A stretch of DNA of 64,000 bases, taken from NCBI GenBank assembly GCA_951406725.2, contig OX597832.1:69316001-69380000 (forward strand), in the 5' to 3' direction. The notes beneath the pieces are model-generated. The model had not been told where the DNA came from. It worked only from the letters and a program-made list of their open reading frames with translations, and searched no databases. The translations under genes were made by a program, and so were the position numbers. The stretch's first letter is position 1. Every line of letters begins with the position of its first letter. This document shows, piece by piece, positions 1 through 64,000 of this stretch. The DNA is from Octopus vulgaris. Lineage: Eukaryota.

Positions 1-50
1 ATATATATATGTGTTATTGAAAGGGCAGCTGCTGAACCAGAATCTTTTTT

Positions 51-3000
51 GTGCATGTCACAAAAGATTGTACAGCAGCTAACCTGGCTCCATCAAACTC
101 AAACTCACAGATGGGACTATCCACAATACATAAAATGCCACAGCAAATAGACCCAAGGTGGACACCACTGGCAACAACGCACACATCCACCTCGATGCTC
201 CTATTGAACATCAGAGGACTGCTAACACTCAGTAACAGGACAAAAAACCCTTTCTTGAGAGACCTTGTTGCATGCAATCAAGGCTTATGCATAGCACTTA
301 CGGAAATACACCTGAAACCGGACATAGCAGATGCGGAAATACACATACCACAGTATGTTGTACTACGGACCGACAGAAAAGAAAGGAGTCATGGAGGAGT
401 TGCTATGTACATCCGCGAGGACCTCACATCCCAGGTCCTTTTGTCATACTCAAATTCGGTGTGTGACACACTAATTGTACATATAAGGCAACTCGATATA
501 GTTACATGTGTTACATATTGCCCTCCAGATACTCCAAGTCATGTAGGCAAGTTTGAAGACTGCCTTACAAAACTAGAAGTTCTAGTCACATTAGAACAAC
601 ACATAAGTGTGCTTCTTATTGGAGACTTCAATCTGCCCAATGTCAGATGGCCCGAGAGCCTTTCTCTCCCAGGAATGACACGATGCAAACAAGGACAGGT
701 GAGGTCCCTCCTGAACCTCATCAACACTCTGTACATGGAGCAAATAATACTCCAACCAACCAGGGCAGGTAAGATACTGGATCTCTGCTTCACAAATAAT
801 ATGGATCTCATCCATAATGTGAAAGTGACACCGACACTACTCTCGGATCACAACATGGTAGAGTTGACCATGTATGGGCCAAAGGAAAGCATGGACATGC
901 ATTCTACAAGAAACTCTCAGAATCTTTCCAGCTTGAACTTCCATAAGGTAAACTGGAAACAAATTGAGAAAGAGATCCTCAAACAAATCTGGCCTGAATG
1001 TCTCTATTCACCAGACATCAACATGAAACTTCAACAATTCATGTCTGTAATGCAAGCCATATGCTACAAATGTGTCCCAGTGAGAAAGGCCACTGTACAC
1101 AAGAACAAAATCCCCAGAGAGAGGAAAATTCTTATGAGACGGCGTACAAAAGTTTCAAATCACCTAAACAAACAAATTGAAAGCAGTGAAAAGTCCCGCC
1201 TGAAAATAAAACTGTTGGAAATTGAAAAATGTCTGCAACTCTCCCATGAAAAAGAAAGAGCAGACAAAGAAGCCAGGGCTATAGACAACATAAAATCTAA
1301 CCCCAGAGCTTTCTACAAGTTTGCCAAAGAAACAGCTACGGTGCACTGTAGGATAGGGCCACTCCTTGAAAAAGATGGTACACTCACAGGAAATCCAATG
1401 AGGATAAGTGAAATACTAAATGAGCAATTCAAAAGTATTTTCACTCCACCTCTAGGGCATTTTCTAGTCAGCAATCCAACTGACTTCTTTACCACTGCAG
1501 ATATAGGATCAGAGGCAACGATGATTGATTACATCAATATAAAGGAAGACGATGTAATAAAGGCTATAGATGAAATGAACCCAAACTCAGCTACTGGCCC
1601 TGATGGATTCCCAGCAATCCTTCTAAAAGTATGTAAGAGAGTCCTAGCAAGGCCACTGCAGTTCCTCTTTCAGAGCTTCCTTGCAACTGGCAAACTTCCA
1701 AGAAAACTGAAGGAAGGTAAAATATGCCCTATTCATAAAGGAGGTAGTAGAGCGGAGGCCAAGAACTACAGACCTATTTCTCTGACCTCACACATCAGCA
1801 AGGTCATGGAACGAATAGTCAGAAGGAAACTAATCGCCTTACTTGAAGAAAATAACTTGCTGCTTGACACCAAACATGGTTTCCGACCAGGAAGAAGCTA
1901 CCTAACTCAGCTCCTACAGCACTATGACTGGGTGCTGAAACGACTGCTCAACCACTCAAATGTGGAAGTCATATATCTCGACTTTGCAAAGGCCTTTGAT
2001 AAAGTCAATCATGGAATGATATGTCCCAAACTGCGTGATCTTGGCATAGTTGGAAAATTGGGAGAATGGCTTTATGACTTTCTGAAGGATAGAAGTCAGG
2101 TGGTAGTAGCCAATGGGACCACCTCCATTAACACATAAATAATGAGCGGTGTTCCGCAGGGCAATGTTTTGGGATCACTGCTGTTCATAATGGCCCTCTC
2201 GGACATGCCCTCAGCCACGCAGAGAGCCACGATAACAAGTTATGCAGATGATACAAAAGTTTCACAGGTAATACAGAACCCTGAAGACACTATGCACCTG
2301 CAATGTGAGCTGGACAAAATATACAAGTGGGCTGAAAAGAATAGCATGCAGTTCAATGCTGAAAAGTTTCAAGCTTTATGCTATCAGCATGCAAAACTAA
2401 ATGCAATACCCAATAAATACACTGGACCTGGAGGGATTGCAATCCCAGAGGCACAATCAGTGTGAGACCTGGGTATTTACATGAGTAATGATGCAACCTT
2501 TCATGTGCATGTTGCTAAATTGGCAATGAAATATAGGTGGCTGACCGGATGGATTCTTGGAGCCTTTAGAACGAGAGACCAGGAAACCATGATGGTCCTC
2601 TGGAGGACACTAGTCCTAAACCACTTTGACTATTGCTCTCAGCTATGGTCACCATCCAGTGTCAAATTAATCATAGAACTTGAGGCGATCCAATGAAGCT
2701 ACATGAAGAAGATAGCCTCTGTGCAGCATATAAGCTATTGGGAAAAACTCAAGAGATTAAGGCTCTATTCCTTAGAGCGTAGGCGAGAAAGATATGCCAT
2801 CATATATATCTGGAAGATCCTGGAAGGACTTGTCTCAAACTTTGGCATCGGGAGCTACACAAATACTAGAACTGGGCACCACTGCATAATGCCAAGGACT
2901 CCAAATTTGCCATCAAGATGTAAGACAAGATACTGTGATAGCCTGGGCTTCTGAGGCCCACAGCTCTTCAATATCCTCCCGAAGAACCTGAGAGACCTGC

Positions 3001-3212
3001 ATGGGGTGGATGCAGATGTCTTTAAAATAAAACTGGATCTCTTCCTGTCAGGTGTCCCAGATGAACCAACTTCACGGCAGGAGGTGCAGATGAGGGCAGC
3101 TGCATCGAACTCTCTCATGCACCAAATGGAAATTGCTAAAATCATGTAGCAACACTGAATGGCGGTGCCCCAGCATGGGCACAGCTCGTGAGCTGAAACT
3201 AGATAAAATATA
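51..3212 (+). mobile_element. CR1-group (CR1/L2-like) LINE, ORF2 (APE endonuclease + reverse transcriptase), inactivated by 4 in-frame stops
   Basis: ORF segments 51-2138, 2142-2465, 2481-2696, 2703-2954 and on to TAG 3147-3149 are all in one frame. APE motifs LLNIRG, LTEIHL, GDFNLP, LDLCF, SDHN; RT motifs [30 protein letters not shown]; CR1-type C-terminus YSLERRRER. The 3' end has a stem-loop and A-rich tail running into (TA)n. Confidence 0.93.
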
Positions 3213-3564
3213 AAATATATAAATATAAATATATATATATGTATGTATATATATATGTATATATATATATGTATTGGAACGTTTGGAGATGAGGTACAGG
3301 TATTTTATATTAGAAGAAATGAGGTACTCAGAAAATCGGATGGTTTATATTTACAGATATTTATTTGTATATTACATTTTTTATATATCATATAACTTAG
3401 ATCATGTATTAGCACTTTCTCCCATTCTATTGGGGTTTTCAAATCGAACTAAGTTCCTGTGTGAAAAGTTTTGACCATTTTATAGTAGTATTGAGTTTGT
3501 AGTGGTGGAGAGGGATATCAGACAGTACAAGAGGGTGATGGATGAGGAGAATGTGAGAGAGAGA

Positions 3565-3620
<56 letters not shown>

Positions 3621-3887
3621 ACGTGTGTGTGTGTGTGTTTTTGTATTTGGAATGAGTGCTAAAGAAAAAGAGGGGAAGGAAGAGGGAAGAAGAAGAAAAT
3701 AATTTTTTTGCTCTGCTGGACAGCATGCTTACTCCAAGGGGGGGGGGTCTAAGATCTTGGGGGAAAAGAATTTCAGTTTTGACCATTTCATAGTGTTATT
3801 GAGTGTGTGGTGGCAGGGAGGTAGACCATAAATTATATTTCTTTTTATCATTGTGAGAGAGCGTGTGTGTGTGTGTGGTTAATATAT

Positions 3888-4033
3888 ATCATCATCATCA
3901 TCGTTTAACGTCCGCTTTCCACGCTAGCACGGGTTGGACGGTTTGACCGGGGTCTGGGAAGCCAGGGGCTGCACCAGGCTCCAGTCTGATCTGGCAGTGT
4001 TTCTACAGCTGGATGCCCTTCCTAACGCCAACA
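3888..4033 (-). mobile_element. 3' terminal fragment of the RTE family with (GAT)n tail
   Basis: Reverse complement closely matches 14075-14220 (ttggcgttaggaagggcatccagc ... ggaaagcggacgttaaacgatgatgatg). Confidence 0.85.
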
Positions 4034-4086
4034 ACATATAGGTATATATATATATGTGTGTGTGTGTGTGTATTTATATATATGTA

Positions 4087-4304
4087 TATATGTATATATA
4101 TATTACGGAGATGTACTTGCATAGCAAGTAATTTGATCTGAGATCGTGTGCTGAAACGAAAACAATTGCAGCGTGGAAGGTGTTTATAAGCCATTTAAGA
4201 AACACACAAAAGCCGTTCGATTCACATCAACATTTAAGTTTAATTTGTCAAAATATTTTCGTCGCTAAAATCCGCGACCTGTTCACTGACAAAGTCCGTG
4301 CTGC
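4087..4304 (-). mobile_element. Short CpG-rich interspersed repeat in (TA)n carrying a minimal hammerhead motif (probable Penelope-like LTR fragment)
   Basis: About 220 bp of complex sequence bounded by TA microsatellite on both sides. It contains the HHR fold at 4244-4293, and a homologous stretch occurs at about 50321-50378. Confidence 0.6.
4244..4293 (-). ncRNA. Minimal type-I hammerhead ribozyme with variant core (G3-C8)
   Basis: Minus strand reads UUUGUCA GUGAACA G GUCGC ggauuuua GCGAC GAAA AUAUU U UGACAAA: 7-bp stem I, 5-bp stem II, GAAA, palindromic stem III (AAUAUU), and core GUGAACA in place of CUGANGA. Confidence 0.65.
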
Positions 4305-4342
4305 ATATATATATATATATTTATATGTATATATATATATTT

Positions 4343-4392
<50 letters not shown>

Positions 4393-4470
4393 GTATATAT
4401 GTATATGTATATATGTATATATATATATGTATATATGTATATGTATATATGTATATATATATGTATATAT

Positions 4471-4501
<31 letters not shown>

Positions 4502-4577
4502 TATATGTATATATATATATGTATATATGTATATATATATTTATATGTATATATATGTATATGATGATGTATATATA

Positions 4578-4620
<43 letters not shown>
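4305..4620. repeat. (TA)n/(TATG)n microsatellite
   Basis: Directly visible. Confidence 0.97.
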
Positions 4621-4623
<3 letters not shown>

Positions 4624-4659
4624 CCTGAACTAATCTGCATTTTTTTTTTATTGAGTTGG

Positions 4660-4905
4660 ACTCAATCTACAGATGGGCTGAGGATAATAATATGCAGTTT
4701 AATGCTGAAAAATTCCAGGCCCTGTGCTACCAGCATAACAAAAATAAATTTTAAACTTACAGGGTACACCGGTCCACAGGGAATTTCAATCCCAGAGCCT
4801 AAGTCTGTGAGGGACCTGGATATCGACATGAGTGAGGATACCTCTTTCCAAGTGCACATTACCAGGATGGCGACAAAGTGCAGACACCTGGCTGGATGGA
4901 TCTGT
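4660..4905 (+). mobile_element. Fragment of the same CR1-group LINE family (post-YADD RT region)
   Basis: Aligns by eye to about 2320-2555; translates as WAEDNNMQFNAEKFQALCYQH and YTGPQGISIPEPKSVRDL. Confidence 0.85.
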
Positions 4906-4992
4906 AGCAATATTGCTATTTTCATTGCTATCTTCACTGTTTGAGAAAAACATTAGGAATGATCTCGTTTGAGATTACAAACATCTTTGGCT

Positions 4993-5136
4993 AACTTAAC
5001 GGTTCGGCAAAAGAGACCAGTAGAATAAGTACTAGGCTTACAAAGAATAAGTCCTGGGGTTGATTTGTTCGACTAAAGGCAGTGCTCCAGCATGGCCACA
5101 GTCAAATGACTGAAACAAGTAAAAGAGTAAAAGAGT
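4993..5136 (+). mobile_element. 3' half of tRNA-derived SINE family A
   Basis: Matches 8860-9010 (cggttcggcaaaagagacc ... gtgctccagcatggccacagtcaaatgactgaaacaagtaaaagag). Confidence 0.8.
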
Positions 5137-7449
5137 AATATGTAAATTACATACAAATGTATGTACATTCATACATACATACCTATGCAATAGAAAATAT
5201 GTACGACTGCATAGTTGAGCAGTTTGTTTTACAATCACCTTGACCTTAGACCCATATTCGTTGTTACTGAACCTTGTCCAAAGGTCTTCCACTGTAGCCA
5301 CCAGTCACCCAACCAAAACCATGTCTTTGAAATATTTGAAGAAGGATATATTTGTAACAGAATATAGATTCCAGCCGTATAAAATCACCCTCAATAATGT
5401 TTTTGCTTGACCCATTCAACCATGAAAGCAAAGAATGATATGAGGACTTGTGCTTTACCATTTCACCATATCCCAAATCAGCCAATGTGAAAAGAAGCCT
5501 CACTCCACATCAAATCCCATTCAGTTTTGTCTGCGAGCTGCTATAGCCTCACCACTTAGAAGCAAACTTCTGAACAATACGATGAGTTTCTTTTTTTCGT
5601 TTCTATTTTTTGTGCGTGTGAGCAAATTTCAGTCATGCTGTTGATACAGATTTATGAATTCTATGACATGTATTTAGAATTGTTACATTTTTTATCATCT
5701 GTGAAACCAAACCAAATAGCACATATAACCACCTTGTCTTGAGGAGCAGCAGATTAGAATGGAAGATGACTGAGGTTAAGATGTCTTGTCCAAACTATTC
5801 CAAGGATATAAATGATAATTTTGGGAAACAAAACCCCACAGAATTGGACATTACAATATTGTACAGAAATATATATATGCACTCACACACATGCACACAC
5901 ATTGAAATGTATGTATAGTAAGTGTTTGTGTGGAACTTTGTACATAAAAAAAAAACATTTCTTTATTCTTTAACATCAAATTTACACCTTGCCTATCAAT
6001 ATACTTAAAAGTGGTCCAGTTTTCCTGTCTGTTGATGACTTAGGCAAAAGATTAAAGGAGATTACATCATAAGGTAATACTCTTATCTTGTTGCTGATGA
6101 TGTATGATCTGGCACTGCAAAGCACCTTGGGAAAGGGTCTTTGCATATAACTGTGAGCCAACCAAAGCCTCGTGAGTAGATTTAGTAGATGGAAACTGAA
6201 AGAAGCCTTTCATATATGTGTATGTGCTTGCACCTCATCATTTTGACATCATGCGATAGTTGTAAATGTGTGTCAACCTCATACGAGTGGCTTCATTCCT
6301 TTCCAGTCTTTCATGAAAATATGTCCAGTCCAAGGGGATATTAGTATACTTGAAAATAGGTGAGGATTGGTGACAGGGAGTGCATCCAGCTGTCAAAAAT
6401 TCCCTTCAATAAATTCTATCTGACCCATGCAATTGTCAATATTGCAGACCAAATCAAATCTTTTATTTTTAGTTTCAAATTTATAATCTAAAAATCAGCT
6501 GGCATTTAGTGAGTATTTCCATATAAGCATGGTAATAAAATTTCATAAGATTTGTTTGGCATAGAGAGCTTTAGAAAACCAGATGCAGTTTGTCATGTGC
6601 AAGAGTACTGTTTGTGATATCTTGTTGTAGTGAAGGAGCATCAATTAAGCCTATGAAAATAGAGATACTACAATAAACACCAGCAAAACCTCACCACTCT
6701 GTACATGTTCAAAGGGATGAGGGAGTGCACAGTTCCTTGACACATAGTAGCCAAATACCCCTCAAAACACAATGTAATATTTTACAAAAGGCAAAAAATA
6801 AATTGGATGATGAATTATAATTTTCAGACTATTAAGTCCATCTTTATTAGAGATAGAATACATTTATAACATTAACTCTGCTTACATTCATTTTGATCAA
6901 TGTCATCTTTGTTACAGGGAGTTTTATTATTCCTGGATATGTAAAAGCTACAGAGACTACGGAGATGTGAGATGGACCAAGAAAATTTATTTATAAGCAA
7001 TGAGTAGTAATGCATTTATCCACTCATCTGTGCTGTGTACACATCCAAGAAAAAGCTGACAAAAGTAGACCTAAATGGATCAAAACATTAAAGAAATATA
7101 GATATTCAAAGAACTTAAATCTCTAAGGGCAATGCTAATAGTATGGAGAATGGTAATCATTTTATCAATAAGTAATCTCAAGACAATACAAAATTGCATA
7201 ACATAGTCTGGGATATAATATTTCTTCAATGGATGGAATTAATGAAAAAATTGGATTATGTCATTTATGGTGTTGTATTTCTGCTTTGTTTGCAGTGAGA
7301 GAAGCATATGGGCTGTTGTAGTCCATGGTATACTATCGCAGCCATGTATGATACCACAGAAGAAAGCAGGTGTTTTCAGGATTAAACATGCACAAAGAAT
7401 AGAAAAATGTAATTTGTACATTTTCCCAATTTATTTAAAGCTAAATATA

Positions 7450-7580
7450 TGTATGCATGTATGTATGTATGTATGTATGTATGTACATATGTACATACAT
7501 ATGTATGTATGTATGTATGTATGTATGCATGTATGTATGTACGTATGTACGTACATATGTATGTATGTATGTATGTATAA
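7450..7580. repeat. (TATG)n microsatellite
   Basis: Directly visible. Confidence 0.95.
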
Positions 7581-8618
7581 CATGCCTGTTTGTGTATATA
7601 TATATACACACATACATGATCATATATTTTCAAATCAAGGTGGAGAAAATAGTACTAAAATACTAAAGGCAGAGTAAATTACTGCTTAGAAACATATCTG
7701 AATGATCAACATTATATTAATGTTGACTTATCCATGCTTGCATAGATCAGATGGAGTTCATTGTGGCAGATTTTCTTTATTTAGATTCCCTTGCTATGGC
7801 CAACCCTCACCTGTTTCCCCGTGAGGTAATATTCAACCAACACCAGACATGTTTCTGCAGGGTATTGAAAATGAATGACACTGCTTCTATGACAGTGACA
7901 CGCATTTACAACTATCACATGATGTCAAGACAAGAAGACAACTATACACACACAACAGGGTTCTTTCAATTTCCATCTACTAAATCCACTCAAAGCTTCT
8001 ACTACAGCCCAAGGTCAGACCAAGTGTATAAAAAGAAACACTTGCCCAAGCAGCCATGCAGGAGGATTGAACCTGAAACTATGTAGTTTGGAAGCAAACT
8101 TATTAACCACAAAGCCATGCTTGCACCTTCCTTTCTAGGATGTGATTTGAGTAAGTTTGATTACTATTTCAAGCAAGTCTACAACCTGACAGTGTCATCA
8201 TCTTTGACTCTTGTTGATATTCTTGTGATTTAAACTCCAGGTTAGCCCTGATCTCAGCAAATATAGGATCAATGTCTCTCCATCCATGGCCATCATGTTA
8301 TTTTGCCTACACGTGAATATATTATCTGTATTTTCTTCTCTAAGATTGTAGGATATAATTTGAGAGAGATTTGGCTACCATTTTGAACATTCCTTTGTTG
8401 GTAAGATGCAAAACAAAGAACAATCATTCATTCAACTCACAAGAAATAACAGACAAATTCCCATTATAAATCTCACAATACTGTCTGAAGAATACAGGAC
8501 ACGTTAGATAATGTAATCCACGATATATTATGTGTGGAAAAACAAAAATGTGAAGGTTATGGTTAGAATGCCATTAATCAAAGAACTAGCCTAAATTTAA
8601 ACAACAACAACAACAGTA

Positions 8619-9012
8619 GGCACAGGAGTGGCTGTGTGGTAAGTAGCTTGTTTACCAACCACATGGTTCTGGGTTCAGTCCCACTGTGTGGCACCTTGGG
8701 CAAGTGTCTTCTACTATAGCCTCGGGCCGACCAAAGCCTTGTGAGTGGATTTGGTAAATGGAAACTGAAAAGAAGCCTGTCGTATATATGTAGATATATA
8801 TATATGCATGTGTGTGTTTGTGTGTCTGTAACCGCTGCTGGTGTGTTTATGTCCCCGTTACTTAGCGGTTCAGCAAAAGAGACCGATAGAGTAAGTACTG
8901 GGCTTACAAAAGAATAAGTCTCTGGGTCGAGTTGCTTGATTAAAGGCGGTGCTCCAGCATGGCCGCAGTCAAATGACTGAAACAAGTAAAAGAGTAAAAA
9001 GAGAGTAAAGAG
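8619..9012 (+). mobile_element. tRNA-derived SINE family A, near full length
   Basis: Pol III A-box-like TGGCTGTGTGG (8629-8639), B-box-like GGTTCAGTCCC (8672-8682), internal TG/TA stretch, LINE-like 3' stem-loop and gtaaaaga-type tail. Further decayed copies at about 6110-6220, 7955-8125(-), 27400-27520 and 27715-27865(-). Confidence 0.85.
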
Positions 9013-9379
9013 TATGAGGAATACAAACTATGATTCTCTCAGTTGGTCACAAGGAAACTCATTAATTCATTCCCATTCTCAACAATTATAGAGTTGTGAT
9101 TATATTTGATTAACTACACACAGTCTCCTTGGTGTGCTTTGACTGTGTTCCTAGTGAAAAGAAATCCAAGCAGATAATAACTTCATTATCCAGTGCCTTC
9201 TTAATTTCAAGAAGCACATTGAGAAAAGGCTCCCAGATTACTATGTGATAGTGTACAAATGCATTGGAATGTAGTCTACATTATTGTAATAATTGTTTAA
9301 CATAGAATGCTCTGTAAGGATATTGTGCAATGTAAGTTATGTATTTGGTAATCAAATATTTCATTGTTGCCTACCAGAA

Positions 9380-9490
9380 CATTCTGTGGAAGTTAAGTGA
9401 GTTGGTTCCACAATGGTCTTAAATTTCATAATTATTGCTCATTCTAGAGGAGCTAAGTGAGTTGTTTGCACAATGCTCTTAAATTTTACA
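9380..9490. repeat. Diverged 60-bp tandem duplication
   Basis: attctgtggaagttaagtgagttggttccacaatggtcttaaattt at 9381 recurs as attctagaggagctaagtgagttgtttgcacaatgctcttaaattt at 9441. Confidence 0.8.
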
Positions 9491-9661
9491 AGCATTCTTG
9501 AACACCATTCTCCTCCAGATCATATTGAAAACTTATCTGTCTGTCTGTTTGTCTGACCGGCTCTTTCTCTACCTTCCTCTGTTTTTGAATTTGATCAAAT
9601 CGACTTCAACTCTCACAAACTTTTCCTCTCTTTGACTTTACTCAGATTTTCTAAGAATCGA

Positions 9662-9663
<2 letters not shown>

Positions 9664-9732
<69 letters not shown>

Positions 9733-9785
9733 CCTATCTACCTACCTACCTACCTACCTACCTACCTACCTACCTACCTACCTAC

Positions 9786-9815
<30 letters not shown>
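9664..9815. repeat. Compound (CT)n-(CTAT)n-(CTAC)n-(CTAT)n microsatellite
   Basis: Directly visible. Confidence 0.97.
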
Positions 9816-9816
<1 letters not shown>

Positions 9817-10724
9817 CTTCCTTCACTTTCCTACCTACTCTTTCTGTCTCTCCCTCTCTTTCTCTGGCTCTTAGCCTCTGCTCATATGTCTTTTAAAGTT
9901 CAAAGTGTTTTGCTCTTTTTATTTCCCTCCCTTCTCACTCTCTCCTATTTCTTTCCATTTCCTTTCATCCCATCCTCTTCATCTCTCTCTCCATCCCCTT
10001 TCCCTCTTTGCAGCTCCCCAATCCACCCTCCAATTTTTACACAGGCACTGAAAACTAATCCTTCATATATTTTTCTCTTTCAAAAGTTACCTCCCACTCA
10101 AAACAACTTTTGTCCATGTCCATCTCTTTATATTTCTAGGGATTTCACCCCTTAGACCAAGCAGGGCACTATTTTCAATGGCTTAGTTTGCTAATGATTA
10201 TTTCACTGACCCTATAAAAGCTACCTAGCTGGGAACTGAACTCAGAACAAAGAACTGTAGCCTGGTACAATAAGGGATTTTTTCTCATACTCTACTGATT
10301 GTGTAATATACTTCCAAATATACATCTGTACATACATATGCACAAATACAATAGATGAAGACAGAGAGAGGGATAATTAATATATATATATGTTTACACA
10401 CAGCGGTAAAGTCAACAAGAAAAGTACTGCACTCACTGAGAAATAAATATTATTTGATAAACACAGCATTTAAATGTGAGCTTACTATAAGATTCATGCT
10501 CCAATGGTATAATAACCAGACAAGCCTGTATAGCTTGTATAGTAGCTCACATTTAAATCCTGTGTTTATTAAAAACAAGATTATATATATATATATATAT
10601 TTATTTAAATGTACATGCTCACAATAACACACACACACACACACGCACGCACACACACACACACGCGCGCACACACACGCGCACACACACACACACATAT
10701 ATATACACACACAATTATCATATA

Positions 10725-10760
<36 letters not shown>

Positions 10761-10931
10761 TATATATTTACACTCCAAAAAAGATAAGGAGTAGAATAGA
10801 TAAAATACAGACTGCAAATGTTTCATAACAAGCTGAAGTTTGTTACCTAAGAAGTAATGAACATAAATCAGCTTAGCTAATCTTCAGGTCTTAGTTACTT
10901 GATAGTATCTTTTTCCTGTGACAATCTGTAT

Positions 10932-14229
<3,298 letters not shown>

Positions 14230-14235
14230 ATATAC

Positions 14236-15745
14236 ATACTTGTGTAAACTTGGTTGTCCAACACATTTTGTGAGCATTTTTAAGGAACTACACAGAAACA
14301 TGAAAGCTCAGGTAGTCTTTAATGGTGATCTATCTCATGAATTTTGGGTGGACAATGGTGTCAAACAGGGAGTTATTCCTTGCCCCATACACTTTTCTCT
14401 ATTTATTTTCTTGCATTCCTTTGGTATACTTTCAAGGATTGCAAAAGAGGAATCGGAATCAGATTTCGAACATCTGGTCACATCTTTAATTTGACCCAGT
14501 TTAATTGCAAATCATAGACTTTCAAAATACTTGTTAGAGAATTAGTTTATGCCGATGATGCTGATTTGTTGGCACACTCAGAGTGACGATATGCAATATT
14601 TAATGGACAGATGTTCCACTGCATGTGTACAATTTTAAATTCACAACTAGTTTGGAGAAAACCAAAGTAATGTTTACTGCCATGTGAATGGAGCAAGGTT
14701 AGAAGTTGTTAACATCTTTGTTTACCTAGGAAACACACTATCAATAGATGGTAATCTCAAGGGAAGTGTTGCATTTTGAAAGCTCAAAAAGTGAGTATGG
14801 GTGGATAGAGGTATTTCCCTCTAGACAAATATCAGTATCTGTAAAGCGTGTGTATTGTCTGCATTTCTTTATTCAAGTGAGACATGGACCACTTAGAAGT
14901 GTCATATAAAAATGCTGGAGAGATTTCATCAAAAGTACCTCAGATGTATCTTAGGAGTCAAGTGGGAATGTTTCATACCAGATACAGAAGTTTTGCACAT
15001 GGCACATTGCAGCTCAATTGAATAACATGTTGTCTTGGCTCAAATGAGATGGACTGGACATGTTAAGAGAATGAAAGGTGAGCGATTGCCTAAGCATCAT
15101 TTTTATGGTGAGCTCAACTCTGGTAAGTGACTACAACATAAGCCGAGGAAACGATATAAAGACAGCATGAAGGAAAACCTGAAGAAAATAGATATGAACA
15201 AAAGTGATTGAGAAAATGATGCTCTAGATCAGAACAAGTGGAGAGGTTCTGTTATGATTGGTTGCAATGCCTGGGAGGAAAAGATGATTCAGCACTCTGA
15301 GCTTAAAAGGGCCTCTCGCAAAGGGACAATTGGAACTGTAATCAACAGTGAACATTGGATGTGTATTATATGTGATCGTGTTCTGTTCAGGATACGTGAA
15401 TCATATGAAGTCACAGAAAAATTGTAATGCCCAGATAAGTAATGATCTTGGATACCAAGCACCTTTCACAACTTGTATTATATGTCACAAAGCTTGTAAG
15501 ACAATATCTGGACTTAAAAGACATATGCTAGTTCAAAAAAATTCATTCAGAATCAGATTTCAAAGGACAAAGATATAGAAGAAAATTGAATAATATCTGT
15601 CATTTGTGTTTTAAACCCTGTCAGTCAGCAGCTGGTCTTAAAAGTCATCTAAGGTTTCATCAACGGAGTGATTGTGCTGTGTGATGGGGTGTGGTGTGTG
15701 TGTTGATGGAACGGCTATCATCTGTGAAGATGAAACAATCATCAT
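14236..15745 (+). mobile_element. Decayed RTE-clade LINE of a second family with C-terminal C2H2 zinc fingers
   Basis: KLGCP..F, NGVKQG, ELVYADDADL, FVYLG, MRWTGHVKRM, RLPK..FYGEL with many stops and frameshifts; fingers CIICHKACKTISGLKRHM and CHLCFKPCQSAAGLKSHLRFH. Confidence 0.85.
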
Positions 15746-15831
15746 ATATATATGTATATATATATATATATATATATTGTATGTATGTATGTAGAAATGT
15801 ATGTATGTATGTATGTCTGTATGTATATGTA

Positions 15832-16040
15832 CACCTGACTAGCTTCCATGCTGGTGGCACATAAAAAGCACCCACTACACTCTTGGAGAAGTTGGTGTTA
15901 GGAAGAGCGTCCAGCTGTAAAAACCTTGTCAAATCAGATTGGAGCCTGGTGCAGCCTCCCGGCTTGCCATTCTTCAGTCAAACCATCCAACTCATACCAG
16001 CATGGTAAGTGGAAGTTAAACAACAATGATGATGATGATA
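15832..16040 (+). mobile_element. RTE-family 3' end fragment
   Basis: Diverged match to 14030-14225 with (gat)n tail. Confidence 0.8.
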
Positions 16041-16179
16041 TATATAGTATCTGCTTTCTTGTATATGCGCAAAACCATTGCTAGAAAGAATCATTTAAAT
16101 GAGTCAACGAGGATGCAATATGAGGCCCTTGTATGACGCTTAAGCCCAACCAAAGATCTGCAATTTCTATTGTCTGATG

Positions 16180-16500
16180 CACAGCTGTACAGGCTGGTAG
16201 AAGGCACACGAAGTTGCAAAGCAAACTTGTAAACCCTGCAGCCAAAACTACACCAATATCTGTTGCTTCTTTGCATAATTAGTCTTCAAGGATATTCTTT
16301 GGTTAAAAACATATTTTCTTTGGTTCATTTTCTTCAGGACTTTTACTGTTATCATCCATGAATATCCTGTCCTTCTTTGATTTTCTTATCCTCTCATCCT
16401 TACCCTGGCAACTCCATGCTGCAGATATGGCCATGTTGAGCAATTTGGTCATTGGTGCCAAAACTGCTCCAGCAACATCCAATCATGAAGGGATTCAATG
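16180..16500 (-). mobile_element. Possible piggyBac-like transposase relic
   Basis: Minus-strand peptide [18 protein letters not shown] resembles the piggyBac 'PLF..LL.MA..AW' segment and is followed by a Cys-containing stretch. Heavily decayed; no TIRs seen. Confidence 0.25.
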
Positions 16501-16579
16501 TGTTTATATTTTTACTCTTTTTCCTGAAAAATTCTTTGTTCAACTTCTGTACTACCTTTTGAAATATATGAGAGCAGGC

Positions 16580-16634
16580 TTGTGTGTGTGTGTATATATA
16601 TATATAAGTATGTATGTGTATATATATATATATG

Positions 16635-16672
<38 letters not shown>

Positions 16673-16725
16673 TATATGTATGTATGTATATATATGTATG
16701 TATGTATGTTTGTATACACACACAC

Positions 16726-16788
<63 letters not shown>

Positions 16789-17698
16789 TTCCTCACATAA
16801 CTCATAATTCTTTACCCTAATTGCTATACAAGGTATATTCCTTTAATAAATAAATGTGTGACTCTATACATATATATATATATATATGCATACAACAAAC
16901 CATTACGTGATTATTTTTAGCTCTTCCCATTAGGAAACTTTCAATTTACTGCCTTTGCAAGCATATTTTATGTTTTGCCATGTGAAATTTTTTAAAGCCA
17001 TACTTACAATTATATATTGCAGTTCATACGATTTGGTTTGCAGTTTCTTACACTTTTTGGTTTTATATCTCAAACAATAAATATTTAGAAGTAGAAAAAC
17101 TTGAGAAAAACCATCAATAATTGAAATGAGAAATGTTGCAGGGGGAGGGAGGGGAGGAAAAAGGTCTTTTCTAAATTACAATTATTGTCCTTAACGATTT
17201 AGGCCTTGTGGCTAATAAAAATCATTGTTATTATTATTATTATTATTATTACTACTTTTATAATTATTATTATCAGTATTTCCCTCATTTCTAATATTTG
17301 TTTTGCTGTTATCACTCCTTTCTTTTCCTTCACCATCACCATCATTATTATATTCACTATGATCTGCTTTGCAGTTGGCATCATCATCATCATTACACTA
17401 ATTTCATCATCAGCCTTGTTACCAACATCATCATCATCGTCGTCATCATCACCATGTTCTTACTCCTAGACCTCTTTATCTCCATCTTCCAACTGCACTT
17501 TTCAGTTTCTGTGGGTTTTTTTATCAAACATTGATTTAGTTGATTTCAATTTTGTTTTAGAACAAACTGTACAAAAAGTATTTACATCTTAATATAAATA
17601 TATATATGTCTGTGCATATATGTCTGTGCATATATGTGTGTATTGTGTGTGCGTTTTGATTATGTGTTTGGTACTGTATTTATCAATAATATTTCTAC

Positions 17699-17732
<34 letters not shown>

Positions 17733-17810
17733 TATGTATATGCATATATATACACATATATGTATATACATATTTATACACACACACACACATATATGTA
17801 TATATGTATG

Positions 17811-17871
<61 letters not shown>

Positions 17872-18454
17872 GTATATATATATATATGGGTGTGCAAGTT
17901 TTTGTTTATTTATGTATTTCAGCATTTTGTAAAGCAGTTCTATTTCAAGGAGGAAAACAAATAGCAAATATGAAAGAAAGCATCAATTATCAAAGCTAAA
18001 TTTGAACGTCTCTTTGACACCTATATCAATAAAGAAATGTATTTGTTTATACACACACACACACACGTGTGCATAAATGTAAATACATATTTACATATAC
18101 GTATATAGACACGCATATATACAAAACATATATGTACATTCACACAAGCCCACAAATGTATGACACACACACACATATGATGACGTACATGCACACACAT
18201 TATTACATACATGCATACATATACATATAAACACACACACAAATATATGAGTATGTATTGTATTATATATGTATAAGGGGTAAATATAAACACATGTAAA
18301 CACATGCATGCAATCACATGTACCCTTGCATGCACACCCTTGTACACATGGATATGGATGCACGCATAAATATATACATACATTTATAGACAAACATGCA
18401 TACATATGTAAGCAATCATGCATTTGGACACACATACATACATTTATACAAGTA

Positions 18455-18491
<37 letters not shown>

Positions 18492-18760
18492 CAATTATGC
18501 ATACATACATATATAGAGACACACACATACATATACAACATATACACACACTCACACATACAGATGTACAAGTGTGTATGTATTGTGTAAAATATGGGTA
18601 AATACACACACACACATGTATATAAGGATATGCATGCAGATACACTCACACCTACTCATGTAAGCACACACATGCATTTATAGACATATACATGCATTCA
18701 TTTATATAAATACCTACATTTAAACATGTATACATATTCATACATACAATCATGTTTTTG
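16580..18760. repeat. Cluster of TA/TG/CA microsatellites and low-complexity ATT/CAT tracts
   Basis: Directly visible arrays at about 16580-16785, 17225-17455, 17600-17890 and 18040-18760, separated by AT-rich DNA. Confidence 0.9.
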
Positions 18761-21700
18761 CTTTGATACACATATAAATCAAACCATCATGTGTATTGTA
18801 CACAGCAGCTTACGTAGGTTCTAACTTCCTTTCCCTTATACAATTGCTAGTGTAGTCTCTCTCTTCTAATAGGAAATATAAATTTAAAAATAGGAAATAT
18901 AACATGAAAAAACGATATGCAAGTTTTTGTTTTGAATCTATTGTTTTGGAAAGTTGATATAAATATTATTTCTGTATATTCCTGCATTTCCTTCTCAGTT
19001 TAGCAAGTAGAATTCTTGGTTCTCACTTGAACCTCTCATCCAATTGCCAACATAGCCACGTGCATACACAGACACACACATGCATCTGTGTATGTGTGTG
19101 TATACTTAGTGTTGTCTGTCTGAAAAAGGAGTACTTAATACCATAGTAGAGAGTAGTGATATTCATAATCTGGCCTTGTCAGTCTCCTACTTCTCTAGAG
19201 TTTCAGACAAGTTATGACTATTTTGTAACATGTCTGAAATCCCTGTGCACCCACAGGCAAATCAGTGGAACAAGAGACTTCCCTGCATGATGTTCCACTA
19301 ATTTCATAGTCAAGTTAATTACACATAGAATAAAAGCAAACAGAGCACAATAAATGAAATTAATTTTCAAAATTGAAGCACAATGCAAAGGAATATGGTA
19401 TTTGAATAATGCGTTATGCTCATCAAGACATTTCTAATGTCTTTTAGTAGGCATCTGTGAGGGGCACGAAGACAATTGTTTGTAGTGAGATCAATAGTTT
19501 TTTAACAACCAAAATTATTTGACTACATGTTCTGATGTTCTGGGACTTCTTATCAAATAGCCATCAATAAATGGCAAATGAGTATAAGTTTTCAATAATT
19601 ATATTATAATTTTTTCATTAATGTATTACAATCATAATATATTTATAATGACTATACATTTTCTGTAAGTCTTGTAACCATTTCTTCCCTAAAATGTTTT
19701 AAATATATAGTTATGCTGATAAGCTCAATATTCAAAGTGGATTGGTGTCATATCTACATAACCATTGTCATTTTAATTTATATTTGATGTGACATTGGTT
19801 GCCTATTCTATATAATGAAGTTCCCTTTAATTGGACGTTAATTTGTGAGTGGGAATTGTATTTTCTTAAATCACTCTTAGTCAAGGATTAGCCATGGATT
19901 TAACGATATTAATGAATTTCACAAATGTACAGAAGCTACTTTTAAGCAAGATGCTATTAAAAGTTTTACTGTAGTTTTATCTATGAAGTGGTTTCTGTTT
20001 GGTGTAACTACATTTATCAAAACTGGAGGATTATATCACATGGTCTTTCTCAAACACACACATACGTGCATGTGCACACACACATACGTGCATGTGCACA
20101 CACACATGTGCATGTATGTGTGTGTGCACATGCACACACATGTGCATGTATGTGTTAATCTTTACTATGATGCAGCCACACCTATTTCTCTAGAGAAGAC
20201 AACAAACCCCAGTAAAAGTTTGTTAACACCAAATAAATTATCCCTTTACAAATATCTCAGGTTTCATTTATATCTTTATTTTTGTCATGTCACAGAGAAG
20301 AGTAATTTTAAGATGCATATATATTTAAGCATTTGTTAAAATAAATCTTTACATTTTGAATTTCCTAAAAACAACAACAACAAAAAAATAATAGAAAATT
20401 ATCATGAAATATTCCACTTGATAGACAATTTAATATATTCAATTCTCGTATTTGGTTTTTTTCACCCTGCATACATAATTATTTTGATGAAAATTTTAAT
20501 GTTTGCAGGTACATCTTTTTATTTATTTGTGGCATAACACTCCGTATTATTTTCGATTATTCTTAATATATATGTCAATTTGAAATTTTGCAGAATAATA
20601 AACACAAAATTCCAGTGTGAAAGAAAAAGAAAGAAATGAATAAAGCTTCACACAATTATTCATGCATGGAGATTAAATAATAAATCAATGAATTCTTTAT
20701 TGGTAAGTATTTCATTTTCAGGTACAGAGAATTAACAAAATAATACATGAGATCTATAAGATTTATTTTAAAACACTTTGCATGTATGTGCATGTGTGTG
20801 TGTGTGCATGATGTGTATGTATGTGTCTGTGCGTGTGCGTGCATGCACACGTGAATATGTACATGTGCTTATGTGTGTTTGAATGGTGAATGGTGTGTGA
20901 GATTTACTTAAAAGGCTGTGCATGTTACATGTATGTGTGTTTGTGTGTATATGTGTGCAAGTGGGAGAGATGTTTTAATGTCCAATTTTCTATGCTGCCA
21001 TTAACTGAACATGGAATATCCGAACATGAAATATCCGAATCATACGCACTGTGTGTGTGTGTGTGTGTGTGCACATGTATAAATATTTATGCGGGTATAT
21101 TTGTATTTTAGCATTTTATGAATTTCAGTCTGAACTGCAGCCATGCTGGAGCACTGCCTTGATGGGATTGATTCAAGCACTTTGTTATCCCTTATGAAGA
21201 ATACTCATGATCAAGGGTGTTCCATTTGTGACCCTCCTGCCTTTTTTTCAGACATAGTCTTTGCGGAACTATATAAAGGAATCATCTGTGTTACATAAGG
21301 CAGTGTTTCTGCTATATAAAACATATTTTCTCATTGTTCTCTACATTCATTGACCTCCAGTGTCACATGGAAGAATAGATTTCACATCACAGAACTTCAA
21401 ATTACAGCAAAAGTTTTACAAATGCAACACTTTTGTCAGCTGTGGAATATCTGTTCTACATAATGGATCCTTCCTTTATTTTCTAAGATAGTAGGGAGTT
21501 ATCTGTGACATTGATGCTCAGTGTGGTGGTCATTTCACTTTCTGTAGTTTTCAGCTTTCTTCTGTACTTTTGACCCAGGTTAGAGTACGGATGAAGCAAA
21601 CCATTGATCAAACACATTTCATCCCTGGCAAATCTTCCAATATTTTCAGACATAGAATATTCAGAATTATGTTATCTAAAGTGTCCTTTTCTGATGAAGA

Positions 21701-22559
21701 TACACTTTTTAGTCAAACTTTCTAGAAGATTGCTTGACCAAGAACAAAAATGCTTGAGATAACTCTGCAACATAAATGATTTCTCATGGAATTTTGGCTG
21801 ACGTGTAATGATGAGTCAAAGACTTTCTAGTTTCTGAATGACTCTTTTCTTCTTGGTGGCTGCAATCTACAATGTCCATGTTGTGTAAAGAAACCTGTGA
21901 AGGCTGCACTCAACGACTGCATGAATTTCCCATACTCATACAACTCATGGTGACATAAATGACATAGAGTAAATCCAGCAGAAATGAAAATAATGAAGTA
22001 CAAGTGAATGTGGGTGAGTGGGGTACGTAGAGGTTACAAGTATTTGACAAGAGACATCGATACCTAACTTGTCACTGAGAAATTGTCAAAACAGAATGGT
22101 TGGAAAGCATTACTATGAACAGACTGATCAAGGAGTCTTGATCAAATATCCTCTCTAATCAATGTGGTCACCATTCATTTAATGTGATTAAGGAGAGAGA
22201 GTGAGAGAGAGAGTGAGAGGGAGAGGGAGTGTGAGTTGAGATAATTGACAAATATATCATTACAACTGTCCAATGAATGGCTACATGAAACTCAGAGTGT
22301 GAAGATACTTTGATAAAGAGTATATACACTTACATATATACATATATATATATATATATATAAACACACATGCATATATATATATATATATATATCAAAA
22401 GGATGTGTTATAATACTATTCCACTTATACAAAACAACCATACCAACAATCCAACATACCACCATCATCAGCTGCCCCACAGATATCATTATGGTTTTGA
22501 CACCTGAACAGTACCATTCAATCTGGCAGTGTTAACAGCACTAAAAGAAGTATGTATAA

Positions 22560-22606
<47 letters not shown>

Positions 22607-22689
22607 TGGGACTAGTGGTTTCATATTGTCTTATTCGCCAATAGAAATGTTTACTTTTTACTGATTTATGGATTCTTGAATAACTATAT

Positions 22690-23007
22690 ATCATCATCAT
22701 CATCATCATCATCATCATTTAACGTTTGTTGTCCATGCTGGAATGGGTTGGATGGTTTGAATGGGCTGACACTCTAGAAAGCTGCACCAAGATCCAGTCT
22801 GATTTGGCATGGTTTTCTACAGTTGAATGCCCTTCCTAAAACCAACCACTCTGAGAGTGTAATGGGTGCTTTTACGTGACATCAGTATCTGCCACGAATG
22901 CTATTTTGCTCCGCTTGATGGGTCTTCTTCTCAAGCATGACATAATGCCAAAGGTTTTGGTCACTGTCTCCATGAGGCGCAATACTCAAAAGGAGCTCGG
23001 CCACTTT
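22690..23007 (-). mobile_element. RTE-family 3' end fragment
   Basis: (cat)n-ttaacgt start; reverse complement matches the RTE 3' UTR and ORF end. Confidence 0.8.
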
Positions 23008-23109
23008 GCTACTCTTCAGGCCAAGTCTATCTTGATTACATGAAGTTTACATCTCCATTACATAAAGTAAATTTCATGTAATCAAGAAATCCTTGGCCTG
23101 AAGAGTAGC
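23008..23109. repeat. 102-bp inverted repeat (43-bp arms, 16-nt loop)
   Basis: gctactcttcaggccaag-tcta-tcttgattacatgaagtttac pairs with gtaaatttcatgtaatcaaga-aatc-cttggcctgaagagtagc. Confidence 0.9.
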
Positions 23110-24229
23110 TTACCATCTCCCCACTCATTGGATAATTACTACTTCCAGGCTTCTGCTAGCTATGAAACATATGTAGCTTGGGTTTTTATCTTCTCCATTC
23201 TCTAATTTTGGATGGTTATTCGCATATACAGCAACCCCAGTTGCTCACCGTAAAAATAACTATTTTTTTAGCTTATCATGCTTCAACACAGGAAAAAATT
23301 GACAACCTTCTGTGCCAATAAACCACTATTGTCCCTGAAAGTTGTCTTTTATATCTGCTATGGACTGCTAGAAGCTCACTATTTTCCTTGATCTTTGTAG
23401 CTTACCTTTATATATATATGTACATGCACACACATGAGAACATATCTGTTATATGCCCATACACATGAATGAGGTAGGAAGAAAGTAACAAATAAGGAGT
23501 GCTATGGCATGACTGAGAGAGAAGGAAAGAAACAACGTGTGTGTGCCAAACTCCTCTACTTTTATTTTTTTCAATTTTGCAAATATTAGTAAAAGCAGTT
23601 GTGTAAAAAATCGCTTTTAGATTTGAAATTATACAAAAAATAAAGATGCAAGGAAATTTATTTGTAAATATTATTTTCTATTTTGGGATCTCTATTAAAA
23701 TAAATTTAAGATTCTTCATACATTATATTAGTTTACATTAAGAAATACAGAAAGAATTTTTAAAGGACTTTTGACTTTGGAAATAAATTTTGCAATTTAT
23801 TTAGGTTTTTTCATTCACATTTAAATTTAGAAATATTATAGTGTTATTATCTCAGCAGAAAAATGTCCTCCAAATATAAAAAACGCTGAAAACATAATTC
23901 ACATTTCCAGTTTGGTATCCTCTTTCTTCATTTTCAACATCTAATGTCCACTTTTCCATGTTTGCGTGGGTTGGACAGAATCTGAGGCAGATTTTCAGAT
24001 AACTGTCGTTCCTGTTGCCAACTCTCACTTGTCTTTAAGGAAGGTTATATTTCCTGATGGCCAAACATGTTCTTGCAGAAGTTTGGAAATGACTGACATT
24101 GCTTGTAGGACAATGGCACTCACAAGCAATCGATGTGAAGACAAGGAAACACAGATAGGTCTATAATTAGCTTGGAAATCTTTGATACTGTTCACCTCTG
24201 GGCTTCCTCTCTTTTCTTGGACTGGTAAC

Positions 24230-25230
24230 ATCTCATTAGATCATATTGCCACAGTGCTGATGGAACCATTTTTGTCCAGCACTCCAGTGTTCCACAGAGC
24301 TTGGCTTTGTCTCCCCTTCTTTTCTTTTTAAACATCAGCAATGCACACTCTTACACATGGTATCATGTGTAAGAGTGTGCATTGCTGATGTTTAAAAAGA
24401 AAAGAAGAGGAGACAAAGCCAAGCTCTGTGGAACACTGGAGTGCTGGACAAAAATGGTTCCATCAGCATCGATCATTCTTGGCTAACCTTCTCCACCTAA
24501 GCAACATCCACTTGCAACCTAGAAACCTCAGACCAAATTTGTGCTAACCTCATTTACAAAGGCCTCATAAACATCTTCCGATAGGAATAGGCCAATCATA
24601 TCTCCTTCAGCAGATAAACAAGCAACAAACACCATCACTGCACTTCACCTTCCACTTGAAACATAAGCAACATACAGCAAAATCCCTAGAAATTGTTCCA
24701 AATACTTCACCTTACTATTTCTAAGGAATATCTTTCACTTAGCTAGGATTGCATTTCAAAGACAAATGCTTCTCTCTAAAACCAGAAAAATACTTCAACT
24801 TTCAGTACTTACAGAGAAATATTGGGGTGGAGTGGGGAGTACAAAAGAGTACTTCTCCCACACTTGGTGAGGAGCAGCTGATAAATACAAAAATATCCAA
24901 AACTACAAAAAGCGAAAGTCTACATGACTGATTAGTATAATGTCAGTTGCAGACACAATGTGGCTCTGGCCTACAGAAGGGCTGTTGCCTCTCTCTGCCT
25001 TTACTACTGCTACTACAATTGCCTCTGCTCTGAAATAGAAAAGATAGAAAGTGGGGACAGCCTCCACTCAAGCATGCTCCAACTCACTCATCTCACTTTC
25101 ACCACCATGTTGTATTAACCTCTCCCACATTGAGCCCTTTGTTATCAACTGGAACACTGGTCCTCAGGAATCTCCTTCCATGTATATAGACCTAATAGTT
25201 TAACAGTTTAAGCAGAACATTAATAACATC
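24230..25230 (+). mobile_element. Old L2/CR1-like LINE 3' half, heavily decayed
   Basis: Peptide relics SSVPQSLALSPLLFFL..HSY, EYFSHTW*GA and LAYRRAVASLCLYYCYYN occur in the expected RT/C-terminal order. Confidence 0.65.
24255..24468. repeat. Near-perfect 214-bp palindrome (105-bp arms, 4-nt spacer)
   Basis: 24255-24359 is the reverse complement of 24364-24468 with one mismatch found by eye. Confidence 0.95.
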
Positions 25231-25637
25231 TGCAACTCTGAAGAGCAGCACCCCTTCCTCCAGATTTGGTTAGGAAAGAACATCACCAATCTCTTAAGCC
25301 TGTGCTTGTCAAGCATCTTCTCACAGGAAAAGGCAACCAATTGGTAGAATTGTTAGAACCTTCAGAAAAATGCTTTGTGATATTTGTTCTGACTCTTTTA
25401 AATTCTGCTGGGGTCAACTTTGGGGTTGCTAACTCAAATACTGGGGTTGGTTAGAAATATTGTTAAGGTTGTAAGTGAACAGAATTATCAGCATATCAAA
25501 CAAAATACTAATACTTGGTGGCCCTGTGTCCAGCTCTTTATGTTCAAAATCCACCAAGGTCGACTTTGCTTTGATACTTCTGACAGTCATAAAAACTGAG
25601 CAGCAGCTGAGTACTTGGGTCATTGTAATCGACTATT

Positions 25638-26320
25638 CCATCATCATCATAATTTAACGTCCGTTTTCCATGCTAGCATGGGTTGGATGGTTTGACTGGG
25701 GTCTGAGAAGCTAGGAGATGCACCAGGCTCCAGTTTGATCTGGCAGAATTTCAACAGCTGGATGCACTTCCTAACACCAACCACTCCGAGTGTAGTGGGT
25801 GCTTTTTTACATGCCACCGGCACAGGTGCTAGAGGGGGCTGGTATTGACCATGATCGGATGGTACTTTTTATGTGCCACTAGCACGTTTGGATAGGGCTT
25901 TTTACGTGCCACTAGCACAGGGATCACAACTACAATTTCCATTTGATTGTGATTTAATTTGATTTTGATGTTGATGTACTTGACTCAATAGGTCTCCTCA
26001 AGCATGGCATGTCACCCTATGATCCAAGGTACTTTTCGAGTTGGCTGGTTATGTGACACTGGTGTAGGTTACAGCTGTGAACTCACTTTATTTGCCAGGT
26101 CTTCTCAGTCACAGTATATCTCCAGAGTTCTCGGTCTTTAGTCATTGCCTCTGTGAGGCCGAACATTCAAAGGTCATGCTTCACCACCTCATCCCATGTC
26201 TTCCTGGGTCTCCCTCTACCCTGGATTCCTTCCACTGTTTGGGAGTGGCACTTCTTCACACAGCTCTCCTTATCCATCCATAGTACATGACCATACCAAT
26301 GCAAACATCTCTCTTGCACG
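25638..26320 (-). mobile_element. RTE-family 3' fragment (ORF end + extended 3' UTR)
   Basis: Reverse complement matches 13620-13810 and the 3' UTR/(gat)n tail; contains three copies of the gtgc.ggtggcacgtaaaa motif. Confidence 0.85.
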
Positions 26321-27251
26321 TCACTCCCTTTAAATTGCTGGCCTTATGCCAAAATTGGAAACATTATTATTAATATAAGCATACACATGCATGCTCACAT
26401 GGATGTACATGCATACATGCATGCATGCACACACACACACGCACACACACACACACGTGTGTATTCACTTACATGCTAACCAGTACACAGTATGAATGAC
26501 AAACATAGGAAGTGACAAACAAACCAAAGTGCTGGAAAGTGATAGAAAATTGCAATATAAAGATTGAAGAGAGTGAGAACGAGAGAGAAAGGAGAGGAAG
26601 CAAGAATGTATATAATCATCTGAATATTTTTTCTATTTTGCATTTCCATATTATTGCAAAGGAAACTTGGATAAAAAGTATTTTAACCCTGAAATTATCA
26701 AAAAAAAAAAAAAAATTGAAAGCAAACTATTTCTAATACATTATTTTCTGTTTTTGCTATATCTATTAAGATGAAATTTGAAAATAAGATTCTTCTTGGA
26801 TTATTTTAGTTATTTAAAAAAAAAAATGAAATTTTTAAAGGACATTTGACTTTGCAAATATATTTTGCAATTAAGTCTGGTGTATGTTTTTGGCATATTT
26901 TTCTTTTTCTTTTTATTTGAAATATGATAGCATTAATATCTCTGGAAAAATATTCTGCAAGTGTTTGTGTAAATGATGTTAGAAAGATTAATATATATGG
27001 TTCCAATTTCATGTATTTCCTTATTTAGTAGAAAGATTTTTTCTTATGTCTCCTTTCAGCAAATAGCTGAATACATAATAGTGACATATAACACATTTCA
27101 CCTACATACTTTCTATTTACATTCTTTACAATCGTTCCTTCTTCGACAATTTCTGTGAATCAGAAATTCTAAAGAAGAGTTTGGGCTTGAAACACTAAAA
27201 ATGCTTATTGAACGTTAAACAAAGAATTGTAATAATTACATTGAGTGTACA

Positions 27252-27314
<63 letters not shown>

Positions 27315-28195
27315 GTGTGTTGTGTGTTGTGTGTGTGTATGCATGTGTGCATGCACGTGTGTATGTATGTATGCATGTGTGCATGCACGTGTGTGTATGA
27401 TGAAGAAGTTTACTTTCTAAGTCCATGGTTTTGGATTCAGTCCTAATGTGTGGAATGTGTGACCTGAGCCAACCAAAGCCTTGTGAATCAATTTGGTAGA
27501 CAGACTCTGAAAGGCAATCCACACTTGCAGTCTTTAATTGAGACAGATTTTTCTGCTGCTCGGTGCTCTTCCTATCACTAACCCTTACCTGTTTCCAAGC
27601 AAGGTATTGTTTGAAAATGGATGGACATGCTTTTGTTAGAAATTAGAAATTAATGAGATATAAATGATACAGCAATCACTCTGCTAAATACAAACATACA
27701 TACGCATATATAACAAGCTTCTTTCAGTTTCTATCTACCATATTCTCTTACAAAGTTTTGGTCAGCTCAGGGCTGTAGTAGAAGACCCTTGCTTAAGATG
27801 ACATGCAGGGGGAGTGAACCTGGGACCTTACGACTGGGAAGCTAACTTTTTAGCATGTCTGCCCCTGTGGGCTCAACTTTGTCCTTTATTCCTTCAGTAT
27901 CAAGAAAATAAAGAATAAAACTTTGGCTGGAATTGGTTTTAATTATTTACACCATTTCCTTAGAAATTGTTGGCCTTTGAACGAAATTAGTAAATATGTT
28001 TATTGTTATCAACATTATTCTTCATATTCATACTTCTATGTACTTGTGTGTGTGTGTGTGTTTGCATACATATTTATGTGTGTGTGTATATTTGTATGTG
28101 TATATGTATATTTGTGCATGCATGAGCCACCCAGCATCTCCACTGAAGTCACCAGTCACAAAGAGTAGAAACTACAACCTTCTGTGTGGGTGGTA

Positions 28196-30966
28196 ACTCT
28201 TCATGACTAGTGATTTCAGTGGACATTTTGGGTAGCATCCAGTTGACTTCAGTGGGGGTGCATGGAGTCAATTCTTGCAATGGGGTCGTTAAGTTCTGTG
28301 CTGCAAATGATATGCAATACTAACATCAAGAAACCAGCCAGTCACCTGTTCACCTATCAACCTGGTGGCCACACAAGCCAGTTTGACTACATTCTCACCA
28401 GAAAATAGGAAAGACGGTTACTTTTAAATGCAAAGTGTTTCCAAGGTAAAGAGTACAACCCTCATAGGTTAGTTGGTAGTGACTTCAGGCTTTAGGCTAG
28501 AAGACACAGAGAAGCAAACCAGTCTACAAGAGAAAGATCTTGAAGCTTAAGGACCCTCAAAATAGTTAGAGATTTAGAGACATACTAATTGAAGCATTTG
28601 AAAAGAAGGGGGAAGAGACAGTTACAGAGAGGATACCTGGCAGTGCCAATGAGAAAACTTAACGAGGTCACTAACCAAATTTGTGACTGGTGCAAAGTCT
28701 CTTCCAGACTTAAGGTGATATGGTGATGGAATACGGCCTGGAAGAACTGGAAGAGTGGTGGCAGCAAGGAACTATATCAGAGAGCGAGAAGGGAGGATAG
28801 AAGACAGGCATACTTAGCCAGAGGAGAAGCAGAAAGGAAGAAGTTTACCAATATTCTGCAGTATGAGGACCAGAGGCTTGACGTATTTTGGATTGCAAGA
28901 CAGTGTGTGAGAGAATATTGGGATGTAGAAAAGAAGTGTGTTCACATAGATAATAGTTTGCATGTAGATGGTGATTCTGCAAAGAAAGATGCTTAGAAAT
29001 GTTACTATGAAAACTTGCTAAGTGTGGAGAATGCATGGGTGACAAGTCTGCTTAATGTAGACCCAAGTGAGGGACCTGCTATCTGAGTATGACATTAGCT
29101 TGATAGATAAAGTAATTAAGGGTATGAAGACAGGGAAAGCCTCCAGCCCTTCAGGAATCACTGTTGAGATACCTAAAATATCTGATGGAGTAGGATATGG
29201 CCTAATCACTTGTATAGTTAATCGGAGTCAAACCCAACGACTTGTAATGCAGCATTATAGTCAACTGCCTCAAAGGTAAAGGTGATGCCTTAGACAGAAA
29301 TAATTGCAGAGGTATCAAACTGCTGGACCAAGTGATGAAGGTTACAGAGAAGGTCATAGCTCAACTAATTAGGAAGAGAGTTAGTCTGGATGAGATACAG
29401 TTCAGTTTTGTGCCAGAGAGAAGCACCACTGATGCTATATTCTTGGTAAGGTAGCTGCAGAAGTACTTAGACACAAATAAACCCCTGTACTTGGCTTTTG
29501 TTGACATGGAGAAAGCCTTTGACAGGGTCTCAAATTCCCTCATGCAGAGGCCAGGGATAGATGAGTGGTTGGGGAGAGCTATAAAAGCCATGTTCAGGGA
29601 TGTTGTCAGCAAGCTGACGGTTGGCAAGAAGTATAGCAATGAATTTAATGTACAAGTAGGAGTGCACAAGGATCGGTTCTCAGCCTCCTTCATGCTTTTC
29701 ATTGTCCTCCAGGCCATAACAGAGGAATCCAAGACTGGCTGCCCTTGGGAGGTTCTCTATGCTGATGACCCTGTTCTTTTAGCTGAAGCACAAACTTAAC
29801 TAGAGAAGAAATTTCTGGTGTGGAAGCAAGGTCTGAATCTAAGGGTCTTAGAGTTAATTTAATGAAGACCAAAGTCCTTGTAAAGAGGAAAACAGACAAA
29901 TAACAAATCCCTTTGGGGAGATGGTCCTGCTAGGTGAGTTGGAAAAATGTTGGTAGAAACTCCATATGGAGTACCCGTTGCAAGCTATGGATATATAAGA
30001 GGTACAGCAGCATCACAGAAAGGCTAGCAAAAGTAGTCTTTATGTTTGGCAGATGTGTGGATACAATAAACAAATATCTGGCGTGATGCTGAGAAGTAGT
30101 TGATAGCCCCTGTTACCTAGGTAACCAAGTTGGTAGTGGAGGAGGAAGTTCTAAAAACATAGTTGCTAGAATAAGAAACAGCTGGGAAAAATTCAGAGAC
30201 CTTCTACATTTGTTGGTAACAAAGAGCCTTTTCCTCAGAGTGAAAGGTAGATTGTATGATACCTGTGTACATACATCTATGCTGCATGGCAGTGGAACAT
30301 GAGCTGTGACCGAAGAGTATATGTGAGTGCTACTATAGAAATGAAACCAGCATGCTCTGCAGGTAATGTCAGTGTGCACAAGAGGCTTTAGATGTTGTGT
30401 ATGGATGCAGATAGCTGCATATAGAAGCACTGATCTCTAACTGACGAGGGAACTTGTTGAAGGGGTAAACTCAGGAGGATGTAGGATCAGGTGATGAGAT
30501 AGGATCTTTAGACGTTGAGCCTCACCAAAGAGATGATGAGGGACCAAGACTTCTGGTGATTTGCTGGGCTTGAAAAGACACATCAAGCTGAGTAAAACTG
30601 TGGCCATCCATATATACAGGTAGGTTCTTCATGACCATGCCTCCCACTCATTCTCTCGGCTGAGAAGTCTTTGTCTTGCATGCTCTTGATGTCATGTAAA
30701 CTGTGCTCATGTTAGCACTATGTAAAATGCACTCATGTCAGCACCACTTGATATGCCCTCATGCCAGTGCTGGTGCTGCATAAAAAGCATCCAGTCCACT
30801 CTGTAAAGAGGCTGGTGTTAGGAAGAGTATCCAGCCATATGAACTTTACCAAAACAAACAAGTGGAGCCTGGTACAGCTCTCTGGCCTTGCCAACTCCTA
30901 TCATGCTATCCAACTCATGCCAGCATGGAAAACAGACTTTCAATAATGATGATGGTGGTGATGATG
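28196..30966 (+). mobile_element. Decayed, 5'-truncated copy of the PHD-containing RTE family
   Basis: Colinear with 11240-14225 (AFVDMEKAFDRV, KTGCPWEVLYADD, PHD relic at about 29920-30060) with many stops and indels; (gat)n tail. Confidence 0.9.
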
Positions 30967-30989
30967 TGTCTGTGTATGAATGTATGTGT

Positions 30990-31475
<486 letters not shown>

Positions 31476-32149
31476 GCCTTATGTTGTTTTTGAGGCATTT
31501 CCATTGCCAGTCCTCACCTGAATCTACCTGTCAGCATTATTGCTAACTGGCAAGGCTCACATTAATTATTCCAACATGACCTGTCAAATGGCAGATTCTA
31601 AAAGGCTGGTCCCTTTACTCTCCTATATTTCTTCTCATCTTAATCTTCTCTCCTACACATAATGACCAATACAGTCACTAATCCCTCATCAATTCTCATC
31701 CACACCAAGCAATTATTAAAAGATATTCATGGAAAGAGGACCCAATAACACACACACACACCTATGTACTCACAACAATAAATCAAAACCACTTAACTAC
31801 ATCTCTTCTCCCCTCATCTCTCCGTGTGCCATGTACACCTGTCCTTCAAAACTATTGAAACTGGATTAATTAAAGTATCTTTCAGCATGTTGTTAGCATA
31901 TATATATATTTATCTATATAAGGGTACACACACACACACCGTATTTTCTGACATACAAGTTGAATTTTTCAAGCCAAAATTCACAGCCAAAGGAAAGGTA
32001 GGTCATTGCATACACCAAGAGGACTTTGGATGACCAGTGAAATGTAGCAAGTCTTGGAACGCTAGTGAAGATGTTCAGATGCTTACACTATACACTTATA
32101 GTATATACTTGGTTGACTTGTAATCTGGAAAATGTGGTGTGTATGTGTG

Positions 32150-32183
32150 TGTGGATGGATGGATAGACAGATAGACAGACAGT

Positions 32184-32215
<32 letters not shown>

Positions 32216-32282
32216 TGGATGGATGGATGGATAGACAGATAGACAGACAGTTAGACAGGCAGACAGTTAGATAGATAGATAA

Positions 32283-32318
<36 letters not shown>

Positions 32319-32435
32319 ATAGATAGACAGACAGACAGACAGACGGACGGACAGACGGACGGATGGACGGACGGATGGATGGATGGGTAGATAGGTTGAT
32401 TGATAGATAAGAAAATAGGATAGAGAGAGAGAGAG
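32150..32435. repeat. (GATA/GACA/GATG/GACG)n tetranucleotide array
   Basis: Directly visible. Confidence 0.95.
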
Positions 32436-32645
32436 GTAGAGGTAGATTAGAGTATAGTAAGGTTTAGGTTATTACTGAGTTTAATAGCACACCCTGGAGT
32501 AGTCTTTTAAGTCATGTGTTGGCATACCACAACCCACTCATGTAGGAAATTGTTGTTTGCCAAAATGTCAAGGCATCAGTGGTTTCTTGGAGGGATTTGG
32601 TTTTCATTGGGGGAATTTGTCCAAATACCATTTGAATATTTTAGA

Positions 32646-32964
32646 GTAAAAAGCACCATCCGAATCGTGGCCGAAGCCAGTGCTGCCTCGACTGGCTTCC
32701 GTGCAGGTGGCACGTAAAATGCACCAATCCGACTGTGGCCAATGCCAGCCTCGCCTGGCACCAGTGCAGGTGGCACGTAAAAGCACCCACTACACTCACG
32801 GAGTGGTTGGCGTTAGGAAGGGCATCCAGCTGTAGAAACATTGCCAGATAAGACCTGAGCCTGGTGCAGCCTTCTGGCTTCCCAGATCCCCGGTCGAACC
32901 GTCCAACCCATGCTAGCATGGAGAACGGACGTTAAACGATGATGATGATGATGATGATGATGAT
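32646..32964 (+). mobile_element. Young RTE-family 3' UTR copy (SINE-like or truncated) with tandem structured modules
   Basis: CpG-intact match to 13985-14229; the gtgcaggtggcacgtaaaa module occurs twice in full plus a partial copy; (gat)n tail. Confidence 0.88.
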
Positions 32965-33054
32965 TATTCTCCTTTGTTTTGTTTTTGTTTTTGTTTTTCA
33001 GGATAATATTGAATAAAGCAAAACCTGTTGAAGGAAAATATTTGTTCTATATAT

Positions 33055-33285
33055 CAGCATCATCATCATCATTTAAAGTCTGCTTTCCATGCTGGCATGG
33101 ATTGGATGGTCTGACGTGCAGCTGGCTTGCAAGAAGCTGCCCAGACTCCAATTGTCGCATGGTTTCTATTGCTGGATGCTCTTGGTAATGCCAACAGAGT
33201 GTGCCAGGTGCTCTTTACGTGCCACTGGCATGGGTGAGTTTGTGCAGCACAGGTGCAGGTCCATTTTATTAGGCACTGGCACCTG
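33055..33285 (-). mobile_element. RTE-family 3' end fragment
   Basis: (cat)n then a reverse-complement match to the RTE 3' UTR. Similar decayed pieces at about 33895-34090(-) and 36360-36495(+). Confidence 0.75.
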
Positions 33286-33335
33286 TGTGTGTGTATACAT
33301 ATATATATATATATATGTATGTATGTGTATATATA

Positions 33336-33382
<47 letters not shown>

Positions 33383-33485
33383 ATATATATATGTATGTAT
33401 ATGTATGTATATATAGATATATGTATGTGAGTATATATGTATGTATTTGTACATATATATATGTATGTATATATATATATGTATG

Positions 33486-33516
<31 letters not shown>

Positions 33517-33527
33517 GTGCATATATA

Positions 33528-33599
<72 letters not shown>

Positions 33600-34273
33600 C
33601 AATATAGGGTAGCAAAAAATTCAGTAGAAATTATTTGCCTAGTATATATATATATATATATGTATGTATGTGTATATGTATACACACACACACATATATA
33701 TATGTCTACCTAGGGTATCATCGCAAATGCTGCCTCTATACCCTAACAATTACTGACAATCGTATAAGACACATCTCGCAATCTCACCATGGAGTATTTT
33801 GTTCCTACATGATGAATAGGACTGCTGCTATGTATATTGCAAACACAGATATACATAAATTTATATTCCTACATGCACACGTACATGTGTGTATCATCAA
33901 CATCACCATTGGATGTCTACTTTCATTGCTGGCAGAGGGGTTGGATGGTTTGATAAGATCTGAAGAACTGCAGGACTGCATCAAGCTCCAGTGACTGGTT
34001 TGGAATGGTTTCTATGGCTGAATGCCCTCCCTAATGTCAACGATTTTGCACCGGGTGCTTTGTTCATACCACCAGCACAAGTGAGGTCACCAAGTAACTT
34101 GCAAAACAAGAAAAAGAAAAACAACTCCCACCCCTTACTAAATGTGTGTGTGTGTGATGGGGGGAGTGGCTCTGTACCAATTGAAGAGGGGTTAAAGTAT
34201 AAAAATGATGAGGTGGCAGAGCAAACCCTCAAAGAGGTGAGTGTAAGAGAGAATATACACATACAGTGTGTGT

Positions 34274-34307
<34 letters not shown>

Positions 34308-35602
34308 AAATTGAAATCAAATTACAACAATATTTACCTAATTAGCTCTCAATATTTACAGAATTTTCCAAATAACAATGAATTGCCTGATGCTGCTATC
34401 TGTACAGTTTGCGCCATTAAGCTGAGTACTTTCCAACCATTTTTAAATTGTTTCAATTTTCTGAGACAAGAGGACAGATAACCAAACCAGAAGATAAAGA
34501 ATTTGCTGCCATCAGATAAGGAGCAGCTTTTAACAGGTAAAACCATTCCACAATAACAACTGAATATGCACTCGATTATCTATGGTTGTGAGTGAACTTT
34601 TGTGCATGTGTGCATCTCTGTTGTATATCTGCTGGTGGGTTTGTGTCTATATGTCTTTAAGATTCTGCATCATCAACATCATCATCATGATGCATGTGTA
34701 TCTGTGTAAATGCATCAGTGGTTGTTGTGTCTGCATGTTTGCATGTGTATCTGTGTAAATGCATCAGTGGTTGTTGTGTCTGCATGTGTGTTTATGTGTG
34801 TGCGTGTGTTTGGTATGTCTATGTAGCAGTTTATGTGAATGTTCATGCATATGTGCATCTGGTTGCTTTGAGTGTGCATGTGTGTGAGTTGCATGGACAT
34901 GCACACAAGTTGCACATGCATGGGTTGCCTGCATAAGAATCACTTGATTGCACACAATGCTGATGGGGATGTGCATGCGCATGCACATGTGTGGAAGGTG
35001 TGTGTGAGTTGTGTGCTGTGTATACACACACTCACACATACACGCATATGTCTATACATACATACACACACATCTACTTCAGCTTATGTAGAAAAAATTG
35101 CTGTGCCCTACTGTGAACATGATTGCTTCCCATCAAATACACGTGTGCGCACACTACAATCCTAAATACTCAACCACTGAGAAATGGGTGCCTCAGAATT
35201 GCTCCCTAACACTTTGTTTATTTGTTTATTAACTTTTTTTTGTAATTTTATTTTAAGCCAAACCCTGGATAAGCTAATAAAGCTAAAATGTTAATCCTCA
35301 TCTGCTAATCTTCATCTGTTAATCCTCATCTGTTATTAAGGATCTTCTTTCATAGATTAGTCAAAGCAGAAAGGAAAACATCTCTGTCTTTTAGAGGATT
35401 CAAGATATGTGTCCTCCTCTAATTTAAGATAATAGGCTATGATGTGAGGGGAATTTGACTACTATATGTAGCTGGTTGAGCATCCGCATAGAAGCCTTCC
35501 CTCGTTATCACAAAATAAGCATGTTGAATATTCCTAGATCAGTGTACTTGGACAAAACTTGAATGCAAGGTATTCTAGTCAAGATAATCTTTTCTACCCT
35601 AG

Positions 35603-35750
35603 ACACAAGACCTGAAATTTTTAGGGGAGGGAGCCAGTCTATTAGATCGAACCCAGTATGCAACTGGTACTTAATTTATCGACCCCAAAAGGATGAAAAG
35701 CAAATTTGACGTTGGTGGAAGTTGAACCCAGAACGCAGAGACAGATGAAT
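35603..35750 (-). mobile_element. SINE family B fragment
   Basis: Reverse complement matches 48340-48475 (gtcgataaattaagtaccagtt..tactgggttcgat). Confidence 0.7.
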
Positions 35751-36475
35751 TTCTAGTCAAGATAATACAATCATTTGTATGTTAGAGAAGATTTAGCTTG
35801 AGACAGGCTTTATTCTAAGCAGAAGGGGATGACTTGATAGAGTTTTAGCTGCTCTTTTTAGCACATCAAATGAGGACCATGTATTAGCTTCCTTGTCAAC
35901 AAAAATTGAGAACCAGTAAACAATTCTTCCTCTTTCTTTTTCCTCTCCCTTTCTTTTCCATTCATCTCCCTCTCTCTTTTACTGTAGGCCCTACCAAAAC
36001 ATCCTGAATGGATTTAATAGATGGAAACTGAAAGAATCCCATTGTGTGTGTATCATGATCATGAACACTCCTGTTGTAAATAACAGTTGAGGGTTCTATA
36101 ATTTTTATCCCAACAACCTGCACAGATGATTAGGTTCCTAGTAAGCAAATGTTTGTGCCATGCATTATCCCCTCCCTCCCTCACATCGATGTCACCTGTA
36201 CGAGTGCACCGTGTTCTGGACATCAGATGTGAAAATGATTGCAGAACAACATGAGCTTTGCTCAAGAACACAATTCAATGCCTGTCCTTAGAAATGAAAC
36301 CATGATGCTGCAATCATAAGCACAGCATCCTAACCACCAGACCATGCTGTATATAAAGTCTGGTGATGGCACCAAGTAAAAAACACCCTTTGTACTCTCT
36401 GTAAAGTGGTTGGCATTAGGAAGGGCACTCAACTGTAGAAGCCATGCCACCAAAACAGACTATGGGCAGGATAGA

Positions 36476-36509
<34 letters not shown>

Positions 36510-37628
36510 GGTGGTGGTGGTGGTGGCGGCGTGCGTGTGTGTGCATGTATGCACCTATGTTTATCTCCAGATTGCTTGACAATTGTTATTGATTTGTTTA
36601 TTTCTGACAGAATAAGAAGCTGACTTACAAAGAATAAAGACTGAGTTTGATTTGTTCAATGAAACCCTTCAAAGATGTGCCCCAGCATGCCCAGAGTGCA
36701 GTGAAAAAAACAAGGAAAAAACGAATATGTGGTCAACAGGTGAGCCAATTTACGTCACATCCATTATTTCACTATCTCTCTCTCCATCTCTCTCTCTCTC
36801 TCTCGTTTCTACCTCATTCACTCTCAGTTCTCACTTTTATCTTCTCCTTCTCAGTCTCACTATCTCTTTCCTTTCTCATTCACTCTTCCTCTCACTTATA
36901 ATCAGTCATTCATTTCCTCCATCACTCAATCTCATGTCTTCATCACTCACCTGTTCCCACTCATCTTTCTCACTCACTCAATTACTGTACAAGCACAGAC
37001 AAGTAGAAATAAGTCCAACAATTATGAAATCAACACAATATGATTTATGATTTGAAATTTGGCAGCAGAAATAATAAGCGGGAAGGAGGTAGAATAGAAT
37101 TAGAAGCTAAGCTAGAGCAAGGTGAGCTAAATATTTCATTTCGTTTCTCATGATTTACAGCAGTCTCTCTTCACACCATTGATGGAATGAATGGATAGTG
37201 CAACAGGAACACGGTAATCACTTAGCTATTGAAAGCCAGCCAAGCGATAGGAAAGCAACAAATTTGGATACAGCCGACAAACATTGGCACCACAGACACT
37301 GTCAGTTATCTAATGCTAAAATAAGTAGTCTGCTACTTTCACGGTCAATTTCAAGTAGACATATGGCAATCACTCTGGGACGAGAAGAGATTCGGATGTT
37401 TTGCTCAGGCCAAATGAAACAGAAGATGTGTAAAATATTCTCAGAAAATGAAAGGGTATTGTGGGGGGGGGGGGAGGCGTGGGAGTGGAAATTGGTTGAA
37501 AGAAGAAAATTTAGAAAGATTGCTCCTGTAATTATGTAAACATTTGGCAATATTAAAGTAAAGATTTCTTTCTATAACACTTTCTCTTGCACACATGCCA
37601 AATTCACACACACACACACACATGTAAG

Positions 37629-38680
37629 TACAGGATTTCCCAACATTGTGGGAGTTATGTATTCCTGAGAAAACTCAACATATTACAAAATCCTCAAATA
37701 CAACATTTTCCCATTAATTTTCATGCTATAAAATGACAATTCATTCCGACATTTTTACAGAAGGAAACAACAAGCAGAAACCATGCAATACAACTAGTTT
37801 TATGCATGAAAATACTTGCTATACACAGAGTACAATGTGTTTAGAGAAGAACAATGGTAAAGAAAATGTTAGGGAACCACAATAATGTAATACGGTATGA
37901 TCTTATTGTAAATGATGTCAACTAATGTGTGAAGGGTTGAGATCCTAGACTGAAAGTTATCAGGAAAATGGAGGGTTTCTTATTTTATCAACAACTTCTG
38001 CTAAAGGGATAAAGGATTTATGCAAAACCGTTTTAATGGTGCATCATCTCTTTATACAACTCAGTGTGAGAACTGAGATTTTTAAGTTACATTCATCCTC
38101 AAGGATGTTATCAGCAAAAACTTGCAGACCTTTCTCTATTAGTGCCAACACTTTAGCAATATTCTTTGCATTCAATTGCAGTGGAGTTGGTGCAATTTCC
38201 ATGTTCTTACATTGCACTTCTTCTAAAGATATCAGCACCTCATTAGATAAACTTTACAAGTCACCACCAGCTCAAATTACATCATCCTTTATGACTTCTT
38301 GAAACCTGATGTAATTTGCAAATGCCTCAAAATCATTTCAAAATTGATGTCAATTTTCTGCTGGTGAAAGAAATAAGATCGATTAAAAGAAAAAAAAAAG
38401 ATCTGAGTTGTTAATGGAGTAAGTTCTTGGGCATTTAATTTTCCTTTTTGTGTTACAAATTTTTCTCGTCATAACTGTTGCATGCTTTAATGTTTTGGCA
38501 ATGTGGCAGGGGTTTTTCTCTCACAACAAACCTTTTTAATACATCAAGGTTAATGTCCATTGTAATCTTTTTGAAGTTTCTTTTGCACTCCTATCTCCAG
38601 TTCTACTTGATGGCCTCTTTTCAGCATCTTCAATTGAAGGTAAATCCAACAGCTGTGGCCATCAACAACAAATAAATAGT
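37629..38680 (-). mobile_element. Possible Tigger/pogo-type DNA transposon relic
   Basis: Minus-strand peptide FKKITMDINLDVLKRF (about 38530-38580) resembles the pogo/CENP-B N-terminal HTH, LNAKNIAKVLALIEKGLQVF resembles Tigger C-termini, and there is a TA+CAGG terminus at 37629. The second TIR was not found. Confidence 0.4.
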
Positions 38681-41600
38681 AAAAAATTTAAAAAATGGTA
38701 AGGACTGTTTTATGAGACCAAAAATTGGTCTTCCTTGTGTGGATATTAGAAGGGAAATAAGAAATGAAGGGTAGAAGGAGTGAGGTGGGAGGAAATACAA
38801 TTTGATTACAGTTAGTTACAAGTTACCAGGTTCATTAGCACTTTTAGCCATACAACTCAGGGAAGACATGTAATCAAAAGCAGAACTATGATCCAGTCGT
38901 GGCCATCTCACCATATTTTTGTGGTTTTCAAATGCAAATCAACTAAAAACACATTTGTTAATGTATTCTTTGTTTATTAAAATAGTTTGGAAGAACATTT
39001 TTAAGGTGTGACTACTATTTTTAGCAGATCAAACATACCAAAATTCCCATGTCGATTTGTGATCTATAGAATTAATAGTCAGCTGTCCAGAATAAGTCTA
39101 GAATAACCATCAGAACCAATATGTATAAGAACTGAAGATCCAATGCGAACTCAACAATAAAAATGCCAAGTTATTTGTCAGCTGGTGATTAGCAGGATTT
39201 AAGCCATTTGGTGGCCCCACGAAGATCAATTAAATAAATACCAGTTATAGGCTGATATATAAGTAAAAGTCAATTCAATAGGGAACATTTCACTGGTAGG
39301 TTGCTAATAAATCTAATAAATGGTTGATTGACTAATCTTAAGTTAAACAATGGCTTAATCAAGAACTGACCAGCGCTTTCCAATTAAAACAGCTTAAATT
39401 GTGTTAATTATAAAGAAATGCAATCAAGGAAAATAATGAGAACACAGACATTACAATACTAATTTCGGAGATTGATTAGTAAGAACAATGAGACAAAGAT
39501 AAAAATCAATCGATATTTTCAAAAGGTTACCAGATATAATGAAATTGAGAAGAGTATTGAGAAACAACCCATGACTGGTCTGAGCCATGCCAGCATGAAA
39601 GATGGACGTTAAACATGGATGAAGAAGAGGACAAGGAAATGGAGAAGAATGATACTAACCTATAAGCCCACAAAACTAAGTTTCCCTTTATTTGTTTTAT
39701 AGTTGAGCCAATGGTCAAAGAGCAGTACCAATGGCTGGATTGTAGAGATTTCAAGACTGATGGAGAGAAAGTTACCCTGTGGTAACCAAAGTCCATCTTG
39801 AATGTCTGAAACAGAGTGGACTCTACTGAAAACACCCAATGGTCAGACAGTGAGGTTAAGCCAAACAACAGATTTAATCTACTATTCAACACCAGGAACA
39901 CTCCCTCACGCATGTTTCCATACAGTTTCCAGTTACCCAATTTGATTTGTAAAGCTTAGATTTTGTTCAACAGCACCAGACTACCTTTTTTTGTTGTTGA
40001 CATCTCTGAAAGGATGAGTAGCAAAGTCTATCTTGGTGAGGTTTGAAATCAGAGTAATAAGTAATAATAAGTTATAATAAGTAAAGTAGTAAACTGGTAA
40101 GGTTGATAGAGTGTTGGACAGAAATCAACAAGATGTTTGTCCAAATCTCTGCTCTCTGAGTTCAAATTTCCCCAAGGTCAACTTTACTCTTTGGGGATCG
40201 ATAAAAGAAGTACTAACTCAGGGTGGCAGTGGATTGGTGGAACTGTGAGAGGGATTGTCAGATACCTTTTGGTGTTTGTTCTGGATCTTTGAGCTCTGTC
40301 AGCAATAGCTGCAAAAACACTAGTGCCAAGGTGTTGACATTTCTGTTCGATAAACATCAGTGGTAGGAAGACAGGAAACTGGCATAAATAGGCAACTGGG
40401 AGGTCTTCTTAAATGAAATCATGTCCAGCCCTGCCCATGTGTGTAGATGCTTGGTTGACATTACTTGATAGAGGCCCTGGAAGTCCTCAATACTTGAAGG
40501 GATAGGGTTAACTGAATTCATCCATAATCTCAGTTACAGGATTTCTATTTAATTGGCCTCAAAGAGAAATAAAACGCAAAACCTAGTCCAGTGAGATATC
40601 AAATCTGTAAAGAGTCATAGCCTAATGGTTCAGGTACTGGCTACGTTGCTCATAAGGTCATGAGTTTAATCTTGGGATTGGTAGCATGTTATATCCTTGA
40701 ACTTCATTTCAAGCTGTTCCAGTTTCATTAACTAAAAGTGAGGTCAACCAAGAGTGCTGATGCAGGCCTCTCAATGTCCAGCAATTCTTAATGTTCTGCC
40801 GGAGATTTTCAGCCATTCTCACTTTCAAGTGACGCAATTGCATGCCAGATAACAGAAGGAAGTTTATGTTCTGTGATTAGCGAAATAAAAAAAAAACTAT
40901 ATAATTTTGTTCCTATTTTGTTCATTAGGAAGCCAACATAATATATATATAATTTCCATGCACATGTTCAGAACAAAAACTTGAATAAATCCATTTCAAT
41001 CCACAAGATATCTCCTGACTCCCAGAGGATAAGTCAAGCATTCTATTAGATATCAGAACATTTTTTTTTATTCTCTTTTGATAGCAGAACATCATATATC
41101 TTAATCTTTGTCATCATTAGTTTAATTCTCTTTTTGCAGAGATTCCCTCTGTTCTTACCAAACTTCCAGCTTAGTTGATGTTAATAAGGCTTATAGATTA
41201 CACACAACAACTGTCAAGAAAGATTTCATATGAATTCTCTGACACGGCAATTGCAAACACTAGATAGTGAATGAGCCAATAAAGGAGACCTCTCTTTACT
41301 AGACTTACTAGAAATAGCAGCTACATCTACCATAGATCACACCCTACTGCTGTTTAAAAAATGAAAGGCACATAATGTAACCCTAGGTAGAGTAATCTTA
41401 AACATAACATAACAAGAGTGATAATCTTGAAAGAAATACAGAACAGATTGGACTTCTTAAACCTGGTATTCCATAGTCTAGCATCTCATATGGTCCAGCA
41501 CATTTTAGATTTATATTATGAAAAACATTGAAAAAAATCCTCCCTGAAAGCTTGGTTGTATTAAGGGTGATGCACTGGCTGAATTATTAGAGTGTTTTGC

Positions 41601-41809
41601 TGTATTCCAGCCGTTTACAATCTGAGTTCAAATCCCATTGTTGTCAACATCATCTTTCATGGTTTTCAAAATAAAAGCACCATTCAGAAAGTAGGGTCAA
41701 CTTCCTCATTCCACTCAGAATTGGTAGCCTTATGCTTAGATTAGAAACAATTATTTCTAATGTTAAGCTTTATCCTAGTTTAGATAAAACATAGATTCCC
41801 TCATGTACC

Positions 41810-42882
41810 AGTGGGGAAAACTAGAAATAGTCAATAGCTTCCATTACCTAGGTGATTAAGTCAGTAGCAGGGGTGGATGCTCCAAGAGCATAGCGGCTAG
41901 AATAAGAATAGCCTGGGCAAAGTTCAGAGAGCTCCTACCTCTGCTGATAACAAAGGACCTCTCACTCAACGTGAAAGGCAAACTGTATAATGTCTGTGTG
42001 TGAACAGCTATGCTACATGGCAGTGAAACATGGTCTGTGACTGCCGAGGAAATGTGAAGGCATGAAAGAAATGAAGCTAGTATGCTCTGCTGGATGTGTA
42101 ATGTCAGTGTGCATACACAAAAGTGTAAACATCCTGAGAGAAAAGTTGGACAAAAAAAGCATCAGATTTGATGTGTAAGAAAGATGACTGCACCGGTATG
42201 GTCATGTGATGCATATGGATGAGGACAGCTGTGTGAAGAAGTGTCACATTCTAATGGTGGAGGGAACCTGTGGATGAGGTAGACCCAGAAAGATATGGAA
42301 TGAGGTGGTGAAGCATGACTTTTGAACACTGGGCCTCACAGAGGCAGTGAAAAGAGACAGAGACCTTTGGAGATTTTCCATGCTTGAGAAGACCTGTCAA
42401 GCCAAGTGAGGTCATAGTTGTGGGAGATGCCAGTGTCATGTAACTGTGGCCCATTAAAAGCATCCTTCAATTGTTGCACTTGTGAAAACCTGTCAAACCA
42501 AGTGAAACTGTCGTCATGGATGATGCCATTGTTGTCTGACTGGCACCCATGCTGGTGGCATGTAAAAAATACTGTTCAAGCTTTGGGCCTCATGGAGGCA
42601 GTGACAGGTGACCAAGACCCTTGGTAATATACCATGCTTGTGTTGACCTGTCAAACCAAATGAAGCCATAGTCAGCTGGTGTCAGGTCTATGGCACCTGT
42701 GCCAATGGCATGTAAAAAACACTCTCAGAGTAGCTGGCATTAGGAAGGACATCCAGCAGTAGAAACCTTGCCAAATTAGAAAGGAACCTGTGCAGCACCC
42801 ACCCACTGGCCTACCAGTTTTCAATCAAACCACCCAACCCATGCAAGTAAGGAAAATAGCCTTTAAGCAATGATGATGATGA
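41810..42882 (+). mobile_element. Decayed RTE-family 3' fragment with internally duplicated 3' UTR
   Basis: Colinear with 13262-13850 (RIRIAWAKFRELLPLL); acctgtcaa(g/a)ccaa recurs at about 42392, 42488 and 42646; (gat)n tail. Confidence 0.88.
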
Positions 42883-43479
42883 TATAATTTGTGCACAGAG
42901 CATAAGATGGCAAGACAATTTTTATTTAGAGAGTACCGTCATGTCTTCACCCAGCCTGTTACCCCCGAAGATGACTTTTAAATGAAGTAGAACATGGTTA
43001 AAAATTGAATAAAATTTATTTAAGGATCACCTCTCTCCTACCCAGCATCATCAGATTTTGTGAAAAGGTTGCTTTCAATGAAACTTTCCCAGAAATATTT
43101 TCTTGAGAGGGCAGATTATAAAATTTGCAAATTTTTCTTGAGAAAGAAAGTTAGTGGAGCATATTTCTATACTCTTCAACTGTTTCCTCCAGACTTTCTT
43201 AAAAAAAAACATTTTCTAATGAAATTTTCTGGAGATTTACAAGGCTGTCCACTATGTTTCTTTTGATAACAGGAAAAATATTTCAATTGTAATTTACATC
43301 GGAAACATCTTCCTAGAATATTTCATTACAAAATATGCATTTAGCAGTCTTTTGTAGGGGTAAAAGAGAATGATCCTCTAAATCTATTTTTTAATTTTTC
43401 CCCCACATAATCATCTAAAATATATCCCAGAAAACTTCAGTAAAAAAAAATCCATAAAAACAGAAAAATGTCATTTTAA

Positions 43480-43635
43480 GAAAGTTATGAGGAAATAACG
43501 TCCATGAGAGAAAAAGTTATGAGGAAATAAAGTCCACGAGAGAAAATTTATGGGGAAATAATGTCCATGAGGGAAAAGTTACAAACAAATAATGTCTGTA
43601 AGGGGAAAGTTATGGGGAAATAATGTCCGTGAGAG
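43480..43635. repeat. About 31-bp minisatellite, about 5 copies
   Basis: Unit approximately aaagttatgaggaaataatgtccatgagaga. Confidence 0.88.
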
Positions 43636-44192
43636 ATAGGAACACTTCAGTAGTTATCCACTCTTTAAGGGTCAGGTTCTGTCTTCTTACAATGTCTGAT
43701 GGTTACTGGATTTGTCCAACACTCAGGTTCAAATCATGAAACAAATTTTACTTTTTTTTTTATAGTAAGCCCTAAGCAAAAAAAAAGGGAAACAGAAAAT
43801 GAACATTTAGATCACTCCAAAGAACATCTTGCAGATAGTTTGTCTTATCTGATGGAGGAAGAATGAAAAATTTCCATAATTAGTATTTAATTTGTAAGGT
43901 AGTTATATAAATACATTTTCTGACTGATTGCTTTAACTTAAAAAGCGTCAATAAACAAAATGTTAGAAAATATTTAGTCAAGTCTTATTTATAATAAATC
44001 TAAAACAATTTTTAAATATTTCCATTAGAAAAATCGTTAGTTTTCTAAAGGCATTTGTTGAAATTTATAATTCAAGAAACACATTTCTAATGAGATATTG
44101 ATGTATTAGTTTCACTATCTAATTGTCTGTTTGTTTACAGATACATAATAATACACATATAGACATATGCATACACATACACACATTCCTAC

Positions 44193-44328
<136 letters not shown>

Positions 44329-45095
44329 CTATATTTATACATACATATATATATATACAGATACACAGCACTATTAATGATAAGACAGATACTAGAAAAT
44401 GTCAAAATACAATGAAAACGGAGAATAACAGTTAAAATAATTAAGCTACTCCAGTTGTATGTAAATCTATCTTCTGTGCTGAGAATATTGTCTAGCTTCA
44501 TTCAGAGATTTGAGTAAAATTCTTTGCATTCTAAAATAATTATAAAATGATATCAATTGACTAATGTGTGTGTTCGTATATTTGGCTCTATATAGGTATG
44601 TGTGTATATGTGCATGTATATGTGGATGGGTGGATGGGGCTATGCAGGTATTTCTAAAGATATAGATATTATTAGATATGTGTTTGTAAATATATGTCAT
44701 TAGAAATTTATATATTTTTTCCTATTTCTGCATCATGTAATTGATTTTATTGTTCTCAAGATTTCATATAAGTTTAAGTATGTTTATTCAAAATCAAGCT
44801 TTCACACACACAACAAGCATACACTCATGCACACAAACATGTATGTGTGTGTGCGTGTGTGTGAGTGTATGTGTGCATATGTGTGCGTGTATATAGATAT
44901 ATACACACATACATGCAGACATGTATATCTATATACTTGCACACATACATAGATATATATATATATATATATAAATATACATATATATGCAGATGTAAAT
45001 TCTATGCATACACACATCTGTATACATGCATATGCATATATATGAACATTATAGCTATACACACATATTCATACATGCATGTATATATATGTATG

Positions 45096-45193
<98 letters not shown>

Positions 45194-45481
45194 CACACAC
45201 ACACACATATAATCAATAACAACAGTAAATTGAATTTATTTTCCCACCTCAAGGGTATTTTATATAATATCACCTTTCTTTTGCAATTTTATTCTAGAAG
45301 ACATGCATTATTTTTAATTTACAAAAATGTTAAATAGCTTAATAGAGATTCTGTTACGTTTAAACAGTATAATGTAATTACTAAAACGTTAGGCATTATA
45401 CAATACTTACACAATATACATCCATATGTATGTCTGTTATGTAATACATACACAATATACAGATATGTGTATGTCTATGTT

Positions 45482-45865
45482 TCTTCTTTTACTTGTTTCA
45501 CTTACTAGACTGTGGCCATGCTGGAGCACCACCTGGAGGAATTGACCCCAGGACTTAATTGTTTTTTAAGCCTGCTACTTATTTTATTGTTCTCTTTTGC
45601 TAAACTGCTAAGTTATGAGGATGTAAACTCACCAACACCGGTTGTCAAGTGTTGGTAGGAGACAAACACAAAGACATAGATTCACACACACACACACACG
45701 ATGGGCTTCTTTCAGTTTCTCTCCAGCAAATCCATTGACAAGGCTTTGGTTGGCCTGAGGCTATAGCAGAAGACAGTTTCCCCAGGTTACCAAGCAGTGG
45801 GACTGAACTTAAAACACTATGCGGTTGCTAAGTAAGTTTCTTAACTACACAACCATGTCTGGGCC
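45482..45865 (-). mobile_element. tRNA-derived SINE family A copy
   Basis: Reverse complement is colinear with 8619-9000. Confidence 0.82.
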
Positions 45866-46781
45866 TGGATGATTTAATTTCATAGACATCTTTTTTTTGG
45901 GGGTTTTTGCTATGTTTTATTTAACAAGTCAAGACAAGGAGACACAAACCCAAACATGCTTTGCAGGGCTTGTAAAATAAAAGGTCATGAATGCTGTTCA
46001 TTCTTTGACTTATCCTGAAAATATTACAAAAAAGAAAATGATTGTCCTGACTCTTATTAACAGAACCAACCATACTTTCTTGTGGAAGAGGAAGCTTCTA
46101 TGCACTTATGCAGCCTGCTAGAAATAGCAGCAAAATCTCACCATGATCACATCTAAAAGGTATTAGGGAAAGAAATGACATCATATAATGTAGCTCTATA
46201 TACCCCTAAAATGAGGGATATAAAACTCCACACCTTTGGAATGCCTTTTATTTTAGGGATGATCTGGAGCAAAACAACAGTTGAACCAGATGACTGACTT
46301 TTATTTGAACATCTTAAAGCTTCAACATTTAGCAGCTGATTTGGTAGAAACACATCAGATGATCCACCATTTCTCTAACAATTACTTTGGTCACCTTTTG
46401 GAACTCAATATCTCTACCACCCATGGATTGGAACCAAAACAAAAACATCACAGAACCCATAATTTTGAGACACACTTCTTTACATTTGGAATTGTTGAAG
46501 CATTAAATAAACTACTTACATCGATTGTTAGTTGTTAGGACATTACATCCTTCAAAAACTCCATGCTTTCCAAAATTATCCAGTATTAATCATGATACGT
46601 TTATGAACCGTTTCCTCTTTATGGCTCTTTTGACTGATCCCTTTCCTCTCTTTTATTCCATGTCCTATACACACACTTTTAGTTTCCATTGTTGTCCTTC
46701 TTTACTTTTTGCTGTTTTTTCTCCCCTGCTACCTTTTCAAAACAAGTTATAATGCACCGAAGCACTGAGCAGAATAAGCAG

Positions 46782-46816
<35 letters not shown>

Positions 46817-46868
46817 TATTACTATTATTATTATTATTATTACTATTATTACTATTATTATTATTATT

Positions 46869-47290
46869 GAGTGAGCGAGCAGAGCATGCCATCAAAGTGA
46901 CACTGGGATAAAATATACGAAGCCCAGTATACCCATCATGACTACCCGTCTGATAAGGGTACACCAGGCACATGCATCACAACCATATGTGCGCGACATG
47001 GTGATTTCATATCAAGATAAACAGCACATGACCTTGCAGGTGGAGCCCAGTTAGAATTTTCTTCAGATCGAGTAACCCATCCTGCTCAAAAGGTCCCTGA
47101 ATAAGGGTTGTTTAAGGACGTTGAACGAAACACCCATGTTTCCAGAGGTGAATTATTAAAACCCCAAAGAATCCTTCTCAACACATGGCTATGATGCTCC
47201 CCCACTACTTCTGCTCGTGATCAGAGATGCACATATCGTCAGCCACTAAGGGACATGCTCAACTGGTTACGGTCAAACAACTGACAAGCA
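46869..47290 (-). mobile_element. 422-bp insertion in (TAA)n; probable 3' end of an R4/Dong-type element
   Basis: Sharp (TAA)n borders on both sides. Minus-strand peptide SHVLRRIL parallels the AHILRKIL C-terminus of the neighbouring element. Confidence 0.55.
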
Positions 47291-47349
<59 letters not shown>

Positions 47350-47388
47350 TATTACTATTATTATTAATATTATTATTATTATTATTAA

Positions 47389-47436
<48 letters not shown>

Positions 47437-47448
47437 TACTATTATTAT

Positions 47449-47613
47449 TCTATGTTTGACTTTTGCTTTATATTTGTACAAGTTGGCTCCAAGTCTCACC
47501 CAGAGACCTCAAGAGACAACAGGGTTGGAAGTTCATGTTGTTGTTATGCCTAGTGTGCCATATATTTGGGGGTGGGGATGTTGTACTAATGAATGTCTAA
47601 AAAGAAAAAAAAA

Positions 47614-47650
<37 letters not shown>

Positions 47651-48119
47651 CGAAAATTATGTTTGTTTTAAACCTTGAGATTACATAGAGAGTATTTTGC
47701 GTAGGATATGAGCAGTTCCCATGAGCACTATCTTTTGAACTTCTGCCATTTTTGGGTTTCCTGGTATCTGAGTTAGGTAGCTATCAGCCCCTTTTGCTAT
47801 CATTCCCAGGGCACCTATGACAACAGGTATTGTTTTAGTCTTCAGCTTCCACATTTTGCTGATTTCTATTTCAAGATCTTTATATTTGCTCAGTTTTTGG
47901 TAGGTCTTGACAGATACGTTTATATCGATTGGGACAGTCATATCAATGAGGAGGCATGTTCTTTGTTTGAAGTTTTTCAATATGATGTCTGGCCTATTTG
48001 CATCTATCTTCCTGTCAGTTTGAATGGTGAAGTTCCAGAGGAGTGAGATGTGGTCATTTTCAAGCACTGGGGTGGTTTGTGTTCCCACCAGTTTTTTTCA
48101 TGGGGCAATCAGGTTTTTA
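47449..48119 (-). mobile_element. R4/Dong-type non-LTR retrotransposon 3' fragment (restriction-like endonuclease domain + 3' UTR)
   Basis: WWEHKP / VLEND..LLWNFTIQTDRKIDANRPDII...LLIDMTVP...KLSKYKDL...IPVVIGALG is a PD-(D/E)xK RLE domain; flanked by (TAA)n, the established Dong target. Confidence 0.9.
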
Positions 48120-48141
48120 CTATTATTACTATTATTATTAA

Positions 48142-48207
<66 letters not shown>

Positions 48208-48210
48208 TAC

Positions 48211-48261
<51 letters not shown>

Positions 48262-48282
48262 CACTATTATTACTATTATTTA

Positions 48283-48492
48283 AGGCAGACAGCAGGCAAA
48301 AGCATTAGTGTGCTAGGTAAAATGCTTAGCAACATTACTTATGCTCTGAGTTCAAATTCCTTTGAGATCAACTTTGCCCTTCATCCTTTAGGGATTGATA
48401 AAATAAGTACCAGTTGAGTACTGGGTTCGATGTAATCAACTAGTTCCCTCTTTCAAAATTTCAGGCCTTGTGCCTATAGCAGAAAGGATTAT
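48283..48492 (+). mobile_element. SINE family B copy
   Basis: B-box-like gagttcaaattcc and a conserved gataaaataagtaccagttg core; further decayed copies follow at about 48583-48800 and 48830-48985. Confidence 0.72.
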
Positions 48493-48999
48493 TATTATTA
48501 TTAACTTTTAGACATCCTCTAATATGCATCTCTGACTTTTGTCTTGTATTCTTCCCAATTATTCCGTCAAGACTTTCTACTAAGGTGGCAAACTAGCAGA
48601 ATCTTTACCATGCTGGACAAAATGCTTAGCAGCATTCTTTCTGGCATTCTACCGACAGAGTCCAGAGTACTGATTCTGCCAAGGTCGACTTTACCTTTTG
48701 GTCCCTTCAGAGACTGACTCCCAGTTAAGTACTAGAGTTCCTGTAATCAACTTGCCTCCTCCTCTAAAATTAGAGGCATTACACCAAAATTATAATTATA
48801 ATCTGAAGCTATAAAAGCTGCTGAGTTGAACTGAATCATTAGCACACTTGACAAAGTGCTTTGCATCATTTCTTCTGGTTTTACACTGTGAGTTAAAATT
48901 CCCACTGAGGCCAATGTAAGAGACAAGACTCTACCCACCACTGCACACACACACTTCAGACTTTGGGCTTATTGTAGAAAATTATTATATATACGTATA

Positions 49000-49615
49000 G
49001 TCATTGTTCAGTTTCATTTCAAAATTTCTTGCCAAAAGAGAAAGAGCTGATTTCTAACCTAGATCCAAACTCCTCCATTGGTATTTTTGTTTGTTTGTTT
49101 GTTTGTTTGTTTGTTTGTTTGTTTGTTTGTTTGTTTGTATGTTTGTTTGTTTGTATGTATGTATGTATGTATGTATGTATGTATGTATGTATGTATGTAT
49201 GTATGTATGTATGTATGTATGCATGCATGTATGTGCAATTTGTATGTTTTATGTAATTATTCTCATTCTTATAGTTGCACATCTAGACATATTCATATAT
49301 GTTTAAATGATCAACTACAGCATGCATACATACAGTTACAACTACAGCCGGCTATTACAGATTTTACAGATTTTTACAGTTCCAGTGATGGATTGGATCT
49401 GTAGTCTTCGAATTAGCTTTCTCCTTTCTGGCTTTAAGATGCCTAATTTCTCAAGATTGGTATTTAGGCAGTGTGTTACATATTCCAGAGCCCTAATAAT
49501 TTTTGGTATAAACCTGAACTTGTAATCTGGATAGAGTAACTGCAAGATTTCTCAATAGTTCAGCATAGGTGTTTTCTTTTACATTGATCTTCAGCTTTAT
49601 GTTAACATCTGCTGG
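49000..49615 (-). mobile_element. R4/Dong-like 3' fragment of another family with TTTG/TATG microsatellite in its 3' UTR
   Basis: YAELLRNLQLLYPDYKFRFIPKIIRALEYV...QSITGTVKICK resembles the RLE C-terminus (P.IIGALG). The boundary on the UTR side is approximate. Confidence 0.65.
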
Positions 49616-50331
49616 GCAGTATGTATGTAGGCATGCATGCAGGCATGTAAGTATGAATATATGTATGTAAAGCTGGACTCAAGAGTCATCTTCATAGTCA
49701 TAAAGAGAGACAGATGATTGACAACTAGGCCACTGGTGGTGGTACTACACACTATACTAATCATATCTGTCAGGCATGTAGAAGGAAGCATAATTTGGCA
49801 AGAAGACTTAAATAACTTGCAAAGGTACATGAAGCGCAGTTACAACTACAGCCGGCTATTGCCAGAAAAGGTTTTAGCTGCCAATTCTGTACAAGACATT
49901 GTAGATCTTTAGCTGGGCTAAAAAGTCATATTTGATCACAGCACCATTAACAGTTAAGCCTCATGCAATGGCCATACTCAATAGCGAGGGGGTAGCCATC
50001 ATGTATGTATGTACGTATGCATCTATGTGCATGTATGGATAATAAGCATTGCTGTAGTATCACTCAGACACTCTAATAATTTACTTCCAAAAAACCAAAC
50101 AGCCACATTCTTTGGTTAAATTCTACTGCAACTCAAACAATGCTTCTTAGTGGAATTATTCTTTATAATTTTAAATAAACTAGTCAAGAGGGTGAGGAAG
50201 AGAGAGAGAGAGAGCTAATGGCCTTTAGAGATTCTTTCAGACACGTGAGAGAGATGTGGCTGATCCTCACCTCAAACATCTGTTGCTTGTTGTCTGCAGG
50301 AAAAGCCACCATTAATCATATAGCACGGAAT

Positions 50332-50378
50332 AGTGTCAGCGACAAGGTCGCAGATATATGAGAAAATATTTTGACACT
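50332..50378 (+). ncRNA. Degenerate relative of the 4244-4293 hammerhead motif
   Basis: AGUGUCA GCGACAA G GUCGC agauau AUGA GAAAAUAUUU UGACACU has the same layout with stem I maintained by different base pairs. Core and stem II are damaged, so it is probably inactive. Confidence 0.5.
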
Positions 50379-51679
50379 TTATATATTATACAGTATGCTA
50401 TATTACAAAAACTGAAAAGAAAAAAACAGTGAATAGAAAATGGTATATATGTGTTGTGTGTATTTTAAATGGTTTTCACAGTTCTACAATAATATTAGTG
50501 TCATACAAACACATATATGCATATACACACAATCAGACATGCAAAGTTATACACACTCACACATATACAAACACACACACACACACATAAATTATATGTA
50601 AAATGCAATGAACAGTAAAAAAAGACAACAAACGAGACAAAATTTAATATGGTATTAGCTTAATGCTAAAAAGGAAAGAGAAAGTCTTAACTTTTTGGAC
50701 ATTAGTTCTTCATCAGAAGAAATAGAAAAGCAACAGACATGCACAAAACATGTATGTGTACGCACATACACACACACAAGTAATAGTCTTCTTCCAACAT
50801 CAGCAAATATTACAATACTTGTCTCCTGCCAGAAGATTCTTTTCTTCTCTGAAGAGATAAGAGCCATAATAACTTGCCATATTGATTGAAGAAGAAATAA
50901 AATAATTATCTAATTTCTCGCTAATAGTGGATTATGTACACACACACACATTTTACATTATATGAATTAGATTAGTGTGATAGTTTAGAAATTCTGGTGT
51001 AGTGTAAAAAACCATTACGGGTATGTTCTCTTGAAACTTTCATTAAAACACGACTAAGCTACTCTGATATAAAACATGCTAACATAGCTGAGAACAAATA
51101 CCTCACTTTGTCCAGACTCTGATATTCTTAGCTTCATCATGAGAATTGCCATAGAATCATGCAAGTTATTCAGATAAGCATTTTTCTGACCCTCCGGATA
51201 GGCATACTTGTTCAACAAGTGCCCATCTATCAATATTCACAGGAAAAAGGTAAGGTCTATGAGCTTTGCAGGACTTTCCATACAGTTTACACTAACTCAA
51301 TTGAATTCCTATCAGGACATCTATTAGCAAAGATCAGTCGAAGAAACGGAGGAAGAGACAGGGTCATCATAACAGAATTGTTGGATCCTGGACAAAGCAA
51401 CTCACTAGGGTCTACAGTATTCTGTAATGCCTTTGTTATGGTTTTCATTGGTCTGCTAAACCATGTCTCCTTCCCCAAGCAATACACTGGGTTCATAGTA
51501 TTTTACGAAGATCAAGCTGCAACTTACACTGGGGTCCCTAGGCCATGAAACCATCCTCAAAAGAGTTCTCTGTGGCTCACAGTATTCATCAGTGCCAAGT
51601 TACCACATATTCTGAGCCTCTAGTCTGGGCAGATACCCCACCACTAGCAAAATATTTGGCATTATATAATATTGATTGC

Positions 51680-51882
51680 ATATTGTGGAACAAGGCCAGC
51701 AATTTAGGTGGAGGGGTAAGTAAATTACTTTGACACGGGCACTCAACTTGTACTTGTTTGTCAACCCTGAAAGGATGAAAGGCAAAGTCGACCTCAGTGG
51801 AATATGAACTCAGAATGTAAAGACGGATGAAATACTGCTAAGCATTTCGCCCAGGGTGCTAACGATTCTGCCAGCTCACTGC
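51680..51882 (-). mobile_element. SINE family B copy
   Basis: Reverse complement reads gagctggcagaatcgttagc...ctgagttcatattccactgaggtcgactttgcctttcatcctttc (A/B-box-like head). Confidence 0.8.
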
Positions 51883-52530
51883 ATTATACTATGACTATAA
51901 TATCAATAATGACAAGCTACTGAGTACATTGGGCCTCTGGTCTGTAGAGCCAGCCCCAAGCAATACATGAAAGACTATAGTATTTATCAACAGAAAAACA
52001 CAACATGCATAAGGTCGCTAAACCGTGCAGACAACCCAAAACAATGCATTGGGGTCTATAGAATTTCTTTATTGACACCAAGTCACAGCATTGATTGGAT
52101 CCTAAGACCATGGGGCCTACTTTCTCTACCAGGGCAACTGCCATGTGTCCTTATGCCATGTGACAGTACTGGACTGGTACAAAACCAGATGTCACAGTCT
52201 AAATGGCTGCAACAATGACCTGCACTAAAGGCACACGATGGCCAGGTGATTGTCTTTAATCTGGTGGACTGTTTGACTAAATAATAAAGTTGTTTTGATT
52301 GGTGTAGGTTATTGAATGTCTTGTTTTAGTTTGAAGCAAGGAGCTACATTTATTTATCACCATTTATATTATATAGACTAAAGTTTAAAAAGGTTATTAA
52401 CAATTTATTACTTCCATTATAAATACACACACACAGAAGTGTGTGTGTATAGACATGCATAAACACATTCATATGCATATAAATATACATATAAGTATAT
52501 TTACACATATATATATATATATAGTTATAG

Positions 52531-52568
<38 letters not shown>

Positions 52569-52998
52569 TTACACAAACACACGCATCACATATATGTATG
52601 TTACTTGTATGTACACTATTTATGCGCGCACACACACACACACACACGTGCGCACGCGCACACACACACACACACGCGCACACACACACACAAACATTTG
52701 TTAATTGTGTGCACACAAGGAACTTTACTTAAGCGATTCAAATTTATCATTGTCTTTATTACGAAATGTCTGTTTAACCAGCTCTCGTTATATTTAGGCA
52801 TTTATTTATTTTGTTAATCAAAATATGTAATTGATGTGTTCTTCTCTCTGAATTCTGTCAATTCCATGTAGCAATTTATCAAAAAACTAAGGAATTCAAA
52901 TATTTTGGAAAAACAAAAAAGAAAGGGAAAAATAAAAGTTACACAAAAATGGCAAAAACATAACTACAAAGAGTATCTTGTTACTGTTGCTGATGTTG

Positions 52999-53030
<32 letters not shown>

Positions 53031-53124
53031 GGTGGTGGCGGTGCTGTTGTGGTTGTTAATGTTGCTGTTGTTGTAGCTGAGTTTCAGGTCACCCCTTACC
53101 ATTCATATTCATGATTAAAATTAT

Positions 53125-53422
53125 TGGGTAAGTGGTAAGAAGCTTGCTTCCCAATCACATGTCCCTGGGTTCAGTCCTACCGCATAGCACCTTGGGCAAG
53201 TGTCTTCTATTATACCAGTGGGTCAAGCAAAGCCTTATGAGTGGATCTGGTAGACAGAAACATCCTTACAACTTAGCAGTTCAGCCAAAAGAGACCAATA
53301 AAATAAGTAACAGGCTTAAAAAACAAAATAAGTCCTGTGGTCAATTTGTTCAACTAAAATTCTTCAAGGTGGTGCCCCAGCATGGCCACAGACCGACAGC
53401 TGAAACAAGTAAAAGACAAAAA
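53125..53422 (+). mobile_element. tRNA-derived SINE family A copy with internal deletion
   Basis: Matches the head (8635-8760) and tail (8860-8995) of the 8619 copy. Confidence 0.8.
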
Positions 53423-54297
53423 GTTTTAGTGGAGGATTTGTTTGGCCTTGCAACCTCATTTGAGGCAGAAACAAGATCTCATCGACTGAGGAGGAACAAC
53501 TGGTTCTAAAACAAAACCTGCCATTCATTATGTGATCACATGATCAACCAGACAATTGGATGTTGTTATACATCGCTGGTCACAATGCACTTTGCATCAT
53601 TTTGGCTTACAAATGATGCCACTCAGAAGCTGGCTAGTCAAGCAAGCCAACGTTCTTGCCTCTAGATCAGAAGTCTAGTCCATTGCTGGGTTAGAACCTG
53701 TGTACATCTCAATGGACTGAAGCAACAGGAAATGAAGTGTTTTGCGCAAGAACACAATGTGCCACTTACTGAGAATTGAACCTATAATCTAGTGATCAAG
53801 GGTGCAATACTGTAACCACTCAGCAATGCATCTTCACAAGTCATAATGTGACCCACACGAAATGGACGAGAAAGATCAAGGCACATTACAACAACTCAGA
53901 ACCCATGCTAGGGATTCCATAAAAATCCTTTTGATGCCCATCCCCTAAGACTGACCCTGGATCAATGATACAAAGTTCTTGCTTTAAAGTGATCTAAATT
54001 GAAGCCCATAATCAAAATTTCATGTTAATCTACGTTCCAAACAGCAGCTTATTAACGAGAAAGTCATCTTATTAAGTTTGTCATTGTTTTCACAGGGAAT
54101 TGGAACAAAAGAAAAGTGTTTCAACAGAAATGTGTGTAGAAAAGTGTTAAAAATAATTAAAAATATTTGTTTATAAAATTGGGTCAGCGGTCAAAAGTAA
54201 ACATTAGCTCAAGCCAGAACCATCTCTGATTTCACCTTTACCTAATCCATGGGTTGAGTTAATGTAGATCTCTGTATTACAAACATTTGCCTGTTTA

Positions 54298-54397
54298 NNN
54301 NNNNNNNNNNNNNNNNNNNNNNNNNNNNNNNNNNNNNNNNNNNNNNNNNNNNNNNNNNNNNNNNNNNNNNNNNNNNNNNNNNNNNNNNNNNNNNNNN
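54298..54397. other. Assembly gap (100 N)
   Basis: Run of exactly 100 n. The true distance and adjacency are unknown. Confidence 1.
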
Positions 54398-55244
54398 GGT
54401 GGATGGAGTTAGCTATTTGCTGGATGCTCTCCATAGTATTAGTTTCTATTACTATATCAACAGTACTCTCTTGTGGGGGTGCCTTTACTACTATATTGAT
54501 ATCATCAACATAGCGAGAGTACATGTTTACGAGTATGGATTTCTGCAGTAGGCATTCTTTAAGCCTTCTGTCCCACCATACCATGAAGAGGTTGGCCACA
54601 TCACCAGCGATACTAACACCGATGGCTGCCCCCTCGTCCTGGGCATATATTTTATTATTAAATTTAAATGTGTGGCCTTTTAGGGTAACTCTTATACTAG
54701 CTCCTAGTGCATGTGCGATCATTTTCTTTACCTGATGGACAATTGCGGGGCTCCGTATGGCTCTGGTCCATCCGCGCCATCTTTCTATATGTGTCTTCCT
54801 AGCCATAGAAGTAATTGTAGGCGGTCTACCTCTTAAACATCTACTGGGGCAGAAACTACTAAGATTATGTTTATCTAAGTATTCACTATTATATGTCAGT
54901 CTAAGTAGGAGGCCCAGTTCTTCTGTGTCGACATTACAGAACTCCACCTGGCTCTCGTTGATCATCTCCACGCACTTCTCCACTGCAACATCTACGTCAA
55001 TCGATGGGTATAGGGATACCACATCCATGCTACCTACTATACATCCTGTCAAGTCACAAGTTTTGTTACAGTCACTGATCCTGCTTAGGAGATCTTCTGT
55101 GCTGTCACACACATCAGGTGACATCCTGATTATAGGGCGTATGATCATTGAGAGGAAGTAGGAGATTCTGTAATTGCTAGCGATATTCGCTCCACAGACT
55201 GGTCTTGTTGGTGGTCCTGCTATAGGGTCAGTAAAACTACCCCA
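54398..55244 (-). mobile_element. Penelope-like element (PLE) reverse transcriptase, open frame, cut by the gap
   Basis: GPPTRPVCGA, IVGSMDVVSLYPSI, FKFNNKIYAQDEGAAIGVSIAGDVANLFM and YSRYVDDI are PLE/TERT-type RT motifs 2-5. No stop occurs from 55244 to the gap. Confidence 0.88.
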
Positions 55245-55334
55245 CTAAACACCCCAACCATAGACTACCAGTACTAGACACTGAACTCTGGCTAGAAATT
55301 GTGAAAAATAAAACCCAAATCCTTCATTCATACT

Positions 55335-56245
<911 letters not shown>

Positions 56246-56265
56246 TTGTCAAAAGTTACATTGAA

Positions 56266-56488
56266 ACATTGAATAATATGGGTTCAAAAAACGTTTTTTA
56301 CATAATTGTCACATTGAATATTATGCATTCAAAAAAGTTGTTTACATAATTGTCCCATTGGATATTATGGGTTCAAAAGTTTTACATAATTGTCACATTG
56401 AATATTATGCATTCAAAAAGTTTTTTACATAATTGTCACATTGGATATTATGAATTCAAAAATGTTTTTATACATAATTGTCACATTA
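56266..56488. repeat. About 40-44-bp minisatellite, about 5 copies
   Basis: Unit approximately acattgaatattatgcattcaaaaagttttttacataattgtc. Confidence 0.9.
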
Positions 56489-56724
56489 TTTGGGGAAAAT
56501 TTGGCAGAAAAGGATAAAACAAATATATTATTGGGAATTGGTTGCGTTAATTATTGGTTGTCGCAAATTGTCACATTACATGTATATATATACAATCTTT
56601 GGTATATATATACAGCGTTTAAACAACAAAAATTAAAATGGATTTTTTGTCATCTCAGAATATTTTAAGTATGTATATAAAAATACATATATATATATAT
56701 ACATATATATATATACATACATAC

Positions 56725-56755
<31 letters not shown>

Positions 56756-56811
56756 CATATATACATATATATATATATATACATATATACATATATATAT
56801 ATATACATACA

Positions 56812-56851
<40 letters not shown>

Positions 56852-56858
56852 TACATAT

Positions 56859-56965
<107 letters not shown>

Positions 56966-56980
56966 TATGCATATATATAT

Positions 56981-58062
56981 TACTTGTCAAGCTCCAAGCA
57001 TATAGTTTCCATCCGGATATTATACGATGGGTTGGTGCCTTCCTCTCAGATCGCTCCTTCCAAGTCCAAGTTAATGGTTCGCGGTCCGACGTCTCCAGTG
57101 CGAGCAGTGGCGTGCCTCAAGGTTCAGTGCTTGGGCCCTTGTTGTTCTTAGTCTTCATAAATGACTTGCCCGACGACCTCACGCAACACACCCTTCTATT
57201 TGCCGACGATATCAAACTGGTCGCTCCTCGCGGTAATATAGAGGATCTTCGTCGATGCCTCCACGAAATTTGGAAGTGGTCTAACGATTGGGACCTGTGT
57301 CTGAACGTGTCAAAGTGCTGTCATCTGCCTGTCGGCTCTACTCCTGCAACTCAACTTGATTTCGAGCCGGGTCGTCTGCTGCTGGAGAGGACCGATCAGG
57401 TAAAGGACCTGGGTATCTTGGTGGATTCCTCCTTTTCGCCTTCGGCCCAGTGCGTCCATGCTGCCAAAAAGCACGCGGAATTCTGTTCTTGATTCGACGG
57501 TCATTCGGAATGCTCACAGCAGCCATATTTCTACCACTCTATGTCACGCTGGTGAGACCCATATTGGAGTATGGGATTCAAGCCTCTTCTCCTTATCTCC
57601 TCAAAGACATACAGAATCTCGAAAGAGTCCAGAAGCTGGCTACCCGCATGGTTCATGGTCTCAAAAATTTGTCCTACGAAGAAAGGCTGAGGACGCTCGA
57701 CCTTTATTCTCTTGAAAAACGCCGCCGCCGTGGTGATCTCATTCTCGCCCACAACATCATAAGCGGAAAGTGTAACCTCTCGAAAGAGCTGTTCTTCACT
57801 CCTGCTCCAGAGCGTCGGCTGCGGGGTCATTCCGAAAAGCTCTACCTGCGACGATTTCATCTCAATCGAAGGAGAGGAGCTTTCTCCGTCCGGGTTGCGG
57901 ATCCGTGGAACAAGCTGCCAGACGAGATGGTGAAGATGCCGACGACCGCTTTGTTCAAAGCCTCCCTGGACCTCAAGTGGCCTGAACTCTTTACATGAAC
58001 ACCACCCTGTACTTAACTCCATGTCCCCCTACATGGCCTTGCTATTTGCTTTTGAGCCAAAT

Positions 58063-58074
<12 letters not shown>
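56981..58074 (+). mobile_element. Young CR1-type LINE 3' fragment (distinct family), (TAAC)n tail, in (TA)n
   Basis: [56 protein letters not shown]; a single frameshift in the A5 run at 57466-57470; stop at 57998; tail aattaactaactaac. Confidence 0.93.
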
Positions 58075-58107
<33 letters not shown>

Positions 58108-58108
58108 C

Positions 58109-58148
<40 letters not shown>

Positions 58149-58169
58149 TATATACACATATATATATAC

Positions 58170-58202
<33 letters not shown>

Positions 58203-58298
58203 CATAATATATATATACATATATATATATATATACACATATATATATACATATATATATACATATATATATACATATATATATACATATATATATAC

Positions 58299-58361
<63 letters not shown>

Positions 58362-58586
58362 TATATACATACATATATATATATATACATATATATATAT
58401 ACATATATATATATACATATATATATATATACATATATATATACATACATATATATATATACATATATATATACATACATATATATATATACATATATAT
58501 ACATATATATATACATATATATATACATATATATATACATATATATATACATATATATATATACATATATATACATATATATATAC

Positions 58587-58631
<45 letters not shown>

Positions 58632-58714
58632 TATACATATATATATACATATATATATATACATATATATATACATATAAATATATACATATATATATAT
58701 ACATATATATATAC

Positions 58715-58775
<61 letters not shown>

Positions 58776-58876
58776 CATATATATATACATATATATATAC
58801 ATATATATATATATACATATATATATATACATATATACATATATATATATACATATATATATACATATATATATAC

Positions 58877-58907
<31 letters not shown>

Positions 58908-59575
58908 CATATATACATATATATATATACACATATATATATATATATACATATATATATACATATATATATATACATATACATATATATACATATATAC
59001 ATATATATATACATACATATACACACACATCACACATATATACACATATATATATATACATATATACATATACATATATATATATACATATACATATATA
59101 TATATACATATACATATATACATATACATATACATATATATACATATACATATATATATACATATACATATATATATATATACATATATATATACATATA
59201 TATATATACATATATATATGTACATATATATATAAACATATATATATATACATATATATATATACATATATATATATACATATATATATATATACATATA
59301 TATATACATATATATATATACATATACATATATATATACATATATATATATACACATATATATATACATATATATATATACACATATATATATACATATA
59401 TATATACATATAGATATATATGCATATATATACATATATATATATACATATATATACATATATATATACATATATATACATATATATATACATATATATA
59501 CATATATATATATACATATATATACATATATATATATACATATATATATACATATATATACATATATATATATAT
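58075..59575. repeat. About 1.5-kb (TA)n-CA microsatellite array
   Basis: Directly visible (acatatatat-type units). Confidence 0.97.
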
Positions 59576-59880
59576 ATACAATAAAAATGGTAAATAATTT
59601 TCCTGTGGTTTTTCATGTAACCAACAATTATTTACCGGTAAATTTCGGTATGTAAATACGACAAAATAATTGTCAAGACCTTTGTAAGGTTCAGTATATA
59701 GTAAAGAAAAATAAGTTGGCTAGCAGCAAGCTGTTTCGCCTCATACCGAAGGAATTAGAAATGGCAGTCAAAGACCGTTTTTTCCATTTCTATAAGTGGA
59801 GATTCCAAAAACGAAGGCCCTTGCGGCTCACATACACAAAACCGGAGTGGCAAATATACGAATTCAGTCACTTACCATTA

Positions 59881-59952
59881 ATAGCGAACACGGTGTTTCT
59901 GGATCACAAACATATAAAAAAAGGGGAGTTTGAATTCCGTCATCAGCGCTAT
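59881..59952 (-). ncRNA. Type-I hammerhead ribozyme, copy 1
   Basis: Minus strand reads AUAGCG CUGAUGA c GGAauuCAAAC..GUUUGugaUCC a GAAA CAC C GU GUU CGCUAU. Confidence 0.78.
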
Positions 59953-60433
59953 ATTCGATAGCTTTATCAAATGCCACCAGCCCTCACTTCTGACTCCGCG
60001 ACATCAGATAGGGGGGAAGTGCGCAGATGTTCAAACCAAGTAACGACTGGGAACGTAAATTGTCCCTCCAAATTTCTGCCATGCGCGCCTTCTGGGTAAT
60101 CGTAATGGAATGAGGAATCCACATGGTAATACATTAAAAATGGTAAATAATTTTCCTGTGGTTTTTCATGTAACCAACAATTATTTACCGGTAAATTTCG
60201 GTATGTAAATACGACAAAATAATTGTCAAGACCTTTGTAAGGTTCAGTATATAGTAAAGAAAAATAAGTTGGCTAGCAGCAAGCTGTTTCGCCTCATACC
60301 GAAGGAATTAGAAATGGCAGTCAAAGACCGTTTTTTCCATTTCTATAAGTGGAGATTCCAAAAACGAAGGCCCTTGCGGCTCACATACACAAAACCGGAG
60401 TGGCAAATATACGAATTCAGTCACTTACCGTTA

Positions 60434-60504
60434 ATAGCGAACACGGTGTTTCTGGATCACAAACATATAAAAAAGAGGAGTTTGAATTCCGTCATCAGCG
60501 CTAT
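60434..60504 (-). ncRNA. Type-I hammerhead ribozyme, copy 2
   Basis: Same fold, 553 nt upstream of copy 1 on the minus strand; differs only in loop II. Confidence 0.78.
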
Positions 60505-60926
60505 ATTCGATAGCTTTTTGGAATCTCCACTTATAGAAATGGAAAAAACGGTCTTTGACTGCCATTTCTAATTCCTTCGGTATGAGGCGAAACAGCTTGC
60601 TGCTAGCCAACTTATTTTTCTTTACTATATACTAAACCTTACAAAGGTCTTGACAATTATTATGTCGTATTTACATACCGAAATTTACCGGTAAATAATT
60701 GTTGGTTACATGAAAAACCACAGGAAAATTATTTACCATTTTTATTGTATTACCATGTGGCTTCCTCATTCCATTACGATTACCCAGAAGGCGCGCATGG
60801 CAGAAATTTGGAGGGAAAATTTACGTTCCCAGTCGTTACTTGGTTTTAACATCTGCGCACTTCCCCACTATCTGATGTCGCGGGGTCAGAAGTGAGGGCT
60901 GGTGGCATTTGATAAAGCTATCGAAT

Positions 60927-60999
60927 ATAGCGCTGATGACGGAATTCAAACTCCCCTTTTTTTTATATGTTTGTGATCCAGAAACACCGTGTTCGCTAT
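60927..60999 (+). ncRNA. Type-I hammerhead ribozyme, copy 3
   Basis: Stem I ATAGCG 60927-60932 with CGCTAT 60994-60999; CTGATGA 60933-60939; GAAA 60981-60984; GUU triplet 60991-60993, predicted cleavage after 60993. Confidence 0.8.
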
Positions 61000-61043
61000 T
61001 AACGGTAAGTGACTGAATTCGTATATTTGCCACTCCGGTTTTG

Positions 61044-61044
<1 letters not shown>

Positions 61045-61076
<32 letters not shown>

Positions 61077-62024
61077 ACATATATATATATATACATATAC
61101 ATATATATATACATATATATATATACACATATATATATACATATATATATATACACATATATATATACATATATATATATACACATATATATATACATAT
61201 ATATATACATATATATATATACATATATATACATATATATATACATATATATACATATATATATATACATATATATACATATATATATATACATATATAT
61301 ACATATATATATATACATATATATACATATATATATACATATATATACATATATATACATATATATATATACATATATATATATACATATATATATATAC
61401 ATATATATACATATATATATACATATATATACATATATATATATACATATATATACATACATATATATACATATATATATACATATATATATACATATAT
61501 ATACATATATATATACATATATATACATATATATACATATATATATATACATATATATACATATATATATACATATATATATACATATATATATACATAT
61601 ATATATACATATACATATATATACATATATATACATATATATATATACACATATATATTCATATATATATATACACATATATATTCATATATATATATAC
61701 ATATATATATATATACATATACATTCATATATATATATACATATATATATATACATATATATACATATACATATATATACATATATATACATATATATAC
61801 ATATACATATATATATACATATATATACATATACATATATATATACATATATATACACATATATATACATATATATATACATACATATATATATATATAC
61901 ATATATATATACATATATATATACATATATATACATATATATATACATATATATATACATATATATATACATATATATATATATACATATATATATACAT
62001 ATATACATATATATATACATATAC

Positions 62025-62063
<39 letters not shown>

Positions 62064-62281
62064 CATATATATATACATATATATATACATATATATATAC
62101 ATATATATATATACATATATATATATACATATATATATATACATATATATACATATATATATATACATATATATATATACATATATATATACATATATAT
62201 ACATATATATATACATATATATATATACATATATATACATATATATTTATATATACATATATATATATATACATATATATA
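61045..62281. repeat. About 1.2-kb (TA)n-CA microsatellite array
   Basis: Directly visible; same strand polarity as 58075-59575. Confidence 0.97.
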
Positions 62282-64000
62282 CATGTTTTTCGGTCGGACA
62301 GGAAGGAAAGAACTCATGGTGGGGTTGCCCTCTGCGTCCGTGAAGATGTCACACCCATAGTACTGTTGACACACTCAAACTCAGTCTGTGACACACTGAT
62401 AGTACACATGAAACAACCGAAAATAGTAATATGTGTCACATATCGGCCACCAGACACCCCTAGTCATGAAGGAGTGTTTGAAGATAGCCTCAGAAGAATA
62501 GAAGAAATCCTGGACAAACTGGACCAGGGTAACACCATTCTACTGCTGGGAGATTTTAACCTTCCGAAAGTCAAATGGCCAGATGGCCATCTCCTCCCTG
62601 GAATGACATCACTTGAACAGAGACAGACAGAGTCCTTGTTGGCTCTCACACGCAAGTTTTTCATGGAGCAAGCAGTGCTTTGGCCAACAAGAGGTGAGAA
62701 TGTCTTGGACCTCTGTTTCACAAGCAACCCGATGCTCATCCACAACATAATGGTAACACCAACAATTCTCTCAGATCACAACTTAGTAGAGGTAATGATA
62801 TATGGTATGAGAGAGTTAGTTGAGACGCAGCCATTAGAAAATACCACAGGCCTATCCAGTCTAAACTTCCATAAGGCAAACTGGAAGAAAATCAACGAAG
62901 AGATCCGAAAACATGACTGGAGTGACTTCATCACCACACAAGACACCAACACACATTTCCAACATTTCATGACAACAATACAGAACATATGCCATAAGTT
63001 TGTCCCGGAGAAAAAAGCCAGCGGGCATAGGAACGTTATTCCCAGAGACAGGAAAATACTTATGAGGCGAAGAGCTAAGCTCTCGAAGCAACTGAATGCA
63101 CGGCAGAGAAACAATGAGGGACTCCACCTGAAACTTTTTGAAACGGAAACTGCACTCAAACTTTCCTATGAGAAGGAGAGGGCAGAGAGAGAAGCCAGGG
63201 CCATAGAGAATATTAAAACAAACCCTAAAGCCTTCTTTAAATTTGCGAAAGAAACCACCTCGGTACACTGCAAGATTGGCCCACTCTTTGATAAAAAGGG
63301 CTCTCTAACTGAGGACCCCCAAGGGATAAGTGAAATACTAAAGGAACAGTATAAAAGTGTGTTCACATCCCCTCTGGGGCACATGCAAATCACAAACCCA
63401 GAAGTTTTCTTTGATGCCACAACACTCCAAAACCAAACAACAACCATCGACCACATAGACATAACAGAGAGGGATGTAATATCTGCCATAGAAGAAATGA
63501 GAATAAACTCAGCTGCTGGACCAGATGGATTCCCAGCAGTCCTCCTAAAAACATGCAGGCATGCCCTAGCGGGACCACTGAAGAAGCTCTTCAGTGGTTC
63601 CTTGGCTAACGGTAAACTGCCCAGGGCGCTAAAAGAAGGCACCATATGCCCTATCCACAAAGGAGGGAGTAGAGCAGAGGCCAAAAACTACAGGCCAGTC
63701 TCCCTGACGTCACACATAAGTAAGGTCATGGAACGAATCATCAGAAAAAAACTGATCACGTTCCTCGAAGAAACTAACCGTCTCACTGACACACAGCATG
63801 GCTTTCGCCCAGGAAGAAGCTGCCTTACGCAGCTGTTACAACACTACGACTGGGTACTGAAACAACTACTGGATCGCTCACAGGTGGATGTGGTATATCT
63901 CGACTTTGCGAAGGCCTTTGACAAAGTCGACCACGGAGTGATATGTCACAAATTACTCAGACTCGGCATAACAGGAAAAGTAGGTGAGTGGATACATGAC
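62282..64000 (+). mobile_element. Young CR1-group LINE related to the 51-3212 family; ORF2 open to the window edge, 5' end abuts (TA)n
   Basis: Manual translation from 62282 gives 573 codons with no stop ([43 protein letters not shown]), colinear with about 357-2079. It is absent from the ORF track, probably because it runs off the edge. Confidence 0.93.

Follow-up and report, generated by a model that had tools for sequence, protein, structure and literature searches.

Non-LTR retrozymes of metazoans are described, in the accessible portions of two reports (PMC7229834, Cervera and de la Pena 2020; 10.64898/2026.07.22.740005, Li, Clavereau and Pollet 2026), as non-coding tandem units of a few hundred nucleotides with a GC content below 45%, each unit carrying one type I hammerhead, and dispersed through genomes as anything from monomers to multimers, with Penelope-like elements (PLEs) proposed as their mobilisers. 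Retrozyme circles are reported in the accessible part of the first paper; the corresponding part of the second relates that one of nine Xenopus retrozyme dimers was cleaved in vitro and that 24 of 57 Xenopus families matched known elements. The octopus element described here resembles these retrozymes in all the general features just listed, and its unit of 553 nt is longer than the 170-400 nt given in the consulted text of PMC7229834 and falls within the 51-972 nt given in that of 10.64898/2026.07.22.740005.

EN+ PLEs and their non-autonomous forms are the second point of comparison, and the likeness extends to partial tandems, an inverted 5′-truncated copy, a tail at one end and a bias towards microsatellites (PMC8557442 and PMC3846280, in the parts available). 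Frangieh et al. 2024 (PMC11167929) found that a PLE protein, for which a dimer is predicted, cleaves AT-rich DNA on both strands and extends each of them, and that its reverse transcriptase (RT) starts at two internal RNA sites, which correspond to the genomic tail; an internal start at two sites is again a trait that the octopus element appears to share. In the one PLE tested in that study, hammerhead mutants were without effect on insertion in vitro. The minimal hammerheads of PLEs, as presented in the accessible text of PMC4209133 and PMC3088659, have an extra nucleotide between A9 and G10.1, a long helix II, a palindromic helix III predicted to need a dimer, and known U4C variants, all of which recur in the octopus motif.

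The window analysed here, a 64,000-nt stretch of the Octopus vulgaris contig OX597832.1, contains one insertion of this kind within a (TA)n tract (Table 1). The preliminary description had counted about 1.7 direct copies and one inverted copy of a CpG-rich, essentially non-coding 553-bp unit, and measurement bore this out: there are 1.70 units in direct orientation and an inverted arm of 0.96 unit, 20 nt short of a full one; CpG observed/expected is 1.03 in the element vs 0.34 for the whole window; GC is 40%; the longest ATG frame has 66 aa, and the two longest stop-to-stop frames of the unit found no match in Pfam. An ORF with RT plus GIY-YIG was sought in the element and is absent, and the element is thus no autonomous PLE. 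The same description had placed it inside a 4-kb TA microsatellite, which is right as to the TA on both sides and too generous as to length, as the flanking tracts of 1,504 and 1,238 bp make 2.7 kb and 4.2 kb is reached only if the element itself is counted. With orientation defined by the hammerhead, the two arms are joined head-to-head by their 5′ ends, both 3′ ends face outward into TA, and the inverted arm is circularly permuted, running from unit position 233 to 1 and then from 553 to 254. Two rare variants, present in 2/107 and 0/92 other copies, are common to both arms; the left unit has four further private substitutions.

Table 1. Features in the window (positions counted from its first letter)
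Feature	Position	Strand	Remark
LINE ORF (endonuclease and RT)	36..2135	+	
LINE ORF (endonuclease and RT)	10881..13976	+	weak match to PHD finger
346-aa frame, PLE-like RT fragment	54207..55244	-	RVT_1 E 0.001; 30% to 753-aa PLE, E 2e-8
45-bp tandem repeat	56266..56487		5.1 copies, between TA tracts
Broken RT-like 3′ stretch	about 57000..58070	+	before left microsatellite
Left (TA)n/(TATAC)-type microsatellite	58075..59578		insertion target
Complete 553-nt unit	59579..60131	-	3′ end at 59579 is the family 'long' (A) terminus
Predicted terminal hairpin	59591..59640	-	~12 nt upstream of long terminus; predicted fold, also predicted in sister families
Predicted 9-bp long-range helix around 'short' (B) terminus	59646..59751	-	59743-59751 with 59646-59654; predicted fold
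Family 'short' (B) terminus	about 59695-59701	-	
Type I hammerhead motif, copy 1	59881..59952	-	CUGAUGA starts at 59946; predicted cleavage between 59887 and 59886
Truncated second unit	60132..60517	-	387 nt, unit positions 1-387; 5′-truncated; 99% identical
Type I hammerhead motif, copy 2	60434..60504	-	CUGAUGA starts at 60498
Head-to-head arm junction	60515..60517		3-nt overlap
Inverted arm	60515..about 61045	+	533 nt, 98% identical; 3′ end at minor terminus, unit position about 254-257
Type I hammerhead motif, copy 3	60927..60999	+	CUGAUGA starts at 60933
Right microsatellite	61044..62281		
LINE-like endonuclease/RT frame	62287..64000	+	directly after microsatellite, open to window end; assigned by eye

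The unit belongs to a young, dispersed, mobile, non-coding family. A DNA search of the genome returned 896 candidates, 40 of which were scored, with full-length matches at 91-98% identity, and a 32-nt family tag has at least 519 matches, its reversed control none. A first set of 72 insertions was assembled from the best DNA matches and a hammerhead tag, with overlapping loci removed; two of its loci, on C13, are probably duplicates of one event, and one locus adjoins an assembly gap. The 3′ ends in this set cluster at two sites about 120 nt apart, one near unit position 1 (long), the other at about 117-122 (short), and 101 of 115 of them adjoin (TA)n, flanks that would hide any target-site duplication. 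There were 43 inverted and 29 direct insertions, and the inverted ones were divided into 29 with one long and one short end, none with two long, none with two short and 14, the window insertion included, in which one end lay elsewhere; for the 29 long-plus-short insertions the binomial p is 3.7e-9. A held-out set, namely the first 40 unseen loci of a tail-tag list, a selection that favours long ends, gave 19 inverted and 21 direct insertions; ten of the inverted ones were long plus short, seven long plus other and two short plus other, and none had ends alike. Taken together, 62 of 112 insertions are inverted head-to-head, 39 of them long plus short, 0 alike and 23, again with the window insertion, having one end at neither main site, a fraction that counts against the model proposed below. 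The minor TA-like terminus at about 254-257, at which the right arm of the window copy ends, is used by 5 of the 112 (L070, L128, L282 and L301 are the others). A fixed LTR pair was found in none of the 112, and the flanks of the non-TA junctions on C13 and C5 yielded no linked PLE ORF.

Several loci showed peculiarities of their own. At L294 the 'other' end resembles the long end minus the inside of the terminal hairpin, as if the enzyme had skipped the stem, and in L008, L006 and L003 (C13, 266-302 kb) a mirror-image duplicated block carries the same insertion junction twice. L034 has two frames on the minus strand (878-1474 and 5372-6250), one about 40 nt from a retrozyme insertion, which we take from their QACRG motif to be caspase-like.

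The arms are 0.1 to 4.6 units long, either of the two may be the longer, their 5′ breaks are unrelated to each other, and at most junctions they overlap by a few bases. Within one insertion the arms differ by 0.9% on average vs a median of 3.2% to other insertions; the within-insertion difference was the lower one in all 37 testable cases (the arms overlap enough in 37 of the 43 inverted insertions) and lay at or below that to the closest outside copy in 19 of the 37. A two-stage origin might be envisaged for such structures, in which a single arm is inserted and the inverted arm follows, through fold-back or self-priming while the second strand is synthesised or repaired, or else at some later time, with gene conversion homogenising the two. 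For PLE repeats that meet head-to-head at a palindromic junction, self-priming has indeed been put forward (PMC3846280, in the part available), and the short overlaps would suit it. Fold-back, however, cannot produce an arm that starts at a fixed site about 120 nt past, or short of, the start of the first arm, nor does it sit well with the free choice of the longer arm and the unrelated 5′ breaks, and this origin is regarded as improbable.

The hammerhead itself had been described as full and of type I in each copy. The 6-bp stem I, CUGAUGA, the extended stem II, GAAA and the GUU triplet do stand in all three motifs; it is the core that departs from the canonical form, with one additional C following A9, one additional A preceding G12 and a loop 3 of one nucleotide. 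The order is stem I, CUGAUGA, the extra C, a stem II opening with G-C, the extra A, GAAA, a 4-bp stem III, the 1-nt loop and GUU. Because a 1-nt loop cannot fold, stem III would need a dimer, and its segment is predicted to self-pair (-7.4 kcal/mol, a single mismatch in the centre), in a dimer arrangement like that given for metazoan hammerheads in PMC4209133. The proposed check against Rfam failed to recover the motif: no hammerhead appeared at E up to 10, only microsatellite-driven miRNA matches and noise. A relaxed hammerhead descriptor matched 9 of 5000 dinucleotide shuffles of the unit, and taken by itself the motif shows no folding advantage over shuffles (z -0.1 to -0.7). Conservation among genomic copies, named beforehand as a test that could refute the assignment, spoke in its favour, the core being intact in 100 of 118 family copies; 16 of 118 carry U4C (L144 is an example), variation is free at N7 and at the base added after A9, and the extra A before G12 is invariant (118/118). 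This A can equally be written as a mismatch (C-A or A-A) at 10.1-11.1, at the base of stem II, in contrast to the minimal PLE hammerheads, for which the accessible text of PMC4209133 and PMC3088659 has only a U-U mismatch there; other work on PLE hammerhead variants may cover it. A hairpin with GAAA that lies a little way upstream of the short terminus was considered as a second hammerhead and rejected, as it has no CUGANGA partner.

Sister families made it possible to ask how the fold had been treated over longer distances. In a family of 615-646 nt (554 tag matches), most of the unit is matched by collinear aligned segments of about 67-71% identity, the hammerhead sits at the same place, one run of tag matches about 616 bp apart extends over 7.4 kb, and insertions with the 615-nt unit end mostly at the equivalents of the two sites. 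A search with the shared hammerhead pattern gave 661 matches, further families included; sister loci noted in the course of the work are L176, L161, L245, L250, L253 and L266, with families of 615-646 nt, 562 nt and others. Across the families 97.3% of cells in the hammerhead alignment pair, both partners vary in 7 of the 13 pairs, none of 500 shuffles reaches the score, and slid-register controls were 25-45% paired. The alignment comprised 12 of 16 distinct motifs (three near-duplicates and one degenerate row were left out), in most rows the core and the base of stem II were dictated by the search pattern, one row is misaligned, and the 3′ register was picked by best stem I pairing. Since the stems covary across families that align at about 67% identity (BLAST) or not at all, selection on the hammerhead fold is indicated. 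The motif is predicted to be a self-cleaving type I hammerhead.

Transcript evidence was confined to contigs, as no RNA records of the unit are listed on the public record. Contigs of four sequencing runs cover parts of the unit and of the sister families, a kind of record from which strand, ends and circles are not readable. In the run X16, from a library of unstated type, the summed contig depth exceeds 100,000 over part of the unit (window 60540-60590). In four more runs the contigs follow the normal unit across 60515 instead of the junction; those individuals need not carry the insertion. Such contigs, together with the Rfam result, the shuffle-like folding of the motif alone and the private substitutions of the left unit, could be read to mean that the structure is a satellite of local origin, or an assembly error, and resembles a hammerhead by chance. 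Hundreds of dispersed copies, inverted insertions with differing junctions at 62 of 112 loci and the covariation of the hammerhead speak against such a reading, which is very improbable at this locus and largely refuted for the family.

The breakpoints bear on the template. Tandem copies within one arm differ by 0.6%, and 120 5′ breaks are spread over the unit without enrichment at the predicted cleavage site, 3 lying within 5 nt of it vs about 2.4 expected if uniform. This spread implies that the cDNA runs through the cleavage site, and hence that the template was a circle or an uncleaved multimer; both fit the arm and break data, and the arms may also owe some of their likeness to gene conversion. 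If the same PLE enzyme and start sites were used on an uncleaved linear multimer, with the hammerhead acting at a different step or only when helped by a protein, no circle would be needed. That 5′ breaks ignore the cleavage site would then be natural, donor arrays are homogeneous enough for a multimer to yield near-identical units as well, unprocessed RNA was the main substrate of the anole PLE in vitro (PMC11167929), and a non-canonical hammerhead core may be slow. Daughter arrays, on the other hand, could not outgrow their donor, yet there are arms of 4.6 units and the long 616-bp run of the sister family, and the covarying stems point to selection on the fold. A linear template is accordingly held to be unlikely, if far from negligible, and replication through a self-cleaving RNA is the reading we infer.

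The sequence around the two start sites is predicted to be structured. Folded as a circle, the monomer exceeds its shuffles in stability (z -3.0, 40 shuffles), in which state stem I is predicted to form with a probability of only about 0.2. The 9-bp helix around the short site and the hairpin before the long site are predicted in most sister families. In an alignment of nine sequences pairing of the helix is complete (100%), there is one compensatory change, and the G-U variants agree with the strand of the hammerhead. The covariation score of this 3′ cassette, from which the terminal hairpin, not alignable across groups, was left out, is attained by 12 of 500 shuffles. Support for the helix is modest, because most of its pairs are invariant.

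A PLE RT fragment near a C13 retrozyme copy led to a young, intact PLE family of about 4.6 kb per unit (L099:2672-4930, L098, L107; 146 tag matches), which encodes a 753-aa frame with RT, GIY-YIG and a cysteine linker and is called 'Neptune/Nematis-type' here from the C-x5-C-x2-C pattern of that linker only. Of 23 insertions examined, 13 had both ends, 12 of them long plus short and one other plus short, with (TA)n as the target of nearly all. Its common short end gives a tail of 48 nt, and a rarer one lies further upstream. The short ends of this PLE and of the retrozyme agree at 11 of the last 12 nt, a match unique among the 811 positions of the PLE 3′ non-coding region, and a similar ACCAUUU-U-rich run terminates the long end of each; the match is short, U-rich and was spotted after the fact. 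A second young family (L214, L219, L236), with a 781-aa frame, also targets TA and has two ends 38 nt apart and a U3-A8-type motif, and by its behaviour it is an equal candidate source of the enzyme. In the terminal hammerhead-like motif of the 753-aa PLE the core is of U3-A8 type and the GAAA box contains one additional A. The retrozyme hammerhead model does not match this motif, and on PLE loci it gave two weak matches, in L219 and L098. The 346-aa frame in the window probably belongs to another PLE clade.

The preliminary description had spoken of a non-autonomous PLE-derived or retrozyme-like family. The retrozyme-like character and a PLE insertion signature stand; descent from a PLE is not supported, as extended similarity of the unit to PLE terminal repeats was absent from 74 PLE loci, separate retrozyme insertions there aside (150 of 8371 RT and 150 of 6136 GIY-YIG candidates had been scored). 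Because of this absence, and because the hammerhead model misses the PLE terminal motifs, the family is called PLE-mobilised and not PLE-derived; in Xenopus, by contrast, a good part of the retrozyme families matched known elements (10.64898/2026.07.22.740005, accessible portion). Compared with EN+ PLEs as the consulted parts of the literature present them, the octopus element has no ORF, its whole length amounts to one repeat unit, and its tail is about 120 nt vs 30-40, or vs the 48 and 38 nt of the two octopus PLEs.

The octopus element thus has every non-LTR retrozyme feature examined (a type I hammerhead per unit, head-to-tail tandems, low GC, no coding capacity and a dispersed family) and behaves like a non-autonomous PLE, with two 3′ termini, a partial tandem plus an inverted 5′-truncated copy, and a microsatellite or AT-rich target. 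The model that we favour, at a probability of roughly two in three, is that a young non-LTR retrozyme was copied into (TA)n by a borrowed PLE RT/GIY-YIG enzyme, probably from one circular RNA primed at both cut ends of the target. It builds on the observed termini, the likeness of the arms, the 5′ breaks, the covariation and the two-end rule of the PLE; from these, transcription, cleavage, the circle and the enzyme are inferred. A tandem array would first be transcribed, and the hammerheads, paired as dimers through the near-palindromic stem III, would then, with reasonable probability, free a 553-nt monomer that is ligated into a circle. The PLE enzyme would nick both (TA)n strands and start reverse transcription internally at two structure-marked sites, one per strand. 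Each cDNA would cover between 0.1 and 4.6 units as it travels around the template, and short microhomology would serve to join the pair head-to-head; in the window copy the second arm would have begun at the minor TA-like site, and direct insertions would be one-sided events. Within this model, that the enzyme is of PLE origin is quite probable, a single template shared by both arms is slightly favoured, and the 753-aa family as the actual partner is a plausible candidate at a little under even odds. The window insertion is more likely a dead end than a donor, because any read-through transcript of it would fold back along the 530-bp inverted repeat and form a long hairpin.

Much of the background is already in print, namely retrozymes, their proposed link to PLEs, PLE inversions and one-sided tails (PMC7229834, 10.64898/2026.07.22.740005, PMC8557442 and PMC3846280, in the portions available to us). 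Head-to-head arms with two fixed termini and (TA)n targeting are not described for retrozymes in the accessible portions of PMC7229834 or 10.64898/2026.07.22.740005, and the rule of one long and one short end is counted here, whereas the parts consulted of PMC8557442 and PMC3846280 call the PLE tail optional or often one-ended. A literature search found no description of the octopus family or of a counted long/short rule; repeat libraries and supplements may list the family, and supplements perhaps its core variant. What the locus contributes is the held-out test, the test for a shared template, the cassette around the two sites, the match to the PLE end motifs and the variant of stem II.

Two questions are touched by these results, namely which enzyme moves animal retrozymes and how the tails and inversions of PLEs originate. 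Both are directly testable, because a 553-nt template with two mapped starts and an intact candidate enzyme share one genome and an in vitro assay for a PLE exists (PMC11167929). A more ambitious joint reading, which is offered tentatively and may well prove wrong, would have a retrozyme clan without descent from PLE repeats evolve a conserved RNA cassette together with end motifs mimicking those of a co-resident PLE; the PLE enzyme, as a dimer, would hold a single circle at its two start sites and copy it simultaneously from the two strands of the target, and the hammerhead would be active despite a purine-containing mismatch at the normally conserved foot of stem II. If true, it would provide one mechanism for the PLE tail, the head-to-head inversion and the mobility of retrozymes.

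Follow-up and report, generated by a model that had tools for sequence, protein, structure and literature searches.

Two hammerhead motifs on the same strand, 553 nucleotides apart, raise the question of whether this Octopus vulgaris locus encodes an RNA that cleaves itself and circularises, and of how such a repeat was inserted there. A preliminary description had predicted that the pair would cleave as a dimer and release a 553-nt circular RNA. We analysed the window as a whole, that is, the 64-kb stretch of DNA whose first nucleotide is position 1 in the coordinates below. In our reading, to which we assign a probability of roughly 0.6, the locus is a single insertion, probably made by a Penelope-like element (PLE) that copied an abundant 553-nt noncoding hammerhead repeat into an older TA array; the repeat itself is likely a non-LTR retrozyme. 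The broader statement that the repeat is a PLE-mobilised hammerhead retroelement appears probable.

Hammerhead motifs and their conservation in the repeat family

A structure descriptor applied to both strands finds three type I hammerheads in the window. Hammerhead A (60434 to 60504, minus strand) has its stem I at 60504-60499, a CUGAUGA core starting at 60498 and U17 at 60440, and is predicted to cut at 60440/60439. Hammerhead B (59881 to 59952, minus strand) has its core from 59946, U17 at 59887 and a predicted cut at 59887/59886. The two cut sites are 553 nt apart on the minus strand, in agreement with the preliminary description, and the cut products of both hammerheads would start with CGCUAUUAA. 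The tandem of A and B, which extends over 1.7 units, is accompanied by an inverted third motif that had been overlooked, hammerhead C (60927 to 60999, plus strand), with its core at 60933 and U17 at 60993. The descriptor matches none of 3000 dinucleotide shuffles of the 553-nt unit.

All three copies contain the core C3-U4-G5-A6-N7-G8-A9, G12-A13-A14 and A15.1-U16.1 in type I order. Stem I has 6 bp, and in hammerheads A and B the 3 bp of stem II are followed by a further 5-bp helix, so the motif is not "minimal", as it had been called. The hammerhead family is absent from Rfam results both at the gathering threshold and at E<=10, where six weak and unrelated matches appear, all below gathering; a match to an Rfam model is not a defining biochemical feature of a hammerhead. 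Scanning for the core pattern alone yields 119 loci in metagenome contigs and 30 in viral contigs. We attribute these 149 public loci to chance, because none of them folds as a full hammerhead under the descriptor and none matches the 553-nt unit in blastn.

Stem III is indeed self-complementary, but the string AACAC-C-GUGUU by which it was originally described extends into A14 and U17. Without these two bases, stem III reads ACAC-C-GUGU, pairing over 3 bp as a monomer and over 4+4 bp as a dimer. Since the longer string takes in A14 and U17, the cut triplet of these hammerheads is GUU. This triplet fits the NUH rule, which allows it (PMC3138052); the natural hammerhead triplets tabulated in PMC1636495 are GUC, GUA and AUA, and GUU is absent from that tabulation.

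The C.A noted earlier at the place of the 10.1/11.1 G-C pair (59939 and 59900 in hammerhead B) is present, but an intact G-C pair adjoins it and the C.A is family-wide. The arrangement can be read as a mismatch or as extra bases, and is better read as one extra base on each side of the intact G-C pair. Precedents include PLE hammerheads, in which A9 is described as being separated from the G-C pair by an additional base (PMC4209133), and the axolotl hammerhead HHR_Amex2, reported to have a U.U mismatch at the base of stem II and to cleave as a dimer (PMC7229834). No substitution reaches 8% at the C.A or in the core in three deep sequencing runs, in which positions near the ends of the stretch are less well covered, and the C.A is therefore not local decay.

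The 553-nt repeat family is abundant and multi-copy. Part of the element is present in 20 of 24 listed public runs, and in four runs 602, 409, 523 and 4 contigs align to the unit; these are counts of contigs, and represent neither copy number nor expression level. Minority variants of stem III, which make up six of the seven rows of our minority-variant table, comprise four forms found in two runs: ACAUGU, ACACGUGU, ACAUGUGU and ACAUAUGU. They differ in length, yet each is self-complementary, in one case by virtue of G.U pairs, and U17 is retained throughout. Because the variants are related by descent, they are not four independent tests; as judged from the sequences, the kept self-complementarity implies selection for dimer pairing.

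We inspected 19 of 112 loose contig ends. In two runs (three contigs each), such ends carry the core as CUGA-A-GA and CUGA-C-GA, differing at the free position 7 and leading into a diverged stem II. Another loose end, in two contigs of run X5, has U3 and A8 and resembles a known compensatory core. We set it aside as possible decay, because it differs at 12 of 30 nt, and a hand count assigns 9 of these changes to transitions. Within the unit, positions ~140-155 (~60285-60300 in the window, minus strand) resemble the 3' half of a hammerhead core, and the 5' half was not found; a split or permuted core was rejected, since the unit contains neither another CUGANGA nor a cut site to match it.

A two-armed insertion in a TA array beside a Penelope-like fragment

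The whole element occupies 59576-61048 and consists of two arms, a direct one on the minus strand and an inverted one on the plus strand, placed head-to-head within one TA array. The direct arm (59576 to 60517; 942 nt, or 1.70 units) starts at about unit position 476, spans two cut sites and ends at position 311, where its 3' end meets (TA)n through a TAT microhomology; the 553-nt unit between the predicted cut sites (59887 to 60439) lies within it. The inverted arm (60515 to 61048; 534 nt, or 0.96 unit) is 97.9% identical to the direct arm, starts at unit position 76, spans one cut site and likewise meets (TA)n at its 3' end, at position ~51. The 5' ends of the arms join at 60515-60517 over a 3-nt TTT microhomology. 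Self-comparison of the 64-kb window detected no further copy of the unit beyond these arms. The unit has 40% GC, and its longest ATG frames encode 55 amino acids in sense and 66 in antisense; a single 100-amino-acid TTG frame in the element has no Pfam match.

A perfect 14-nt palindrome (60183 to 60196) lies inside a 40-nt segment (60172-60211) that the element has in common with a diverged related family in all four runs. Contigs of that family covering the segment number 8 to 10 in each of three runs, and the fourth run has one contig of 528 nt; loose ends occur at 60172 and 60211. This segment is a candidate protein-binding or promoter site. A hairpin region at ~60305-60360 coincides with a depth peak and with loose ends like those of the diverged family, and the inverted arm begins at its edge (position 76).

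On the left, the (TA)n microsatellite that served as target extends from 58075 to 59575, and on the right from 61045 to 62281. The plus strand contains TACA 113 times and TGTA once in the left array, against 102 and 0 times in the right one. Because the flanks have the same polarity, the array is older than the insertion. TA tails encoded by the element were rejected, since the polarity of the flanks is not symmetric with respect to the arms. A target-site duplication would be indistinguishable here, because both ends of the element lie inside (TA)n. We also rejected twin priming in the manner of L1, because the 3' end of the inverted arm (position 51) does not abut the start of the direct arm (position 476).

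A two-armed fragment of a Penelope-like reverse transcriptase (RT) is located at 54399 to 55339, outside the retrozyme element and 4 kb away from it. Its direct arm (minus strand) corresponds to amino acids ~260-539 of the O. vulgaris protein P0001 and its inverted arm (plus strand) to amino acids 547-581; the arms join head-to-head near 55237, and the inverted arm ends in (TA)n at 55339. The frame at 54399-55244 (minus strand) is 99% identical to P0001. Downstream of its YVDD RT motif this protein has a CX2-5CxxC linker, and by eye a GIY-YIG-like stretch at its C terminus, which neither a regular expression nor Pfam scored; these sequence features agree with the definition of the Neptune/Nematis type in PMC8557442. 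PLE protein matches in the window are confined to ~54.4-55.3 kb. The 553-nt unit does not match the neighbouring fragment at the nucleotide level, and the element itself has neither an RT nor a GIY-YIG ORF, and by its coding content it is not an autonomous PLE. The search for PLE loci in viral contigs found none.

Some further observations concern this neighbourhood. The other side of the PLE fragment is cut by a gap of 100 Ns (54299-54398). Its sequence at 54978-55235 forms the N terminus of an annotated Octopus F-box/LRR protein isoform (P0059, dynein regulatory complex subunit 6-like X6), which may represent exon capture or an error of annotation; the remainder of P0059 does not map to the window. 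A 45-nt minisatellite with five copies (56266-56487) lies between two TA arrays. LINE pieces with Pfam RT matches are present at 51-2465, 10899-13979 (a 1026-amino-acid open frame with a weak PHD match) and ~56985-58070, and another piece, at ~62285-64000, was judged by eye. Because (TA)n also borders the fragment at ~56985-58070, TA flanks in this region cannot be called PLE-specific. Two LINE pieces abut the TA arrays of the retrozyme, and we accordingly regard 55-62 kb as an insertion hotspot.

The anatomy of the element bears on the PLE route in both directions. A partial tandem with an inverted, 5'-truncated copy between TA arrays is the pattern described for PLE insertions in PMC8557442, and the nearby PLE fragment, with the same head-to-head, TA-ended form, also counts in favour. 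Against the PLE pattern, the 3' ends of the direct and inverted arms (positions 311 and ~51) lie 260 nt apart, a spacing unlike the 30-40-nt PLE tail expected from two adjacent RT start sites, although fixed ends could be recognised only from more than one locus.

Alternatively, the structure might be an assembly artefact next to long microsatellites, or a satellite-like repeat might have been duplicated and inverted at the DNA level. The element lies between TA arrays of 1.2-1.5 kb that are difficult to assemble, several private differences fall in homopolymer contexts, and the junction is known from the assembly alone. Yet the tandem copies differ at 3 of 390 nt and the arms at 9 of 530, rates with no significant difference between them (Fisher p 0.26), and because each copy carries its own private substitutions, none is a collapsed duplicate of another. 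The nearby PLE fragment, which is unrelated, shows this geometry as well. We consider an origin by duplication or misassembly very improbable.

The direct arm has private letters at five positions where the inverted arm carries the majority letter; private alleles of this locus lie at 59995, 60012, 60032, 60062 and 60134. Alleles at 59997 and 60073, which account for at most ~3% of depth in three deep runs, are common to both arms. This fits one source for both arms, although it could also reflect a difference between host populations.

A PLE could also account for the locus more directly, if the unit were the pseudo-LTR (pLTR) of an autonomous PLE and the locus a truncated or locally duplicated remnant, in which case no independent retrozyme family would exist. 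The hammerhead is PLE-like, with an extra base after A9, a long helix II and a small palindromic helix III (PMC4209133), and Xenopus retrozymes are reported to be homologous to pLTRs (bioRxiv 10.64898/2026.07.22.740005). Here, however, units repeat tail-to-head without an ORF between the hammerheads, and a tail-to-head arrangement is also present in one contig from a public run (run X9, record 27). Moreover, none of the 19 inspected loose ends is recognisable as ORF sequence, which is a weak test at 30 letters each. A pseudo-LTR remnant is an improbable explanation, if slightly less so than duplication or misassembly.

Predicted dimer folding and cleavage, and possible templates for insertion

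The view that stem III is weak in a monomer and prone to dimerise is supported by computed energies of +2.1 kcal/mol for the monomer hairpin and -7.4 kcal/mol for the self-duplex. For a 658-nt transcript containing both ribozymes, predicted energies are -172.9 for the constrained dimer, -171.4 or -171.3 with one monomer active, -168.5 with both monomers active, and -174.7 without constraints. In the unconstrained minimum, A and B form a swapped dimer in which A14 and U17 additionally pair at each site. Across the ensemble, the dimer helix has a pair probability of 0.16-0.17 and the monomer helix one of ~0.01; the additional A14-U17 pair reaches 0.11-0.13. The dimer helix is thus predicted to be favoured ~15-fold over the monomer, yet to be a minority of the ensemble and mostly locked by A14-U17. 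The earlier argument for dimeric cleavage holds as far as folding is concerned, but is weakened by the A14-U17 pairing predicted in most dimers. Single-hammerhead local folds show no added stability relative to shuffles (z -0.36 to 0.01), and fold stability alone is therefore no evidence. On balance, we are inclined to think that the hammerhead cleaves as a dimer at some rate. For comparison, in vitro cleavage is reported for only one of nine predicted Xenopus retrozyme dimers (bioRxiv 10.64898/2026.07.22.740005).

Release and circularisation of a monomer of this type would follow the known retrozyme pathway (PMC7229834), and the 553-nt unit folds as a self-paired circular monomer (minimum free energy -147.5 kcal/mol; z -3.2 relative to 60 shuffles). 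This copy is, however, a doubtful source of circles. Read-through transcripts from either flank are predicted to form a hairpin of ~530 bp with an energy of about -1045 kcal/mol. In minus-strand read-through RNA the inverted arm pairs with all 73 bases of hammerhead B and with 470 of the 553 bases of the monomer, leaving only hammerhead A in the loop, and in plus-strand RNA 73 of 74 bases of hammerhead C are paired. According to these folds, a circle from the locus would need transcription to start within ~80 nt upstream of hammerhead A or near the arm junction. Because hammerhead B is buried in the hairpin, the monomer prediction suits the family better than this copy. By analogy with other retrozymes, circular RNA has about the same chance of existing as of not existing for the family, while the folding makes it unlikely that this locus makes 553-nt circles. 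The copy at 59576-61048 is probably a passive product whose inverted arm would trap read-through RNA.

How the element could have arisen is suggested by combining these predictions with the insertion anatomy. Tandem source copies would be transcribed, and neighbouring hammerheads would exchange strands by way of their self-complementary stem III and then cleave after the GUU triplet, in a reaction that is probably slow or protein-aided. A host ligase might close the 553-nt monomer into a circle, as in other retrozymes. A PLE enzyme would then nick (TA)n and reverse-transcribe from both DNA ends, and the cDNAs, if templated in this way, would run through the cut site for the 1.7 and 0.96 unit lengths observed in the arms. 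Finally, the two cDNAs would join head-to-head over the 3-nt microhomology present at the junction. The protein of an anole PLE, for which a dimer is predicted, nicks and extends both strands, and in that system the uncut multimer was the favoured template in vitro (PMC11167929).

If the template spanned the cut site, it could be a circle or an uncut multimer. A circular template is the retrozyme model (PMC7229834) and has also been proposed for PLEs (PMC4209133), and by this analogy we lean to the circle, at about even odds. The PLE could instead have copied uncleaved multimers without a circle intermediate, with the GUU hammerhead being weak or gated by protein. Both arms cross predicted cut sites, as expected of uncut RNA, and the A14-U17 lock is predicted. 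Metazoan PLE hammerheads are reported to cleave poorly in vitro (PMC4209133). Experiments on the anole PLE point the same way: its hammerhead mutants inserted normally, no RNA-seq ends were reported at the cut, and cleavage required protein (PMC11167929). As uncleaved RNA was the main substrate in that system, no circle is required. However, stem III has kept its self-complementarity over four variants of different length, and circles have been shown for coral, mussel and axolotl retrozymes (PMC7229834). We regard copying of uncleaved multimers as a minority possibility, though the most serious of the alternatives considered here.

Returning to the retrozyme interpretation, a more specific and rather speculative version is that this octopus lineage uses a GUU-cutting obligate dimer that stays locked by A14-U17 until a Penelope protein binds, and that both arms were made from one RNA circle by a doubly primed Penelope RT dimer. 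If this is true, rolling-circle reverse transcription has left a direct fossil in the form of the 1.7-turn arm.

Comparison with known retrozymes and Penelope-like elements

The literature listings searched here include no paper on an octopus retrozyme, although the further invertebrate examples in the supplement of PMC7229834 may include cephalopods. The terms hammerhead, ribozyme and retrozyme do not occur in the main text of the 2026 O. vulgaris repeat annotation (PMC13282606). By sequence criteria, the 553-nt repeat is likely a further family of metazoan non-LTR retrozyme, with little that is new in kind.

The repeat resembles metazoan non-LTR retrozymes as described by Cervera and de la Pena (2020, PMC7229834) in being an ORF-free tandem with one type I hammerhead per unit, a GC content below 50%, multiple copies, a self-paired monomer and a weak palindromic helix III suited to dimers. 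It differs from them, as described there, in its GUU triplet, in its length (553 nt, compared with 150-450 bp), and in its inverted head-to-head arm within (TA)n, and the element is known here from DNA alone. Its length is inside the 51-972 bp range given for PLE-derived retrozymes by Li, Clavereau and Pollet (2026, bioRxiv 10.64898/2026.07.22.740005), whose elements likewise have two consecutive units with complete hammerheads in genomes containing PLEs. That study bases the link between retrozymes and PLEs on phylogeny and on homology to pLTRs, for the most part in vertebrates; no mollusc is named among the sampled classes in its available text. The link proposed here comes from insertion anatomy. 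Compared with PLE hammerheads (Cervera and de la Pena 2014, PMC4209133), those of the octopus element have a second extra base (A) before G12, a U at position 17, and a 6-bp stem I extended past a 3x3 loop.

The enzyme that mobilises animal retrozymes and the question of a circular template are both discussed in the literature (PMC7229834; bioRxiv 10.64898/2026.07.22.740005). Two-armed copies beside a PLE of the same anatomy make the idea of a PLE partner testable from the genome alone, and the family supplies a natural, C.A-containing hammerhead with a GUU triplet that is predicted to act as a dimer. The closest parallel in insertion structure is provided by the Neptune, Nematis and Naiad PLEs (Craig et al. 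2021, PMC8557442). Like the octopus element, these insertions are described as having a partial tandem, an inverted, 5'-truncated copy at the 5' end and a microsatellite target. Unlike those PLEs, the octopus element has neither an RT nor a GIY-YIG ORF and no discernible 30-40-nt tail.
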